This document shows, one piece after another, positions 1 to 64,000 of a stretch of DNA of 64,000 nucleotides (position 1 is the stretch's first letter; each line of letters opens with the position of its first letter). The position numbers and the translations under genes were made by a program. This stretch comes from an uncultured Acidobacteriota bacterium. Its GTDB lineage: Bacteria > Acidobacteriota > UBA6911. The DNA is taken from assembly GCA_963843575.1 (NCBI GenBank), contig CAWJKZ010000012.1, positions 32,001 to 96,000 on the forward strand. Direction: 5' to 3'. Below the pieces are notes generated by a model that was not told where the DNA came from, searched no databases, and worked only from the letters and a program-made list of their open reading frames with translations.

Positions 1-1
1 G

Positions 2-847
2 TCAGAATTTCAGGACGACTTCTTCGGGGATGCTCTTCCCTTTCGGGAGTCGCAGGGTGAACCCTTTGACTGTTGCCGGCCGGTCTTTCAGCGAAAAGAA
101 GAGGAACCTGTCGCGGTTCATCGACGACGGGATCGGGTCGGTCGTGTGCGCCTTGTCGTTGAAGTCCTTCTCCACGAGCTGCTTCTCAAACTGCGACAGA
201 TCGCCGCCGCCGCCGCCCGGGTTGAGGACGATGGACGGTCCTCCCCAACCGCGCCTCCCATAGCCGCGGTTCCGCGGATCCGACGGGTCGTAGCGGGGGT
301 CATTGCGCGGGTCGCTCGGGTAGCGCGGGTCATTCCTGGGAAGCCTTGGGTCGTTTGGGTAGCGCGGGTCGATGCGCGGATCGTTGGCGACCGTGGGATC
401 GTATCGGGGATCGTTGGGGTCGGTTCGCGGGTCGCGGGTTCCCGCCCCCGGTTGCACCGCCACGGGTCCCCCCTGCTTCTTGGCCTCCGCGCTGACCACC
501 ATCCCCTCGAGCACGGCCCGCGCCACCGTGTCGGGACCTATCAAGGGCACTTCGCCCCCATCGGGCCCAAGCAGCTGCAGATCTCCCGGAAGCTCCACTT
601 CCACTTTCCCCGCGTTAAAGACGGCGAGGCGCACGGCCACGATATCCGACGGACTGAGCTCCTTGTAGAAAAAGTCTTTCTGGTCCTTCCCATCCAGCAG
701 CAGGTCGGCGGCATAGACTACACCCCCGACCGTGGTGCGCGCCTGAAACTGCTCGGCTTTTTTCGCCTTGACCAGCTTCACCTTGAAACCGGCGAATGCG
801 CCCACTGAGAAAAGCAACATCGCTAAAATCACTGCACGGTTTCTCAT
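2..847 (-). CDS. Secreted hypothetical protein with an internal DPR(Y) tandem-repeat tract
   Basis: MRNRAVILAMLLFSVGAFA is signal-peptide-like; 12 DP-containing units followed by a Gly-rich segment; stop at 2-4. Confidence 0.7.
   Translation of the reverse strand: MRNRAVILAMLLFSVGAFAGFKVKLVKAKKAEQFQARTTVGGVVYAADLLLDGKDQKDFFYKELSPSDIVAVRLAVFNAGKVEVELPGDLQLLGPDGGEVPLIGPDTVARAVLEGMVVSAEAKKQGGPVAVQPGAGTRDPRTDPNDPRYDPTVANDPRIDPRYPNDPRLPRNDPRYPSDPRNDPRYDPSDPRNRGYGRRGWGGPSIVLNPGGGGGDLSQFEKQLVEKDFNDKAHTTDPIPSSMNRDRFLFFSLKDRPATVKGFTLRLPKGKSIPEEVVLKF
270..440 (-). repeat. Intragenic degenerate tandem repeat encoding (N/S/Y)DPR(Y) units
   Basis: RDPRTDPNDPRYDPTVANDPRIDPRYPNDPRLPRNDPRYPSDPRNDPRYDPSDPR. 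Confidence 0.85.
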
Positions 848-1006
848 CAGAACCTCCGCCGGGCTGCTGCGCATATTCTGAACCATTCGCAGATCCTTAT
901 CTATCACAAACGCGGGCGGGCACATCCCTGCAACCAGGCCGCTTGTGCAAGGTGTTCTGCCTTGAAGTTTGTCCCCCGAACGGTTCTAATCGGCGCGGAG
1001 GCGCAT

Positions 1007-2556
1007 ATGCACTGGATGGGATTGGATGTCGGCACGACCGGCTCGCGGGCGGTCATCGTGGACGAAGCGGGGAGCGTCGTCGCGGCTGCTTCCGCCGACC
1101 ACGCACCCATGGCTCAGCCTCAACCGACATGGGCGGAGCAGGACCCGGAGGACTGGTGGCGCGCGGCCCAGGAGGCGATCCGGGCGGCCCTGACCGAGGC
1201 CGGCCTCTCCGGCAGCGACATCGCCGGACTCGGCATGTCGGGCCAGATGCACGGCGCGGTGCTGCTCGACGGGCAGCACGAGGTCATCCGGCCGGCGATC
1301 ATCTGGTGTGACCAGCGCAGCCAGGAGCAGGCGGACTGGTTTACGGAAAGAATCGGGGCCGAGAGGCTGAAGGAGATCACCTGCAATCCTGCCCTCACCG
1401 GATTCACCGTTCCGAAACTCCTCTGGGTGAGGGACCACGAGCCGGCGAACTTCGAACGGCTCCGCATGCTGCTGCTCCCGAAAGACTACGTCCGGTTCCG
1501 CCTGACGGGCGATTTCGCCACCGAAGTGTCGGACGCCGCGGGCACCCTGCTGCTCGACGTGCCCGGGCGACGGTGGTCGCAGGAAATCCTGTCGGCGCTG
1601 GACCTGACGACCGGCCAGCTCCCGTCGGTGGCGGAATCCCCCGGGACCACGACCCGCATCAGCATGCAGGCGGCCGCGTCGACGGGACTCCGCGCCGGAA
1701 CTCCGGTCGCGGGTGGCGGAGGGGATCAGGCGGCGGGCGGGGTGGGCAACGGCGTCGTCGAGCCCGGGATCGTCAGCTCGACGATCGGCACGAGCGGCGT
1801 CGTGTTCGCCTACACGGACGCACCACACCTCGACCCTCAGGGACGGGTCCACACATTCTGCCACGCCGTTCCGGGGCGCTGGCACGTCATGGGCGTCACC
1901 CAGGGTGCCGGCCTTTCCCTCCGCTGGTTCCGCGACAATCTCGCCACGCGGGAGGCGGAGGAGGCCAGGGCGGCCGGCAAGGACGTCTACGACGCCCTGG
2001 TGCGCGAGGCTGCCATGGCCCCGCCCGGGTGCGAGGGACTGGTGTACTTGCCCTACCTCATGGGCGAACGAACGCCCCACCTGGACCCGTTCGCCCGCGG
2101 CGTGTTCTTCGGCCTGACGGCCCGACACACGCGCGCCCACATGATCCGCGCGATCCTGGAAGGCGTGGCTTACTCGCTGCGCGACTCCCTGGAGATCTTC
2201 GGCGCGATGGGAGTCCCCGTGCGGCAGGTGCGCGCCTCCGGTGGCGGAGGCCGCAGCCTCCTGTGGCGGCAGATCCAGGCCGACGTCTTCAATCGCGAGA
2301 TGGTCACCACCAACTCGACCGAGGGCTCCGCCTACGGCGCGGCGCTGATCGCGGCGACCGGCACCGGCGGGTTTGCGTCGGTCGAGGAAGCCTGCCGGGC
2401 ATGCATCCGGGTCACGGAGCACTGCGAGCCCGCTCCCGCGGCGGCCGCGTCTACGACGAGTACTATCGCGTCTACCGCGACCTGTATCCACGGCTCAAGG
2501 AGAGCTACAGGGCGGTGGCGGATATCGGGCGGGGTCGGGCCGAGGCGTCCGAATAA
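1007..2556 (+). CDS. xylB: Xylulokinase, FGGY family (probable sequencing frameshift near 2445)
   Basis: GLDVGTTGSRA, GQMHGAV, GGGDQAAG, PYLMGERTPH; C-terminus YDEYYRVYRDLYPRLK continues in another frame to 2556. Confidence 0.9.
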
Positions 2557-2606
2557 AACGCACCCGCCGCGGGTAGAATCTCAGGCAAAGGTGGAGGGTC
2601 CCATGC

Positions 2607-2828
2607 ATGGGTTTCGGAAGGCAGGAGGAGCCCGAGAGCGTCCGCATTCTCGGCAACGAGCTCGAGTGCGAAATCTGCCACCACAAGAGATTCTGGCAGA
2701 GGAAGGCTCAACTGAACACGGCGGTAGCCACCTTTTTCAACTTCGACTGGGCCAACCGGAGCGCCAGTTGCATCATATGCGAGCGCTGCGGCCACATTTA
2801 CTGGTTCCTCCCACCGAAAGAGGAGTGA
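2607..2828 (+). CDS. Small zinc-ribbon protein
   Basis: 73 aa with CEIC and CERC pairs; GGAGG upstream. Confidence 0.75.
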   Translation: MGFGRQEEPESVRILGNELECEICHHKRFWQRKAQLNTAVATFFNFDWANRSASCIICERCGHIYWFLPPKEE

Positions 2829-2841
2829 CCGGGAGTTTCGC

Positions 2842-3589
2842 TCACAACCGCGCCGTCCAGCTGACGATCTGATAGAAGAGGCGCGCGTACCAGCTTCCGA
2901 CTTCGATAGGGTTGGCGCCGTCGCCGCAGGCCGACACGCGCTCGTCCCCCCAATCGACGAGCCCTCCCACCCAATGGGGGGCGACGTCGCTGGCGAAGGC
3001 GGTGACGCGTCCCCGACCGTGTTCGCCGACCACCAGGAGCGGCGCCCTGATCCCCGGGAGCGAACTCGTACCCTTCGGCTCCGCGGGAGACGCGGAACTG
3101 CCGGGCCGAGAGGACCTCGACGGCGCCCGACTTCGCGGCGAGCCGGTTGTACCCGCCAATCCCCGGGCAGACCGCATCGAACGGCAGGCCGGCCACGGTG
3201 GGGTGCGGCGCCCGCAACTCGACCAGGCAGGGCTGCGGGCAGTTCACGCGGTCGTCGGCAGGTTCGAGCGCGACGGGGAGCACGTCGCGCAGGACGGTCC
3301 GACCGTAGTCCCCTCCCGCGCCCGTGAAGGACTCCCACCCGCCTATCATCAGGAGCCCCAGACCCGAGTCGATCCGCGCGGCCAAGTCCTCCAGTTGCCC
3401 GCCGGTAAACATCCTGGCCGGATAGTCGCTCAAGACCACGGCGCCGTACCCTGCGCGCTCCAGCGACGGGAACGGCTGATCGGAGGCAACATAGTCGAAC
3501 GTGACCCTGAAGTGCTGCATCACCCCCGCCAGGTAGCTCGCCGCTTCCCGCAGTGCGGTGTCGCCCACATAGAGTATTTGTTTTCTCAT
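2842..3589 (-). CDS. GATase1-like (DUF1355-type) protein, frameshifted near 3050
   Basis: AVVLSDYPA, GLLMIGGWESFTG, then PLLVVGEHGRGRVTAFASDVAPHW in a second frame; no nucleophile-elbow Cys. Confidence 0.7.
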
Positions 3590-3800
3590 GGGGGCAGTAT
3601 ATCCGGGTGTGCCGCCCGCGCAAATAAATCGGGTGCCGAGCCCGTACGCCGACGCACGCCGAGGAAGCGCCGACCGGACATGCGCGTCGGCGCAAGTCGG
3701 CGTACGCGCCCGGACTGCACATTGCAGGGCGTGGGCGGGATTTGCTAGACTGCGCGGGAAATACGTCAGTTTCGAACCAGTTCGTGCGGGAGAAATCCAA

Positions 3801-5028
3801 ATGCTCAAAGGTAATGCCATCATTGGACAGTCAGGTGGGCCGACGTCGGTGATCAACGCCAGCCTCGCCGGAGTCGTCGAGGCGGCCCAGGGGTTCGCGG
3901 GCATCGGCAGCATCCTCGGGATGCGCTGGGGCATCGAGGGCTTCATGGCCGAGAACGTCGTCGACCTCTCCGGGCTTGTCGCCCGAATTCATCGCCACCC
4001 TGAAGAAGACGCCCTCGAGCGCCCTGGGCAGCAGCCGCCACAAGCTGAAAGCGCCCGACCTCCCGGTCGTGTTCGAGGTTCTCGAAGAAGTACGACATCC
4101 GCTACGTGTTCCTGATCGGCGGCAACGACACGATGGACACGATCCACCGGGTCGAGGAATACGCCCGGCAGCAACGGCTACGAGTTGATCGGCATCGGCG
4201 TGCCGAAGACGGTCGACAACGATCTCTTCGGCACCGACCACACGCCGGGGTTCCCCAGCGCCGCCCGCTATGTCGCGATCTCGGTGCAGCAGGCCGGCAT
4301 CCTGGCGCGCGACATGCAGAAGGTGGATCAGTTCGTCATCTTTCAGTCGGTGGGCCGCTCCGCGGGCTGGCTCGCGCCTCGTCGGCGCTCGCCAAGAAGG
4401 CGCCCGAGGAGCCGCCGCACATTCTCTGCCTGCCGGAGCACCCGTTCGACCGCGACCAGTTCCTGGCCCAGCGTGAAGTCCTGCCACGAGAAGTACGGCT
4501 GGGTCAGCATCGTCTGCGGCGAAGGGGTGAGCTATCCCGACGGCACCCCCGTTTCGGCCTCGCGCGTGAAAGACAAGTTCAGCAACGTCGAGTTCGGCGC
4601 CATGGGCGGCACGAGCGCCGCAATGGCGCTGCACCGCATGATCTCCGACGAGTTCGGGTTCCGCGGCGAGTTCCAGGTCACCGAATCGCTGCCCATGTGC
4701 GCGGCCGACCGCGCCTCAGCCATCGACGTCGAAGAGGCGGCCCTGTGCGGCCGGAAGGCCGTCGAACTCGCCGCCGAGGGAGTCACGGGCCTCATGGTCA
4801 CCCTTGTCCGGCAGCCGGGCCCGGGATACCGCTGCACCACCGGCACGGCCGACCTCTCGGAGGTGGCCGTCAAAGCCAAGCCGATGCCGGCCGAATACCT
4901 CACCGAGGACGGAACCTTCGTCACCCAGGCCTTCCTCGATTACGTCAGGCCGTCTGGTCGGGCCCTTGCCCGAATATGCCAACCTGCCCTTTATAAAATT
5001 CAATCCTGTCCGGAGCGCATCCAAATGA
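3801..5028 (+). CDS. pfp: PPi-dependent phosphofructokinase (multiple indels)
   Basis: GQSGGPTSVINASL, IGGNDTMD (Asp typical of PPi-type), PKTVDNDL, GRSAGWLA spread over several frames. Confidence 0.8.
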
Positions 5029-6041
5029 ACCAACAGCCAAAGTACTCGCAGTTCGCACTCGTTCGGGAGATGCTGGAGACTCCCGGTATTATCCGCAACT
5101 TCAAGACTGCGGGGGGCCGAAGAGACCGCCCGCGCCATCAAGGAAACCGGCAGACTGTTCTTCACGGGCGAAGGCTCGAGCCGCATCTTCCCCGCCAAGA
5201 ACGCCATGACCCAGGCGCTGCGGACCGGCCTCGACCTGCACCTCGCCACCGAGGGCGCCCGCCAGGCGCACGAATACCAACTCGACAAGTTCGTCGTCTT
5301 CGGCGCGTCCAACAGCGGCCAGACCAAGGAAGTCATCTCGCTGTTCGACAAGCTCGGCAAGGCGGGCCACGGAAAGCTTTTCGGGCTCACCGCCAACCAG
5401 AACACCAAGCTGGAGTCGCTGGCCAACAAGACCTTCATCCTGAGCTGCGGCAAGGAAGACGCCGTCGCCGCCACCAAGAGCGTGACCGAACAGGCGCTCT
5501 TCTACGAGTCGCTGCTCGCCCTCGTGCAGGGGCGCAGTCTCGACGCCAAGCTCCCCATGTCTGGCCGACGCCTATGAAGGCGCCCTTACCACCGCCGTCG
5601 CTCCCGCGATAACCGACGCAATCGCGCGCGCAGGCACCATCTACTTTGCCGGACGCAACGACGGCGTGGCCGAGGAACTGACGCTCAAGACCAACGAGAT
5701 CACACGCAAGAAGAGCGACTACCTCGAAGGCACCTACGCCGTGCACGGTATCGAAGAGGTCATGAATCCCGACGACGTCGTGATCCTCATCAACCCCTTC
5801 CCTGCAGAGGTGGAGAAGATCAGGGAGACCCTCGTCAAGGGGGTCGGGTTGAAGGTATTTGCGGTGGCTTCCGGGGAGACCATCTTCCCCACCGTGAAAG
5901 TCCCGGACGCCGGGGAACTCTCCGCCCTACGTCTGCCTGGCGGCCGGCTGGAACCTCCTGATCGAGGTCGGAACGGCCCTTGGGATCAACCTCGACAAGC
6001 CGGTCCGGGCGCGGAAAGTCGGCAACGAGTTTCTTGGCTAA
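5025..6041 (+). CDS. Stand-alone double-SIS protein resembling the GlmS isomerase domain (GlcN-6-P deaminase/synthase-like); indels
   Basis: REMLETP, TGEGSS, ASNSGQTKE, VAATKS, ELTLKTNE, HG, DKPVRARK; no glutaminase domain. Confidence 0.75.
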
Positions 6042-6053
6042 CAAACCCACGAG

Positions 6054-6132
6054 CCTTCGAGATCTTCGAGCCTTCAAGGTAAACTGCAAGAACTTACCTC
6101 GAAGGCTCGAAAAATAAAGGGAATCTCGAAGG
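6054..6132. repeat. Intergenic imperfect inverted repeat
   Basis: ttcgagccttcaaggtaa pairs with ttacctcgaaggctcgaa; outer ccttcgagat pairs with atctcgaagg. Confidence 0.7.
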
Positions 6133-6157
6133 ACCTTCTGATTTTTCCTGAGGTAAA

Positions 6158-7369
6158 GTGCGCGCGAGCGAGCTCACGGAACGTGGCGTCGTGATTCCTT
6201 GCGTCGACGCCGTTGAAATCGGGCCCGAAGTCGACCTGGGCCGGATCGCCGCCGGCGTCGTCATCCACGCCGGGTGCCGGCTGTCGGGCGCCGGGACCTC
6301 CATCGGCCCGGGGTGCGAGATCGGATCCGAGGCCCCCGCCACCGTCGAGAACTGCCAGCTCGGCCGGCGGGTCAAGCTGAAGGGGGGGTATTACTCGGGC
6401 TCGACCTTTCTCGACGACTCGACCTTCGGGAGCGGCGCGCACGTGCGCGCCGGCACGTTGCTGGAGGAAGGCGTCATCGCGGCGCACGCGGTCGGGATGA
6501 AGCAGACGGTCTTCCTGCCGTTTGTGGTGGCCGGAAGTCTCATCAACTTCTGCGACGCGCTCGTGGCCGGGGGCACCGGCAACAAGGACCACAGCGAGAT
6601 CGGCTCGTCGTACATCCACTTCAATTTCACCCCACACCAGGACAAGGCCACGGCTTCCCTCGTCGGCGACGTGCCGCGTGGGGTGATGCTCGGAGAACGC
6701 CCCATCTTCCTGGGCGGCCAGGGCGGACTTATCGGCCCCGTGCGCATCGAGTACGGAACGGTAATCCCCGCCGGCACGATCTGCCGCCACGACATCCTCG
6801 TCGGCAACCAGCTGTTTGCGCCCGGGGCCGCCGCGTTCCGGGAGCCGCAGAATTACCTGGGGGGTCTCTACCGCGGGATCGGGCGCATCGTCCGAAACAA
6901 CCGAATCTACATCGGCAACATCTGGGCGCTGCGCACGTGGTACTCCAGGGTCCGGGCGAGTCTCATGAATGGGGACCCCTTTTCGGCCGCCTGCTTGAAA
7001 GGCGCGCTCAACCGACTAGACGAGATCCTGGAAGAACGCGTGAAGCGCCTCCGGGAGCTGGCCGGCAAGATGCCGCGCTCACTGGAGCTCGCGCGTTCCC
7101 AAATGGGCGCCGACCTCGAGGCGGAGCCGTATGCGGGGCAGAAGAAGTTCATCGGCGCGTGGCCGCGGATCGAGGCGGGCCTCAGGGCCGCGCCGCCCGA
7201 GACCACCGGCGCCCAGCCGCGCGACATCTTCCTCGGCGAATGGGAGCGCATCGACAGGGGCGCGAGCTACCCGGAAGCCGTCAGGCGCATCAGCCCGCAG
7301 GCCCGCTCGGCAGCCACGACCTGGCTTCAGTCTATCGTCGATCTGTACAGCGGCGGCCACACAGCCTGA
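6158..7369 (+). CDS. GlmU-like left-handed beta-helix acetyltransferase without the uridyltransferase domain, plus a C-terminal helical extension
   Basis: Hexapeptide repeats; GAHVRAGT, INFCDA, HFNFTPHQDKAT, FLGGQGGLIGPVRI parallel the GlmU LbH; no LAAGxGTR motif; directly upstream of glmM. Confidence 0.75.
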   Translation: MRASELTERGVVIPCVDAVEIGPEVDLGRIAAGVVIHAGCRLSGAGTSIGPGCEIGSEAPATVENCQLGRRVKLKGGYYSGSTFLDDSTFGSGAHVRAGTLLEEGVIAAHAVGMKQTVFLPFVVAGSLINFCDALVAGGTGNKDHSEIGSSYIHFNFTPHQDKATASLVGDVPRGVMLGERPIFLGGQGGLIGPVRIEYGTVIPAGTICRHDILVGNQLFAPGAAAFREPQNYLGGLYRGIGRIVRNNRIYIGNIWALRTWYSRVRASLMNGDPFSAACLKGALNRLDEILEERVKRLRELAGKMPRSLELARSQMGADLEAEPYAGQKKFIGAWPRIEAGLRAAPPETTGAQPRDIFLGEWERIDRGASYPEAVRRISPQARSAATTWLQSIVDLYSGGHTA

Positions 7370-7418
7370 CGGCAGGCCCGAATGCCGGCGGAGACCGGGA
7401 AGGCGGCGAGGAGAGATC

Positions 7419-8789
7419 ATGGGGCGATTGTTCGGTACGGACGGTGTCCGGGGTGTGGCGAATGTCCCGCCCATGACGGCCGAGATGGTACTCGATATCG
7501 GCAGGGCTACGGCCTTCGTCTGCAAGAGACACGAAGGCCGACGCCACAACATCGTCATCGGCAAGGACACGCGCATTTCCGGATACATGCTCGAAAGCGC
7601 CCTGACCGCAGGCATCTGCTCCATGGGGGTGGACGTGCTGCTCGTCGGGCCCATGACGACCCCGGGCATCGCCTTCATCACACGGAGCATGCGCGCCGAC
7701 GCCGGGATGGTGATCTCGGCATCCCACAATCCCTACCAAGACAACGGCATCAAGATCTTCTCACGCGACGGCTACAAGCTGCCGGACTCCGTCGAAGACG
7801 AGATCGAAGCCCTGATCACCTCGGGACGGATCAAAGACATCCGCCCCACCGCGGGTGAGATCGGCAAGGCCAGGCGCATCGAAGACGCCCTGGGCCGCTA
7901 CATCGTCTTCTGCAAGGACGCCTTCCCCGAGAACCAGAGCCTCGAGGGGATGAACGTCGTCATCGACTGCGCCAATGGGGCCACGTACAAGGCCGCCCCC
8001 ATCATCTTTTCAGAACTCGGCGCGGACGTGCACGCGATCCACTGCGAACCGAACGGCATGAACATAAACGAAAATTGCGGCTCGCAGCACACCCGCAGTC
8101 TGTCGGATGCGGTACGCAGCCACGGCGCGCACGTCGGCCTCGCGTTTGACGGCGACGGGGACAGGCTGATCGCCATCGACGAGAAGGGCCAGGAAATCAC
8201 GGGCGATCACGTCCTGGCGATCTGCAGCAAGCGGTACAAGGAAAACGGACGCCTGCGGAACAACCTGGTGGTGACGACCGTCATGAGCAACTTCGGGTTT
8301 CTGGCGTTCCTCAGGGAGATGGGGATCGGGCACGCCGCCTGCAAGGTTGGGGACCGGTACGTGCTCGAGATGATGGTGGACAAGGGCGCGGTCATCGGCG
8401 GTGAACCGTCCGGACACATGATCTTCCTCGACCACCACACGACCGGCGACGGGGTCATCTCGGCGCTGCAGCTGCTCTCGGCCCTCCAGGCCTCGGGCAA
8501 ACCGCTATCGGAGCTCGCGGACATCATGCGGCTGTCGCCGCAGAAGACGATCAACGTCGAGGTAAGCCGCAAGCCGCCGTTGGAGGAACTGCCGGAACTG
8601 CAGAGCGCCATCCGGCAGGCGGAGTCGGAGTTGGACGGACGCGGCAGGGTGCTGATCCGCTACTCGGGCACCCAGTCGCTGTGCCGTGTCATGGTCGAAG
8701 GCCCGGACGACGAGGTCACGAACCGGCTCGCGGCCGAGCTCGCCGGAACCGTGCAGCGCCTCGCGGGCAGCATCGAGCCCGGCCAATAG
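7419..8789 (+). CDS. glmM: Phosphoglucosamine mutase
   Basis: LFGTDGVRG, GKDTRISGYMLE, ISASHNP, FDGDGDR, GGEPSGH, RYSGTQ. Confidence 0.95.
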   Translation: MGRLFGTDGVRGVANVPPMTAEMVLDIGRATAFVCKRHEGRRHNIVIGKDTRISGYMLESALTAGICSMGVDVLLVGPMTTPGIAFITRSMRADAGMVISASHNPYQDNGIKIFSRDGYKLPDSVEDEIEALITSGRIKDIRPTAGEIGKARRIEDALGRYIVFCKDAFPENQSLEGMNVVIDCANGATYKAAPIIFSELGADVHAIHCEPNGMNINENCGSQHTRSLSDAVRSHGAHVGLAFDGDGDRLIAIDEKGQEITGDHVLAICSKRYKENGRLRNNLVVTTVMSNFGFLAFLREMGIGHAACKVGDRYVLEMMVDKGAVIGGEPSGHMIFLDHHTTGDGVISALQLLSALQASGKPLSELADIMRLSPQKTINVEVSRKPPLEELPELQSAIRQAESELDGRGRVLIRYSGTQSLCRVMVEGPDDEVTNRLAAELAGTVQRLAGSIEPGQ

Positions 8790-8801
8790 CACGGGCTCCG
8801 G

Positions 8802-9704
8802 TCAGTAGATCTCCTCCCCCTCCTCCCGCGTGTAAAACAGGTGCAGCGATTCGCCGTCGCTCCCGTCCTGGGTATCGAGCAGCCGGGCCTCGGCCTGCGC
8901 GCGGTGATCCAGCGCCTGTCGCTCCAGCGCCTTGAGCTTCGCGCCAATCCCGTGATCGTCGACCAGCCGCTTGACCCGCTGAAACAGCCCGCGGCCGCCG
9001 CACAGGTACTGGCCCTCCCACAGGATCTTGCAGGCTACCATCGACTCGAACGTGTCGAAGCGCAGCTGGATGCACACCCTGGCTATATCCTTGACGACAT
9101 AATCGATCTCCTCCCGGTAATCCGGGTGCACGAGCAGGAAGTGCTTCCGCTTGTGGATCGCGTTGTCCAGTACGCTCAGAGCGCCGCGGTCGACTTCATC
9201 GACCGCGACTACTATGATGTCGAGGTCGGAGCCGCGCACCATCTGACCGGTGCTCCTCTCCGGCCGGGGCACCGTGTGGGACATGTCATAGGCGATGTCA
9301 CCGGCAATGATGAAGCAGACCTGCTCCATCAGGCCCCCAGGCTCCGGCAGCGTCGCCGCCACCGACTCCATCGTCTCGCGCGCGAGATTCCGCTTGTGCC
9401 GGCTGATCTCCCGGATTTCTTCCCGCAGCGTGCGGGCCTTCTCTTCCACTTCGGGGAACTGCCGCTCAATCCCCAGGACCGTGTATGTAAGAAACTCCCT
9501 CCGGATGGAAGGGGACAGCCGTGCGAAGCCCGGAACCGCCCGGTCGAGGCGCAGGAAGCGGGTCCCGGCGCCCGCAGAGCGGATTTCCGGAGATTTCCGG
9601 CAGCATTGCCAAGCCTGCAACACATCGAGCCGGGTCCGCTCCACCAGCTGCGCACCCGTTTGCGGTCCGTACTGTTGAAGCGTTGAAACAATCGTGGCTT
9701 CCAT
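8802..9704 (-). CDS. Hypothetical protein with a pol-beta-type nucleotidyltransferase-like motif
   Basis: FIIAGDIAY...RGSDLDIIVV and EEIDYVVK; HTH-like N-terminus. Confidence 0.55.
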   Translation of the reverse strand: MEATIVSTLQQYGPQTGAQLVERTRLDVLQAWQCCRKSPEIRSAGAGTRFLRLDRAVPGFARLSPSIRREFLTYTVLGIERQFPEVEEKARTLREEIREISRHKRNLARETMESVAATLPEPGGLMEQVCFIIAGDIAYDMSHTVPRPERSTGQMVRGSDLDIIVVAVDEVDRGALSVLDNAIHKRKHFLLVHPDYREEIDYVVKDIARVCIQLRFDTFESMVACKILWEGQYLCGGRGLFQRVKRLVDDHGIGAKLKALERQALDHRAQAEARLLDTQDGSDGESLHLFYTREEGEEIY

Positions 9705-9722
9705 GGCTTTCCGTGCCCGAGT

Positions 9723-9806
9723 GTGAGTCCGAGCTTCAGCCCGGACGTTGCTTGCGGTCGCTATATGCTCAGATCAAAAGACGTCCGGGCTGAAGCCCGG
9801 ACCCAC
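9723..9806. repeat. REP doublet (REPIN-like), short-spacer copy
   Basis: gtccgagcttcagcccggac ... gtccgggctgaagcccggacccac; spacer shared with the 14175 and 47094 copies. Confidence 0.85.
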
Positions 9807-9821
9807 GTGTTTTGCGTCTAA

Positions 9822-10061
9822 GGTTTCGCGCAAGAATAGGTTCACATTTAGGCGCGAGCGCCGGGCGGGCAGATGCAAGGCGCCGCGACGCAGGCGATGT
9901 GGTGACATCGTCGAGGAGCGGCAACGCCGCAGATGCCCGCCCGCCGCCGCGCCCCGGAGGGCTGACGGCTCCGTCAATAACAATCTCCTATCTTTAGTTG
10001 CCGCATGATCTGTTGGCGCGGGAGCCGTCAGCAAAATGTGAAATTATTCTTGCGCGAACCC
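9822..10061. mobile_element. 240-bp MITE, family A copy 1
   Basis: TIR GGtTTCGCGCAAGAAT...ATTCTTGCGCGAACCC; TAA on both sides; similar inverted copy at 42956-43195. Confidence 0.85.
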
Positions 10062-10134
10062 TAAGAGCATATCACGGTTCGCGGGAGCCTTTTTCTGGCG
10101 ATCGGGCGGTTCTGTTGGTATCCTCAATGCCACT

Positions 10135-12401
10135 ATGAACCATGCACCCCCAAAGCGCGCCCCATGGCGCCCGGCGGGCTTCCGCACGCCGGTGGAGCGG
10201 CTCGTCGAAGCGGTGCTCACCCATTCTTCGGCGCCCAAGTCACCTCCGCCGCGGCTGCGTGAACTCGTGAAACGTGTGCTCGACTTCGATTCGGGGGCGA
10301 CGCGGGTGGTGATACTCGGTGGGGGGACGGGGTTGTCGACGGTCGTCGGCGGCAACTCCCAGATGCCGGACTGGCCGGAGCGCCCCTTCGTCGGCCTCAA
10401 ACAGGAGTTTCCCAGGCTGGACGTGGTCGTGTGCACGACCGACGACGGCGGATCGACGGGCCGCCTGCTCCAGTGCCTTCCGATGATCGGCATCGGCGAC
10501 CTGCGCAAGTCGTGCCTGTCCCTCATAAGGCCGGACAGGCTGCGCGAAACCTACGGCACCGCGGAACACGAGGCGCAGCCGATAGTCCGCGCGGTGCAGC
10601 GGATCTTCAACCACCGTTTCCCCGACAAGGGGAGGCACAAGCGCATTCTCAGGGACCCGCTTGCGCTGCTCCCCGTTGCCCTGCGCCGCAGCTGCCCCGC
10701 ACCGCTGGCCGATACGCTGCGTGCGCTCGCGGCACCGCTGGCCGACCCGGGATCACCGTTGTCCCTCGATCCGGGAGGCCATTGCCTGGGCAACCTGATC
10801 CTGACCTCCGCGGTTTTCCGGGCCGCGGGGGGCGGACCGACCGGGCGCCCGGTCTGGCCGCCGTCGAAGCCGGACTCGACGAGATCGCAGTCCGAATCGG
10901 AGCCCCGCGTCGGCTGCTGCACCCCGCCACCGCCACCCCGGGGCAGCTCAAGTTCCGTTATGCCAATGGAGTCGAGGTCTACGGCCAAAGCAAGTCGTCG
11001 TGGGCGAACCGGCGCTGTCCCGTCGAAAGGGTGACGGCCGAGTTCACCGCACCGCCGGCGGTCAGCACTGCGGTCCTGCGCGCCATCCGCGGTGCGGACC
11101 TCATCATCTACGCCCCTGGAAGCCTGTACACGAGCATCATCCCGATCCTGCAGATCCCCCAGATCGCGGCAGCCATCCGGGAAAACCGGGCCGCGCTGAA
11201 AATCCTCGGCGCGAATTCATGGATTCAGCAGGGGGAAACCGACATTTCGCTGCGGAACGAAGGGCGGGGATTCCTGGTTTCCGAGCTGATCGAGGCCTAC
11301 GACCGCAACGTGCCAGGCGGTGCCCGCGGGCTCTTCGGCGTCGTGCTGAGCGCGAACCTGGAGCAGATCCCCAGCAACATCCTGCGCAACTATGCGCTGG
11401 AGGGCAAGCGGCCCCATCCACCTGGACCGCACCCGGGTCGAGGAGATGGGATTCCAGCCGGTCGAGGCGAGCCTGCTGTCACCCGACCGCATGCAGATGG
11501 CTCTCGTGATCCACCACGACGCGCGGAAATTCGCCCTCGCCGTCCGGACGCTCCTCTGGGCGAGGACCTACATGCCATCCGCCCGGCCGGGCAGGCCTGA
11601 GCACGGACGGCGCAGCACTGCCACGGAAACCGCGGCAGCCCGGAGGGGGCATCCCCCCCTGTGCGCCCAACTGGCCGCGGTGTGCGAAACACTCGGAGGG
11701 AAGAGTATTCAAACCCCGGTCGCTCCGGCAGGTGCTGCTGAAACTGGCCTGGGAAAACCGCGATATCCGGCCCGCGCACCTTTCGGGTTTCCGTGGCGCG
11801 CGGGTCGTTCCTGCGGCGGTATGGAACCGTGAAACGGCATGGGACAACGTCCTGGGCTACTTCGATCCGGCGGACCGCTTTCTCAAGGTTCACGAATGCC
11901 TGCTCGACAACCCAGCCAAGCTGCGCGAAGATCTGCTGGTCGCGCTCGGGGAGTCCTTGCTCGGCAGGTACATCGAAAGCCGTCGCTGGGCCGACGATCA
12001 GGCGTTGCGCAGTTGCGGCGGCCGCTGTTACGAAATCGGGTTGAGGCCTCCCGCCAAGCGGGAGTGTTTCCTGGACGATGCGCGGCTGCGCACGTACCTG
12101 GGGCTTGCGCGCATGAGGCCCGATCCGACCAGACGACAGGGTTTACCGCATCGTGCTCAACGGAAGCGAGAGGTTCCTCCCTTCGGGCATCCTGTTCGGC
12201 CTGATGTTTGCCTGGTACCTGGACAGTGCCTACGGGTCGAAGATGGAATATGAGATGTCGCTCCTGCGCTTTCCGGCCGAGACGCTGATCCCGCACCAGG
12301 TTCAGGAACGCGCACGCAAACAGGCCCTGGTGACCTTTTTCCGCGAGGTGGTTTTCGGACACCCGGAAGAGGAGCCAAGACAGACGAGGATGAATCCATG
12401 A
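10135..12401 (+). CDS. Very long YvcK/GlmR (CofD-like) family protein with a C-terminal extension (several indels)
   Basis: VVILGGGTGLS, VCTTDDGGSTG, GDLRK, HCLGNLIL, IIYAPGSLYTSIIP; consecutive fragments run to 12401. Confidence 0.75.
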
Positions 12402-13320
12402 GAATGATGCCGGTGGCCGCCATTCTGCTGTGCGCCTCCCTGATTGCCGGCTGCGGCCGCAACGCCGGGCAGAAGACGATCGGGGTCTCGCTCCTTACCA
12501 AGGAGCACGTGTTTTACCGGGACATGGAGAAAGCGCTGCGCGACACGGCCGCGAAGCACAACTTCAACCTCATCGTGAACTCCGGCGACTGGGACCTGGC
12601 CAAGCACCAGGCCCAGATCGAAAACTACATCGTGCAGAAGGTCGACGCCATCATCGTGTGCCCTTGCGATTCCAGGGGGATAGGCCCTGCGATACAGAAG
12701 GCGAACTGCCGCCGGCATCCCCGTGTTCACGGCGGACATCCGCGCTGAAGGGGGCGAGATCGTCAGCCAGATCGCGTCCGACAATCTGGCGGGGGGGCGG
12801 CAGGCCGCCGAATACCTGGCCCGGCTGCTCAACGGGAAGGGCGAGGTCGCCATCATCGACCAGCCGATCACGCAGTCGGTCATCGATCGTGTGCGCGGTT
12901 TCATGGAGGTCATGGCCAGGTACCCCGAGATCCGCGTCGTGGCGCGGCCGAGCGGCGAGGGCGTGCGCGACAAATCCATGAAGGCCGCAGAAGATCTGCT
13001 GCAGGGATTTCCCGCGGTTGGCCGGGATCTTCGGCATCAACGACGACAGCGCCCTCGGCGCCCTCGCGGCCGTGGAGGCGGCCGGCCGCAAGGGCATCGT
13101 CATCGTCGGTTTCGACGCGATCCCGGAGGCACGGCAGGCCATCCTGCGCGGGAGCGCCCTGAAGGCGGACGTGGTCCAATACCCGCTCGAGATCGGGCGC
13201 ATCACCATCGAAACCATCGCGCAACACCTCTCCGGGCAGCCCGTTCCCAAGGACATCCCCGTCAAGGTCGGAATCGTGGACGCCTCCAATGCCCGGGAAG
13301 GAGTTCAGACCAACCCATGA
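12398..13320 (+). CDS. RbsB-like sugar-binding lipoprotein (indels)
   Basis: Lipobox LIAGC; QIENYIVQKVDAII, ASDNLAGG, GINDDSALGA, VGFDA. Confidence 0.8.
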
Positions 13321-14158
13321 GCCCAACAATCGACATACGGGTCGCCCACAGCCCGGATTCCGACGACGCCTTCATGTTTTACGGTCTGGCGACCGGCAAG
13401 GTGGCCGTCCGGCGAGTTTCGGTTCACCCACATCCTCGAGGACATCGAGTCGCTCAACCGGAAGGCCCTCAAGGGCGAGTACGAGGTGACGGCGGTGTCC
13501 ATTCACGCCTACGCGTACGTGTCGCCAGCTGTACGCGCTACTGCCCGTCCGGGGCCAGCATGGGTGATCGATACGGCCCGCTCGTCGTGCGCGCCGACCC
13601 TGGAAGCTCGCCGAGCTGAAGGGCAAGACCATCGCCGTTCCCGGGAAGATGACGACCGCCTTTCTAGCGCTGAAACTGCTTGAACCCGAGTTCGAGCCGC
13701 TGGTGATTCCCTTCGACCGAATCATGGCGGCCGTCGATCGACGGCGACCGCCGACGCCGGGCTGCTGATCCATGAGGGACAGCTGACTTACGGGCGAGGA
13801 GGGGCTCCACAAGGTCGTCGACCTCGGGCGAGTGGTGGTTCGAGAAGCACGGGCTGCCGCTGCCGCTGGGCGGCAACGCCATCCGGCGCGACCTCGGGTC
13901 CGGAGCGGATCGACGGTGTCCGCACTCCTGCGCGAGAGCATCCGGTACGGACTCGACCACCGGGAGGCGGCCCTCGAGCACTCGCTCCGGTTCGCGCGCG
14001 GCCTCGAGCCAGCCCAGGCCGACCGGTTCGTTTCGATGTACGTCAACGATCGGACCCTGGACTACGGCCCCGAGGGCCGCGAGCGCGCGCGTACTGCTCG
14101 ATCAGGCGTGGGAACATCGTCTGATCCGTCTCCGGTCAGCCGGATTTCACGGACTGAG
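13317..14158 (+). CDS. mqnD: 1,4-dihydroxy-6-naphthoate synthase, futalosine menaquinone pathway (heavily frameshifted, end approximate)
   Basis: VAHSPDSDDAFMFY, DIESLN, TAVSIHAY, GLLIHEGQLTY, LPLPLGGN, FVSMYVN across frames. Confidence 0.8.
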
Positions 14159-14174
14159 GCGGCCGGGAAATCCC

Positions 14175-14308
14175 AAGGGGTCCGGGCTTCAGCCCGGACG
14201 CTGTTTGCGGTCGCTATAACGTGCGCCCGTCGCCACATAGATCAGATCAAAAGACGTCCGGGCTGAAGCCCGGACCCACTTGGACAGCCTCTGAAGCTCG
14301 GACCCACT
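14175..14308. repeat. REP doublet plus a third partial REP
   Basis: gggtccgggcttcagcccggac - spacer - gtccgggctgaagcccggacccac, then ctgaagctcggacccac. Confidence 0.9.
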
Positions 14309-14381
14309 GACGGTTGACGGAGCGGTTGACCGATCTTAATTTCCATAGTCAGGTTTTACTCCGAAAGGAGGCCATGCAGCA

Positions 14382-14677
14382 GTGCCCATATACGAGTATC
14401 AGTGCTCTAATTGCGGTGAGGTTTTTGAAGCTTTCCAGAAGATTCACGACAACCCTTGTACGGAGTGCAAGTTCTGCCACGGACGGGTCGAGAAGCTGAT
14501 CAGCCACTCCAGCTTTCAGCTCAAAGGCGAGCGGCTGGTACCTTACGGATTACGCGCGCAAGTCCCAACCCTCTTCTTCCGGCAGCGTGGGGGAATCCAA
14601 ACCGGCGGACAAGAGCGACAAGGGAACCGAGTCGAAACCGGCGGCCGCGCCCCGCCAAAGGGAGCAAAACCGATTGA
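14382..14677 (+). CDS. FmdB-family zinc-ribbon protein (indel near 14530)
   Basis: MPIYEYQCSNCG...CKFCHG...SSFQLKG then SGWYLTDYARK in a shifted frame; AAGGAGG RBS. Confidence 0.85.
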
Positions 14678-14684
14678 GGGGGAT

Positions 14685-15198
14685 GTGAACCCACCCAGTT
14701 CTCGGGGAACAGCGCAAGCTGGTCATCCACGCTGCAGACGAGGCGGAGCAGCACACCTCGAGCTATTACTGTTTTCCGCCCCACCGCTGGCAGATGCTTC
14801 GCTACGACCTGCTTACCAGGCAGGATAACGAGTGGGAACCCCTGCCCGAGCGTATTCTGGCCCGGGTTCAACACATCGAGGCGGTCCAACCGGCACGGCG
14901 CTGCAATTACGACTTCTACCGGATCCAGCTGAACGATCCGGGCATCCTGGGGGCGGCTGAACGGGAGAACATCGCCGCCGATCTCTACCCGTTTCTCGTT
15001 TACATCATCACCCACGAACTGGTGCATCTGGTGCGGCTGAGCAGCATCGTGGACGACCGCCGGCACGTCGAGGCGGCGCCCGAGTGCGAGGAGGCGCGCG
15101 TGCAACAAGTCGCGCGCCAGGTGCTTGCGCGCAGCGGACACCGCGGGTTCGATGCCGTGTTCGACAGGTTCTGCTCCCCGCTGTCCGCCGCCGATTGA
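14685..15198 (+). CDS. Small HExxH (zincin-like) hypothetical protein; start uncertain
   Basis: YIITHELVHLVR plus downstream EEARV; frame open from about 14690, with a likely GTG start displaced by an indel. Confidence 0.6.
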
Positions 15199-15277
15199 CT
15201 CCCCACCGGGCTCCTGCAATAATCCCCACCGTGTTCGTCCGTCTCCGGGACGCTGTCACCGGCCAAGGAGATAGCCG

Positions 15278-15751
15278 ATGAAGCAGACCAACGAAATCCA
15301 GATCGGTGAGGAAGCGCCCGACTTCACGTTGCCAAGCCACCTGGGCACAAACGTGTCGTTGAGCGACTACCGAGGAAAGAAGAATGTCGTGCTGGCGTTT
15401 TACCCGGCCGCATTCACACCCGTCTGAACGATCCAGATGCCCTCGTACGAAGAAGACCTCTCCGAGTTCGAGCGGCACGATGCCCAGGTTCTGGGCATAA
15501 GCGCAGACAATACCCATTCCAACAAGGCCTGGGCCAACTCGATGGGGGGAATCTCCTACCCCCTGCTGAGCGATTTCTGGCCCCACGGCTACGTAGCGGT
15601 CAAATACAATGTCCTGCGCTCGGAAGGCATCACCGAGCGCGCCCTGTTTGTGGTCGACAAGCAGGGGATCATCAGGTACAAAGACATACACCCGATTGCA
15701 GACCAGCCCAGGAACAACGAGCTGTTCGAGGCATTGAAGCAACTAAGCTGA
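15278..15751 (+). CDS. Selenocysteine-containing peroxiredoxin (AhpE/AhpC-TSA-like), Sec50
   Basis: IGEEAPDFTL...VVLAFYPAAFTPV-TGA(15425-15427)-TIQMPSY...VLGISAD...ERALFVVD; TGA lies at the PxxxTxxC peroxidatic Cys. Confidence 0.9.
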
Positions 15752-15795
15752 GCTTCCCCGGGGCCGCGTCCCGGAACTGGACGGCCGGAGCACCT

Positions 15796-16485
15796 ATGCA
15801 CGATATCGCACGAAACTGCATCCCGTACACGCCCTTCACGGGTAAGCTGGAGCGTAGCAGGATTTGCCTGGTCACCACGGCGGGGGTCCACCTCAAGACG
15901 CAGCCTCCGTTTGTGCTGGCGGGCGACACGTCGATCCGGCTCTTGCCGGCCGCGGCGCAGGCCGGCGAACTCGTCATCAGCCACGAACACTACGACACAA
16001 CCGACGCGTTGAAGGACATCAACTGCATGTTCCCTGTGGGGATACTGCGCGACCTGGCGGCGGAAGGCTGCATAGAGGCGACGACACAGGAACATGTCTC
16101 CATGGGATTCTCCCAGGCGATGCGGGAAATCCGGGAAAAGACTTCGTTCGAGATCGCCGCCGTCGTCCGCAGGCTGAAAGCGGATGCCGTGCTGCTGACC
16201 GCCGGTTGACCACTTTGCCACCGGACGGTCGTCACGTTACAGCGCGCAATCGAGATGGAAGGCATACCGACGGTCCTGGTGACTGTCGATCCCGAACAAT
16301 CCTGGCAGGCGCGGCCGTCGCGCGCCCTGCACCCCGTCGGCTTCAAACTCGGCAACTCGCTCGGAAACCCCGGCGCCGCCGAGTTGCAGAAGGCGGTCGT
16401 GATGGACGCCCTGGGCATCATGCTCGATCCCCCCGAACCGGGCACCATCGTGGACAAAGAGTATCCCGCCTACTCCACTGCCTGA
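15796..16485 (+). CDS. prdB: PrdB-like (D-proline reductase selenoprotein B family) selenoprotein, Sec138, UxxC
   Basis: TTAGVHLK, LAGDTS, SHEHYD, KDINCMFP, LLTAG-TGA(16207-16209)-PLCHRTVVTLQRAIEMEGIPT; ORFs 15796-16209 and 16255-16485 share one frame. Confidence 0.85.
16210..16250 (+). promoter_or_regulatory. Candidate bacterial SECIS hairpin
   Basis: cggac-GGTC-gtc(a)cg with the loop 17 nt after UGA; ttgc/gcaa lower stem; folded by eye. Confidence 0.55.
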
Positions 16486-16641
16486 ATATTGCCTTCGGGA
16501 TGGCAGGGGGCGTCCGGGGACAGTGCGCCCCCGGGCGGATGGTCGTCCCAGGAGTTCTCTCGGGACCTGACCCCGCGTCCCCTTTTTGTGGATAATAGCC
16601 ACGCACGCGATCGCACTTTGTGCAGACGTCGAGAGGCAGGC

Positions 16642-17715
16642 ATGACTCAAGTGGACGGCCACGTACTGGTTGCCGACGTGGGGGGCACACACGTCGGCAT
16701 CGCTATCTTCGCACACAGCCGGAACGGCAGATTTAAACCGGTCCGGCACGAAACCCTGCTCAGCCGCAAAACTAGGAACTTTCCGGATGCGCTCAGGCGT
16801 TTTCTGCGCCGCAACGGGCGGCTCGAACCCAAGGTCACGAGTGCCTGCATCGATTTCGCCGGTCCGATTGGCCCAGACCGGTCGCGTGCGGTGCTCACAA
16901 ACCTCTCCTGGGGCTTCGGTGCCGACGAGATCCGAGACTCGACCGGCCTCGACGAAGTCACGCTGCTCAATGATTTCGAAGCGGTGGGGCACGGGGTGGA
17001 GACTCTGCTCTCCAACCGGCCGGAGGCGTTCACGCGCATTTCCCGGTCAGGGAAGCTCCCTTCCCCGAAGGGTGCGCGCAAGCCGACCCTGGCCGTCATC
17101 GGCGCGGGGACCGGGCTTGGGACGACGGTACTCGTACACGACGCGGGTGCGGGAAAGTACCGGCCTGTACCCGGCGAGGGGGGGCACACCGACTTCACGG
17201 CCGTCGAGGAAGACGAGTTCCGCATCGGCCAGTGGATCCGACGGAATGTGAACCTTTCCCCGGATGCACCCCTGAACCGGGAGAAGGTGGTCAGCGGCCC
17301 GGGGTTGGTCAACGTCTACCGGGCGCTGTCCGAACTCGAACCTGGCCTGGGCGACCGGCGCATCGCCTCCAAAGTCCTGTCGTCAGACCCGTACGACCGG
17401 CCGGCCGTCGTGGCGCAAAACGCGGACAAGGATCCCCTGTGCCGCAAGGCGATGGACACCTGGATCCGGTGCTATGCCGCCGCCGCAAAGAACTGCGCGA
17501 TATTCCCCCTGGCGCCCGGGGGCGTGTTCCTCGCGGGCGGAATCGCCGCCAAGATCCTGCCGGAATTCCAGTCGGGGGCTTTCATGCGGGAATTCACGCG
17601 CTGCGACGTTCCCAATATCCGGGCCATTCTGAAGCGCATCCCGGTCTTCGTCATCACGGACTACAGGATTGGGCTTTACGGGTGTGCGAATGTGGCGGTG
17701 AACGGCTTGCCGTGA
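16642..17715 (+). CDS. glk: Glucokinase
   Basis: LVADVGGT, LLNDFEA, GAGTGLG, GEGGH, EKVVSGPGL, LAGGIAAK. Confidence 0.9.
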   Translation: MTQVDGHVLVADVGGTHVGIAIFAHSRNGRFKPVRHETLLSRKTRNFPDALRRFLRRNGRLEPKVTSACIDFAGPIGPDRSRAVLTNLSWGFGADEIRDSTGLDEVTLLNDFEAVGHGVETLLSNRPEAFTRISRSGKLPSPKGARKPTLAVIGAGTGLGTTVLVHDAGAGKYRPVPGEGGHTDFTAVEEDEFRIGQWIRRNVNLSPDAPLNREKVVSGPGLVNVYRALSELEPGLGDRRIASKVLSSDPYDRPAVVAQNADKDPLCRKAMDTWIRCYAAAAKNCAIFPLAPGGVFLAGGIAAKILPEFQSGAFMREFTRCDVPNIRAILKRIPVFVITDYRIGLYGCANVAVNGLP

Positions 17716-17748
17716 CAACGGTCGTGCAAGGCGTGCCATCGGCAGGTA

Positions 17749-18921
17749 TCAGGGCCGGTCGCCAACCGCTTCCGACTGCGGCTCGTCCTCGAGCTCCGCG
17801 TGCAGGACCGCCGAAGCTAGTTCCAGGACTCTGGCAAGATCGTCCCCTGCCCCGCAGGTGGCAAACCCGATGTTCATGCGCAGCCCGGCGCAACGCGGAT
17901 CGGGATGGCCCGCCTGCCAGGCCCGGAAAACACGCCTGATGTGGCTTACCCTCGAGGATAGCCGCTCCGGGGTCACGCCGGGAAACAGGAGCAGCAGCTC
18001 GTCGCCCCGGTGCAACGACACGGAATCGCGCCCTTGGAGGCTTCCCGCGAGCACGTTGCGGATCTCGAGCAGCGTCTTGACCGCAGGCGACAGCACCCCC
18101 GGGCGGGGTTCCGGGCTTTCAACCTGCAGGAGCACCACCGACAGCGTATCCGGCTCCTCGATTCCTTCGGGCGGACGCCCGACCTGCGGGGCCGGGCCTT
18201 CTCGGACGGTGGCGGAGGCAAGCAGCCGGACGTGTCCGATGATCCCGGCGAGGACCCGGAGTATCCTCACGTGGTTTTCGCGGAAATAAGACGGGGTGGA
18301 GTGGCCCAGGATCAGCATCCCCACGTCTTCGCCCTGGTGCGTAACCGTTGCGCACACAAGTGAACGGACCACGCTCGGCCAATCGACCGCCTGGAAACGA
18401 GCATCCCGGTACACATCGGGGATATTCAGGCTGTTGTCAGGGCCCTCTTTGGCCAGGTTTGCCACCACTTCGTAGGACCGCGGGCTGCCGGAGAGGCTCC
18501 CCCCGCCGTGGATGCGGAGGAACTCGTGATCCTCGCGCGTGCCTTCCAGACAGAACGGTTGGCCATCGTTTTCCAGCCCGAGGTGGAACACCATCCCGCA
18601 ATACTCGGCCTCGAAATCCTCCAGCACACCGTGCGCGATGTCGACACAGATCTCCTCGACATCTACTTTATACTTTATCTTCTCGATGATCCGGCAGAAT
18701 GCCGACAGGAATTCGATGTTCTCTTCGAGCAGGCCGTTGACCTCGACGATGGCGCTGCGGTAGCTCGCGATAATCCTCTCGAAGAGGGCCCTCTCCTCGG
18801 AGAACGGTTCGACGATCGACGGCTCGTCCTCCGATGCCATGTCCTTCAGCTCGGCGTGCTGCCTCGCATCGTGCAGCAGAATTGCCTCGATGCGTGATCG
18901 TACCCTGCCCTCGATGTCCAT
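17749..18921 (-). CDS. GAF domain protein with a degenerate GGDEF-like C-terminus
   Basis: NIPDVYRDARF, VRSLVCA, YFRENHVRIL (GAF); HRGDELLLLFPG and MNIGFA (GGDEF-like). Confidence 0.6.
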   Translation of the reverse strand: MDIEGRVRSRIEAILLHDARQHAELKDMASEDEPSIVEPFSEERALFERIIASYRSAIVEVNGLLEENIEFLSAFCRIIEKIKYKVDVEEICVDIAHGVLEDFEAEYCGMVFHLGLENDGQPFCLEGTREDHEFLRIHGGGSLSGSPRSYEVVANLAKEGPDNSLNIPDVYRDARFQAVDWPSVVRSLVCATVTHQGEDVGMLILGHSTPSYFRENHVRILRVLAGIIGHVRLLASATVREGPAPQVGRPPEGIEEPDTLSVVLLQVESPEPRPGVLSPAVKTLLEIRNVLAGSLQGRDSVSLHRGDELLLLFPGVTPERLSSRVSHIRRVFRAWQAGHPDPRCAGLRMNIGFATCGAGDDLARVLELASAVLHAELEDEPQSEAVGDRP

Positions 18922-18936
18922 TTGAGCAACTGTCCT

Positions 18937-19767
18937 TCAGGACACGCTGAAGAACTCCTCGATATCGACCCGGCGCTCCTCGGCGAACCGGGAGATCCGT
19001 TCGTATTCTTCCGGGCTCACCGCCAGAATCTTCAGGAGCCGCGGTATTCCATCCACTTTCGAGTCGCCGTCATAACCGATCAGCGCCTGTTTTATGACGA
19101 GGTCGGCGAGGTTGACGGCGCCGACGATCGAAGCCCCGCCGGCGCCGGCGTCGTGATGCTTCAGGACCACATCCGCAAGCTCCGCCGGCAGATGCCAGTG
19201 CGTGGCGAGCATCGCACCGACCACCGCATGGTCGACGCCGTAGCACTCCCGTTCCAGGGTGCTGATGTCGGACTCCCCCTTGTCCCCGGAGAACAGGATG
19301 CTGTATCGGGCGGCGTCTTTCTTGAAGAACACGACCTTTCCAAGGTCGTGCAGCAGACCGCAGAGGAAAGCGAATTCGCCGTCTTTCTCGCTGCTCCTCG
19401 GGGTCCAGATCTGCTGGGCGAGCAGTCCGGTGCCGAATGAATGCATCCAGAGCTTGTGGATTTGGGCCGCTTCGGACCTCATCCCTTTGATGAAGGACTC
19501 GAAGATATTCACCCCGATGGCGAGGCTCTTGACGAGGTTCATGCCCAAGAGCGGGATCGCGTGGGAGATCGTCTTCACCTCGCTCCGGAAGCTGTAGAAG
19601 GCCGAATTGGCAAGCTTCAGTATCCTCGCCGACAGAGAGGGATCATGCAGAATCAACTCCTCGAGGTCCCGCGCCGAGGAGTTGTTGTCATCGAGCACCT
19701 GGATGATCTTGCTCAGGACGAGAGGGATGCTGGGCATCTCGAAGTTTTTGTCGAACCGAATGGACAT
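18937..19767 (-). CDS. HDOD domain protein
   Basis: PSIPLV, DPSLSARILKLANSAFY, LWMHS, GLLHDLGK, DHAVVGAMLATHWHLP. Confidence 0.9.
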   Translation of the reverse strand: MSIRFDKNFEMPSIPLVLSKIIQVLDDNNSSARDLEELILHDPSLSARILKLANSAFYSFRSEVKTISHAIPLLGMNLVKSLAIGVNIFESFIKGMRSEAAQIHKLWMHSFGTGLLAQQIWTPRSSEKDGEFAFLCGLLHDLGKVVFFKKDAARYSILFSGDKGESDISTLERECYGVDHAVVGAMLATHWHLPAELADVVLKHHDAGAGGASIVGAVNLADLVIKQALIGYDGDSKVDGIPRLLKILAVSPEEYERISRFAEERRVDIEEFFSVS

Positions 19768-19986
19768 GCTCTCGCGCGTTGCTTGCATTGGTGATGTCCT
19801 TGATTTAGGAGTTGCGGCAGCTTGCCAAACCGCTGGATGCCGCCGTACCAAGCCTGCCCTCTACTCTTCGTTCAACTTTTTGAAAACCTTTAGGTTTCCG
19901 CTGCGCGAGCCCTAACGCAACAAGTGGGTCAAATCCGGACGAACAGAGGTAATTCACGGAGGATGCGGCGTGGCGAATGTCGCCCT

Positions 19987-20715
19987 TTAGCGTTGGGTTC
20001 TGCGGAACTCATCAATCCGGCGGTCGACCCGTTCGGCGTCGCGGCCCTTACCCTCCCGCCTCAAACCGTCCCGGATGCTCTCGAGTTTCTGCAGGAGTTG
20101 GTCGACGTCCTTCTCGTGGTCTTTCCAGAACCGCTCGAGGCTTCCGCCCGCCTGGCGGGCACCCTGGGCGGCGAGAGCCTGCAGCTCCGAGAAGATGGCC
20201 GTGATCTCCTCGCCGCGCGGCGAGGACCGGAATTCTTCGATGGCCTGGCTGGTCTCGTCTTTCAGACGGCGCCAGTACTCGGTGGTCCACCGGGCCGACT
20301 CGGTGAGATCGGAGCCCGGCGGCGGCGTCCTGCCCAGGACTGTCTCGCCGTTCCGGAAGGGTGCGCCTGGCGCGTCGGGGGTCACGAGCTCGATGCCGTT
20401 GTCGCCGACCAACCCGAACAATGCCGTGCGCTTGAGTAAGAACTCGGTTCCGCGCGTGATTCTAGGGGCATACTCGTCCTTCAGCCGGATTCTCACTCCG
20501 ATCTTGTTCTCGACCAGGGGCTCGATCTGATCCACTTTCCCCACGGTAAAGGTACGCCAGACGACGAGGTCGTCCTTCTTGAGCCCGCCGACCTCGTCGA
20601 AGAGCACGGTGAGGCGGAAGGGTTCGTTCGTATTCACGAGCCAGATGACCGTGACGGCGAGTGCCCCCACGACCGCAGTTACGAGCCAGAATCCCTTGTT
20701 CGCGTGGAATGGCAT
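19987..20715 (-). CDS. MCE/MlaD domain protein
   Basis: N-terminal TM; FDEVGGLKKDDLV, VGKVDQI, GLVGDNGIEL; helical tail. Confidence 0.8.
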   Translation of the reverse strand: MPFHANKGFWLVTAVVGALAVTVIWLVNTNEPFRLTVLFDEVGGLKKDDLVVWRTFTVGKVDQIEPLVENKIGVRIRLKDEYAPRITRGTEFLLKRTALFGLVGDNGIELVTPDAPGAPFRNGETVLGRTPPPGSDLTESARWTTEYWRRLKDETSQAIEEFRSSPRGEEITAIFSELQALAAQGARQAGGSLERFWKDHEKDVDQLLQKLESIRDGLRREGKGRDAERVDRRIDEFRRTQR

Positions 20716-20808
20716 GATCGCCTCTCCCCGTCGCTGGTTTGACGGTATGATAACATCGGTTGAGAATCCGCGATCATCGGTTTCATACGCCCGCGCCCGG
20801 AGGGAACG

Positions 20809-21312
20809 ATGGACCTGAGGGACCGTCTCAGAATTGGGGTGATGGGACCGGCCGTGTGCTCCGACGGCATCGCCGCGGTGGCCCGTGAAGTTGGTGGGCT
20901 TATCGCGCGCGCAGGCGGCATCCTGGTGTGCGGCGGTCGCGGAGGGGTCATGGAGGCTGCGGCAGCCGGAGCCAGGGAAGCGGGCGGGATCACGATCGGG
21001 ATCCTGCCGGGCCACGATCCCGACGATGCCAACCCGTACGTGGACATCCCGGTGGCCACCGGCATGGGAGACGCCCGCAACGCGATTAACGCGCTGACCA
21101 GCGAGGCCGTCATCGCCATCCACGGCGGATTCGGGACCCTGTCCGAGATCGCGCTCGCGCTGAAGTGCCTCCGACCGGTCATCGCCCTGGGCTCGTGGTC
21201 GATCACGACGCCCGACGGGGATGCGCCACCCGGGCTAACCCGGGCGCAATCTGCCGAGGAAGCAGTAACCAGGGCGCTGGAGCTCGCCCGGCTCCGCCGC
21301 CGGCGCAGCTGA
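20809..21312 (+). CDS. LOG-like Rossmann-fold protein (TIGR00725-type)
   Basis: CGGRGGVMEAA, IGILPG, TGMGDARN, GGFGTLSEIALA. Confidence 0.85.
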   Translation: MDLRDRLRIGVMGPAVCSDGIAAVAREVGGLIARAGGILVCGGRGGVMEAAAAGAREAGGITIGILPGHDPDDANPYVDIPVATGMGDARNAINALTSEAVIAIHGGFGTLSEIALALKCLRPVIALGSWSITTPDGDAPPGLTRAQSAEEAVTRALELARLRRRRS

Positions 21313-21443
21313 GCGCAGCCGGGGTAAGCAGCGAAACTTTTCCCCGGCGGGCGTGTTCACCTCTTGTGGGGAGGGATGCAGCTCCCCAGTGGGCGCCCTG
21401 CGTGCCCACTCGCAACCCAGGGCGGTGTCGATTGGAAAGCATA

Positions 21444-22070
21444 ATGCGCTGGAACCCGCTGGCGGCTTCGGCCGAAGACGCCCGACTGAACCTGGACGAT
21501 CCCGACGCCGCACTGATGCTTCGGTTCCAGCAGGGAGACCTGGAGGCGTTCGAAGCGCTGTTCGCGCGCCACGTGCGTGCCGTAGTGAATTACGCCTACC
21601 GGTTCGTCCGCAACCGCGACGTCGCCGAGGAACTGGCCCAGGAGGTGTTCCTCCGTATCCACGACGCGGGTGCTACCTACAAGCCCACGGCACGCTTCAC
21701 CACGTGGCTCTATCGGATAGCGACCAACCTCTGTCTCAACGAGATACGGAGGCCCCATTTCCGCGCCCGGCACTCGTCGATTGACGAGTCGCTGGACGGG
21801 GGCACCGCGCAGAATTTCGCCGACACGAACCAGCCCTCGCCCGAGCGGAAGATGGAACGGCAGGAGATCGCCTGTGCGCTGCGCGCAGCGCTGGAGCAAC
21901 TGCCCGAGAAGCAACGGATCGCCTTTGTTTTGAATAAGTACCAGGAATTGTCCTATACCGAGGTCGCCGAGGTGATGCAGGTCAGCGAAAAGGCGGTCAA
22001 ATCCCTGATCCACAGGGCAAAAGAGGGGATGGCAGAACGGCTGCAGCCGCTACTGTCACAATTAGCCTGA
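21444..22070 (+). CDS. ECF sigma-70 factor
   Basis: AEELAQEVFL, FTTWLYRIATN, LPEKQR...LSYTEVA...AVKSLIHRA. Confidence 0.9.
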   Translation: MRWNPLAASAEDARLNLDDPDAALMLRFQQGDLEAFEALFARHVRAVVNYAYRFVRNRDVAEELAQEVFLRIHDAGATYKPTARFTTWLYRIATNLCLNEIRRPHFRARHSSIDESLDGGTAQNFADTNQPSPERKMERQEIACALRAALEQLPEKQRIAFVLNKYQELSYTEVAEVMQVSEKAVKSLIHRAKEGMAERLQPLLSQLA

Positions 22071-22072
22071 AC

Positions 22073-22576
22073 ATGAAATGCGATCTGAGCAGGACCGAGC
22101 TTGAGCAATTCCTGGCCGGCGCGCTGAGCGGCGCGCCATCGCGCCGGGTGCGCGCGCACCTGGCCCATTGTGCTTCCTGTGCAGCGGAGCTGACGCAGCT
22201 GGAGCGCACCGAACTCCTTCCCGCGCTTGACGAAACGGTTCAGCCCGCCGAGGACGTCGGCGCCCGCTTCCACGCCCGGCTCTGGGCACACCGGGCTTCT
22301 GGGCGGGCCGTGCCCCGTTCACAACCGTGGCGGACCATGCTTGCACCCTTGGGCCTGTCCGGCCGTCTGGCTCTGGGCGGAGGCCTTGCGGCGCTGGCCG
22401 TCGGCGCGGTGCTCCTCCAACACCGGCAACCGGTGGCGACGGTCCCCCAAGTCGATACCGCCATCGCGGAGTACCTCCCGCTCTACGAAGACATGGGGGT
22501 AATCCACTATCTGGACCTGCTGGAAAACTTCGACGACATCGAAGGCATGGCGGACTCTGATGCCGGGAGAAAATAG
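22073..22576 (+). CDS. Zinc-binding membrane anti-sigma factor
   Basis: HLAHCASC (HxxxCxxC), one TM segment, directly after the ECF gene. Confidence 0.85.
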   Translation: MKCDLSRTELEQFLAGALSGAPSRRVRAHLAHCASCAAELTQLERTELLPALDETVQPAEDVGARFHARLWAHRASGRAVPRSQPWRTMLAPLGLSGRLALGGGLAALAVGAVLLQHRQPVATVPQVDTAIAEYLPLYEDMGVIHYLDLLENFDDIEGMADSDAGRK

Positions 22577-22895
22577 ACAAGGGGCGTTCGACGTCGCCCG
22601 ATGCGTCGTTTCAGCCCTGATCCTGGCCCTCTGGGCCGGCTTGGATTGTCCGGCTCAGCAGAGCCGGGGTGCAAAAACGGCCGGGACGAAGACGGGGCTT
22701 TCAGAAGAAGAGAAGCAGATCCTGCGTGATCGCGAATTGCTGGAGAATATGGAACTACTCGGCAACTTCGAACAAGTGCGATATCTCGAGTTCTTCACCC
22801 TGGGCACACCCATCGACACGGCGTCAAAACCGCCGGACGCAGGCACAGGCAACAAAGACAAGGCAGTCAAAAATGGCACCAAGAAAAAGAGCTAG
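22560..22895 (+). CDS. Small secreted hypothetical protein in the ECF operon
   Basis: Hydrophobic N-terminus; ELLENMELLGNFE motif; overlaps both neighbours. Confidence 0.6.
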   Translation: MPGENRQGAFDVARCVVSALILALWAGLDCPAQQSRGAKTAGTKTGLSEEEKQILRDRELLENMELLGNFEQVRYLEFFTLGTPIDTASKPPDAGTGNKDKAVKNGTKKKS

Positions 22896-23403
22896 GCTGC
22901 GAAATCTTTTCCGAACTGGGGCTGTCGCCGCCCTGCTCGCCTGCGTGGCGCCGGCCGTACCCGCGCAGGAGCCAGATCCCACCCGGGCCGACGACTGGAA
23001 CAGGCTGACGCCGGAGCAGCGCCAGCAGCTGCGCGAGCGTTATCAGTCCTTCAAGTCGCTGTCCCCGGAACAGCAGCAGGAACTCAGGGACAGTCTCGAA
23101 CAGTTGCGGCGCATGTCTCCTGAAGAACGAAGGAGAATCCGGGAAAACTACCAGGCGTTCCAGCGGCTCGACCCCGAGCAGAAACGCGTGCTGCAGCAAA
23201 ATTTTCTCCGTTGGCGGCAGATCGGACCGCAACGGCGGGAACAGCTGCGTAGGAACTACCGGCGCTTCCTCCAGATGAACCCGTCACAGCGCGAACGCTT
23301 TCTCCGGAACTACCGGGCATGGCGCCAGTTGTCACCCGAGGAGCGCACCCGTATACGCCGGGCACGCCGCATGGGCTCCGCCCCCAGCCAGGACAAACCT
23401 TAG
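22873..23403 (+). CDS. DUF3106-like periplasmic helical-repeat protein
   Basis: Signal peptide; repeated W/FxxLxPEQ(R/Q) units. Confidence 0.8.
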   Translation: MAPRKRARLRNLFRTGAVAALLACVAPAVPAQEPDPTRADDWNRLTPEQRQQLRERYQSFKSLSPEQQQELRDSLEQLRRMSPEERRRIRENYQAFQRLDPEQKRVLQQNFLRWRQIGPQRREQLRRNYRRFLQMNPSQRERFLRNYRAWRQLSPEERTRIRRARRMGSAPSQDKP

Positions 23404-23492
23404 TATTTTTCAGGACGCGGATTTGCGCGGATCCACACGGATCGACCTGGCGACAGGCCGCGTCCGGCATTCCGCGTGAATCCGTTGAATCC
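23402..23492. repeat. cgcggat-type repeat, related to the 26608 and 54898 elements
   Basis: gtatttttcaggacgcggatttgcgcggatccacacggatc ... tccgcgtgaatccgttgaatcc. Confidence 0.65.
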
Positions 23493-23565
23493 ATGAGTTC
23501 CGCCTGCTGCTCCTTGCTTCTACCTTCCGAGATTTGCTTTAATGCTCACTTGCCCGAGGAGTGCG

Positions 23566-24090
23566 ATGCCGCGTTCGAGGCTCACCAATCCGGTCAGGGA
23601 TCATAAGGCCGCCGCAACCGCCGTCGCGCGCGTAGCGATCGTCACCCTGTCGAGTACGAGATCCCTGGCAAACGACCAGTCGGGAAACATCCTGCAGGAG
23701 CTGCTGGAAGGGGCCGGACACTCGGTGGCGGTGAGGAAACTGATTCCGGACAGCGCCACCGTCCTCCGCGCCACGCTGCGCGGGCTGATCCGCCAAGACG
23801 ATGTGGATGCAGTACTTACCACGGGAGGAACCGGCCTGGCCGCGTCGGACGTGACGGTGGAGACCGTCCGGGCTATGCTCGAGAAAGAGATGCCAGGATT
23901 CACCGCCCTCTTCATGCTGCTGAGTTATCCTCAGGTGAAGAGCGCGGCCATGCTCTCGCGGGCGGTCGCGGGGACGATCGGAGGAAAGCCGGTTTTCTGC
24001 CTACCGGGAAGCCCCAGGGCCTGCAAGCTGGCCGCCGAGTCACTCATCATTCCCGAACTCGGGCACCTCCTCAAGGTCGCGGGGAGCTGA
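23566..24090 (+). CDS. moaB: Molybdopterin adenylyltransferase, MoaB/MogA family
   Basis: DQSG, LTTGGTG, DVTVE, KEMPGF, AMLSRA, CLPGSP. Confidence 0.9.
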   Translation: MPRSRLTNPVRDHKAAATAVARVAIVTLSSTRSLANDQSGNILQELLEGAGHSVAVRKLIPDSATVLRATLRGLIRQDDVDAVLTTGGTGLAASDVTVETVRAMLEKEMPGFTALFMLLSYPQVKSAAMLSRAVAGTIGGKPVFCLPGSPRACKLAAESLIIPELGHLLKVAGS

Positions 24091-24771
24091 ATGCCATCCC
24101 AACCTTGCTGGTCACGCCGCGTTTTTCTGTTCGATCTCGACGGCACCCTGGTCGATTCCAGGGCGGACATCTCGCGTTCGCTCAACTTAGCCCTGGCCGG
24201 GTTGGGCCTTCCACTCCTGACGGTCGACCGCGCGTGCGATTTCGTGGGCGACGGGGTCCAGATGCTGATCCGGCGGACCCTGCACGAAGTGTTGCGACGA
24301 CCGCCCGAACCAACCGAGACGGAAAGGCTGCGTGAGAATTACCTGCGCGAATACGAAACCCACATGCTCGATGACACGCGCCTCTATCCTGGGGTGAAGG
24401 AACTGCTCGACACCCTGTCCTGGGGAACTTTCGGCGTGGTCAGCAACAAACCGGAACGGTTCTCCCGGCGCATCCTCGACGAGTTGGGAGTGGGAAAACG
24501 GTTCGGTGTGATCATGGGAGGGGACAGCGTACCCCAACGCAAACCGGATCCCGCGCCGCTGCTGGAGGCCCTGAGACGCTGCGGCGGCGTGCCCTCCGAG
24601 GGCGCCATGATTGGGGACAGCCCGGTGGACGTGGTGGCCGGGAAAGCCGCCGGGATGGTCACCTGCGCCTTTACCGGAGGTTTTCGTTCCCGGGAGGAGT
24701 TGAGCGCTGCAGGTGCGGACGTCATGGTCGAAACGATGTCGGAGGTTGCACGGTATTTCCGGGCGCCCTAA
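24091..24771 (+). CDS. gph: HAD phosphatase, phosphoglycolate phosphatase-like
   Basis: FDLDGTLVDS, VSNKP, KPDP, IGDSPVD. Confidence 0.8.
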   Translation: MPSQPCWSRRVFLFDLDGTLVDSRADISRSLNLALAGLGLPLLTVDRACDFVGDGVQMLIRRTLHEVLRRPPEPTETERLRENYLREYETHMLDDTRLYPGVKELLDTLSWGTFGVVSNKPERFSRRILDELGVGKRFGVIMGGDSVPQRKPDPAPLLEALRRCGGVPSEGAMIGDSPVDVVAGKAAGMVTCAFTGGFRSREELSAAGADVMVETMSEVARYFRAP

Positions 24772-24779
24772 CCTCCAGG

Positions 24780-25547
24780 TTACTTCGGCGGTCCGAATTC
24801 TATCGTCGCCTTCGAACCGAAGCGTTTGTAGTTCTCGTACGTGATCGTTTCTTCGATCCTGACCGTCTGCCCCGGGAAACGGAGGTTGCTGTCGGCGTGG
24901 GTCCAGACGGGAAACCAGTACTTCTCGTCGACGATCTGCCGGATCGTTTCGAATTCCGGGGACTGGTTTTCGGCCTTCTGCGGGACGGGCTTGCCGACAG
25001 TGCGCACTATCTGCAGGTCCTGATCGTCGACCCAGATCCTGCCCTGGAAATACTGGAAGGTGTTAGCTCCCCGGGTGCTCTTGGGCTTCACCGAAAAGAC
25101 ATAACAGTCGAGCTCGTCCACCCGCTCCTTCGTCTCGTATTTCAGTTCATAGAGCGGGAGGTCTTTGGCGGTGAGGGCGAAGGGCTGCAGGTTGTTCAGG
25201 ACTTCGGCGTCCTCGGAAGTCCAGCCCACGCTGCGGAGTCCTCCACGTCTCTCCGTGACCCGCACCTCGCGCGTCCCATCATCCCGAAACACCACGTCGG
25301 ACACCATGGTCATGCGTTCCGGCCTTCTGGGCTCGTACCCGTTCACGGAAACGATCCGGATGTCGGCAAACTGCCGGTACGTGTACTGCATCCACGCCTC
25401 GTAGAACTCGCTTTCCTTCTCGGCAAAGGCTTTGATGATTTCCTCGGGCGCGAGCTTCTTCGAGGCCGCATCCCGCGGAGCCTGCGCGCCCGAGACACCG
25501 GCCAACAGCAGAACGGACATGATCGAAGCAAGCAGTCGGGCAGCCAC
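24780..25547 (-). CDS. Secreted beta-rich hypothetical protein
   Basis: GTG start after GAAGGGGG; signal peptide; FQGRIWVDDQDLQIV, YWFP. Confidence 0.7.
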   Translation of the reverse strand: MAARLLASIMSVLLLAGVSGAQAPRDAASKKLAPEEIIKAFAEKESEFYEAWMQYTYRQFADIRIVSVNGYEPRRPERMTMVSDVVFRDDGTREVRVTERRGGLRSVGWTSEDAEVLNNLQPFALTAKDLPLYELKYETKERVDELDCYVFSVKPKSTRGANTFQYFQGRIWVDDQDLQIVRTVGKPVPQKAENQSPEFETIRQIVDEKYWFPVWTHADSNLRFPGQTVRIEETITYENYKRFGSKATIEFGPPK

Positions 25548-25688
25548 GTATCCCCCTTCGAGAACATTGGTATAGATCAATCAGTGCAACATTGGTTTCA
25601 TAAATAATCCAATTGATTGTACAGCCCGAACTGCGGCGGTTCGACCTGGATCTTTCACGTTCCGGGTATACCGAAAATCAAAAGGCGT

Positions 25689-25785
25689 GCCACAGAAAAC
25701 ACCGAAGGACACGGAAGACTCGCCAGACAAGTGCCACGGCAAGCCAGCGTACAGGATTCCGTGTTCTTCCGCGTCCCTCCGCGGC
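25689..25785. repeat. Intergenic imperfect inverted repeat
   Basis: gccacagaaaacaccgaaggacacggaa ... ttccgtgttcttccgcgtccctccgcggc. Confidence 0.55.
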
Positions 25786-25844
25786 GAGGTTCCGATTTTT
25801 CGGATTCTTTGACCGACTGGTGGCGATGCACTAAAGTAAAACGG

Positions 25845-26606
25845 ATGCGCCGCGCCGCCCTGAGCAACATCGTCATCGTACTCGTCCGCACAAAACACCC
25901 GGGTAACATCGGATCGGCCGCCCGGGCGATGAACAACATGGGGATAGGCGAGCTCCGACTGGCAGCTCCCCAGTGCGAGGTGGCGTCGGGCGAGGCACGC
26001 CGCCTCGCCCGCGCCGGAGAAGGGATTCTCGACCGGGCCAAGGTATACGACTCCGTCGCGTCAGCCATTCGGGATCTGCGGCTGGTCGTCGGCACCTCGG
26101 GCAAGACGGGAGGAAACCGTGAGTTGGTCTACAGCCCGCGCGAGCTTGCCCCCCGCGTGGCAGCCCAGGCAGCCGAGGGCAGAACGGGAATTCTCTTCGG
26201 GCCGGAGGACACGGGTCTGACGGACGAGGATATCCTGCCGTGCCAGCTCCTGCTGCGGATTCCGACCGATCCGAAGGCCCGAAGCATAAACCTCGCCCAG
26301 GCGGTGATGATTGTCTGTTACGAGATCTTCCTCGCCCAACTCAGTCGGGAACCGGCGCGGGTGGTCCGGGGAGCGCCGGCTGAGCAGGTCGAGGCGATGT
26401 ACGCGCAGCTGGAGCATGCCCTGCTGGACATCGGGTTTCTGCACCCGCAAAACGCGCGTCACATGATGTTTGCGCTGCGGCGCATGTTGGGCCGCGCGGG
26501 GCTTGAGAAATCGGACGTCGGCGTGTTGCGCGGCATCGCGCGGCAGATCGGCTGGTATTCGGCCCACGGCGCCGGCCGGAGGCCGGAACCGGCCAACCGG
26601 CGCTGA
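25845..26606 (+). CDS. trmJ: TrmJ-family tRNA 2'-O-methyltransferase (SPOUT)
   Basis: HPGNIGSAARAMNNMG, FGPEDTGL, SINLAQAV, VLRGIARQ. Confidence 0.85.
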   Translation: MRRAALSNIVIVLVRTKHPGNIGSAARAMNNMGIGELRLAAPQCEVASGEARRLARAGEGILDRAKVYDSVASAIRDLRLVVGTSGKTGGNRELVYSPRELAPRVAAQAAEGRTGILFGPEDTGLTDEDILPCQLLLRIPTDPKARSINLAQAVMIVCYEIFLAQLSREPARVVRGAPAEQVEAMYAQLEHALLDIGFLHPQNARHMMFALRRMLGRAGLEKSDVGVLRGIARQIGWYSAHGAGRRPEPANRR

Positions 26607-26607
26607 T

Positions 26608-26668
26608 GTTCACAAATGCGCTAACGTATTTCTCAGGACGCGGATTTGCGCGGATTTGCGCGGATTCC
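26608..26668. repeat. Partial family B MITE end
   Basis: gttcacaaatgcgctaacgtatttctcaggacgcggat matches the reverse complement of 55082-55116. Confidence 0.7.
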
Positions 26669-26694
26669 CACGTCAACCCAAGTGCCGTGCGCTT

Positions 26695-27294
26695 ATGCTC
26701 GAATCCCTGGCTGAGTATGTCGCTTCGCTGACCCCGTTCTGGTTTTATGCGTTCCTATTCGCGAGCGCTTACGTGGAGAACGTGTTTCCACCGGTACCGG
26801 GCGACACGGTGACGATCTTCGCGGCATACCTAGCGGGGAGGGCCCACGGCAGCTTCACCGGGGTGCTCGTTTCCACCACGCTCGGCAGCCTCGCCGGCTT
26901 CATGACATACTACGCGCTCGGCCGGCTGATTCCGCGGGACTATTTCGTCCGCAAGAACTTCCGCTTCCTGCCGGCCTCCGGTTTCACGACCGCCTGGTCC
27001 TGGTTCCAGAAGTACGGGTACTGGGTGGTCCTGTTGAACCGGTTTTTTTCCGGCGTGAGGTCGGCGATCTCCATCGTGTGCGGGTTGTACCGTCTGCCGT
27101 GGCCGCGGGTCCTTGCCCTGGCAGCAATCGGCTGCGGGCTGTGGAACGCAGCCCTAATTTACGCGGGCTACGCGGCGGGAAAGAACTGGCAGGTGGTAGA
27201 CAGGATCGTGCGGGAGTACAGCACCCTGATGCTGGTAGTCCTCGTCGCGGGTGCCGCCGCGTGGTTCGTCCGCCGCCGCTTGCGGCGCGGATAG
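26695..27294 (+). CDS. dedA: DedA family membrane protein
   Basis: ENVFPPVPGD, YALGR, RFFSGVR, LWNAAL. Confidence 0.85.
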   Translation: MLESLAEYVASLTPFWFYAFLFASAYVENVFPPVPGDTVTIFAAYLAGRAHGSFTGVLVSTTLGSLAGFMTYYALGRLIPRDYFVRKNFRFLPASGFTTAWSWFQKYGYWVVLLNRFFSGVRSAISIVCGLYRLPWPRVLALAAIGCGLWNAALIYAGYAAGKNWQVVDRIVREYSTLMLVVLVAGAAAWFVRRRLRRG

Positions 27295-27344
27295 TCGCGG
27301 GTCCATCTCAGAGGCTCGAGCCGGAAAAACCGCGGCCGCGCGGA

Positions 27345-28037
27345 TTACTTCGAGCGCGGCGGGGCGAGCTTGTCGATCGTCAGGCGGAAGCCAGGCTGTC
27401 CCTGCACCGTCTTCCAGGGCACCCCGAAGGAACCAAGGAGCAGCTTCTCGTTGGCCGATTGAACGTTTCCCGCCGAATCCGTGTACTGGAACACGGTCAA
27501 CCGGTAGGTGTTGGCCGTCGCGAGTCCGCCCGTGCGTTCGTAGGAATACGTACCCGCGAACTTCCCGACCTGCTTCCCCGTCTTGTCGATAACGTCGACA
27601 TCCAGCAGGGAGTCGGCAGGAAGAAACTTCAGCAGTGAATTCGTCAGCGGGAGATACGCTTCGGGCTTCTTCAGGAAGAAGACCTTGTCAAAGGGGAGGG
27701 CCCGGGCGGAAAAAGCGCCGGCGAGGATCGCGTTGAAGTCGTCGGCCGACAGGGTGACGGCGGCGCGGATCGGCTGGAGTTGCGCGGCCAGACCTTGCCA
27801 GTCCACTCTATCCGCTGCTTCGTTGACGCACCGGTCGACATCCTGCCAGCGGATCATGCGGGGCTTGCCTCCGGCTTTCACCTTGCAGGGGAGCCCTGCC
27901 GCCGCACTCTCGTAGGCGGCGGCGATTAGCCCATCCAGCTTTTCCTTGAACTCCCGGGGAAGCTCCTGGGACGGGCCTGGCGCAGCGTTGAGCAGCAGGG
28001 CAAACAGGGCGGCAGGAACGAATCGGTATCGGAGCAT
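27345..28037 (-). CDS. Secreted hypothetical protein
   Basis: Signal peptide; clean ORF following the HEAT gene. Confidence 0.65.
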   Translation of the reverse strand: MLRYRFVPAALFALLLNAAPGPSQELPREFKEKLDGLIAAAYESAAAGLPCKVKAGGKPRMIRWQDVDRCVNEAADRVDWQGLAAQLQPIRAAVTLSADDFNAILAGAFSARALPFDKVFFLKKPEAYLPLTNSLLKFLPADSLLDVDVIDKTGKQVGKFAGTYSYERTGGLATANTYRLTVFQYTDSAGNVQSANEKLLLGSFGVPWKTVQGQPGFRLTIDKLAPPRSK

Positions 28038-28088
28038 GGTCACCTTCGGTTGTCTGATGGCGTCGTTTACATTGGGGAAGGGCCGCGT

Positions 28089-28949
28089 CTACGGTCGGCG
28101 CAACGCGAGCTTCTTCACCCCCATCTCGGCGGCCGCAGCGACGCTGGCGTCCTTGTCCCGGGTGAGAGGCTGGAGTTGGCGGATGTTTTCCACGTCGCCC
28201 ATGAGCGCGACTGCCACGGCGGCGCTTTGGCGCACCCCGGGGTGCGGATCCTTGAGCGCAAGGAGTATTTTAGGCAGTGCCGCGTGTACCCCGGTCCCGG
28301 CCAGAGCCTCGATAGCCGCCACCCTCACCTCGGGAGCGGCGTCATCGAGCGCTTTCGTGATCGCCTCCACGAACGCATCCCCTTTCACGGCAGCCAGGAC
28401 CTCGATCGCCTTCTGGCGCACATCGACATCCTCGCTTTCCTCGAGGACCTTCACAGCCTGTTCCGGCGTGTCGACGGTGTCGTCCCCCGTCCGGGTGATG
28501 GTGCCGGACCCGATATAGCGCAGGCTGGCCTGCTGCGGCTTGTTTCCCCGGGGAAAGATCCGGACGAACATGATCCGGCTCTGGCCGGACTCGTCGCGCG
28601 AATAGTAGAAGATCGAGTTGAAGTCGTCGGCCAGTCGCTCGACAGCCTCCTTGATAGATATACGGGAGAAGGTCACCGTTACCGGGGTAGCCTCCTGCGC
28701 CGCGAGCTCAAACACGAGGCCGGTGCGCGCCGCGAGTTCGTCGAGAACCTGCGGCAGGGGCGTCGACACGATCTGGGCGGTCACCTGTTCCTGCTCCACC
28801 CGAATCTTCATGGAGGCAGGAGAGGTCGGAGGCGGTGGGGTCGGCCGCGCATTCGCGAAAGGGTTCTGCTGGCGTACGACCTGGGCCGCCGCACCCCCTG
28901 GAAGCAAGGCGGCAATAACCGACAGGTAGAGGATCGCGCGGGCCATCAT
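28089..28949 (-). CDS. Secreted HEAT-repeat protein with an STN/secretin-N-like N-terminal domain
   Basis: PLPQVLDELAARTGL...VTVTFSRISIKEAVERL; EVRVAAIEALA and VRQSAAVAV repeats. Confidence 0.7.
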   Translation of the reverse strand: MMARAILYLSVIAALLPGGAAAQVVRQQNPFANARPTPPPPTSPASMKIRVEQEQVTAQIVSTPLPQVLDELAARTGLVFELAAQEATPVTVTFSRISIKEAVERLADDFNSIFYYSRDESGQSRIMFVRIFPRGNKPQQASLRYIGSGTITRTGDDTVDTPEQAVKVLEESEDVDVRQKAIEVLAAVKGDAFVEAITKALDDAAPEVRVAAIEALAGTGVHAALPKILLALKDPHPGVRQSAAVAVALMGDVENIRQLQPLTRDKDASVAAAAEMGVKKLALRRP

Positions 28950-29275
28950 TACTCCTCGCCCGCCGGCACCTCTTCACGGATCTTCATGAACTTTTCGAAT
29001 CGATACATCGTGAAGAGATTGCGGAGCTTGCGGTTGGGATTGATGAGGACGAGTTCACCGTGGCGGTCGCGCATCATCTTGAAGAGTCGCAGCACCTCGC
29101 CGATACCCGAACTGTCCATGAAAGGAACATCCTTGAAGTCGATGACCACCTCTCGGACGCCGGCTTCCAGCACGGGATCGAGGTTGTGCTGCAACTGCGG
29201 GCAGTGCTCAAATGTGATCTTGTCCCTGATGCGCACGATTCGCCGTTCGCCGCGCGATTCGACTTGGATCTCCAT
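28949..29275 (-). CDS. STAS anti-sigma factor antagonist
   Basis: IDFKDVPFMDSSGIG. Confidence 0.9.
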   Translation of the reverse strand: MEIQVESRGERRIVRIRDKITFEHCPQLQHNLDPVLEAGVREVVIDFKDVPFMDSSGIGEVLRLFKMMRDRHGELVLINPNRKLRNLFTMYRFEKFMKIREEVPAGEE

Positions 29276-29334
29276 GGTTTTCCGGCGAGAATAGTGTCAC
29301 ATTTCCGGGACTGGAGCAAGCCCACATACCCGTT

Positions 29335-29724
29335 ATGGCATCAAGGTTTATCGTTCACCGCCACAGCACCGGGCGGACACATTTCGACCTCCGGCTCGTC
29401 GAAGGCCCGCGCCTGCGCTGCTGGTCGCTGCTGCGCGAACCTCCTTTGAACACCGGACAGTCGAGGCTGGCGATCGAGAGGGAGAGCTTTGCCCCCGAGG
29501 CCATAGAAGCCAGAAGGTTCGAGGAAGAGGCCTTCGGGCTCGGCAAGGTCCGGACGTGGGACGAGGGGAGCGTCGAGATTTCCGCCGTGTCCCCCCGCCA
29601 CCTCGTGCTCCTGTTCGCCGGCGGGAAGCTATCGGGCCGCTACGACATGCGCAAAATGCGGTGGTACCCGGGCAATCGATGGCTGCTCGAAAAGGCCGGA
29701 TCTTCCACGGGGAATTTGGCTTGA
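29335..29724 (+). CDS. Stand-alone LigD 3'-phosphoesterase-like protein (divergent)
   Basis: FIVHRH...HFDLRL...W...RLAI...G..V.TWDEG...GKLSGRY. Confidence 0.75.
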   Translation: MASRFIVHRHSTGRTHFDLRLVEGPRLRCWSLLREPPLNTGQSRLAIERESFAPEAIEARRFEEEAFGLGKVRTWDEGSVEISAVSPRHLVLLFAGGKLSGRYDMRKMRWYPGNRWLLEKAGSSTGNLA

Positions 29725-29879
29725 CAGAAGTTAAATTCCATTAGAACCTAGTCCGCAGTCCCGTTGGGACGAGTGTCGGGCCGTGATTCTGTCTGAGACG
29801 GCGGCATCCGGCGACGCCTCTGTGACTTCAGACTAACAGCCGACCGTGGTTCTCTCGAATCTTTTGCAGGAGTGATGCC

Positions 29880-30975
29880 ATGACCCGTTCTGTCCGTATG
29901 CTTTCCCTGAGCATTTCTCTCGGCGCGGCCGTCCTCGTTGGACTCCTGTGCGCTCCCGCCGCGATGGCGCTACAGGAAAAAATATCCCCGGTTTCCGACT
30001 ACCAGTACAAGAGGGATTACGCCCAGTACGACAACATAAAAAAGGAAACCGACTGCGCAAAGCGGGTCGAAGCGCTGACCGCCTTCATGAAGGAACACCC
30101 TATCTCGCGGATGCTCCCCTATGTCCAGGCGGACTACCTGGGCTGCGTCAAAACGCACATGGACGCCAAGGACTGGAACAAGGTCATCGCCATGGAAGAG
30201 GCCTTCGTGGCCCTCCTCCCCTCCGAGAAGTCCGTCGAGGCGGCCAAGGTCCCCGAACCCGGAGCGGGCGAGTTCATCAAGACACAGCTGAAGCCGGCCC
30301 GGCAGGGGATGCAGCAGGCGCTCATGGCCGCCTATTTCCAGGCCAACAACATGGCGAAGGCCGCGGAACTGGCGGAGAGCATGTACGCCGAGAGCCAGGA
30401 CAAGAACATGGTGCCCGTCCTGATGCAGATCTATCAGAAGGCGAACCAGGCGGACAAGTTCCTGGTCTACGCCGAGAAGTTAGTCGCGGAATTCCCGATC
30501 GAGCAGAGCTACCAGGCCGCCCTGCAGGTGGCGGCGATCAGCGCGCAGAAAGGCGATCTCCCCAAGGCCGTCGACTACTGCCGGCAAGGTCATGACGGCT
30601 TTCGGCGACAAGGTGCCCGAGGGATTACAGGAATCTCAGTGGAACGCCAGCCGTGCTTTCTCGTATGGATTAATGGGCGCCGCCGCGTACGCAAAAAAGG
30701 ACTACCCCGCGGCGATCGCCGAGTACGAGAAGGTGATCAAGTACGCTCCCAAGGCCGATGACACCCCCTACTACTACATCGGCATGTCCAAGTGGAACAG
30801 CAAGGACCCGGAGGGGGCAATCGAGGCATTCGCCAAGGCGTCGGTCATGGGGAAGGCAAACGCCAAGAAAGCGGAGGACTACCTGCAGCAGCTCTACAAG
30901 GCTCGCCACAACGACAGCCTCGACGGACTCGACCAGGTCAAGGCCAAGGCCAAGGCCGATCTCGGCATCAGCTGA
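29880..30975 (+). CDS. Secreted TPR protein (indel near 30585)
   Basis: Signal peptide; TPR-like helices; LQQLYKARHNDSLDGLD C-terminus. Confidence 0.75.
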
Positions 30976-30988
30976 GTTCACGCCGGCA

Positions 30989-31023
30989 CGGGAGGGCAGG
31001 CCCCACGAACCCCTGCCCTCCCG
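30989..31023 (+). terminator. GC-rich hairpin after the TPR gene
   Basis: cgggagggcagg / cctgccctcccg 12-bp stem; no U tract. Confidence 0.45.
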
Positions 31024-31122
31024 GAGGCGGACTGGAAAAAGGCCGCTTGCTGCTGTAAACTGAGACTCTACACGCTATTCTATCTCTCAAACTTCCGGCG
31101 CTTATCCCGTTACAGGAGCACT

Positions 31123-32467
31123 ATGGCGGAGAAGGACTCCAGGCTGAACAACGCCTCCGGCGAAAAGAAAATCTCGATCCAGGAGGCCCTCGACAAAGAG
31201 GGCGAGCAGCTCCACATCAGCGAGCTGCAGGGCCTGAACATCAAGGATCTGGCGAAGCTCGGCAAAAAGTACAAACTGCCGGACATCGGCAAGATGAGCA
31301 AGCAGGACCTCATCTTCGCCATCCTGCAGGCCCAGGCCGAAAAACACGGTCTCATTTTTTCCGAGGGCGTCCTGGAAGTCGCTGCCCGAAGGCTACGGCT
31401 TTCTGCGGTCCCCGGACTACAGCTACCTCCCCGGCCCGGACGACATCTACATCTCGCCCTCGCAGATCCGCAAGTTCGACCTGCGCACCGGCGACATCGT
31501 CTCCGGCCAGATCCGGATGCCGAACGAAGGGGAACGCTACCTGGCGCTGGTCAAGGTGGACGCCGTCAACTTCGAGCCGCCCGAGGAGGCGCGGCACGCA
31601 GGATCTTCTACGACAACCTGACGCCGCTCTACCCGCACGAGAGGATCCGGCTGGAGACGGTGAAGGACAACCTCTCCGCGCGCGTGATGGACATCTTCAC
31701 GCCGATCGGCAAGGGACAGCGCGGGTTGATCGTGTCGCCGCCGCGCGCCGGCAAGACGATGCTGCTGCAGAACCTGGCGAACTCGATCAGCACCAACCAC
31801 CCGGAGATCTTACCTGATCGTGCTTGCTGATCGACGAGCGGCCGGAAGAGGTGACCGACATGGAACGGTCCGTCAAGGGCGAGGTGATCAGTTCCACGTT
31901 CGACGAGCCCGCCTCGCGCCACGTCCAGGTCGCCGAGATCGTGATGGAAAAGGCCAAGCGCTGGTCGAGCACAAGAAGGACGTCGTCATCCTGCTCGACA
32001 GCATCACGCGCCTCGCGCGCGCCTACAACACCATCGTCCCTTCCAGCGGCAAGGTGCTCTCCGGGCGGCGTCGACGCCAATGCGCTCGAGAAGCCCAAGC
32101 GGTTCTTCGGCGCAGCCCGCAAGATCGAGGAGGGCGGGAGCCTCACCATCATGGCGACCGCCCTGATCGACACCGGCAGCCGCATGGACGACGTGATCTT
32201 CGAGGAGTTCAAGGGCACCGGCAACATGGAGATCATCCTCGACCGCAAACTCGTCGACAAGCGGATTTTCCCGGCCATCGACATCAACCGGTCCGGGACG
32301 CGCAAGGAGGAACTGCTCGTCGAACGCCTCGGACCTGAACAAGATCTGGATCCTGCGCAAGGTCCTCAATCCGTTGTCGATCGACGAAGCCATGGACCTG
32401 CTGCTCGACAAGCTGCGCAAGTCGGACAGCAACGCAGGAATTCCTCACTTCGCTCAACAAAGGCTGA
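31123..32467 (+). CDS. rho: Transcription termination factor Rho (multiple indels)
   Basis: [72 protein letters not shown]. Confidence 0.95.
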
Positions 32468-32565
32468 TCCCGCTATCGGAAGCCTGCCGCGCGCGTCTAC
32501 GGCCATCCGCTCCGCCTCGTGCGCGGCCCCGGGGGAGCCGTAGCCCGGTTGCCTCGGAGAACCAG

Positions 32566-33559
32566 ATGGAACTGGCCGCACACATCCAGACGATCAACGA
32601 AAAGGTCAAGGCCGAAAGCGGCTTCGTCCAGCAGCTCGCCGGCGAGGTGCACCGCGTCATCGTCGGCCAGAAGTACATGGTCGAACGGCTGCTGATCGGC
32701 CTGCTGACCCGCGGCCACATCCTGCTGGAAGGCGTCCCGGGGCTGGCCAAGACGCTGGCCGTCAAGACCCTCTCCTCGGCGATCGACACCCGCTTTCAGC
32801 GCATCCAGTTCACCCCGGACCTCCTTCCGGCCGACCTGATCGGCACCATGATCTTCAACCCCAAGGACGGCACCTTCAGCCCGAAGAAGGGCCCCATCTT
32901 CTCCAACATCATGCTGGCCGACGAGATCAACCGCGCCCCCGCCAAGGTCCAGAGCGCGCTGCTCGAGGCCATGCAGGAACGCCAGGTGACCATCGGCGAG
33001 GCGACCTACCCGCTCGAAGAACCGTTCCTCGTCCTGGCCACCCAGAACCCCATCGAGCAGGAGGGCACCTATCCGCTGCCGGAGGCGCAGATCGACCGGT
33101 TCATGCTCAAGCTGAAGATCGACTACCCCGACCGGAAGGAGGAGCGCCAGATCCTCGACCTCATGGCCAGGGACGAGCCGATCGCCGGTCAGCCAGGTCG
33201 TCAAACCGGCCGACATCCTGCGGGTGCGCGAAGTGGTCAAGGAAATCTACATGGACGAACGATCAAGGACTACATCGTCCAGCTCGTCTTCGCGACCCGG
33301 CGCCCCCAGGAGTTCAAGCTCGACCTGAAAGGACTCATCCAGTTCGGCGCCTCGCCGCGCGCGACGATCTTTCTGGCCCAGGCCTCCCGCGCTCACGCAT
33401 TCGTCAAGGGGCGCGGTTATGTGACACCCGAGGATGTCAAGGCCATCGGGCTCGACGTGCTGCGCCACCGCGTCATCCTGACCTACGAGGCCGAGGCCGA
33501 GGAAGTCACGACCGGAGTCGGTGATCAGCCGCATTTTCGACGCCGTCCAGGTCCCCTAG
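32566..33559 (+). CDS. moxR: MoxR AAA+ ATPase (indels)
   Basis: LLEGVPGLAKT, RIQFTPDLLPAD, LADEINRAPAKVQSALLEAMQE, GASPRA. Confidence 0.9.
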
Positions 33560-33636
33560 GGCAGGCTTGTCCGCTTACCCCGAAGGCTCCAAGGACCCGA
33601 CGAAGCACGGGCCGAGGCGCACAACACCGGGTTCCC

Positions 33637-34515
<879 letters not shown>

Positions 34516-34539
34516 CGGTCCGGCCTTCGATGACGTCCC

Positions 34540-35600
34540 ATGACAAACACGTGCCGACCCCTTGCGGGCCGGGACCCTCACCCGCCTCCTCCGCTGCGCC
34601 CTGGCCTGCCTCGGCCTGCAACGCCCTGGCCCTCTTCGCCGCGGCCCAGATCCAGCCCGCCGCGCCCGCCCTGCCCGCCGGGCGTCCGGGTCGGCATCAG
34701 CGCACAACCGAAGACCGCCACCGTGGGCGACCCGATCACCATCGAGGTGGACGTGACGCACCCCGCCGGTTACCGGGTGCAGATGCCGAAACCCGGCGCA
34801 CAGCTGGGCGACTTCACCCTCCTCGAGTTCGCCCCCGCGCCCAGCGCCCGCAGGCGACGCCGCGAGCCGAGTCCGCCACCGGGCACGACAGGCTGCGGCT
34901 GGCGGTCGCCGTCTACAAGACGGGCACGTTCACGCTGCCCCCCCTCTCGCTCACCGTGACGGCCCCCGACGGCAAGGAGTTCCCGGCGACCACCCCCGAG
35001 GTGAGCGTGACGATCCAATCGGTACTCACCGACAAGGACACGGCCCTGAAAGGCCTCAAAAACCAGGCCGAGATCGAAGAGCCCTTCCCCTGGCGCACGT
35101 GGCTGGCCGCGCCTCGGCGGTGCTGCTGGGCGGCATCGCTCGCGTGGTGGCTGCTGCGACGGCGACGACGCCTGCGACGCCTTTCCGGAGCCCGGCGCCA
35201 ACCGCAACTCAGTCCGCTCGAGATCGCCGAAGTCGAACTGCGCGATCTGGCCGCGCGCGGACTGGTCGAGAAGGGGCACGATGAAGCAGTTCTACGTGAG
35301 CCTCTCCGACATCCTGCGCATGATACTCGAAGGCGGTTTCTCGGTGACGACCGCCGAGAAGACGACGACGGAAATCGTCGAGGCCCTGCACGACAGGCGC
35401 CAGCCCGAAGCCGGACGACGCGCGGCTGTCCTCCATCGAGGCCCTCCTGATGGAGTGCGACCTCGTCAAGTTCGCCAAGTTCGTCCCCCCGCGCGAGGAG
35501 GCGGCCGCGGCCCTGAAGGCCGCCATCGAGCTGCTCGGTTTCTGCAAGGCGCTGCGGGCCGCCCCGGCCCCCAGCAGCCCCGGCGGTGGAGGTGAAGTGA
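34540..35600 (+). CDS. Bat-operon membrane protein with a BatD-like N-terminus (heavily frameshifted)
   Basis: TATVGDPIT, TGTFTLPPL, TM segment, FYVSLSDILR, EKTTTEI, CDLVKFAK. Confidence 0.65.
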
Positions 35601-36589
35601 TGCACTTCGCGAGCCCGTGGGCCCTGGCCATGCTTGCCGTGGTGCCCGCCCTCGTCTGGCGCTACGTACGCAGGCTGCGCCGCGGCGAGGGGAGCCTGCG
35701 CTTTGCCTCGACCCTTGCACTGGAAGGGGTTCGCCCGCCCTGGACCGTGCGCGCCCGCCACTGCATCTTCGGCGCGAAAATGGTCGCCCTGCTCCTGGCG
35801 ATCGTCGCCATCGCGCGGCCGCAGGAGGGAACAGCCGAGGAGGAAATCCTCACCGAGGGCGTGGATATCGTGGTGGCGCTGGACGCCTCCGGGAGCATGG
35901 CCGCCGAGGACTTCGAGCCCCAGAACCGTCTGTTTGTCGCCAAGACGGTCGTCCGCAAGTTCGTCGAAGGGTCCCGGCAGGACCGCATCGGGCTGGTCGT
36001 CTTCGCGGGCAAGGCGTTTACCCGCTGCCCGCTGACGCTCGACTACGGCGTGCTGTTGAACGTTTTGGAAGACGTGCGGCTCGGGACCATCGAGGACGGT
36101 ACCGCGATCGGCAACGGGCTCGCCACCTGCCTCAACCGGCTGCGCGAAAGCAGGGCCAGATCCAAGGTGATCATCCTGGCCACCGACGGCGTCAACAACC
36201 GCGGCGAAATCCAGCCGCTCGACGCCGCCCAGATGGCCAAGGCGCTCGGAGTCAAAATCTACACCATCGGCGTCGGCAGCCAGGGCACGGCCCGTTTCCC
36301 GGTGGACGATGCCAACTACGGCAGGGTCTATGTCAACCTGCCCGTGGAAATCGACGAGTCGTCACTGACACGGATCGCAGAAAGCACGGGGGGCATTTAT
36401 TACCGGGCGACCGATCGCCCCTCGCTCGAGCGGATCTTCCAGGAGATCGGCCGCCTGGAAAAAACCCGCGTAGAGGTCAAGACCTACACCCATTACAACG
36501 AACGTTACCATGAACTGCTGCTCCCCGCCCTCGGCCTCGTGTTCGCCGCCACGCTGGCGGGTTTCAGCCGGTTCGGCAAGCTGCCCTGA
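35600..36589 (+). CDS. batA: BatA VWA protein
   Basis: MHFASPW, DASGSMAAED, DRIGLVVF, TDGVNN, YYRAT. Confidence 0.85.
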   Translation: MHFASPWALAMLAVVPALVWRYVRRLRRGEGSLRFASTLALEGVRPPWTVRARHCIFGAKMVALLLAIVAIARPQEGTAEEEILTEGVDIVVALDASGSMAAEDFEPQNRLFVAKTVVRKFVEGSRQDRIGLVVFAGKAFTRCPLTLDYGVLLNVLEDVRLGTIEDGTAIGNGLATCLNRLRESRARSKVIILATDGVNNRGEIQPLDAAQMAKALGVKIYTIGVGSQGTARFPVDDANYGRVYVNLPVEIDESSLTRIAESTGGIYYRATDRPSLERIFQEIGRLEKTRVEVKTYTHYNERYHELLLPALGLVFAATLAGFSRFGKLP

Positions 36590-36595
36590 TACGCC

Positions 36596-37639
36596 ATGCA
36601 CTTTGCGCGTCCCGGATTCCTGATGCTTCTCTGGCTCGTGCCCGCGCTCGCCCTCTTCTTCGTCTTCGCCTTGAGGAGCCGGCGAAAAAGGCTGGAGCGG
36701 CTGATTTCCCCCGCACTCGTGCCCCAGCTCACCACCGAATACAGTCGCGCCCGAACCGTCCTGCGCGCGCTGCTGCTGCTGGGGGCGTTCACCTTCGGCA
36801 TCCTCGCACTGGCGCGCCCGCAGTGGGGCGCCCGGCTCGAGACAGTTCGACGCCGGGGCGTCGACATCATGGTCGCCCTGGATACCTCTTACAGCATGAA
36901 TGCCGAGGATGTCGCACCGACCCGTTTGGCGAAGGCCAAACGCGAGATCCACGCGCTGCTGGGCAGGCTCAAGGGCGACCGGATCGGCCTGCTCAGCTTT
37001 GCCGGAACGGCCCTCGTCCAGTGCCCGCTCACGCTGGACTATGGCGCCGCCGCCCTGTTTCTCGACATGGCCAACACCGAGACGATCCCCGAGCCCGGGA
37101 CCTCCCTGGCCGCCGCGATCGAAGCAGCCAACTCCGCATTCATCGCTAAGGAAAGAAAGTACAAGGCCCTCGTCATGATGACGGACGGCGAGGACTTGCA
37201 GGGGCAGGTCGACGATGCGGTCGAAAAGGCGAAGGCCGCGGGGATTATCATCTACACCATCGGCGTGGGCACCCCGGAAGGCAAGCCCATCCCCGTACGA
37301 GACCCGCAAGGCAATATAGTAGAATATCGCAAGGACCCCAACGGCCAGATCGTCATCAGCAGCCTCGACGAGAGAGCCCTGGCCCGGATCGCAGAGGCCA
37401 CCGGGGGGCGCTATTACAGGGCCACCACCTCCGAGAGCGAACTGGATGAACTATACGACGAGGTTTCACAGCTGGAGAAGAAAGATCTCGAATCCAGGCT
37501 GTTTCAAAACTATGAGGATCAGTTCCAGTACCCCCTCGGGCTGGCGCTGCTGTTCCTTGCGGCCGAGGCGTGGATCACCGAACGGCGCACCTCGCGCCCT
37601 TCCCGCCGGCAACGGCTGCGTGAGTCCGATGCTGATTGA
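36596..37639 (+). CDS. batB: BatB VWA protein
   Basis: ALARPQWG, DTSYSMNAEDVAPTRL, TDGED. Confidence 0.85.
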   Translation: MHFARPGFLMLLWLVPALALFFVFALRSRRKRLERLISPALVPQLTTEYSRARTVLRALLLLGAFTFGILALARPQWGARLETVRRRGVDIMVALDTSYSMNAEDVAPTRLAKAKREIHALLGRLKGDRIGLLSFAGTALVQCPLTLDYGAAALFLDMANTETIPEPGTSLAAAIEAANSAFIAKERKYKALVMMTDGEDLQGQVDDAVEKAKAAGIIIYTIGVGTPEGKPIPVRDPQGNIVEYRKDPNGQIVISSLDERALARIAEATGGRYYRATTSESELDELYDEVSQLEKKDLESRLFQNYEDQFQYPLGLALLFLAAEAWITERRTSRPSRRQRLRESDAD

Positions 37640-38537
37640 AACGCCCCTGCTCGACTGGGTCTCGGCTTCGGCCAGGACGATATCAGGACCGTGCGTGCCG
37701 TTTAGCAGGCACCGTGTGGCAGCGGCAAGAAAAACGTCCGGCCTGAAGCCCGGACCCGCCGGCTCTGCGCAAACTGCCGCGGCGCGGGCGGCGCTTGCCC
37801 TGTTGCTCGGGCTCGGGCTTGGGGCTGCCGCGGCTGCAAACGCCGCCTCTGTCGCATCACGAAACCGGCAGGGCAACCGCCTTTACGCCGAGGGCAAGTA
37901 CCAGGAAGCCGAGAAGGCGTACCTGGAGGCACAGGCGGCGGAGCCGTCCAGGCCGGAATTGATCTACAACCTCGGCAACACCCTCCTGAGGCAGAAGAAA
38001 TACGACCAGGCGGTCCAGGCCCTCAACCAGGCGGTCGGCAAGGGCAACCGCGGCCTCCAGGGGAACGCCTGGTACAACCTCGGCAACGCGCTGTTTGAAA
38101 CCGGGAAATACAGGAACGCGGCCGATGCCTACGTCCAGACCCTCCGGATCAACCCCGCCGACCACGAGGCCAAGCAGAACCTCGAACTCGCCCTGCGCAA
38201 GCTCCAGGAACAACAGAAGCAGCAGGCGGCAGGGGGAGACCGCAACCCGCAGCAGCAGAACCAGGACCAATCGTCCCGGAAGAACGAGTCTGCGGGAAAG
38301 GACGAGGACAAGCGGTCCGACAAGCAGGAAAACCAGCAGAGCCGCTCCGGCCCGGAACAGAAGCAACAGGAACAGCCCGCCAATCCGCAGGCGACCCAGG
38401 CCGACGGGCGTGAAGGGGGACTAAGCAGGGAACGGGCGCTGCAGATCCTGGACGCCCTGCAGAACCAGGAACTGGCCGACCAGCGTAAACTGCTGGAGCG
38501 CCAGGCACGACGAAAAGCGATAGGGAAGGACTGGTGA
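37629..38537 (+). CDS. batC: BatC TPR protein
   Basis: YNLGN repeats, Q-rich linker, ALQILDAL...KDW; start uncertain. Confidence 0.8.
   Translation: MLIETPLLDWVSASARTISGPCVPFSRHRVAAARKTSGLKPGPAGSAQTAAARAALALLLGLGLGAAAAANAASVASRNRQGNRLYAEGKYQEAEKAYLEAQAAEPSRPELIYNLGNTLLRQKKYDQAVQALNQAVGKGNRGLQGNAWYNLGNALFETGKYRNAADAYVQTLRINPADHEAKQNLELALRKLQEQQKQQAAGGDRNPQQQNQDQSSRKNESAGKDEDKRSDKQENQQSRSGPEQKQQEQPANPQATQADGREGGLSRERALQILDALQNQELADQRKLLERQARRKAIGKDW
37731..37757. repeat. Single REP within the batC 5' region
   Basis: aaaacgtccggcctgaagcccggaccc. Confidence 0.7.
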
Positions 38538-40372
38538 GGTCAACGCGCCCAATCCAAATCCATGCGCTCCTGTTGCTGACGGCCGTGGCGCTTTTCTGCC
38601 CGGCGGCGCCCGCGCAGGACGTGCAGGTCAGCGCATCGACAGGCTCCGAAGAGGTGGGGGCACTGGAACAGTTCGACCTGACCATCCAGGTATCGGGCCG
38701 GGACAGCGGCGACGCGGAAACGCCCCAGTTGCCTCGTCTGAGCGGGTTCCAGGTCGTCGGGGGCCCGAACGTCAGCACCAGCTTCCAGTGGATCAACGGC
38801 ACCGTCAGCAGCTCCAAGACCTTCACCTACACCCTGCTGCCCGGTAAGGAGGGTCAGTTCACGATAGATCCGGTCGAGGTGCGGGTCGGCGGCAAGACCT
38901 ATCGCACCGCGCCCGTGCCCATCCGCGTCGTGCCGGGTCAGGGGAGGCCCCGTCCTGCGCCGCGCCAGAGGCTCGATCCGTTCTTCGAGGAGGAACCGCA
39001 GGACGCACGCAGCCGGGTGGCACAGGACGATCTGTTCGTCGTCGCGGAACTCGATCGCGCTGCGGTCTTCGTGGGCCAGCAGGCCACGCTCTCGTACCAC
39101 CTGCTCACGCGCGTCGGCGTGACCGGGGTGCAACTGCAGGACAGCCCGCCGCTGTCGGGCTTCTGGCTGGAAGACCTCGAGGTCCCCAAGGACCCCACCG
39201 GCACCCGCCGAACAGTTGGAGGCAGGGAGTACGTCGACTTCGTTTTGAAAAGGCAGGCCCTGTTTCCGACCAGCACGGGGTCCCTGAAGATTCCCCCGTC
39301 GACCTTCGCGATTTCGGCCAAGACGCCGGGCGATTTCTTCGGCGTGTTCGGCCGGACCGAAACCCTCTACCGCAAATCGAAAGAACTGGCCCTGGAGGCG
39401 CAACCCCTGCCCCCGCACGGGAAGCCCGCGGGATTCTCCAATGCGGTCGGCGCCTTCAATCTCACGATGAGCACCGACAAGGATCACGCCACCACGGGCG
39501 AGGCCGTGGCCCTGCGGGTCCGACTCGAGGGACGCGGCAACCTGAAGATGATCCCGGACATCGCCTTGCCCCCCATACCAGACTTCACAGTCTACCCCGC
39601 CAAGCGCGCCGACAACATCCGGCCGTTCGAAGGCAGCCTGATCGGCGGGGATAAGACCTGGGAATATGTCGTGGTCCCGAAGGTAGCGGGCCGGCAGGTG
39701 ATCCCGCCGCTGTCGTTTTCTTATTTCGATCCTGCAAAACAGGCCTTCGAGACCGTCAGCACACAGCCGATCACACTGGAAGTAGCCCGCGGCGACAGCC
39801 CCGGCGATTCCGGCGGCGGGCTGGCGGGGCTGAGCAAGCAGAACCTCACGCGCCAGGGCACGGACATCAACTTCATCAAGCTGACGACCGACGACCTCAA
39901 ACCCGGGCAGGTCCCGCCGTATCGTTTGTGGTGGTTTTATGCGCTCGCCGCGGTCCCGGTGTCGTTCAACCTCGGCGCCTACCTCTACCAGAGGCGGCGC
40001 GTGAAGGAATCTGGCGACCTTGCTGGGGCGCGCAGTCGCAAAGCACGCCGGGTGGCCCTGGCCAGGCTCAGGAGAGCCGAGGCGTCGGGGGGGGCCGACC
40101 CGCGCCGCTTCTACGACGAAACTGCCACTGCGATTTCCGGGTACCTCGCCGACCGCTTCAATCTTCCTGAAATCGCCGTGACAAGCGATTCGCTGGAACG
40201 CACCCTGGCGGAAAAGAACGTCACCCCGGAGGCCGTCGCGGAAGTCGTCTCGTGTCTGCGCGAATGCGATTTCGGCCGGTTCGTGTCGGCCTCGCCCTCG
40301 TCGGTCTCGATGCGGGCCCTCTCCGGGAGAATCAGGGCCACGGTCGAAAAACTGGAGCGAACCGGCCGATGA
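38534..40372 (+). CDS. batD: BatD protein
   Basis: GPNVSTSFQWING, AVGAF, GRGNL, SYFDP; TM; CDFGRF. Confidence 0.85.
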   Translation: MRSTRPIQIHALLLLTAVALFCPAAPAQDVQVSASTGSEEVGALEQFDLTIQVSGRDSGDAETPQLPRLSGFQVVGGPNVSTSFQWINGTVSSSKTFTYTLLPGKEGQFTIDPVEVRVGGKTYRTAPVPIRVVPGQGRPRPAPRQRLDPFFEEEPQDARSRVAQDDLFVVAELDRAAVFVGQQATLSYHLLTRVGVTGVQLQDSPPLSGFWLEDLEVPKDPTGTRRTVGGREYVDFVLKRQALFPTSTGSLKIPPSTFAISAKTPGDFFGVFGRTETLYRKSKELALEAQPLPPHGKPAGFSNAVGAFNLTMSTDKDHATTGEAVALRVRLEGRGNLKMIPDIALPPIPDFTVYPAKRADNIRPFEGSLIGGDKTWEYVVVPKVAGRQVIPPLSFSYFDPAKQAFETVSTQPITLEVARGDSPGDSGGGLAGLSKQNLTRQGTDINFIKLTTDDLKPGQVPPYRLWWFYALAAVPVSFNLGAYLYQRRRVKESGDLAGARSRKARRVALARLRRAEASGGADPRRFYDETATAISGYLADRFNLPEIAVTSDSLERTLAEKNVTPEAVAEVVSCLRECDFGRFVSASPSSVSMRALSGRIRATVEKLERTGR

Positions 40373-41145
40373 AGCGTTATCCCTTGATCCTCGTCCTCCT
40401 GCTCGCCTGCGTCGGGCCGGCCCGCCCGGAGATCGCACCGAGCCCTGAAGCGCTGGCCCGCACCTTCGCCGAGGCCAACGGCGCCTATCAGAAGGGCGAT
40501 TATGGCGCCGCGGAGCTGCTCTACCGAAAGCTGCTGGACGCGACCGTCGACAGCGGAGCCGTTTATTACAACCTCGGGAACATCTGTTTCAAGCAAAGGA
40601 GGTTGGGCGAAGCCATATACTACTGGGAGAAGGCGCGGCGCAAAATGCCCGGGGACCGCGACGTCCGGGAAAACCTCGAACTGGCGAACCTGATGATCAT
40701 CGACCGGATCGAAGTGCAGCCCGCTCCCTTCCCCGTGCGCATGGCTGCACGCTTCACCAACCTGCTCGGCATCGCGCAGGAAAGCTGGCTGGTCCTGCTG
40801 CTCTTCACGACCGCGAACCTGCTGTTCGGGTTCTATCTGCTGGCACGCAACTGGCGGCACGCCTTCCGGGCCCTGGTCGGCATGCTGGGCGCCCTTGCGC
40901 TGCTGCTGGTTTTCGGCGCCTCGCTCGGCTGGAAGATCTACCACGGCGCGCAGAACCGGGAAGGCGTCGTCGTCGAAGCCAAGGCGGATGTCCGGAGCGG
41001 CCCGGGCAACGACAACGTCACGGTCTTTACTGTGCACGAGGGGATCCTGGTGCAGGTGCGGGGGGCCGCCGGAGACTGGTTCCAGGTCAGCCTGCCCAAC
41101 GGCTGGAGCGGTTGGGTCCAGGCCCGCGCGCTCCGCATCCTCTGA
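40369..41145 (+). CDS. batE: BatE (TPR plus SH3b)
   Basis: YYNLGN, TM pair, VRSGPG...HEG...GWV. Confidence 0.8.
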   Translation: MKRYPLILVLLLACVGPARPEIAPSPEALARTFAEANGAYQKGDYGAAELLYRKLLDATVDSGAVYYNLGNICFKQRRLGEAIYYWEKARRKMPGDRDVRENLELANLMIIDRIEVQPAPFPVRMAARFTNLLGIAQESWLVLLLFTTANLLFGFYLLARNWRHAFRALVGMLGALALLLVFGASLGWKIYHGAQNREGVVVEAKADVRSGPGNDNVTVFTVHEGILVQVRGAAGDWFQVSLPNGWSGWVQARALRIL

Positions 41146-41214
41146 AACCGGCGGCCGTCGAGTCCTCGGGTCGGGACGCCGACGCACGAAGCTGGATTAC
41201 GACGGAGACAGGCC

Positions 41215-42210
41215 ATGGCCAAGATCAAGTGGGGCGTCTTAGGGTGCGCCAGTTTCGCGCGCAGGCGTACGATCCCCGCACTGTTGACGACCCCCTCGGC
41301 GGAACTGGTCGGGGTCGCCAGCCGCAACCGCGAAAAGTCGGAGTCCTTCCGCGCGGATTTCGGGCTGCCCCGGGCCTTTGGCAGCTACGAGGAGATGATC
41401 GAGGACCCGGAGATCCAGGCCGTCTACATCCCGCTGCCAAACGGGCTGCACGGGGAGTGGACGATCAAGGCGGCGCGGGCGCGAAAGCACTGCGTGACCG
41501 AGAAACCGTTTGCAGCGAATGCCGCGGAGGCGCGCGAGGTGGCCAGCGTGGCGGCGCAGGAAGGCGTCTTCGTGACGGAAGCATTCATGTGGCGCCTGCA
41601 CGAGCAGCACCTCGCCGCGCGCACCGCGATAGCCGACGGGGCGATCGGTCCGGTCCGGCTTGTGCGCAGCTCTTTCACCTACCCGATCGCGCGCCAGCCC
41701 AATGTCCGGCTGGTGCCGTCGCTGGCCGGCGGGTGCGTCATGGACATCGGATGCTACCCCGTCAGCGCCGCCCGGTATTACTTCGGCTCGGAGCCGACCG
41801 TGGCGTATGCGCGCGGCAGCATCGACCCGGAGTACGGCGTGGACATGCGGGTCGGCGGGGTGCTCGAGTTCCCCGAGGGGCGCGCCCTGTTCGATTGCGG
41901 GTTCGACCTTCCCTTCCGCGTCGATCTCGAAGTAGTGGGCGAGACAGGCATCCTGCGGGTCCCGAAACCCTGGCTCCCGGACCCCGAGGCGGTTATCAGC
42001 ATCAACGGCGAGGAACGAAAGTTCCCCGAGCAGAACCAGTATGTCAGCCAGTTCGAGCAGTTCTCCCAGTCGATCCTGCGCGGAACCCTCCCGCCGTACG
42101 GCCCGGAGGACGCCGTCCTGCAGATGTCCGCCATCGATGCCGTGCTCCGGTCGGTCCGAAGCGGCAGCCCGGAGCCGGTGGGCGGGGGCGGCCCGACCCC
42201 GCCCCGCTGA
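41215..42210 (+). CDS. Gfo/Idh/MocA oxidoreductase
   Basis: WGVLGCA, YIPLPNGLH, TEKPFA, MDIGCY. Confidence 0.9.
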   Translation: MAKIKWGVLGCASFARRRTIPALLTTPSAELVGVASRNREKSESFRADFGLPRAFGSYEEMIEDPEIQAVYIPLPNGLHGEWTIKAARARKHCVTEKPFAANAAEAREVASVAAQEGVFVTEAFMWRLHEQHLAARTAIADGAIGPVRLVRSSFTYPIARQPNVRLVPSLAGGCVMDIGCYPVSAARYYFGSEPTVAYARGSIDPEYGVDMRVGGVLEFPEGRALFDCGFDLPFRVDLEVVGETGILRVPKPWLPDPEAVISINGEERKFPEQNQYVSQFEQFSQSILRGTLPPYGPEDAVLQMSAIDAVLRSVRSGSPEPVGGGGPTPPR

Positions 42211-42275
42211 TCCGTTGATTGTAGATCCGGAGCCGCGTCGAGCCGCCGCGGCCCACTCGGCCCGGCCAGACGACC

Positions 42276-42878
42276 TTACTGCCCCGGCCGGCCCCTCTTG
42301 AGGACGTGGGTGACGCGCGCCACGCGCTCTCCCAGCTGCAAACCCTCCTCGAGGTCGGCTCGTGCGAGCGGCTGGTCCCCCTCGCCGGTTGTGGCCGTGG
42401 CCCCGAGGGACTGCCCTTCGCTCAGGACCAGCATGCGGTTGCCCAGCATCGCGCCGAGGATGCCGAGCAGGGTCAGCTCTTTTCCGCTGGCCACCCCGCC
42501 GCCGGTCGTGAAGGCGGCCCCCACCTTGTCCCTCATCTGGAATTGCGGCGGCGCAATCTTGCATTCGTTGGTGAAGCGGTCAAAGAACGCCTTGATCTCG
42601 GCCGACATGTTGGACCAGTACACGGGCGAGCCGACCACGAGGGCGTCCGTGGCCAGCAGTTCCTGGCACGTGACCTTCCCCGGGGCCCGGACCTGGACCT
42701 CGGTGCCGGGCACCCGGCGCGCACCCTGTTCGACGGCCCGGGCCAGGGCTTCCGTGTGGCCCTTCACGGAATGATAGACAATCAGGAGGTTGACCGTTTC
42801 CGTGCTCGCCTGCGGGTTCGCGCTCCCCGCGGCCAGACCGATCAGCACAGGGACCAGCACCGCCAGCCTCGGCTTCAT
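42276..42878 (-). CDS. WrbA/flavodoxin-like protein with a signal peptide
   Basis: YHSVKGHTEALA, GSPVYWSNM, KVGAAFTTGG; hydrophobic N-terminus. Confidence 0.8.
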   Translation of the reverse strand: MKPRLAVLVPVLIGLAAGSANPQASTETVNLLIVYHSVKGHTEALARAVEQGARRVPGTEVQVRAPGKVTCQELLATDALVVGSPVYWSNMSAEIKAFFDRFTNECKIAPPQFQMRDKVGAAFTTGGGVASGKELTLLGILGAMLGNRMLVLSEGQSLGATATTGEGDQPLARADLEEGLQLGERVARVTHVLKRGRPGQ

Positions 42879-42955
42879 AGCTCCTCCAGTTCTCACTGAC
42901 ACCTGCTCCAGTCCCGTCGCTTGAAGGTGCGCTCCGGAGCGGACCTCAAAGGTAA

Positions 42956-43195
42956 GGGCTCGCGCAAGAATAATTTCACATTTTGCTGACGGCTCCCGAG
43001 CCAACAGATCCTACTGCAAGCAACGATAGGAGATTGCTTTTAGCGGAGCCGTCGGCCCTCCGGGGCGCGGCGGCGGGCGGGCATCTGCGGCGTTGCCGCA
43101 CCTCGACGATGTCCCCACATCGCCTGCGTCGCGGCGCCTGGCATCTGCCCGCCCGGCGCTCGCGCCAAAATGTGAACTTATTCTTGCGCGCGTCC
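42956..43195. mobile_element. 240-bp MITE, family A copy 2 (inverted)
   Basis: TAA-GGGCTCGCGCAAGAAT...ATTCTTGCGCGCGTCC-TAA; reverse-complement match to 9822-10061. Confidence 0.85.
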
Positions 43196-43205
43196 TAAGT
43201 AGTTC

Positions 43206-44483
43206 TCAACTGCGCCTTGCGGGCTCGGCGAGGAACTCGCGCATCAAGCGCGCGGTCGAGCGGGGCAGGTCCACCTCGACGCGAATTCCGTCACCCTCGT
43301 AATACTCCGACCGCACCCGTCCGCCTGCGTGCAGCTTCGACACCAGCCCGGACCGGGCGTAAGGGATCTTGAGCTCCACCCGGATGGTAAACGCGTCCAG
43401 CGCCTCCACGACGCTCTCCACCAGGGCGTCGAGACCCGTCCCCAGCCTGGCCGAGATCAGGGTCGCGCACCCGGCGGGCGCCTGGTTGGGCGAGAGCTTA
43501 TCCGCCTTGTTGCACACGTCGATCGTGGGCGTGTTCTGGACGCCCAGCTCGTTGAGCACGTCGCGCACGGCGGCGGCCTGGTCGCGCCAGTTGGCGCTGC
43601 TCACGTCGATGACATGCAGCAGGAGGTCCGCCGCCCGCACCTCTTCGAGGGTGGCGCGGAAGGCGGCGATGATGTCGTGGGGCAGCTTGCGCACAAAGCC
43701 GACGGTATCGGAGATGATCACATCCAGGGAGTTGGGCAGGGTGACTTTGCGCAACAGCGGGTCGAGCGTGGCGAACAGCTGGCTGCTCTCAACGGTCTCG
43801 GCGCGGGTCAGTGCATTGAACAGGGTCGATTTGCCGGCGTTGGTGTATCCGACCAGGGCGATGATCGGGAGGGGGACTCCCTGTCGTTTCGCGCGCTGCA
43901 AGGTCCGGTGGGTGGCGACGCGGTCCAGGTCCCGCCGGAGCAGGGCGATCCGGTTGCGGATGCGTCGTCGATCCATCTCCAACTTGGTTTCACCGGGGCC
44001 GCGCGTCCCGATGCCGCCTCCCAGACGCGACAACATGGTTCCCTTCCCCGACAGGCGCGGCAGGAGGTAGTTGAGCTGGGCCAGTTCCACCTGCAGCTTG
44101 CCTTCGCGCGTCCGAGCTCGACGGGCGAAGATATCGAGGATGAGCTGGGTCCTGTCCAGGATCTTGCACTCGGCCTTGTTCTCCAGATGGCGTTGCTGGC
44201 CGGGCGAAAGCTCCTCGTCGAAGATGAGCAGGTCGAGCGACTCCGCTTTGACGATCTCGCGGAGTTCCTCGGCCTTGCCGCGCCCGACGAAGTAGGCGGG
44301 ATCCGGGGCCGGGCGCTCCTGCAGGGCCTCGATCAGCACCGTCGCACCCGCGGCTTCGGCAAGCGCGCGCAGCTCCTCGAGGGACTCCTCGGCCCGGGTC
44401 CGCTCCCTGCTGCTGAAAAACACACCCACGACTCCGGCCCGCTCGGACGGAAGGCGCGTGGATACGGCACGGCGATGCGTCAA
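43206..44483 (-). CDS. hflX: GTPase HflX
   Basis: DRTQLILDIFA, GIGTRGPGETKLE, GYTNAGKST, FATLD, DTVGF, NKAD. Confidence 0.95.
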   Translation of the reverse strand: MTHRRAVSTRLPSERAGVVGVFFSSRERTRAEESLEELRALAEAAGATVLIEALQERPAPDPAYFVGRGKAEELREIVKAESLDLLIFDEELSPGQQRHLENKAECKILDRTQLILDIFARRARTREGKLQVELAQLNYLLPRLSGKGTMLSRLGGGIGTRGPGETKLEMDRRRIRNRIALLRRDLDRVATHRTLQRAKRQGVPLPIIALVGYTNAGKSTLFNALTRAETVESSQLFATLDPLLRKVTLPNSLDVIISDTVGFVRKLPHDIIAAFRATLEEVRAADLLLHVIDVSSANWRDQAAAVRDVLNELGVQNTPTIDVCNKADKLSPNQAPAGCATLISARLGTGLDALVESVVEALDAFTIRVELKIPYARSGLVSKLHAGGRVRSEYYEGDGIRVEVDLPRSTARLMREFLAEPARRS

Positions 44484-44534
44484 TCTGTATTTCCCTCGAT
44501 CTGCCCGACCGTTTGGCGGCAGTTGGACTCAATG

Positions 44535-44576
44535 GCGACCGCAAACTGCGTCCGGGCTGAAGCCCGGACCCACTTG
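44535..44576. repeat. Half REP doublet
   Basis: gcgaccgcaaactgcgtccgggctgaagcccggacccacttg. Confidence 0.8.
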
Positions 44577-44583
44577 TTGTTTT

Positions 44584-44805
44584 TCAGGCCGGCGGCTCCG
44601 GAGGGGCGGCCTCGGGCCGTGGGGCCGGTTTGCCCGCCTGGTCGAAGCCACCCAGGCCGCGGCAGTTTGCGCACTTCCCGCTACCGTGCGGGAAACAGGA
44701 CGTGCACGGCTTCCCCTTTTGCAGCGCGAGGCGCCCGGTCCCTTTGCAGACGTGGCAGATCCCGGTCCCCTTGCAGTGAGAGCACTTGCGATACGTCTCG
44801 GTCAT
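44584..44805 (-). CDS. Small protein with DnaJ-type CxxCxGxG zinc-finger repeats
   Basis: CSHCKGTG, CHVCKGTG, CTSC..HGSG, CANCRGLG. Confidence 0.75.
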   Translation of the reverse strand: MTETYRKCSHCKGTGICHVCKGTGRLALQKGKPCTSCFPHGSGKCANCRGLGGFDQAGKPAPRPEAAPPEPPA

Positions 44806-44824
44806 TCGATTCTCCCGCCCCTGG

Positions 44825-45646
44825 TTATGTCTGGCAGCCGGGGCAATAGTACGAACTTCGATTCCCCTGCCGCAGCCTGCGGATCCCTGATCGGCACCGC
44901 CGGCACGGTTCACCCTCGCGCTGAAAGACGCGCAGGTAGCTCTGGTGCGACCCGCGCTCCCCTCCGGGATCCATGAAGTCGGAAAACGTGGTTCCCCGGT
45001 GCCCGATCGCGGCGCGCAAGACCCTTCGCACCGCCCGCGCCAGCTGCGCCACTTCCTGCGTGGTCAGGGTGCGGCACCGTCGCCCCGGATGCACGCCCGC
45101 GTGATAGAGCACCTCGCACGCGTAGATGTTCCCCAGCCCGGCGATCCGCTTCTGGTCGAGGAGGAACAACTTGATCTCCTGGCCGCTGTCGCGCAGCTGG
45201 CCTCCCAGCCAGGTCGCGCTGAACCCCGGCCCCAGCGGATTCCGCCCCAGGCATTTTAACTCGGGTATGTCCCGGAGCGCGTCGACTTCGTACGCGGAGA
45301 GAAGGCCGAACCTGCGGTGGTCGGTGTAGTGGAGTTCGGTCCCGTCGCGGAAGTGCAGGATGGCATGCGTGTGGCTGGCCGCCCCGGCCGCGTTGTTTCG
45401 GACAAAGATGCGCCCGCTCATCCCGAGGTGAATGAGCAGAAACAGACGCGGTTCGAGCTCGGCGATCAGGTACTTGCCCCGGCGATGAATCCGCACGAAA
45501 GTCCGGCCCCTGAGTTTCGAGGCGAAATCCGCGGCGATCGGCCGCCTGAGGGCGTGCCCCGAGAGGGTGACGGATTCGACCTGTCGCCCGATCAGCGCTT
45601 TGCGCAGGGACCTCGCGATCGTTTCGACTTCGGGCATTTCAGGCAT
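44825..45646 (-). CDS. mutM: Formamidopyrimidine-DNA glycosylase
   Basis: MPEMPEVE, RRGKYL, HLGMSG, GLGNIYACE, C-terminal zinc finger. Confidence 0.95.
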   Translation of the reverse strand: MPEMPEVETIARSLRKALIGRQVESVTLSGHALRRPIAADFASKLRGRTFVRIHRRGKYLIAELEPRLFLLIHLGMSGRIFVRNNAAGAASHTHAILHFRDGTELHYTDHRRFGLLSAYEVDALRDIPELKCLGRNPLGPGFSATWLGGQLRDSGQEIKLFLLDQKRIAGLGNIYACEVLYHAGVHPGRRCRTLTTQEVAQLARAVRRVLRAAIGHRGTTFSDFMDPGGERGSHQSYLRVFQREGEPCRRCRSGIRRLRQGNRSSYYCPGCQT

Positions 45647-45654
45647 AGGTCGTT

Positions 45655-46962
45655 TCAGTCCGCAGGCAAAACGTCCATGAACGAAGAGACGGAAAACACA
45701 GCCCGCCCCAGCCCGGCTTCGCCGTAGCCCGGCATGGGGGGAAGGCGGTGTCGGGCGCGAGCGTTGCGGTACACACGCAGGAGCCGGACGTGGTACTCGA
45801 GCGGCGCCCCCTCCTGGTTCCTCCCAAGGACGCTGAGCGGCTCCGGGCACCACGTCGTGAACCGGGGGGACACGCCGTGGCTCATGAAGAAATCCAGGCC
45901 TTCGGAGGTGGAGGCGATCGCTTCGTCGACCGTGCCGAAACCATCGGGCGCCGCCATTTCAATCCCGGCGACGAAATTCGGGATGACCCTCGATGGTCCG
46001 AACACCGTCGCCGCGTCCAGGATGCGCCGGATCCATTCGTCGCGCCCGATGGTCCGCGCCTTACCCGCGCAGTAGATCTCAAACAACCGCTTGTCCCAGA
46101 TCTCGTAGTTCGGGTGATAGATCTGAACCCCGGCGTCCCGCAGCCGGTTCACCTGGTCCTTCGGCAGCGCCTGCACCACGACCTTGCTGATCCACCTGCG
46201 CGGGAAGCGCCTCTCGATCGCTTCGGGGTAGCGGGCGTAAAACTCCACTTCGGACTTGCCCTCGAGCGTCGCAGTGATGCTCCCGCCGGTGACCGTGTAC
46301 GCTTTGCTTTCGGAGTCGGTTTCCGAGATGATCTCGAGCGCCTCTACGATCTCCGCGACCGACTTCACCGAGGTGTACGGCCGGCCGGATAGTTTCTGCT
46401 GCCGGTAATTGGCATTGATGTCGCAAAACTGGCATTCCTCCCTGGCCCCGAAATACTGGCACAGGCGAAACGCCGTCAGGTAGAGGAGGTAGCCCCACTC
46501 GATCGTGGGAGCGATGTCCATGATGGGCTTCCCGCTGGCGAGGGTGCGCCCGTAATAGGCGGGGGAATTCTGCAGTTCCACGTCGGCGACGGCCTTGCCC
46601 TCGAGCTGGAGCCGCAGCGTTCCCTCCACGCACTCTATCCGGTACGGGGAGGCCGGGTTGAGCCGCACCGAGACGACCACCGGCTGAAAACGGAAGGGCC
46701 CGCCGACCAGACGGATTTCCTCGGGCGCGCTGTTGCTCTCGTCCTGTCCCATCTGCGCGATGGGCACCATGTCGAACGAAAAGATGAAGTAAGCCTTGCG
46801 CTTGAACCCTGCCGCCACCGCCAGCGCCTCACGCGACCAACCCATGCCGCGACGCAGCAAGTCTTCCTTGAATATCGCCTCAACCGGGATGTCGGGATAG
46901 CGTTCGGCCAGATCCTCGACAGCGGCCAGAGCCCCAATTTGCGGTTTAGAACCCGAGAGCAT
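45655..46962 (-). CDS. Radical SAM protein with a Cx8Cx2C motif
   Basis: LCQYFGAREECQFCDIN, VTGGS, HPNYEIWD, NFVAGIE. Confidence 0.8.
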   Translation of the reverse strand: MLSGSKPQIGALAAVEDLAERYPDIPVEAIFKEDLLRRGMGWSREALAVAAGFKRKAYFIFSFDMVPIAQMGQDESNSAPEEIRLVGGPFRFQPVVVSVRLNPASPYRIECVEGTLRLQLEGKAVADVELQNSPAYYGRTLASGKPIMDIAPTIEWGYLLYLTAFRLCQYFGAREECQFCDINANYRQQKLSGRPYTSVKSVAEIVEALEIISETDSESKAYTVTGGSITATLEGKSEVEFYARYPEAIERRFPRRWISKVVVQALPKDQVNRLRDAGVQIYHPNYEIWDKRLFEIYCAGKARTIGRDEWIRRILDAATVFGPSRVIPNFVAGIEMAAPDGFGTVDEAIASTSEGLDFFMSHGVSPRFTTWCPEPLSVLGRNQEGAPLEYHVRLLRVYRNARARHRLPPMPGYGEAGLGRAVFSVSSFMDVLPAD

Positions 46963-47093
46963 CTGGATAATCTAACATATCTGCGAAGTGCGGCGGCCCC
47001 AACCGGTTCTTTCGCGCATAACAAGGCGCAGCCCAAGTGAGTCAGGGCTGAAGAGGTTGTCCAACGGTTGAACCGCCCGCCCTGCCCGTAAAA

Positions 47094-47203
47094 CAAGTGG
47101 GGCCGGGCTTCAGCCCGGACGTCTTTTGATCTCATCTATGTGGCGACGGGCGCACGTTATAGCGACCGCAAACAGCGTCCGGGCTGAAGCCCGAACCCAC
47201 TTG
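47094..47203. repeat. REP doublet, inverted copy of the 14175 element
   Basis: Near-exact reverse complement of 14175-14283 including the spacer. Confidence 0.9.
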
Positions 47204-47227
47204 GGTTGAGGTGGGGCGGGAGTGGCT

Positions 47228-47581
47228 CTACAGGTCGTCAACGGGACCGTCAGCCGAGCCGGTGTCTGCTTCCTGGGCCGCCTCGTCCGCGAGCTGGTCG
47301 ATGTCCTCCCCCACGTCCTCGCCCATTTCCTTCCCCATCTTCTTCATCCACCGGGCCACGCTGGAGGGATCGTTCTCATCGAGGCCGGAGAAGCTGCCGG
47401 GATCGGCCAGCGACTCGAGCCGTTTTTCCTCGGACTTGGGCATGGCGAAACGCGAGAACAGCTGCTCGAGTTCGCGGCCCTGGCAATACTTGCAGCGCGG
47501 CTCGAAGGACGACGGGGTCAGGACCAGGAAACTCATTTTTCGCCGGCACGTCAGACAGCGGTATTCATAGATAGGCATCAT
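47228..47581 (-). CDS. FmdB-family zinc-ribbon protein with an acidic tail
   Basis: MPIYEYRCLTC...CKYC...LFSRFA...ARWMKKMGKEMGED. Confidence 0.85.
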   Translation of the reverse strand: MMPIYEYRCLTCRRKMSFLVLTPSSFEPRCKYCQGRELEQLFSRFAMPKSEEKRLESLADPGSFSGLDENDPSSVARWMKKMGKEMGEDVGEDIDQLADEAAQEADTGSADGPVDDL

Positions 47582-47618
47582 CGCACCCTGTGAAAACGTG
47601 AGACTCGCACGCCGAAAC

Positions 47619-47861
47619 TCAGGCGGGGGGCGCGCCCTGGGCCGCGACCGCCTCGTCGATCTCCGCAGGATCGAAACCGACCAGTACCTTGTCGCCGATG
47701 ATAAGGGCCGGCGTGGCCATGATCTTCAGCCGCTGGAGTTCGCGGATGGCACCGGGCGTGGTGCGAATGTTGATTTCTTCGAACGGCACTCCTTTTTGCG
47801 ACAGATACTCCGTCGCGAGGTGGCAGGAGGGTCAGCCGGGTTGCGTGTATATCTTGACCAT
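47619..47861 (-). CDS. Selenocysteine-containing glutaredoxin/NrdH-like protein (UxxC); alternative start 47876
   Basis: MVKIYTQPG-TGA(47832-47834)-PSCHLATEYLSQKGVPFEEINI...ATPALIIGDKVLVGFDPAEIDEAV; stop at 47619-47621. Confidence 0.9.
47798..47816 (-). promoter_or_regulatory. Candidate SECIS hairpin
   Basis: gcgacgga-GTA-tctgtcgc stem starting 15 nt after the UGA. Confidence 0.55.
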
Positions 47862-47925
47862 TCCCGAATCCTCCATTCGATGGGTACTCCCCGGCGGCAT
47901 TTTACCATGGGATTTCCGCCCGGGT

Positions 47926-48417
47926 TCAGTCCCGGCGCCTGTAGTTCCCGCTCTTCCCGCCGCTCTTGGCGCGCAGCCGGATCCGCTCGATGGAGGCGCC
48001 GCGTTCGACGGCCTTGACCATGTCATAGAGCGTCAGCGCGGCGACGGACACGGCGGTCAGCGCCTCCATCTCGGCGCCCGTCGGGCCATGGCAGGACACG
48101 GTAGACACGAACTTCACCCCGCGGGCCTGTGGCTCCGCCTGCACGTCTACGTGTGTCAAATGGAGGGGGTGACAAAGCGGGATGAGCTCGGACGCCCGCT
48201 TGGCGGCCATGATCCCCGCGAGCCGCGCCGTCTCGATCGCGTCCCCCTTGGGCAACCGTCCTCTGGCGACGAGCCTCAGGGTATCCGCCGAAAGGCGGAC
48301 GAAGCCCTCCGCGAGGGCGCGACGCGCGGTCGCCCCTTTTTCCGAAACGTCGACCATGTGCGCCCGGCCCTCCGCGTCGAGGTGGCTCAATGACTGCGAT
48401 GGCTTGCGTCTGCTCAT
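47926..48417 (-). CDS. moaC: Cyclic pyranopterin monophosphate synthase
   Basis: LSHLD...[34 protein letters not shown]. Confidence 0.95.
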
Positions 48418-48425
48418 AGGGTCGG

Positions 48426-49649
48426 TCACCCGCGCCGGCGCTGGAAAAAATCGGGGAGGAGCATGGCTTCCACGGTCTCGCCCTGATCCATCGAGGCCCG
48501 CTCGCCCGGGAAAATGACCGTGGCGTTGCCGCGCGCGAACCCGATGATGTCCCCCGATCCGCGCCACTTCACGGGGTCCACCGTCCAGGTATCCTTCTCG
48601 AGTGTGACCCACGCCGGCAGGAACGCGGTGCGGCCCGGGAGCTGTCGCATCCCGCGGGTCAGTGTCCCCCGGATTCTCGGCAGGTCCGGGTTGGCCAGGC
48701 CGCACAGCCGTCCAAGTGCCGGGCGGACGAAGTTCTCGAACGCGACGAAGGACGACACGGGATTGCCCGGCAGTCCGAACACCAGCTTACCCGTTGCGGT
48801 AGCGAAGACGGTCGGCTTCCCCGGTTTCATCGAGACCCGGTCGAAACGGATCTGCAGGCCGCACTCGGCAAAGGTGGCTTTGACCAGATCGTATTCTCCC
48901 ATCGACACGCCGCCGGTCGCCAGGAGGACGTCAGATTTCAGCCCCTCCTGGATCCGGGCGCGCAGGTGCTTCCGTTCGTCGCGGGCGATGCCGAGGTACT
49001 CGGGGCATATGCCCAGCGTGGCCAGCTGCCCGCGCAGCGAGAACGCATTCGAGTTCCGGATCTGCCCGGGCCCCGGGGTCTGCCCCGGCTCCACGAGCTC
49101 GTCTCCGGTCACGAGGACGGCCACCGTCGGACGCGCCCAGACGGGTACGCGCGCCCAGCCGAAGATCGCAAGGACAGCCATTTCGGCGGCGCCGATGATG
49201 CGCCCGGGCTCGATCAGGACGTCGCCTTCGAGGGCTTCGTGTCCTGCGGGCGTGACGTTGTCCCCGGGGGCCACGGCCTTCAGGATTACCACGGAGCCGG
49301 CCGCCTCCCCCGGCCGGGTCTGCTCGACCATCTGAACGGCGTCGGCGCCTTCGGGAACGGGTGCGCCCGTGTAGATCGCCATCGCCTCGCCCGCCGCCAC
49401 GGCCCGCGGCGGTTCCGTCCCGGCTCGCACCTCGCCGACGATACGGAGGGTGGCCGGGAGGACCGCGAGGTCTTCCGAGCGAAGCGCAAAACCGTCCATC
49501 GCCGAACGCCGGAATGGCGGCACATTCGACGTGGCGACGACGGACGTCGCCAGGACCCTGCCCGCGGCCTCCCGCAAGGGCACTTCCTCGAAACGGCGCT
49601 CCGGCAGGTTGCCGAGGACGATTTCCCTGGCCTGTTCGATCGTGATCAC
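48426..49649 (-). CDS. moeA: Molybdopterin molybdotransferase
   Basis: [38 protein letters not shown]. Confidence 0.95.
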
Positions 49650-49683
49650 AGGAACCTTCCAGCCGGATGTCGGGAGCGCGCGC

Positions 49684-52095
49684 TCAAGACTTCTGCTCCG
49701 GTTCGCGGGCGAAGTCCTTCATCTTTTCGGCGTACGACTGCAGTTTTTTCTCGACCAGATAGTGCACGCTCCCTTCGGGATATCGCCCGTCCACGCGCGC
49801 GCCCGCAGGGACGCCGGTCAGCAACTCGATCCCCTGGTCGACGGTCTTGACGGCGTAGATGTGAAAGCAGCCGCCTCGCACGGCTTCGACGACGTCCGGG
49901 CGGAGCATCAGGTTGCGCGCGTTTTGCCCGGGTATCATGACGCCCTGTTCCCCCGTCAGGCCGCCGTCCTTGCAGACGTCGAAAAAACCCTCGATCTTCT
50001 GGTTGACGCCGCCGATGGGCTGGATCTCTCCGTGCTGGTTGACCGACCCCGTCACCGCGATGCCCTGCCGGAGCGGCAACCCGGAGAGACTGGAGAGGAT
50101 TGCATAGATCTCGGTCGACGAGGCGCTGTCGCCGTCCACCCCTTCGTACGACTGCTCAAAGCAGAGGCTGGCGGACAGCGTGAGCGGCCGCTCCTGCGCA
50201 TACTTGGCCCCCAGGTAACCGCCCAGGATGAGCACCCCCTTTTCGTAGATCCTGCCGCTCATCTTGGCTTCGCGCTCGATGTCGACGACCCCGGCCTTGC
50301 CCATGAACGTCTTGGCGGTGATGCGCGACGGTTTGCCAAACCGGATGTCCCCCAGGTCGAGCACCGCGAGTCCATTCACCTGTCCCACCGCGCTTCCGGT
50401 GGTGTCGACCATGATCAGTCCGCTGGTGATCATCTCGCGCACGCGGTCCTCGATCAGGTTGGACCGGAAGCACTTCTCCTCCTCCGCGCGATGCACGTGC
50501 CGCGCGGAGACGATCTCGCCGCCGTCGATTCCGGCCCAGTAGCTGGCCTCGCGCACGATGTCGGCCACGTCGCTGAAACGGGCGGAGAGCTTTTCCTGAT
50601 CGTCGATGAGCCGTGCGCCGTACTCCGCCACGGCGGCGACCGCGGAGGCGTCGAAGTGGCGCAGTCCCTCGTCGCGGCAGCGCGTGCCGATGAAGGCGGC
50701 GTAGTCCAGCAGCGCCTTTTCCGACCGGTCCATCTCGGCGTCGAAGTCGGCCTTGACCTTGAAGATCTTCCGAAACTCCTCGTCGGCCCCGTACAGCAAG
50801 TGATAGATCCACTGGTTGCCGATCATGATCACCTTGACGTCGGCCGGCACGGGGCTCGGGCTCATCCCTGCCACCGCTATGATGCCGCTCTGCTCGCCCA
50901 GGTCTTCAATCCGGACCTCTTTGTTCTTCACCGTGCGTTTCAGCGTCTCCCACACCCCGACGTTGATCAGCGCGTCGTGCGCGTTGATCACCAGGAATCC
51001 GCCGTTGGCCTTGAGGTAGGATCCCGCCCGCACTGTGCTGAAATCCGCCAGCAGGGTGCCGAACTGCGCCCGCCGCTCCACGCGGCCGAACAGGTTGTAG
51101 TAGGTGGGATTGGTCTCGATCACCACGGGAGCGCCGCGCACGTTGGTGTTGTCGACCACCACGTTCACCCTGTATTTCAAGAACAGGTCGGGCTCCGGCT
51201 CGAGCTTGAGCTGCGCGGCGGCGGAGCCCTCCTGCTTCTGCTCCTCCTGGAAGTCCTCGAGGTGCGACAGGATGTAGGCCTCGACGTCTTCGAGGTACGA
51301 GATCACCTTGGAGAGCCCTGGGTACTCTTCCCGGATGCCCTCGAGCTTGTTGCCAACCACGTAGCCGCCCACGCGCCGGTGTAGGTCGGCGACCTTCTGG
51401 CGGCTCTCTTTGTTGACCTCGCGCACCTGCCGCAGGAAGGAGTTGATCTCCTCCTGAAACTCGGCACGGCGGCGCTCGATCTCCTGCTTGGCCTGGTCGT
51501 CGAGCTGCTCGTACTGCTCGGGCGGGAGCGCCCGGCCCTGCGACAGGGGGACCAGCGTGACCCCGACCTTGGACATTTCGATCGCGAGCCCCTGCCGGCG
51601 GGCCTTCTCCGACAGCCGCTTGTAGAGCGCCTGCTGCTGCTCCTGGTTCTCCGCGATGATCGCGCCCATGCTCTGCTCGTACTCTTTCGACTCGAAGGCT
51701 TTGGGGATCTCCGCCTTCACATAGCGCACGAGCTCGTCCATTTCGCTGCGCAGCGCCTTGGCCCGGCCGGCAGGGAGGTTGATGGCGACCGGCGCGGCGG
51801 GATCGCGGAAGTTGTGCACGTAGCACCAATCGTCGGGCGTGGGCATGGTCGCGGCAATTTCGTCCAGAAACAGCTTTATGACCGTGGTCTTGCCCGTGCC
51901 GGTCAGACCGCTCACGTAGATGTTGTAGCCGGGCGAGGTGATGTCGAGCCCGAACCGGATGGCCCGGACAGGCCGGTCCTGCTCCACCAGCCCCTTGAGC
52001 GGCGGGATATCCGCCGTCGACGCGAAGGCAAAGACTGCCGGGTCGCACGTCCAGCGCAGACGATCCGCGGAAAGTTCAAGTTCGCCAGAAGACAT
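49684..52095 (-). CDS. Lon-like protease (LonC/AAA_32 type)
   Basis: GLTGTGKT, ETNPTYYNLFG, FEQSYEGVDGDSAS, QPIGGVNQKIEGFF (Ser-Lys dyad). Confidence 0.9.
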   Translation of the reverse strand: MSSGELELSADRLRWTCDPAVFAFASTADIPPLKGLVEQDRPVRAIRFGLDITSPGYNIYVSGLTGTGKTTVIKLFLDEIAATMPTPDDWCYVHNFRDPAAPVAINLPAGRAKALRSEMDELVRYVKAEIPKAFESKEYEQSMGAIIAENQEQQQALYKRLSEKARRQGLAIEMSKVGVTLVPLSQGRALPPEQYEQLDDQAKQEIERRRAEFQEEINSFLRQVREVNKESRQKVADLHRRVGGYVVGNKLEGIREEYPGLSKVISYLEDVEAYILSHLEDFQEEQKQEGSAAAQLKLEPEPDLFLKYRVNVVVDNTNVRGAPVVIETNPTYYNLFGRVERRAQFGTLLADFSTVRAGSYLKANGGFLVINAHDALINVGVWETLKRTVKNKEVRIEDLGEQSGIIAVAGMSPSPVPADVKVIMIGNQWIYHLLYGADEEFRKIFKVKADFDAEMDRSEKALLDYAAFIGTRCRDEGLRHFDASAVAAVAEYGARLIDDQEKLSARFSDVADIVREASYWAGIDGGEIVSARHVHRAEEEKCFRSNLIEDRVREMITSGLIMVDTTGSAVGQVNGLAVLDLGDIRFGKPSRITAKTFMGKAGVVDIEREAKMSGRIYEKGVLILGGYLGAKYAQERPLTLSASLCFEQSYEGVDGDSASSTEIYAILSSLSGLPLRQGIAVTGSVNQHGEIQPIGGVNQKIEGFFDVCKDGGLTGEQGVMIPGQNARNLMLRPDVVEAVRGGCFHIYAVKTVDQGIELLTGVPAGARVDGRYPEGSVHYLVEKKLQSYAEKMKDFAREPEQKS

Positions 52096-52192
52096 CCGCT
52101 TCCTCCTCACGTGGACTGGGGACCCGTCGGGTCTCCGGGTAAGCTGATCCCGGGGGATCCGAAGACGCGGGCGATCCCGGAATCGTGCCGCT

Positions 52193-52675
52193 TCAGCGCT
52201 TGTACCCTATATTTCTCAGGAAGTCCTTCCGGGCCCTGACATCGGGCTCCGTTTCCACCCCGCGCGGCGGGAAGCCGTCCACGACCCCTAGCACCCCCCG
52301 CCCCTGCTCGGTCTCGATCACGACGACCTCGAGCGGATTGGCGGTGGCGCAGAAGACCCGGCAGACCTCCGGACACCCCTTGATCGCGTTGAGCACGTTG
52401 ATGGGGAAAGCCTCTTTCAGAAGCACGACGAACGTGTGGCCGGCGCCCAGGCTCATCGCGTTCTCGGCAGCCGCCCTCTTCAGCGTCTCGTCGTTGCCCT
52501 CCACCCGGATCAGGCACGGTCCGGAAGCTTCCGAAAACGCCAGCCCGAACTGAACCTGGGGACAGCCACAAACCACGGCTTCGTAAAGGTCTTCGGCGGT
52601 CTTGATGAAGTGGCTCTGCCCGACGACGATGTTGCATCCTTCGGGGATCGAAAGTCTGACGATCTTGAGTTCCAT
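52193..52675 (-). CDS. DUF355 adenosine-specific kinase family protein
   Basis: [32 protein letters not shown]. Confidence 0.85.
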
Positions 52676-52846
52676 GGCGCGGGCCTCGAGGTTGCCGAGT
52701 GTGATGCCGTGGTTTATACTACGCTAACACGTCCGGAACACTGGTCGGGATTTTAACATTAATCAGGTTGCGGGCCCGGGACGCGGGTCGCGCCCAACCC
52801 GGCCTTCTGCAGTGTCATCTGCGTCCGCTGCGTCTGAAATGAAACT

Positions 52847-54700
52847 ATGTGCGGAATTGTGGGCTACATCGGCTCGAAGCCTGTCGTCTCGGTCATCCTG
52901 GAGGGTCTGAGAAAGCTCGAATACCGGGGCTATGACTCCGCCGGGATCGCGGTGGTGTCGCAGGGTACGGTTGCGGTGCGCCGGTCCTCGGGCAAGCTGG
53001 TCAACCTGAGGCGGTCACTCGAGAGCTCGCCGCTTGCGGGCGACTACGGGATCGGCCACACGCGCTGGGCCACGCACGGGCGCCCCACAGAGGAAAACGC
53101 GCACCCGCACAGGGACTGCACCGGCCGGATCGTGGTCGTGCACAACGGGATCGTCGAGAACTACCTGGACCTCAAGACCTGCCTGCAGCGGCAGGGGCAC
53201 GTCTTCGCCACCGAAACCGACACCGAGGTCATCGCCCACCTCGTCGAATCCTGCCTGCCGGGAAAGGATCTCGCCTCCGCCGTTTCGGCGGCGCTGGCGC
53301 AGGTGCGCGGGAGTTTCGCCGTCGGCATCATCTCGGCCGACCACCCCAACACGATCGTCGCGGCGCGCAGCGGTCCCCCTCTGATCGTGGGACTGGGGGA
53401 AGGCGAGCTGCTGCTGGCCTCCGACGTGCCCGCGGTGCTCGAACACACCCGCAACATGTACTTCCTGCGGGACGGGGAACTGGCCGTTCTCTCGCCCAGT
53501 GGCGTCAGCGTGCAGGATTTCTCGGGTCGCCCCGTCGCCTTCACGCCTCAGGAAATCCGGTGGAGCCCCGACATGGCCGAAAAAGGGGGATACCGCCATT
53601 TCATGCTCAAGGAGATCCACGAGCAGCCACGCTCGATCCGGGACACCATATCGGGCCGCATTTCGCTCGAGTCCGGGCAGGTCTTCCTCGAAGAGGCCAA
53701 CCTGCCCGAGGACGTCATCGCCGCCATCGACCGGATCCACATCGTTGCCTGCGGGACCTCCTGGCACGCTGCCCTCGTGGGCAAGTTCCTGATCGAAGAG
53801 ATGGCCCGCATACCGGTCGAGGTCGATTACGGCTCGGAGTTCCGTTACCGGGATCCCATCCTCGACCGACGCTGCCTCGTGGTCGCCATCAGCCAATCCG
53901 GAGAAACCGCCGACACGCTCGCCGCCGTGCGGGAGGCCAGGACGAAGGAGGCGCGCGTCCTGGCAATCTGCAACGTCGTCGGGAGCATGCTCTCGCGCGA
54001 GAGCGACGGCACGCTGTATACCCGCAGCGGCCCCGAAATCGGCGTGGCGTCGACCAAGGCGTTCACCGCGCAGCTCGTGGTCCTCCTCCTGCTCGCCCTG
54101 CGGCTGGCGTTGGTGCGTCGGCGCCTTGCGCCCGAGCACGCGGCACGCCTCCTGGCCGACCTCACGCTCGTGCCCCAAGGCCTGGACCAGCTGCTGGCAA
54201 GCGCGCCGAAGTACGAGAAGATCGCCCGCGCCATCTACAAGTACAACAACTCGCTCTTCCTCGGGCGCGGGATGCAATACCCGATCGCGCTCGAAGGCGC
54301 GCTGAAGCTGAAGGAAGTATCCTACATCCACGCCGAAGGATACCCCGCGGGGGAGATGAAACACGGCCCCAACGCCCTGATCGACGGCAACCTGCCGGTC
54401 GTGGCCCTGGCCGCCCGCGACTCGCGCGACCGGAAATCCGTCCTGCGATACGAAAAGATGCTGAGCAACATCGAGGAGGTGCGCGCCCGCGAGGGGGTCG
54501 TGATCGTCGTAGGCACCGAAGGGGACGAGAGGCTGGATGGTCTCGCACAGCACGTCATCCGCATCCCCGAGGTGGCCGACTGGCTCATCCCCATCCTCCT
54601 GCCCGTCCCGCTGCAGCTGCTTGCCTACCACGTCGCCGTACTGCGCGGCTGCGACGTAGACCAACCGCGCAACCTCGCCAAGAGCGTCACGGTCGAGTGA
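52847..54700 (+). CDS. glmS: Glutamine--fructose-6-phosphate aminotransferase
   Basis: [40 protein letters not shown]. Confidence 0.97.
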
Positions 54701-54842
54701 AACAACCGAGGACGCGAGGAGACCGCCGCTCCGGCTGGCGCCAACCGGGCTGCGGATCCCGGACCTTTCCCGTCGAAATCGGTCACTGCGATTCAGACAG
54801 TGCGCAGGCGACTCAAAATCCCTCGGACGCGGACGAACGCTG

Positions 54843-54876
54843 GCAAAGCTCGACGGGGCGCCCCATCGAGCTTTGC
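54843..54876. terminator. Strong hairpin downstream of glmS
   Basis: gcaaagctcga / tcgagctttgc stem. Confidence 0.5.
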
Positions 54877-54897
54877 ACACGGATGAAAGCAAACTTA

Positions 54898-55124
54898 GTA
54901 CCACATTTCGCAAATACGCTAACGTATTCTTGGGATGGAGCTGGTCACCGATTGACAACAGCAGAACGCGGATCTTCCCGGATTTTACGGATTCACGCGG
55001 ATCGGCCGCGCCCGGCAGCCCTCGGGGAGGAACGCCGGGCGCGGCCTGCCACCAGGTGGAAATCCGCGTGCATCCGCCTCGATCCGCGTGCTGGAAACGT
55101 TAGCGTATTTCTGAACACGAGTAC
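54898..55124. mobile_element. Family B MITE-like element with imperfect TIRs and TTA flanks
   Basis: TTA-GTACcacatttcgcAAATACGCTAACGT ... ACGTTAGCGTATTTctgaacacgaGTAC-TTA; internal cgcggat/atccgcg repeats. Confidence 0.65.
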
Positions 55125-55127
55125 TTA

Positions 55128-55167
55128 GGGTTCGCGCAAGAATGAGTTCACATTTTGGCGCGAGCCC
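55128..55167. mobile_element. 40-bp remnant of a family A MITE end
   Basis: gggttcgcgcaagaatgagttcacattttggcgcgagccc matches the ends of the 9822 and 42956 elements. Confidence 0.75.
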
Positions 55168-55330
55168 CAAGCTACAACCTAAATCCGCGAGAACCCGCGT
55201 TCCAGGGAGTTTGCAGGATCCCCAGTGTCTGAATCGTCGAAACCGGTCACAAAAGTGTTGCTATCGGGAACAAACCTCAACTATTTTAGGTAGTTAAATT
55301 ACTAACCCATTACGCACTTCTAGGGGGGCT

Positions 55331-56671
55331 ATGGAGGAGAGAAAGGTTTCCCGGCGAGTATTCCTGGTAACGAGCACGGCGACCCTGATCGCCACCGGCG
55401 CGATGGCTCAGAAGAGGACTTTCCGGGCTGCCGGCTACAAGTCGCCGAACGAGAAACTGAACGTCGCGGCGATCGGAGCCGGGGGCAAGGGAGCTTCCGA
55501 CATCGACGGCTGTAACTCTGAAAACATCGTGGCCCTGTGCGATCCGGACTTCAAAACGGCAGCAAAGACGTTTTCCAAGTACCCGAACGCCAAGCAATAC
55601 AAAGACTTCCGTGTGATGTTCGACAAGGAGAGGAACATCGACGCGGTAACCATCGCGACGCCGGACCACTCGCACGCCGTGGCTGCGATGTGGGCGATGG
55701 AAAGCGGCGCGCACGTCTACGTGCAGAAGCCGCTGACCCACGACATCTACGAGGCCCGCAGGCTCACCGAGGCGGCCCGGAAATACAAAGTCGCCAGCCA
55801 GATGGGCAACCAGGGGCACTCGGGCGAGGGTACCCGGAAACTCTGCGAGATGATCTGGTCCGGCGTGATCGGCAACGTCACCGAGGTCCACGCCTGGACG
55901 AATCGTCCGATCTGGCCTCAGGGGATCACCGAACCGCTCCCGGCGGAGCCGTTGCCCGAATACATGGACTGGGACGTCTGGCTCGGACCGGCGGCCAACC
56001 GCCCGTACAACTCCAATTACGCTCCCTTCAAGTGGCGTGGCTGGTACGACTTCGGCTGCGGCGCGATCGGGGATATGGCATGCCACATCCTTGACCCGGC
56101 CAACTGGGCCTTGCAGCTGGGCCACCCGGTCAGCGTCGAATGCATCAACCAGGAAGGCAAAAACCCTTACACGTACCCGACGAAGTCCACCCTGCGGTAT
56201 GACTTCCCTTCGCGGGGATCCATGCCTCCGGTCAGCATCTACTGGTATGACGGCGGTCTTTTCCCACCCAGGCCCGCAGGGATTCCAGCCGATTGTATCC
56301 TGGGCGACAAGCCGAAGGGCGACAACGGATCTATTTTCATCGGCGAGCGGGGAGTCATCACCACCGGCACGTATGGCGAGGGTACACGCCTGATCCCCGA
56401 CGAGAAGATGAAAGAGTACGAGTTCCCGTCGCAGGTCCTGACCCGCTCCCCGGGTCACTACCGCGACTGGATCCGCGCCTGCAAGGGCGGCGCCCCGGCC
56501 TGCTCCAACTTCGACTACTCCGGCCCGTTCACCGAGTGGGTCCTGCTCGGACCCATCGCGCTCAGGCACGAGGGAAAGCTGATGTGGGACGGCCCCCGGA
56601 TGAAGATCACCAACGTGCGCGCCGCCAACGAGTGGGTGCGTCGCCCCTACCGCAAGGGGTGGAGACTCTAG
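55331..56671 (+). CDS. Tat-exported Gfo/Idh/MocA oxidoreductase
   Basis: SRRVFL twin-Arg motif, IGAGGKG, ATPDHSH, VQKPLT, GDMACH. Confidence 0.9.
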   Translation: MEERKVSRRVFLVTSTATLIATGAMAQKRTFRAAGYKSPNEKLNVAAIGAGGKGASDIDGCNSENIVALCDPDFKTAAKTFSKYPNAKQYKDFRVMFDKERNIDAVTIATPDHSHAVAAMWAMESGAHVYVQKPLTHDIYEARRLTEAARKYKVASQMGNQGHSGEGTRKLCEMIWSGVIGNVTEVHAWTNRPIWPQGITEPLPAEPLPEYMDWDVWLGPAANRPYNSNYAPFKWRGWYDFGCGAIGDMACHILDPANWALQLGHPVSVECINQEGKNPYTYPTKSTLRYDFPSRGSMPPVSIYWYDGGLFPPRPAGIPADCILGDKPKGDNGSIFIGERGVITTGTYGEGTRLIPDEKMKEYEFPSQVLTRSPGHYRDWIRACKGGAPACSNFDYSGPFTEWVLLGPIALRHEGKLMWDGPRMKITNVRAANEWVRRPYRKGWRL

Positions 56672-56737
56672 CGCACCGCTGTCGAGGAGGCGCCGTCCCG
56701 GAAGCGACGTCGAGCCATGTGGGCATCCCGTCGCGCA

Positions 56738-56778
56738 TTTGGCGCACGGCGCCTCGTCGCGAAGCGCCGTGCGCCAAA
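56738..56778. terminator. Perfect 15-bp hairpin between convergent genes
   Basis: tttggcgcacggcgc / gcgccgtgcgccaaa. Confidence 0.6.
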
Positions 56779-56895
56779 CGCCGGGAGCCGGACCGGGCCG
56801 TTCCGAGGGCTTCAGTGCTTTCCGTGGCAGGTTATTGATCTGCGTGGGACCGCGTCTATCAGCGTCCGAAAGAAGCGGGCCGCCGCCCGCCATGA

Positions 56896-57873
56896 CTAGC
56901 GGGCGTTCAGACGCAGGCGATTCGCTTCCAGGGAGCGGCGCATCGCGGGCGCGAACGGCGAGTCCGGGTGCAGTCGCAGAAACTCCTCGAGTTCCCGAAC
57001 CACCGAGGGCACATCCCCGCGGGTGCCGTAAATCTCCATCAGGGTGAGCTGGGGATAGGCAAAGTGCGCCGGGTCCAGGGTCTTGGCCTCGCGCAGGTGC
57101 TCTTCCGCCGCGTCCAACTGACCGAGCATGAAATAGTTCCTGCCCAGCTGGACCTGCGCCAGCGCGTCGTCCGGCTTTGCTTGCACGGCGCGCAGGTTGA
57201 GCGGCAGAGCTTCTTTCGGCCTGTTCCGGGTCAGCAGCGTGCCTCCCAGGTTCACTAGAGGCGAGTAAGCGCGCTCGTCGCGCTTCAAGGCCTCGCGAAA
57301 GTACTGCTCGGCTTCACCGTACCGCTTCGTCTGATAGGCGATCGTGCCCAACTGGTTCCAGGCCAGGGCGAACTGGGGCGCGATCTCGACCGCCCTCTTG
57401 AGGAAACCGATCGCGCCAGGCAGGTCCCCGCTCCCCAGCCGCTCCTGCGCTTTCGCATACTGTTTCCAGGCTCTCTCGGAAACCGAGAGCTCGGCGGCCG
57501 AAACCGCGTGGTCGCGTTCCACGATCGCGTTTTCGTCGAACATGATCAGGACAGACACCTCTCCCTTGGCATCCGCAGAACTTGGACCGACCTCCACGCT
57601 CTTGCGGACTTCTCCCGACTGCGGCACGGCCGCGACCAGCAGGTACAGGCCTTTCGGCAGGCGCTTGAATCGGAACTTGCCGTCGACATTGGCCTCGGTG
57701 CGGACACTGAAAGGAGTCACCGCCCCCTGCAAAAAGACGACGGGGACCACCTGTTTCGGAAACGGCTTTTCGTCCGCCTGCAGGATTTTCCCCGTCAAAC
57801 TGAAGGTCTTCTCCCCAGCTTGCGCCGGGAAAGCGGCAGCGAGGACGGCGATGCACAGGAACAACCGGGGCAT
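56896..57873 (-). CDS. Secreted protein with a carboxypeptidase-regulatory-like domain and TPR repeats
   Basis: Signal peptide; DGKFRFKRLPKGLY; TPR repeats. Confidence 0.8.
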   Translation of the reverse strand: MPRLFLCIAVLAAAFPAQAGEKTFSLTGKILQADEKPFPKQVVPVVFLQGAVTPFSVRTEANVDGKFRFKRLPKGLYLLVAAVPQSGEVRKSVEVGPSSADAKGEVSVLIMFDENAIVERDHAVSAAELSVSERAWKQYAKAQERLGSGDLPGAIGFLKRAVEIAPQFALAWNQLGTIAYQTKRYGEAEQYFREALKRDERAYSPLVNLGGTLLTRNRPKEALPLNLRAVQAKPDDALAQVQLGRNYFMLGQLDAAEEHLREAKTLDPAHFAYPQLTLMEIYGTRGDVPSVVRELEEFLRLHPDSPFAPAMRRSLEANRLRLNAR

Positions 57874-58106
57874 GGTTTTTTCAGGGTAATCGCTCTGCCG
57901 CAAAAAATCCAAAACAAAAGCTCTGGAAGTGTGCCGAAGCTCGGCCTTCTCATACTTCGAGAACTGCGTGGTGGGGCGCCGCAATGTCGCGCTCCGGCGT
58001 GGCGTGGAAGCGCAGGGCATTCCGGCCTCAAGGCGTAGGCGTAGAGCGGCGCCGAGACGCCGCACTCCACAGGCACTCCCGATCTGCTATCCTCTGTAAG
58101 GAATAC

Positions 58107-59324
58107 ATGGAACTGAAGTTCGAAGATCGCGAAGGGAAAGCGGTATTGGTCAACGTCCGGCAAAATGCCGTTACCGTCGCGCTGGATGGCGTCGACGTGC
58201 TGACCTTCGACCGCGCCGGGAGGCTCGTCACCGCAGTGCTGGCCGGGCACACGTACAGGAGGGGGCTCGACGGACGCGTCCTGGAAAAGTGGCGTGAACG
58301 GGCGGGCGGCTCGACCGCACGGCGCCGGCGCCTGCTGACGGGCCCGCAGGCCTGCTCAGTGATCGACAGGGTCCAGGGCGAGGTTCGGGCGGCGGTGGCC
58401 GCCCTCGAGCATTACCCCGCCCTGCGGGACGACGCCCAGGAAATCGCCGCGGCACTGGAGTGCCTCTCCCGGTTCGATGCCGAGTCGTTGGCGCAAGACA
58501 CCGCCCAACTGTCGCGCATATACCGCCCGGTCGCGATATTGCCTCCCGACCAATACCTCGCACTGGTACTGCAAATCACCGAAGGGTGCAGCTACAATCG
58601 CTGCGCATTCTGCGGTTTCTACCGCGATCGCCCGTTCCGCATCAAGAGCCCCGGCGAAATCGAATCCCACATCGCAGCCGTCGCCGCTTTTCTGGGCCCC
58701 GGCATCACGCTGCGCCGCTCCGTGTTCCTGGCGGACGCCAACGCCCTTTGCCTGCCGCTCGAGCGGCTGCTGCCGCTGCTGGAGTTGGTCAATGCGCGCC
58801 TGGAACCCTTGCTCTGCGCAGGTTCGCGGGGCATCTACTCGTTCGTCGACACCTTCTCCGACAGGCAGCGCACTGCCGCCGACTACGCTGAACTGGGCAG
58901 GCGCAACGTCCGCCGCCTCGATCTGGGCGTCGAGACGGGTTCCCGCGAACTCCTGACACTGCTCCGCAAGCCGCAACAACCGGGGGAAATCGCCGAAACG
59001 ATCCGGGCCATCAAGAGGGGCGGATTGAACGTCGGCGCGATCCTGATGCTCGGCGTCGGAGGACGCGAGTACGCCGAAAAGCACGTCGAGGAAAGCACCC
59101 GGCTGCTCAACTCCATTCCCTGGAGCCGCGGCGATGTCGTTTTTCTCTCGGAGTTTGTGTCGTTTCCGGGCCTCGAGTACCCGGACCTGGCGCGCGAGGC
59201 CGGCATCCGACTGCTCTCGCCCGGGGAGACGGCCGCGCAGTATCGGGCCTTGGCCGCCGGCGTCAGGCGCGAGGGGTCATGGCCGAAAATCGCTCCCTAT
59301 AACGCGGAGGAATTTATATACTAG
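58107..59324 (+). CDS. Radical SAM protein (Cx4Cx2C) with an N-terminal extension
   Basis: LQITEGCSYNRCAFC, FLADANAL, GVETGS. Confidence 0.85.
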   Translation: MELKFEDREGKAVLVNVRQNAVTVALDGVDVLTFDRAGRLVTAVLAGHTYRRGLDGRVLEKWRERAGGSTARRRRLLTGPQACSVIDRVQGEVRAAVAALEHYPALRDDAQEIAAALECLSRFDAESLAQDTAQLSRIYRPVAILPPDQYLALVLQITEGCSYNRCAFCGFYRDRPFRIKSPGEIESHIAAVAAFLGPGITLRRSVFLADANALCLPLERLLPLLELVNARLEPLLCAGSRGIYSFVDTFSDRQRTAADYAELGRRNVRRLDLGVETGSRELLTLLRKPQQPGEIAETIRAIKRGGLNVGAILMLGVGGREYAEKHVEESTRLLNSIPWSRGDVVFLSEFVSFPGLEYPDLAREAGIRLLSPGETAAQYRALAAGVRREGSWPKIAPYNAEEFIY

Positions 59325-59435
59325 CGGCTCCCGAAATCCAGCAGTGGACTGGTGAGGCGCACCCGGCGCGGCGAGCGAGCCGAACGGCAGGGCAACGTGC
59401 GGCTCCTGGCTGCTGTCCGCACGGAGTATGAAGGA

Positions 59436-60017
59436 ATGGAAAACCTGGAGAGAAACCTCGCACAAATAACCCTGGCGCCTTATATCGTCAAGGGGATGGC
59501 CCTGATCGGCGTGCGCCGCAAGGCCGGCAGCAACATGTTTCGCCATCAGATCGCCACATTGGGCATCCTGCTGGACTACAAGTACATCGATCCTGTACTC
59601 CTCAAGGCCGCCGTCATCCACGACCTGTTCGAGGACGCCCCCGGCATGCCGGGTGTCAACCGCGACGAGATCATCGCCATCGACCCGGACGGCCCCGCCG
59701 TTTACGAACTTGTCATGGAAGTCACCATCCGGCTCTCCGACGGGCACCGCGAGCCCAAATCCACCTACCTCAAGCGCATCCTGGAAACCGGCAGCCCCAG
59801 GGCGAAGATCCTTAAGCTCGCGGACCGGATCAGCAACATGACCTCGCTCGGCTTTGTCCACGAGGAGCGGTTCATCCGCAAGTACCTCGCCGAGACCCGC
59901 GAGATGGTCCTCCCGTACGCGCAGGCGATCAACCGGAACATGTTCCTGGAGCTGTCCGACCTGGTCGCGGACCGGGAAGAAAAACTGGCGTTGCTCGAGC
60001 TCAAGAAGTCCGGCTGA
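59436..60017 (+). CDS. HD-domain protein, small alarmone hydrolase/Mesh1-like
   Basis: RRKAG...RH, AAVIHDLFED, VMEVT, LKLADRISN. Confidence 0.7.
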   Translation: MENLERNLAQITLAPYIVKGMALIGVRRKAGSNMFRHQIATLGILLDYKYIDPVLLKAAVIHDLFEDAPGMPGVNRDEIIAIDPDGPAVYELVMEVTIRLSDGHREPKSTYLKRILETGSPRAKILKLADRISNMTSLGFVHEERFIRKYLAETREMVLPYAQAINRNMFLELSDLVADREEKLALLELKKSG

Positions 60018-60118
60018 CCGGACCGCCGGGGCCCCGGCTTTCGGTTTCCCGCGCGGCGAGCGCCTGCCGCCCCCTTTTTACCGACGTCCCAAAAGCAATT
60101 CTGCTAGGATGGCTGTGC

Positions 60119-62400
60119 ATGGATCTGCTCGCAAACCTCAACCCGCAACAGCGTCTCGCGGTGGAACACGGGAGGGGACCGGCCCTGGTCCTGGCCGGAG
60201 CCGGCAGCGGGAAGACCCGGGTCATCGCGCACCGCATCGCCTACCTGGTCTGCAACGGCTCCGCGCGCCCCGAAAACATCCTGGCGGTCACGTTCACCAA
60301 CAAGGCCGCCGCCGAGATGAGGGAACGGGTCCAGGCGCTCCTCGGGCCCACGCGCACGTCGGAACCGCTCATCTCCACGTTTCATTCGTTCTGCGTGCGT
60401 CTCCTGCGGCGCGAGATCCAGAGGCTGCAGTACCGCAAGGATTTCTCGATCTACGACACCGAGGACCAGAAGCGGCTCGTGAAACAGCTGCTGGGCGAAT
60501 CGCGCCTGAGCGAGTCCGATTTCAAGCCGCGCGATGTCCTGAGCCGGATCAGCTACGCCAAAAACCACGGGATCGCGCCCGCGCAGTACGAGGGCCGCTT
60601 CCCCTCGGCCGAAGCCGAGGACGTCGCCGCGCTGTATCTGCGGTACGACACCCGGTTGCGCCAGGCCAACGCGCTCGATTTCGACGACCTGCTGCTCAAG
60701 AGCGTCGAGCTGCTCGAACGGTTCCCGGACATGCGAGACTACTACAGCGACTGGTACCGGTACCTCCTGGTGGACGAGTACCAGGACACGAACCGGCCGC
60801 AGTACGACCTCCTGCGTCTGCTCACGTCGAAACACCGCAACCTGTTCGTCGTCGGGGACGAGGACCAGTCCATCTACAAGTTCCGGGGCGCCAACATCCA
60901 GAACATCCTCAGGTTCGAAAAGGACTTCCCCGGCGCCAGGATCATCAAGCTTGAACAGAACTACCGATCGACCCAGAATATCCTGCAGCGTCGCGGGCGC
61001 GGTGGTGGCCAACAACACCGAACGCAAGGGCAAAACCCTCTGGACCGAGAACGCGACCGGCGATGTCGTTACGGTTCACCGCTCGCTCTCCGGCCGCTCC
61101 GAGGCACTCTGGGTCGCCGACCGGATAAGGGAAATCCTCGAGGAGAACCCGGACTACAAGCTGGCCGTGCTCTACCGCGCCAACTTTATCTCCCGCAATT
61201 TCGAGGATGTGTTGACCGAGGAAGGGATCGCCTACGCCGTCGTCGGCAGCGTCGCCTTCTTCGGCCGGACGGAAGTGAAGGACATGCTCGCCTACCTCCG
61301 GCTGGTCTTCAACCCGGAGGACGACATCGCGCTGCTTCGCATCCTCAACACCCCACCGCGCGGCATCGGGAGCGGGACGGCGGACGTGCTGACCCGCACG
61401 GCCCTCGAGCGCGGCATCCCAATCTACCGCGCGATTCCCGAGCTGCTGAAAAGCCCGGCGCTCGCCGGGCGCAGCTCCAAGGCGCTGGCCCGGTTCCAGG
61501 AAATGGTCGAGGGATGGATGCAGATCCGGGACACTCTCCCGCCGGGCGAACTCCTGGAGCGCATCGCGTCGGAAGTGCAGTACCGGGAGATGCTCGAGAA
61601 ACAGGAAAGCGCGCAGGACGCCGAGGCGCGGGTCGACAACATCGAGGAGCTCATCCGGGCGGCCGCCGAGTCGCAGGAACGGGGCGAGAGCGTGTTCGAA
61701 TTCCTGGACCGCGCCTCCCTCTCCTCCGAACTCGACCAGTTCGACCCGAGCGCCCGCGTGGTGCTGATGACGCTCCACAGCGCGAAGGGGCTCGAGTTCG
61801 ACGTCGTTTTCCTGGCAGGCATGGAGGAGGGGCTGTTCCCGCACTCCCAGTCCATGAACAGCAAGGAGGACCTCGAGGAAGAGCGGCGGCTCTGCTACGT
61901 CGGCATCACCCGTGCCCGCCGAAAGCTCTACCTGACGTGGACGCCGTTCCGCCGCAACTTCGGCCCGGACGCCGGCATGCAGTCCATTGCCTCGCGGTTT
62001 CTCCAGGAGATGCCGGCCGACCTGGTCGAGGGACTCGAGGCGAGTTCGGGATACCTGTACGAGCCCGACGCGGAGTATCGTCGTCGGGAAGAGGACGAGG
62101 CCCGGACGATTTATCGCCGCAGACCGGAGCAGTCGCCACAGCCGGCGGGCCCAACCTCCATCGCGGAACTCAAAGCCTACCTGCAGCGGCAGGCCGACCC
62201 GGCCAAAGCCGGGGAAGGAAGACCGCGAGCCCGGCATCCACTCTGAAGTCCGGCACACGCGTGCGCCACGCGCAATTCGGCGACGGCATCGTGCTCAGCC
62301 GGGAGCGCGTCGGCAACGACGTCAAGCTGGTGATCACATTCAGCAGGGTGGGCAGAAAGACCCTGATCGAAAGGTACGCGAAACTCCAGGCGCTCCTAAA
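60119..62400 (+). CDS. pcrA: PcrA/UvrD helicase (indels; end approximate)
   Basis: LAGAGSGKT, DEYQDTN, GDEDQSIY, NYRS, HSAKGLEF, EERRLCYVGITRA, C-terminal VRHAQFGDG. Confidence 0.9.
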
Positions 62401-62505
62401 GCGGATTCCTCGAGTTTCCTTTCGAGCCTTGATGACCGGCGCGGGGCCCACCGCGGGCCCACCCGGGCTCAGGGCAGGACTCGCCGCGCAGACCCCGGGA
62501 TTTCT

Positions 62506-64000
62506 ATGCTGCCCATCGGCTACTCCACCACCGCCCTGCTGCGCGACGGCGGCTCCATCCGGATCCGGGCTCTCCGTACCGACGACGGGTACGGCTGCTG
62601 CGGCTGTTCGACCGCCTGAGCCAACGGTCGATCTACTTCCGGTTTCTTCCGTTCCAAGAGCAGGCTCACCGACGGCGAGCTGGGGCAGTTCACCGACCTG
62701 GACTTCGTGCGGCAACGCCGCGCTGGTCGCGACGCTCATGGAACACGAGCGAGGAGCACATCATCGGGGTGGGGCGCTACATGGGCCAACCCGACCCGGC
62801 CGCGCAGCGCGCCGAGGTGGCTTTCGTGGTTGCCGACGAGCACCAGGGGCGCGGGATCGGCACGTTGCTGCTCGAGCACCTGGTCCCCGTGGCCCGCGCC
62901 AACGGCATCACCGAGTTCGAGGCCGACGTGCTCGGCGAAAACAACCAGATGCTGCGCGATGTTCGCGACGAGCGGCTTCAAGGTGACGCGCTCCGCGGAA
63001 GGCGGGGTCATCCACGTGTCCTTCCCCACGGAGCCCACCGAGGAGTACTCCGAGGCCCAGCACCGCCGGGAACGCACCGCTGCGGCGCAGAGTATACGTT
63101 GGTTTCTGAATCCGGGTTCGATCGCCGTGGTCGGGGCGTCGCGCCGGCCGGGACGGATCGGGCATGCGCTGCTCGAAAACCTGACCCGGTGCGGTTTTCG
63201 GGGGCCGATCTACCCCGTCAACCCCAAGGCAGGCGAGATCTGCGGACTCAAGTGCTACCCGGACCTCTCGGCCGTGCACGCACCCGTGGACATGGCGCTG
63301 ATCGCCGTCCCCGCCCCACTCGTCGAAGGCGCGGTACACGACTGCTCCCGCGCCGGCGTCCGCTCGGTCGTGGTGATCTCCTCGGGTTTCGGGGAGGTCT
63401 CCACGGAGGGGCGCAGGCTCGAGAGCCGGCTGAAAGAGTGTGTGCGCGCGTCGGGGATGAGGATGTTGGGTCCCAACTGCATGGGGGTGCTCAACACGGA
63501 TCCCGCCGTCTCGATGAACGCCACCTTCGTCCCGACGTGGCCACCGGTGGGGAACATCGGGCTGCTCTCTCAGAGCGGGGCGCTGGGCTACGCCATCCTC
63601 GACCGCATCGAGGGCCTGAATGTCGGCCTCTCGAGCTTCGTGTCCGTGGGCAACAAGGTCGACGTCTCGGGCAACGATCTTCTCGCCTATTGGGCCGAGG
63701 ATCCGCGGACGTCGGTCATCGTCCTGTATCTCGAGAGCTTCGGCAATCCGCGCAAGTTCGCGCGCGTCGGTCCCCGAACTCGCCCGCCGCAAGCCGATCG
63801 TGGCCGTGAAGTCCGGCCGGTCGGCCGCCGGTACCCGGGCCGCGTCCAGCCACTCGGCGGCGCTGGCGAGCCTCGACGTCGCGGTGGACGCACTGTTTGA
63901 ACAGGCCGGGGTGATCCGCACCAACACGCTCGAGGAGTTGATGGACGTCGCCGTGCTTCTGTCGACCCAGCCGGTGCCGACAGGGCCTCGTGTCGGGCTG
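62506..64000 (+). CDS. GNAT plus NDP-forming acyl-CoA synthetase-like protein (Pat-type lysine acetyltransferase), truncated at window end
   Basis: LRDGGSIRIR, AEVAFVVADEHQGRGIG, IAVVGAS, YPVNP, GPNCMG, SQSGA, VGNKVD. Confidence 0.85.

Follow-up and report, generated by a model that had tools for sequence, protein, structure and literature searches.

The DNA analysed here is a stretch of 64,000 nucleotides (the window), in which a group of amino-sugar genes extends from position 3801 to position 12401, exactly the start codon of pfp and the stop codon of a long yvcK gene. All six genes that the initial annotation had described there (pfp, a SIS gene, an LbH gene, glmM, a nucleotidyltransferase gene and a yvcK-like gene of ~750 codons) are present, and the canonical glmS that it had placed elsewhere in the window was recovered by TIGR01135. 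The features are listed below in window coordinates; G000 is the genome to which the window belongs.

2845..3589, minus strand: GATase1-like (PF07090) gene, divergent from pfp; one frameshift in the assembly.
3801..5028, plus strand: pfp, PPi-dependent phosphofructokinase, recognised from PFK Pfam fragments; several single-base frameshifts in the assembly.
5025..6041, plus strand: gene with two SIS domains, resembling sugar-phosphate isomerases/deaminases (NagB-II, GlmD, GlmS-C); split over three frames in the assembly.
6158..7369, plus strand: stand-alone GlmU-C-like LbH gene, 403 aa, intact; assigned by hhalign against canonical GlmU.
7419..8789, plus strand: glmM, phosphoglucosamine mutase, intact; TIGR01455, four PGM/PMM domains.
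8802..9704, minus strand: NTase300, winged helix (wHTH) plus Pol-beta-type nucleotidyltransferase, 300 aa, intact; AlphaFold model.
10135..12401, plus strand: long YvcK/GlmR-like CofD-fold gene, ~750 aa, recognised from CofD Pfam fragments; at least four frameshifts in the assembly.
52850..54697, plus strand: canonical glmS (context), TIGR01135 821 bits against a cut-off of 418.05; G000:C12:84850-86697.

The ATG of the SIS gene overlaps the pfp stop, and the NTase300 gene, on the opposite strand, is transcribed towards glmM and away from yvcK. The glmM product scores 602.6 bits on TIGR01455 (cut-off 447.55) and is the sole copy in the genome above that cut-off, its six paralogues reaching at most 223 bits. 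The pfp assignment is supported by the orthologue in genome G011, which reaches 412 bits with PRK14072, a PPi-PFK model whose cut-off is 273. The GATase1-like gene, whose G011 orthologue scores 94.1 bits on PF07090 and aligns by tblastn to the window in two frames (3589-3050 and 3042-2845), occupies the same divergent position in G011, in G007 and in the metagenome contig L164.

As deposited, pfp, the SIS gene and yvcK are not open frames. With intact G011 orthologues as tblastn queries, the SIS gene requires three frames and yvcK five pieces in three frames. Relative to the same-genus genome G001, single-base indels fall at ~3975, 4083, 4178, 4377, 4472 and 4953 in pfp and at 5105, 5560 and 5923 in the SIS gene, and yvcK carries indels at 11 or more sites. 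The 60.4 kb alignment of the window with G001 contains 172 uncompensated indels of lengths that are not multiples of three, distributed across the entire window. The contigs X2 and X3, which come from two independent public sequencing runs, span just one frameshift site, at position 5922 in the SIS gene, and both lack one base there. From sequence comparison, the breaks in these three genes would most simply be (long-read) assembly errors.

The LbH, SIS, long YvcK and NTase300 proteins matched no family model at or above its cut-off in profile searches. As had been reported, the LbH gene encodes a GlmU acetyltransferase-like domain alone, with no uridylyltransferase domain. Residues 1-216 form a left-handed beta-helix, aligned with residues 237-429 of canonical GlmU (hhalign probability 98%, E 2.3e-13), and are followed by a helical C-terminal domain. 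PDB GlmU entries match with E about 1e-5, and the score on the GlmU model is 42-45 bits (cut-off 366.85). Arg97, Lys115 and Asn156 preserve GlmU Arg333, Lys351 and Asn377 (E. coli numbering), which we take to be substrate-binding residues. The presumed catalytic residues His363, Glu349 and Ser405 align with an invariant Ser127, Gly113 and Gly187, respectively, so acetyltransferase activity would need a rebuilt active site. Three invariant residues in or beside an insertion, His145, Glu147 and His154, could be the alternative active-site residues.

The SIS gene had been labelled a GlmS isomerase domain alone. A gene with two SIS domains is indeed present, but the label is loose, as the NagB-II, GlmD and GlmS models match about equally. 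Among solved structures its product is closest to a NagB-II deaminase (8eol/3hba, E 1.6e-7). The intact 752-aa G011 orthologue of long YvcK scores 151.8 bits on PF01933, and long YvcK reaches 110.7 bits on TIGR01826 (cut-off 196); the N-terminal domain model matches 2hzb (E 2.1e-13), pointing to the CofD/YvcK fold. The C-terminal domain is zincin-like (~240 aa) and lacks HExxH, with a conserved GE(S/A)xLG in its place.

Linkage among these genes, whose failure to recur had been named as a ground for refutation, does recur, as LbH–glmM, NTase300–glmM and pfp–SIS–long yvcK. Of 80 LbH loci in genomes that carry the labels of several phyla, 56 have glmM adjoining the LbH gene. glmM is also the commonest neighbour of the NTase300 family, adjoining it in 35 of 80 metagenome loci and, where 3 kb or more of sequence flanks the gene on each side, in 16 of 27; no mention of this linkage was found in the literature searched. 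The NTase300 family occurs at 10/80 LbH loci. At loci L044 and L046 a PF01182 (NagB-type) gene lies between glmM and the NTase gene and takes the place of the SIS gene without being orthologous to it. Locus L108 carries long yvcK, LbH, glmM and the NTase gene, all co-directional with long yvcK first, and in G007 pfp, SIS and long yvcK are contiguous and co-directional, away from LbH–glmM. LbH and long YvcK also co-occur: long YvcK was found in 11 of 12 LbH-bearing relatives, which represent five genera and are not independent samples, and in 0 of 29 others. Short yvcK abuts canonical glmU in 15 of 28 LbH-less relatives, a count that leaves out G034.

The initial annotation had proposed that uridylyl transfer was the only step missing from this route and that one of two neighbouring genes supplied it. 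A genome search for a canonical bifunctional glmU, named beforehand as one of the refuting tests, found one on another contig (G000:C14:622395-623747). It is a 486-aa open frame with zero stops that scores 550.3 bits on TIGR01173 (cut-off 366.85), the match spanning positions 2 to 450 of the 452-position model. The window genome therefore has an unsplit GlmU and lacks no uridylyl-transfer step. Nor are the two neighbours the only candidates, as the genome contains 15 PF00483 and 18 PF12804 matches. The observation of the locus is partly confirmed. Its interpretation, a split GlmU completed by neighbours, fails for the window genome and is partly supported by the recurring linkage and by what is found in other genomes.

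We think it probable that the locus is an accessory second set of cell-wall amino-sugar genes in a soil bacterium that keeps its ordinary GlmU. Such a module would contribute UDP-GlcNAc precursors and would not complete a missing GlmU. Its conserved core appears to be the divergent stand-alone relative of the GlmU acetyltransferase half together with the adjoining housekeeping glmM, preceded in the window lineage by the predicted PPi-phosphofructokinase and two-SIS enzyme. The latter most likely interconverts fructose-6-P and GlcN-6-P, with chemistry presumably as in NagB-II, GlmD and the GlmS isomerase domain. GlmM would make GlcN-1-P, which the LbH protein most likely N-acetylates to GlcNAc-1-P. 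Uridylyl transfer could be performed by the predicted activity of the canonical GlmU encoded elsewhere, and given its availability, the module would be redundant with, or parallel to, GlmU's own acetyltransferase. Fold and neighbourhood suggest that long YvcK acts at the branch point between fructose-6-P and GlcN-6-P, as a checkpoint of the GlmR type or as an accessory protein, and that NTase300 has a regulatory role linked to glmM, exerted by nucleotidylylating a small molecule or a protein.

Genomes without GlmU give a different picture. Canonical GlmU is absent from 8 of the 12 LbH-bearing relatives, and murA was found in all five of these GlmU-less genomes that were searched. Among 22 LbH-bearing genomes of other lineages none has GlmU over the cut-off, leaving LbH as the sole GlmU-C-like candidate there; an N-terminal-only GlmU match (239-318 bits) occurs in nine of them and PF01704 in 16. 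Across bacteria, the LbH family probably represents the acetyltransferase part of a GlmU that is truly split, its uridylyltransferase counterpart being in most cases a UAP1/NagU-type enzyme or a protein consisting of the GlmU N-domain. All seven genomes of the related genus g2 (G002, G012, G015, G018, G020, G022 and G024; 93-99% complete) have neither canonical GlmU nor a UAP1/NagU-type enzyme, and murA is present in 4/4 searched. With G047 and G048 they make up the nine LbH genomes with neither a GlmU-N-type nor a PF01704 match. It is in relatives without any known uridylyltransferase, g2 especially, that the idea of a neighbouring gene completing the pathway is worth testing.

Firmicute GlmR/YvcK is a UDP-GlcNAc-binding regulator of GlmS with uridylyltransferase activity reported in vitro. 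Long YvcK might accordingly be the GlcNAc-1-P uridylyltransferase that completes LbH, in parallel to GlmU here and as the main enzyme in lineages lacking GlmU-N and NagU. We consider this unlikely, although it draws on the co-occurrence among relatives, the leading position in L108 and the presence of long YvcK in 9/9 of the LbH genomes just described. Asp110 and Asp111, equivalent to the Asp-Asp pair mutated as D40/D41 in GlmR, are invariant in 12 long YvcKs. However, in all 12 the equivalent of N198, the third residue mutated in inactive Listeria GlmR, which we take to map to the 'PN' motif, is Ile or Leu. G030 has LbH and murA but no GlmU, full PF01704 enzyme or long YvcK, so in that genome, at least, uridylyl transfer must fall to another enzyme. 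G042 and G044 hold long YvcK alongside PF01704 (G044 also a GlmU-N-type match), 18 of the 22 other-lineage LbH genomes lack long YvcK, and the G007 gene follows pfp–SIS rather than LbH. The nine supporting genomes represent perhaps three independent lineages, and g2 also has ordinary NTP_transferase proteins, among them a 346-aa ManC/archaeal-GlmU-like protein (280-286 and 175-181 bits, both below cut-offs). In S. aureus, native GlmR is reported to be unable to replace NagU plus the GlmU uridylyltransferase (bioRxiv 10.64898/2026.06.23.733835).

It is more doubtful still that LbH is not a GlcN-1-P N-acetyltransferase and instead moves a different acyl group or modifies a different amino-sugar phosphate for a specialised glycan or acts as a non-catalytic GlmM partner or regulator. 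Such a role would explain its coexistence with full GlmU in the window genome, also seen in G001, G007 and G011, and would fit the replaced catalytic residues, the family-specific insertions and extra domain, and inconsistent public names ('hypothetical', 'pyrophosphorylase', 'bifunctional'). Some LbH N-acetyltransferases, however, function without a catalytic His, and no other GlmU-C-type acetyltransferase was found in 8/12 relatives or in 22/22 other LbH-bearing genomes. Moreover, murA in the five GlmU-less relatives searched implies that a GlcN-1-P acetylator is required, and LbH is the only homologue seen.

NTase300 is a very improbable GlcNAc-1-P uridylyltransferase: its model (pLDDT 88, pTM 0.83) suggests a GlnE/DrrA/ANT-type Pol-beta fold plus winged helix, unlike the Rossmann-like known sugar-1-phosphate nucleotidylyltransferases. 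Structure matches (VIA) are DrrA (Z 10.5), ANT(4') (Z 9.8) and GlnE (Z 8.6), with winged-helix matches at Z about 7.5; PF01909 gives 19.6 bits, just short of its cut-off of 21, and PF00483/PF12804 searches returned zero matches. The tight glmM linkage, the G158-S159-D160-x-D162 motif (invariant in 14 sequences), the amino-sugar nucleotidylylation indicated for ANT-type relatives by structure entry titles, and the occurrence of the family in 6/7 g2 genomes and beside LbH–glmM in G047 and G048 favour such a role. Yet searches did not find the family in G007 or in G018, a 97% complete genome without GlmU; it lies beside glmM without LbH within 7 kb in eight loci (L217, L218, L231-L235, L241), and G042 combines it with PF01704, G051 with a GlmU-N-type match.

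The preferred reading, an accessory amino-sugar module, can be set against known systems. Window LbH resembles the GlmU C-terminal LbH domain in its homology over GlmU 237-429, its glmM linkage and the kept Arg/Lys/Asn, but has no uridylyltransferase domain, replaces the aligned His, Glu and Ser, and carries two insertions (6 and 10 residues) plus a helical domain of ~180 aa. The SIS protein shares two SIS domains and a length of ~335 aa with NagB-II (8eol/3hba), archaeal GlmD and the GlmS isomerase domain, but scores only 35-38 bits on their models, far under cut-offs of 381-580. Long YvcK resembles Firmicute GlmR/YvcK in retaining GGGTG, DDGG and the counterpart of the B. subtilis tyrosine Y265, and in its linkage to fructose-6-P / GlcN-6-P branch genes; it differs in length (~750 versus ~320 aa), N-domain insertions, the zincin-like domain, and Ile/Leu and His/Gln at the N198 and R301 equivalents. 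NTase300 shares its fold (Z 8.2-10.5) and G-S...D-x-D motif with the GlnE, DrrA, ANT and MNT Pol-beta nucleotidyltransferases, but differs in having a winged helix at its N terminus and, ahead of the DxD strand, a loop of 24 residues. The acetyltransferase/uridylyltransferase split itself is already in print: GlmU C-terminal-only genes are paired with NagU in the PVC group (bioRxiv 10.64898/2026.06.23.733835), and Bacteroidetes have a monofunctional GlmU N-domain uridylyltransferase, GlmUCc of Capnocytophaga (PMC4358021). The PVC C-terminal-only proteins may belong to the LbH family. As in these systems, the other-lineage LbH genomes would carry the two activities on separate proteins, whereas g2, G047 and G048 have neither NagU nor a GlmU N-half and the window genome, in contrast to any split arrangement, additionally encodes a true, full GlmU.

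The G+C content of the window is 60–69%, which crowds ORF lists with spurious frames, so genes were mapped through the intact orthologues of a related genome (G011, locus L043) and their ends were read directly. The limits given in the initial annotation coincide precisely with the start of pfp and the stop of yvcK. The relevant genes are as follows.

2845-3589, minus strand: GATase1-like (PF07090) gene, mapped with the G011 orthologue
3801-5028, plus strand: pfp, mapped with the G011 orthologue, ends read directly
5025-6041, plus strand: gene for a two-SIS-domain protein (SIS), its ATG overlapping the pfp stop
6158-7369, plus strand: gene for a 403-aa stand-alone GlmU-C-like left-handed β-helix protein (LbH), intact
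7419-8789, plus strand: glmM, intact
8802-9704, minus strand: gene for a winged-helix nucleotidyltransferase (300-aa protein), intact
10135-12401, plus strand: long YvcK-like gene (protein of ~750 aa), frame changes needed
52850-54697: canonical glmS, from a glmS family search of the genome

The G011 orthologue of pfp passed the cut-off of the PPi-phosphofructokinase model NF010675/PRK14072 (412 bits; cut-off 273), and the frameshifted window copy is 58% identical to it. GlmM also passed on TIGR01455 (cut-off 447.55), both in the window (602.6 bits, with four PGM/PMM domains) and in G011 (587 bits). This glmM is the only copy above the cut-off, so the cluster holds a housekeeping gene. The G011 SIS protein matches PF01380 at 41.8 bits in two SIS stretches. 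The top PDB match of the SIS protein is NagB-II (E = 1.6e-7), and the NagB-II, GlmS, and GlmD models give it 35–38 bits, each far below the cut-off. Two further stand-alone GlmS-isomerase-like frames of 368 and 357 aa lie elsewhere in the window's genome (C27:104144-105118 and C13:454885-455898); scoring 122 and 118 bits over GlmS model positions 252-604, both are nearer to GlmS than the cluster's SIS gene is. A similar stretch (139.6 bits) lies within a 1218-aa open frame of the relative G030 (C205:16245-17360), which has the LbH gene and no GlmS above the cut-off.

The GATase1-like gene is divergent from pfp in four lineages (the window; L043:9807-10562; L248:1271-2023; L164:6474-7214). Read by eye, the G011 protein has GGWES at the usual nucleophile-elbow position and no Cys, so it seems unlikely to act as a glutaminase for the SIS enzyme. 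With gathering thresholds, Rfam had 0 matches anywhere in the window, and scans of 3400-12800 yielded nothing usable as promoters (1 promoter-like site, 1.1 expected) or terminators (11 terminator-like sites, 6.6 expected).

Frame changes were required to read pfp, the SIS gene, yvcK, and the GATase1-like gene. When set against G001, a genome of the same genus, these frames are disrupted by indels of one base, for the most part bases added in the window: at about 3975, 4083, 4178, 4377, 4472, and 4953 in pfp, at about 5105, 5560, and 5923 in SIS, and within 10830-12133 in yvcK. The long yvcK of G001 is itself broken mid-gene. A less likely alternative is pseudogene decay of the cluster, in a genome that bears GlmU. 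We did not favour decay, since indels of the frameshift type are found all over the window and are not special to the cluster. The 60.4-kb alignment with G001 contig C11 contains 172 uncompensated indels of a length that is not a multiple of three, a count that takes in intergenic DNA as well as errors in either of the two sequences. They form patches along the whole window, for example 31 in 47.2–54.7 kb and 33 in 27.3–37.6 kb. In two independent public runs (X2 and X3), short contigs match positions 5698-6026 near-perfectly and omit one base at 5922, a SIS frameshift site and the sole frameshift site within their coverage; the runs hold small shares of the stretch only (0.05–0.09 of sampled words), with contigs covering 13–18 of 30 bins. 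The frameshifts are probably sequencing or assembly artefacts. The genes noticed in the initial annotation are real, but three of them (pfp, SIS, and yvcK) had been read through probable assembly errors, and gene calls anywhere in the window should be checked against relatives.

The initial annotation had proposed that uridylyl transfer was the only step missing from the route to UDP-GlcNAc, with the neighbouring 300-aa protein and long YvcK as candidates to supply it. A search of the genome does not bear this out. A canonical glmU is present at C14:622395-623747 (550.3 bits on TIGR01173, whose cut-off is 366.85, spanning positions 2-450 of the 452 in the model) as a 486-aa open frame without stops that keeps the AAHLSY His motif. 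With 15 PF00483 and 18 PF12804 matches in the genome, other nucleotidyltransferases than the two neighbours are also conceivable. The canonical glmS expected at about 52847 was confirmed at 52850-54697. The UDP-GlcNAc pathway of the window's organism is thus complete in the ordinary way. As an interpretation of this genome the split GlmU is wrong, given the full GlmU; as a pointer to its relatives it is partly right.

The LbH protein is not a bifunctional GlmU. It scores 42.3 bits on TIGR01173 over model positions 240-430 only (cut-off 366.85), its G011 orthologue scores 44.6 bits over positions 239-431 only, and Pfam scans gave no PF00483 or PF12804 match. When a profile of nine LbH-family members was compared with one of eleven canonical GlmUs, hhalign reached GlmU 237-429 only, aligning this segment with LbH 1-216 over 192 columns (probability 98%, E = 2.3e-13); PDB GlmU chains were matched by the LbH profile at E-values of 8e-6 to 1e-3. 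At the level of sequence, these comparisons show that LbH carries a homologue of the left-handed β-helix acetyltransferase domain of GlmU. Arg333, Lys351, and Asn377 (E. coli numbering), which we take to be the substrate-binding residues of GlmU, are kept at the aligned positions R97, K115, and N156. The presumed catalytic residues His363, Glu349, and Ser405 fall opposite an invariant Ser127, opposite Gly113, and opposite Gly187, respectively, in the hhalign alignment, a placement uncertain by a few residues; an alternative HMM alignment sets the catalytic His opposite Phe131. Two insertions, of six and ten residues, characterise the family; invariant His145, Glu147, and His154 adjoin the first. 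The protein ends in a helical domain of ~180 residues. For this domain (window 6830-7369, LbH 225-403), the nearest clusters by language-model features (ESM Atlas) are DUF4954/DUF6819 clusters of Bacteroidota and Spirochaetota, a lead at 0.84–0.87, below the 0.9 level; neither DUF appeared when nine members were scanned against Pfam with E-values as high as 5 allowed. The family is very large: in a collection limited to a single genome for each species, at least 582 of 598 pattern hits were confirmed, and among 8,000 candidates scored, at least 7,708 protein clusters match at E ≤ 1e-20. Public records name its members variously "hypothetical protein", "UDP-N-acetylglucosamine pyrophosphorylase", or "bifunctional ... 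GlmU".

We surveyed 41 genomes, comprising that of the window and 40 relatives. The LbH gene occurs in 12 of them, from 5 genera. Long yvcK (>800 bits, or in pieces in the window's genome and G001) accompanies it in 11 of these 12 and is found in none of the 29 others; the corresponding figures for the 300-aa gene are 9 of 12 and 0 of 29. GlmU above the cut-off is present in 26 of the 41 genomes and coexists with the LbH gene in four (the window's, G001, G007, and G011). It was not found in any of the seven genomes of the genus g2, which are 93–99% complete, or in G030. In g2 the closest approach to GlmU is a set of 346-aa NTP_transferase-plus-LbH proteins, which score 280–286 bits as mannose-1-P guanylyltransferase (cut-off 440) and 175–181 bits as archaeal GlmU (cut-off 292); a comparable 356-aa frame exists in the window's genome. 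PF01704, the UAP1/NagU type, was matched in 7 of the 41 genomes and in none of the genera g1 and g2. Because this model matched none of 14 control genomes, five LbH-bearing genomes of other lineages served as a positive control, and all five were matched. Among five GlmU-less genomes searched, murA was found in all and glmS above the cut-off in three.

We also examined 22 LbH-bearing genomes from other lineages, where no GlmU above the cut-off was found; nine have an N-terminal-only GlmU match (239–318 bits), 16 have PF01704, and four (G042, G044, G047, and G048) have long yvcK. G047 and G048 are the only two in which both kinds of uridylyltransferase were missing, and both carry long yvcK.

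Gene order ties LbH to glmM. Across the 80 best LbH genome loci, glmM adjoins LbH in 56, the 300-aa gene lies within 8 kb in 10 and long yvcK in 2, and pfp, the SIS gene, and the GATase1-like gene in none. Conserved linkage, the absence of which would have spoken against the initial annotation, is present, and long yvcK co-occurs with LbH among the relatives. A survey centred on the 300-aa gene (best 80 of 539 confirmed metagenome loci) found glmM at 35 loci, LbH at 19, and long yvcK at 13; where at least 3 kb was available on both sides (n = 27), the counts were 16, 9, and 5. At eight loci (L217, L218, L231-L235, and L241), glmM lies directly 5′ of the 300-aa gene, both having the same orientation, and LbH does not occur within 7 kb. 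The window's entire row, from the GATase1-like gene through the 300-aa gene, recurs on contig L164, and a contig labelled Planctomycetota (L108) carries long yvcK, LbH, glmM, and the 300-aa gene consecutively on one strand. In G007, the divergent GATase1-like gene is followed by pfp, SIS, and long yvcK, with glmM-LbH on a separate contig.

Between glmM and the 300-aa gene, two loci carry a PF01182 NagB-type gene (L044:5036-6082, minus strand, in G024; L046:10641-11669, plus strand, in G042) of the GlcN-6-P isomerase/6-phosphogluconolactonase family (342–349 aa, 45–47 bits). In this slot one would expect an analogue of the SIS gene that encodes a GlcN-6-P isomerase/deaminase; the clusters of genera g1 and g11 have the SIS gene rather than a PF01182 gene. 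A Sir2-family deacetylase gene (173–181 bits) was seen immediately upstream of LbH at L046:7173-7928 and L050:7172-7915, both on the plus strand.

A short yvcK directly adjoins canonical glmU in 15 of 28 LbH-less relatives (G034, being unpublished, was left out), namely G003, G004, G005, G006, G008, G009, G010, G013, G017, G019, G021, G023, G027, G028, and G033. The short YvcK of G005, with 353 bits on TIGR01826, contains both the DDGG and the "PN" motif. The yvcK-glmU pairing, of which we found no description in the literature searched, is consistent with YvcK taking part in UDP-GlcNAc metabolism beyond the Firmicutes. The short YvcK of G001 (L147:374-1477, minus strand) reaches 306 bits on TIGR01826, but has neither DDGG nor the Asn of "PN". 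A second CofD-family locus of the window's genome (C21:193058-193679) is in pieces.

The long YvcK of G011 matches PF01933 at 151.8 bits over residues 65-452 (cut-off 30) and scores 110.7 bits on TIGR01826, below the cut-off of 196. In a structure model of moderate quality (mean pLDDT 69.7), its N-terminal domain resembles solved YvcK structures (2hzb, 2o2z, and 2ppv; Foldseek E = 2e-13 to 4e-12). The last 240 residues of the protein recur in a 718-aa YvcK cluster found most often in Kiritimatiellota (TM 0.91). Small peptidase folds among the Atlas structure rows (TM 0.43–0.56) hint weakly that this domain may be zincin-like; with the whole model, the sole zincin row in Foldseek is anthrax lethal factor (E = 0.15), and the domain has a conserved GE(S/A)xLG instead of a conserved HExxH. 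According to the Listeria paper, D40, D41, and N198 are the predicted catalytic site of Listeria GlmR, their joint mutation cut activity ~100-fold, and Y265 and R301 form the UDP-GlcNAc site of B. subtilis GlmR. By our own mapping of the Listeria residues, made through a B. halodurans chain, the Asp pair is kept in long YvcKs (D110 and D111), as is the Tyr equivalent to Y265; the "PN" Asn equivalent to N198 is replaced by Ile or Leu in all 12 long YvcKs, and the R301 equivalent is His or Gln.

Could the long YvcK supply uridylyl transfer, mainly in g2, G047, and G048? These genomes pair it with LbH and have no uridylyltransferase of a known kind that we could detect, yet three observations speak against the idea. 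G030 has LbH and murA with none of the candidates; G042 and G044 carry long yvcK together with PF01704; and, according to the NagU study (bioRxiv 10.64898/2026.06.23.733835), native GlmR could not replace NagU and GlmU in S. aureus. We therefore regard this role as unlikely. The wider scenario is that in Acidobacteriota-like lineages with murA and LbH but without GlmU-N, UAP1, or NagU (g2, G047, and G048), the 750-aa YvcK, uniting a CofD fold with a degenerate zincin-like domain, would be the physiological GlcNAc-1-P uridylyltransferase, GlmU would have been replaced by two unrelated proteins, and the window's organism would be an intermediate keeping both systems. That scenario appears to us equally doubtful.

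The 300-aa protein is a much poorer candidate. Its structure model (pLDDT 88, pTM 0.83) has a winged helix at residues 1-80 (Z ~7.5 to MarR-like and Z-alpha domains) and a predicted Pol-β-type nucleotidyltransferase at residues ~87-300. VIA matches to the protein were DrrA (Z 10.5, rmsd 4.8, 184 aligned), ANT(4′) (9.8), GlnE (8.6), and ANT(3″)(9) (8.2); Foldseek gave weak E-values of 4e-3 or worse. G158-S159-D160-L-D162 and D201 are invariant in the family (motif in 14 of 14 sequences), and the G011 orthologue scores 19.6 bits on PF01909, just below the cut-off of 21. Pfam scans found no PF00483, PF12804, or PF01704 match in either this protein or the long YvcK, whose folds are of the Pol-β and CofD types, respectively. 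That the 300-aa protein is the GlcNAc-1-P uridylyltransferase is very improbable.

Long YvcK as a pathway partner fits better than long YvcK as a fixed half of GlmU, given that yvcK follows pfp-SIS in G007 and that other relatives have a short yvcK next to glmU. In the scheme that we consider most likely, the fructose-6-P pool would be set by PPi-dependent phosphofructokinase, and the SIS protein would interconvert fructose-6-P and GlcN-6-P. GlmM would yield GlcN-1-P, which LbH would then acetylate. The long YvcK could act in a GlmR-like manner at the fructose-6-P/GlcN-6-P branch point, and the winged-helix nucleotidyltransferase may regulate something around GlmM. In the window's organism, GlmU could complete the pathway.

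Peptidoglycan requires UDP-GlcNAc, the supply of which was long ascribed to one bifunctional enzyme, GlmU; recent work has found GlmU to be frequently split or replaced. A split GlmU is already in print: Renzi et al. (2015; PMC4358021) report a monofunctional uridylyltransferase in Capnocytophaga and mention genera with an LbH_C domain only (Figure S4 legend), and Fong et al. (2026; bioRxiv 10.64898/2026.06.23.733835) describe NagU. Our literature search, which had subscription journals and supplements outside its scope, found no stand-alone GlmU acetyltransferase from Acidobacteria, and, among the papers listed on YvcK/CofD in Planctomycetes or Acidobacteria, none mentions a long YvcK in the title or the start of the abstract. 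Nor did it find a tie of the LbH family to glmM, the long YvcK form, a glmM-linked winged-helix nucleotidyltransferase, or genomes without any known uridylyltransferase.

For the window's own organism, the message is the more modest one of an ordinary, complete pathway beside broken genes that are probably artefacts. The locus adds a very large, inconsistently named family of stand-alone LbH proteins tied to glmM, as well as a long form of YvcK/GlmR and a winged-helix nucleotidyltransferase that travel with amino-sugar genes. Natural genomes for which our searches detected no uridylyltransferase of a known kind offer a direct test, in cells, of the disputed uridylyltransferase role of GlmR. 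The 300-aa protein has the fold of enzymes that add NMP to protein or aminoglycoside hydroxyls, which differs from that of GlmU-N, RmlA, and UAP1. LbH, compared with bifunctional GlmU, shares homology with the C-terminal domain and is missing the N-terminal uridylyltransferase domain.

Follow-up and report, generated by a model that had tools for sequence, protein, structure and literature searches.

The prototype of the selenocysteine (Sec) glutaredoxins is Grx1 of Clostridium (Alkaliphilus) oremlandii OhILAs (cGrx1; PDB 7c10, 7c12, 7c13), which the excerpted text of its structural description presents as a native selenoprotein whose motif is U/C-P-X-C, with glutathione as the named reductant and a specific enzyme, MsrA, as the one it serves (PMC7642778). 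A 2026 review of the prokaryotic selenoproteome lists the family, in its excerpted text, as PF00462 with a UxxC motif and places Sec-glutaredoxins in a restricted set of bacterial species (PMC13188914). Other small redoxins stand near this family, among them YruB (TIGR02196), NrdH (TIGR02194), and the Uxx-star proteins (NF041212, families 1–3), which share a small glutaredoxin-like fold and an N-terminal Sec motif.

We analyzed a 64,000-nucleotide stretch of DNA from an uncultured Acidobacteriota bacterium, here called the window, and find that a gene in it, grx, is a further member of the already characterized Sec-glutaredoxin family. In profile searches its best PDB match is cGrx1 itself (7c10; 86.8 bits, E = 8e-24, residues 2–75); other matches are the Bacillus thioredoxin-like chains 3zij and 3zit (5e-14) and NrdH 1h75 (7e-11). 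With cGrx1 it shares the small single-domain fold, Sec as the first residue of U-P-x-C, the cis-Pro, the GFD motif, and the existence of Cys-form homologues; the K-E-F-L-S peptide in the 7c10 alignment also matches the peptide encoded by the RNA hairpin described below. It differs from cGrx1 in belonging to another phylum, in being unannotated, in lying in a moaC-fmdB junction, and in having no msrA beside it. The msrA of this genome is on another contig and split between frames, with no in-frame TGA in the matched part.

The protein scores 47.3 bits against the 22.9-bit cut-off of PF00462 and falls under the curated cut-off of every glutaredoxin-like NCBIfam model. Its best NCBIfam match is YruB (77.3 bits, cut-off 88.55), and NrdH gives 50.1 bits (cut-off 85.75); length, CxxC position, and overall fold are shared with both, whereas the first Cys is here a Sec and no rubredoxin or ribonucleotide reductase (RNR) context is seen. 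The Uxx-star model gives 59.2 bits against a cut-off of 66, and the motif is UxxC rather than UxxT, without a C-terminal U-x-x-stop. A true Uxx-star member, ending in U-H-V-stop, is encoded elsewhere in the same genome (C14:531218-531391).

These similarities bear on what the protein does. It could be an NrdH- or YruB-type redoxin, reduced by thioredoxin reductase instead of depending on glutathione and feeding RNR or rubredoxin-type oxidative-stress enzymes. YruB and NrdH among the top NCBIfam matches, the 3zij, 3zit, and 1h75 structures, the small size, and a GFD in place of the GG-x-dD motif typical of classical glutaredoxins all point that way. We nevertheless consider this role unlikely, given that all of these scores stay below the curated cut-offs and that RNR genes are absent from the families beside the 28 Grx loci scanned. 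The by far closest structural relative, moreover, is cGrx1, with glutathione as its reductant according to the same excerpt (PMC7642778).

An in-frame UGA followed by a conserved hairpin

The features of the gene are as follows.

47619..47861, minus strand: grx, glutaredoxin-fold selenoprotein gene of 80 codons (ATG 47861-47859, stop TGA 47621-47619), from translation with TGA as U, the PF00462 and 7c10 profile matches, and orthologues in relatives
47869..47874, minus strand: Shine-Dalgarno-like GGAGGA, 7 nt upstream of the grx ATG, read from the sequence
47832..47834, minus strand: Sec codon (UGA; codon 10), encoding the first residue of the U-P-S-C redox motif; 33 of 38 related loci have TGA here and 5 have Cys, and Logan contigs from two runs retain it
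47798..47816, minus strand: SECIS hairpin GCGACGGA-GUA-UCUGUCGC, starting 15 nt after the UGA with its apical loop 23 nt after it, from fold and covariation

An earlier note on this DNA had proposed that reading through the TGA at 47832-47834 yields a complete 80-residue glutaredoxin fold that the list of open reading frames lacks, and both points are borne out. The minus-strand frame 47861..47619, with this TGA as Sec, translates to MVKIYTQPGUPSC...ATP...GFD...PPA (80 aa; PF00462, E = 2.3e-12), containing the predicted YTQPGUPSC, TP, and GFD. Under table 11 only two pieces remain, a 56-aa frame (47619-47789) and the tail of a 64-aa frame (47832-48026), and the gene is thus hidden from ordinary gene calling. 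An alignment of eight orthologues has U10, C13, T50-P51, and G62-F63 invariant. We also considered a second Sec at the terminal TGA, which was ruled out: the 17 sense codons that follow it are not conserved in relatives and do not make a U-x-x-stop.

The TGA could instead be a genuine stop codon, or come from a sequencing error or a lesion in a pseudogene, with no full-length glutaredoxin being made. This would fit an assembly that does contain errors (rpoC, selA, selD, and msrA are each broken across frames) and the public gene calls for close relatives, which shorten grx to 55–69 aa. The errors observed, however, are indels and never substitutions, and in orthologues both the reading frame and the residues flanking the TGA are conserved. 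The aligned codon is more than a chance stop, since 33 of the 38 related loci have TGA at the same position and the remaining five have Cys. The TGA-bearing loci include many-contig assemblies of other genera and of another phylum. Eleven of 61 relatives searched gave a grx match, eight of them with one TGA, and in a 401-genome phylum sample the CxxC position holds TGA in 25 of the best 30 matching places. UGA thus aligns with the N-terminal catalytic Cys of CxxC (U10-P-S-C13), for which Cys-form homologues exist, two of them (P0002 and P0003) full-length. With the downstream hairpin confined to the TGA forms, a stop, error, or lesion is almost certainly not the explanation.

Sequencing data agree. 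The earlier note would have abandoned the gene had the TGA lacked support in reads; at the contig level it is retained in Logan contigs from two studies. One is identical over 47726-48065, and the other, from another study, covers 47594-47945 with six differences, none listed at 47832-47834. The identical contig may derive from the source sample of the genome assembly. The share of sampled words in any one run was at most 0.21, contigs leave parts of the stretch uncovered, and none of the listed runs containing the stretch is RNA. A word-sharing protein database search with the Grx returned six proteins, a count that does not measure family size, and a species-wide locus scan with the single protein found six loci, of which three are weak Casimicrobiaceae matches that fail the HMM at 1e-6.

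Judged by the general distance and loop rules for bacterial SECIS elements, a suitable hairpin lies shortly 3' of the UGA. It follows the UGA in all 33 Sec forms, starting 15 nt downstream in 29, and consists of an 8-bp stem with a GUA or GUU loop. Across the 33 sequences 89.4% of pair cells are paired, compared with 39–65% when the partners are slid. Four of the eight pairs vary on both sides in a compensatory manner (pair 23-33, for example, is AU in 17, CG in 9, and GC in 3), and the covariation score was reached by none of 500 shuffles. The mean is 7.15 of 8 pairs and −11.0 kcal/mol for Sec forms, as against 3.8 of 8 pairs and −5.3 kcal/mol for the five Cys forms, which lack the hairpin. 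Part of this conservation reflects protein constraint, because the hairpin sits inside conserved codons (A-T/K-E-Y/F-L-S); the fold z-score over an 81-nt segment is only −1.5, and no Rfam family matches in the window at the gathering threshold.

The genome also carries the Sec machinery that the earlier note had proposed to look for: selB (373 bits), a tRNA-Sec (74.6 bits; ARAGORN assigns SeC, anticodon tca), selD with its own Sec TGA, and selA. In the assembly selD has one frameshift and selA is split over three frames; since the essential rpoC is likewise split into three frame pieces, we take the selA and selD frameshifts to be probable assembly indels. Most relatives have selA as a single open frame; the exceptions are G000, G001, and G010, where it is split, and G008, where the match is partial, all four being assemblies of at most 50 contigs. 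Taken together, the conserved TGA, the covarying SECIS, the Sec machinery, the Cys-form homologues, and a native Sec-glutaredoxin as closest solved relative support grx as a real Sec-glutaredoxin gene.

Selenium insertion itself and the catalytic cycle, with its reductant and substrates, we infer from homology and analogy. In the standard bacterial mechanism, SelB carrying Sec-tRNA(Sec) would bind the mRNA hairpin beginning 15 nt downstream of the UGA at codon 10, and selenocysteine would then be inserted as the attacking residue of U-P-S-C. By analogy with cGrx1, Sec10 would attack an oxidized substrate (a disulfide, sulfenate, or selenenylsulfide), and Cys13 would resolve the intermediate to give an internal selenenylsulfide. 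Re-reduction may come from a cellular thiol system, either glutathione, the reductant named for cGrx1, or thioredoxin reductase, which serves NrdH-like redoxins.

The neighborhood of grx

The genes and elements around grx are as follows.

48426..49649, minus strand: moeA, molybdopterin molybdotransferase (PF03453, PF00994, PF03454)
47926..48420, minus strand: moaC, cyclic pyranopterin monophosphate synthase (PF01967, 2.6e-52)
47899..47907, minus strand: TGGTAAAAT, candidate extended -10 element between moaC and grx, a weak lead only
47228..47581, minus strand: fmdB, FmdB-family Cys4 zinc ribbon with an acidic tail (PF09723, 7.5e-8; TIGR02605, 35.4 bits, cut-off 31.3)
47100..47195, no strand assigned: repeat element 3' of fmdB, terminator-like, containing two GGGCTGAAGCCCG hairpins (both strands have terminator-like sites at 47100-47118)
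45655..46962, minus strand: variant radical-SAM gene (NF045502, 168.7 bits, cut-off 125), which follows fmdB at 15 of the 30 loci from the window's family

The gene order moeA-moaC-grx-fmdB, all on the minus strand, is as first described. Homologues of fmdB start at its second ATG, at 47578. The gene at 47228-47581 has four Cys codons and no in-frame TGA, and is not itself a selenoprotein gene because its stop is TAG; none of the four FmdB matches of the genome has an internal stop. A 15-mer of the repeat element occurs eight times in the window, against 0.01 expected. As the earlier note had it, an FmdB gene accompanies a further selenoprotein locus of the window, although this description is loose: one other gene lies between that FmdB gene (start 14382) and a Sec-peroxiredoxin (15278-15748; FTPVUT; PF00578, 2.1e-38), which is followed by a GrdB-like UxxC gene at 15796.

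From this arrangement it had been suggested that the FmdB Cys4 sites are redox clients or regulators, or that the glutaredoxin serves molybdopterin dithiolene chemistry or the Sec-peroxiredoxin. For the neighboring genes, the proposal becomes that the Sec-glutaredoxin is a dedicated partner that maintains the reduced state of the FmdB ribbon or of the variant radical-SAM protein, or takes part in dithiolene chemistry, with grx and fmdB forming a functional unit. The genes do share a strand with short spacers (moaC-grx 64 nt, grx-fmdB 37 nt), and the order moaC-grx-fmdB is kept in seven loci of six genera at 52–89% Grx identity. A possible shared -10 element adds to this, the motif TGnTAnAnT being found upstream of grx in six of the seven grx-bearing loci and 9–45 nt before fmdB in 7 of the 23 grx-less ones. 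One distant Sec-glutaredoxin locus (L049) adjoins a molybdopterin oxidoreductase (PF00174), and cGrx1 with MsrA offers a precedent for such a partnership, as far as its excerpted description goes (PMC7642778).

The wider comparison speaks against a partnership. In the window's family moaC adjoins fmdB at all 30 fmdB loci, and grx lies between them in seven; in the other 23, fmdB stays beside moaC with no grx remnant in the gap (best E-value 2.6). An fmdB orthologue is present in 43 of the 61 relatives, as against 11 with grx. Outside the family, 34 Grx loci, of which the phylum sample supplied 28 and the species-wide scan 6, all lack fmdB and moaC nearby, and the 3 kb around each of 10 fmdB loci contain neither moaC, moeA, grx, nor the radical-SAM gene. 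Neighbors of Grx elsewhere differ by clade, with DUF547 at 10 of 28 loci and OsmC at 3 of 28, and a sigma-70 consensus scan of 47000-48500 returned no promoter-like site. Of 11 peroxiredoxin loci, only 3 have an FmdB gene within 1.5 kb of the Sec-peroxiredoxin, and all 3 are from the window's own family. We therefore regard a dedicated partnership with the neighboring genes as highly improbable. Neither the client-or-regulator proposal nor the dithiolene proposal is supported by these counts, service to the Sec-peroxiredoxin finds no support, and the linkage is not a conserved association. Because grx is patchy within the family and the linkage is absent outside it, what remains is gene order within one family, and the position of grx beside fmdB and the molybdenum cofactor (Moco) genes looks like local gene order without a functional link.

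Origin and meaning of the locus

In a tree of Grx proteins the copies of the window's family form one clade (98/90), with three copies found in Methylomirabilota genomes as its sister (92/89). The patchy distribution is not explained by loss of the Sec trait, selA being present in 59 of the 61 relatives. The locus is best read as a single capture of grx into a pre-existing moaC-fmdB junction, with the nearest copies in Methylomirabilota genomes. A more elaborate version, in which one such capture fell between the fmdB promoter and fmdB and created a grx-fmdB transcription unit whose selenoenzyme keeps the FmdB ribbon or the variant radical-SAM protein reduced, has in our judgment only a very slight chance of being right; if true, it would give the uncharacterized FmdB family its first functional foothold. 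We are highly confident of the reading as a whole: a Sec-glutaredoxin of a known family, made by hairpin-directed recoding and captured once at the moaC-fmdB junction, outside any Moco or FmdB system.

Mechanism and family are thus already known, the proposed FmdB/Moco link fails, and the locus brings no new biology. Its meaning lies in annotation, as grx and its relatives are cut to fragments of 55–69 aa or missed in public gene calls. With the Sec codon in 25 of the best 30 matching places of the 401-genome phylum sample, Sec-glutaredoxins are, in these bacteria of soil and sediment, much more common than the excerpted text of the review states (PMC13188914). The fixed-distance hairpin GCGAAGGAGUUUCUUUCGC is a simple and specific signal that could help to find and correct such genes.

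A probable selenocysteine reading frame between moaC and fmdB

We examined the locus in which the earlier note had proposed a hidden UxxC glutaredoxin. Under translation table 11, the small gene is visible as no more than a 56-aa ORF and the tail of a 64-aa ORF.

Genes of the grx locus, in window coordinates
48426-49649, minus strand: moeA (PF03453, PF00994, PF03454)
47926-48420, minus strand: moaC (PF01967, 2.6e-52)
47619-47861, minus strand: grx, a small gene without annotation (PF00462, with TGA read as Sec)
47228-47581, minus strand: fmdB, a Cys4 zinc ribbon (PF09723; TIGR02605, 35.4 bits, above cut-off)
47100-47195: terminator-like repeat element
45655-46962, minus strand: variant radical-SAM gene (NF045502, 168.7 bits)

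Reading the TGA at 47832-47834 as selenocysteine (Sec) gives an 80-aa product, MVKIYTQPGUPSC...ATP...GFD..., with a Pfam Glutaredoxin match at 2.3e-12 and a GGAGGA sequence 7 nt upstream of its ATG. The proposed frame, motifs and domain match were confirmed in every detail that could be checked. The codon also holds in assembled reads from two studies: one Logan contig, which may derive from the genome's source sample, is identical to the window across 47726-48065, and another, from a different study, has 6 differences across 47594-47945 with none listed at 47832-47834; rare variants are not visible in such contigs. Public gene calls for near relatives contain two full-length Cys forms and four 55-69-aa fragments.

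Among solved structures, a profile of eight grx orthologues matched Clostridium oremlandii Grx1 best by a wide margin (PDB 7c10; 86.8 bits, E 8e-24, residues 2-75), and the two share U-P-x-C. According to the paper on that structure, C. oremlandii Grx1 occurs natively as a selenoprotein and bears a U(or C)-P-X-C motif; it is proposed to reduce the selenoprotein MsrA, and glutathione re-reduces it in turn (PMC7642778). A 2026 review of prokaryotic selenoproteomes lists glutaredoxin (PF00462, UxxC; PMC13188914), and a 2006 census reports Sec-Grx from three species, Geobacter sulfurreducens, Alkaliphilus metalliredigenes, and Moorella thermoacetica (PMC1794560). The profile match, the review, and the census therefore place grx in a known, experimentally studied family. 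The protein scores below the curated cut-offs of three NCBIfam models: YruB (77.3 against 88.55), NrdH (50.1 against 85.75), and Uxx-star (59.2 against 66), whose U-x-x-stop end is also missing.

The sole other PF00462 match in the genome that holds the window (G000) lies outside the window, at C14:531218-531391 (+). This second selenoprotein gene is of the Uxx-star type, with U-P-Y-T near its start and G-G-S-U-H-V-stop at its end, so that Sec is used by the two glutaredoxin-domain genes of G000 alike.

Codon conservation, a SECIS-type hairpin, and Sec machinery

The grx protein was matched in 11 of the 61 related genomes, and 8 of these matches contain exactly one TGA. An even sample of 401 genomes from the same phylum gave matches at E <= 1e-8 in 98, and among the best 30 places the first position of CxxC is TGA in 25 and Cys in 5. 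Combining these best places with close relatives and 3 loci from Methylomirabilota/Rokubacteria genomes, 38 loci passed the HMM (33 TGA forms, 5 Cys forms); 3 weak Casimicrobiaceae loci failed it and were excluded.

The window's hairpin, an 8-bp stem (GCGACGGA/UCUGUCGC) closed by a GUA loop, starts 15 nt 3' of the UGA. Across the 33 TGA forms, 89.4% of alignment cells are paired; sliding the 3' partners by 1-3 columns lowers this share to 39-65%. Both sides have changed in 4 of the 8 pairs (pair 23-33 is AU in 17 sequences, CG in 9, and GC in 3), and none of 500 shuffles reached the covariation score. The mean is 7.15 of 8 pairs and -11.0 kcal/mol among Sec forms, against 3.8 of 8 and -5.3 kcal/mol among the five Cys forms. 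The hairpin lies within conserved codons (A-T/K-E-Y/F-L-S), and its conservation is therefore partly protein-level, but such constraint does not account for the compensatory changes or for the difference from the Cys forms. One family has exchanged the usual hairpin for another: in L051, L053, L055, and L058 it reads ACCUCUC-GGC/GGA-GAGAGGU and sits about 9 nt further downstream, a case of SECIS turnover inside one protein family. Many of the unpaired cells in the alignment arise because of these four loci.

The Sec machinery, which remained to be confirmed, was found in full in G000: selB (373 bits, above cut-off), tRNA-Sec (74.6 bits; called SeC with anticodon tca by ARAGORN), selD with its own Sec TGA, and selA. 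In this assembly selA runs over three frames and selD carries one frameshift.

Frame-split genes
C8:2469-3523, G000: selA
C13:704799-705723, G000: selD
14382-14830, window: second fmdB

We read the selA and selD frameshifts as assembly indels because the essential rpoC (C24:257298-261310, three frame pieces) and msrA (C27:20915-21371) are equally divided. A single open selA frame of about 470 codons occurs in the many-contig relatives G016, G009, G004, and G011; G000, G001, and G010 are the only genomes with a split gene, and G008 matches it in part; all four assemblies have <=50 contigs. Single-base indels split these essential and conserved genes of G000 between frames, and G001 is affected likewise, in moeA and selA. 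Read support is needed before any frameshift or pseudogene is accepted in G000.

Overall, five lines of evidence, namely codon conservation, the hairpin, the Sec machinery, two more selenoprotein genes in the window, and the Logan contigs, agree that the grx UGA is probably read as selenocysteine. Judged from sequence, grx is a genuine selenoprotein gene that ordinary gene calling hides; it belongs to a known family and is predicted to be recoded via the standard bacterial SelB/SECIS route.

History and neighbors of the glutaredoxin

The fmdB orthologue is present in 43 of the 61 relatives; within the window's family, 31 of 36 genomes have it and 7 of 36 have grx. Loss of the Sec trait as the source of the patchiness of grx was ruled out, as selA is present in 59 of 61 relatives. 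These tallies, and that for the Sec-peroxiredoxin, count G046, a genome flagged unpublished on which no claim hangs. In all 30 fmdB loci compared, every one from the window's family, moaC adjoins fmdB, but no more than 7 have grx in the space separating the two. The 23 grx-less gaps (7-351 nt) yielded no grx remnant (best HMM E-value 2.6), and two further loci of the family, L107 and L108, have the grx-less order.

A maximum-likelihood tree of 37 sequences and about 80 columns, built without an outgroup so that transfer direction is not inferable and excluding the frameshifted L036, groups the six copies from the window's family in one clade (98/90). Rather than joining the rest of its own phylum, this clade is sister to 3 sequences from Methylomirabilota genomes (92/89). 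The Cys form of the relative G004 is nested among Sec forms and therefore points to a probable Sec-to-Cys replacement. The overall pattern fits one capture of grx into a pre-existing moaC-fmdB junction. In most loci with grx, a TGnTAnAnT motif precedes the gene by ~35 nt, and some loci lacking grx have the motif ahead of fmdB; a consensus promoter scan at the grx locus found no promoter-like site, and we regard the motif as a putative promoter element only as a lead.

The variant radical-SAM gene is of the NCBIfam 'variant_rSAM' type, with no Pfam hit and C-x8-C-x2-C spacing in its translation. In 15 of the 30 loci it comes after fmdB, and in 5 mutM takes its place.

The functional link to FmdB or molybdopterin chemistry suggested in the earlier note was not borne out, as the invariant moaC-fmdB pair encloses grx in a minority of the family's loci. 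In 10 fmdB loci belonging to the other families of the class, a 3-kb search turned up none of moaC, moeA, grx, and the radical-SAM gene. Neither an FmdB gene nor moaC was found beside grx in 28 other-family loci of the phylum sample or 6 loci from a species-wide scan, using an FmdB HMM that recovered 12 of 12 positive controls. The titles and abstracts found by literature search revealed no paper linking FmdB with a glutaredoxin. As for the other selenoprotein locus to which the earlier note pointed, 3 of 11 peroxiredoxin loci, all in the window's own family, have an FmdB gene no more than 1.5 kb away from the Sec-peroxiredoxin, and in the window one unrelated gene separates the two. The FmdB and molybdopterin ideas are without support from comparative context and have a low probability.

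The Sec-peroxiredoxin (FTPVUT; 15278-15748, +; PF00578, 2.1e-38) lies beside a GrdB-like gene (T-A-G-U-P-L-C; 15796-16482, +; PF07355, 2.5e-5), and table-11 gene calling cuts both; the peroxiredoxin TGA is retained in 10 of 11 related loci. The window also carries a repeated intergenic element of inverted GGGCTGAAGCCCG hairpins, usually paired ~75 nt apart (9730-9799, 14183-14272, 44552-44566, 47104-47193, and one more at 37738), the 15-mer occurring 8 times versus 0.01 expected. Of these copies, one directly follows fmdB and one shortly precedes the second FmdB gene; the element was terminator-like in a scan.

Neighbors of the glutaredoxin vary by clade, with DUF547 in 10 of the 28 other-family loci and OsmC in 3; two loci have zf_CopZ and one, L049, has a molybdopterin oxidoreductase. 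The DUF547 gene adjoins Sec-Grx in L057, L059, L060, L063-L065, L067, L070, L072, and L074, from other families of the phylum, and in three loci of another family an OsmC-like peroxidase with EamA and HAD genes lies beside Sec-Grx. These clade-specific partners look like more promising functional links than FmdB.
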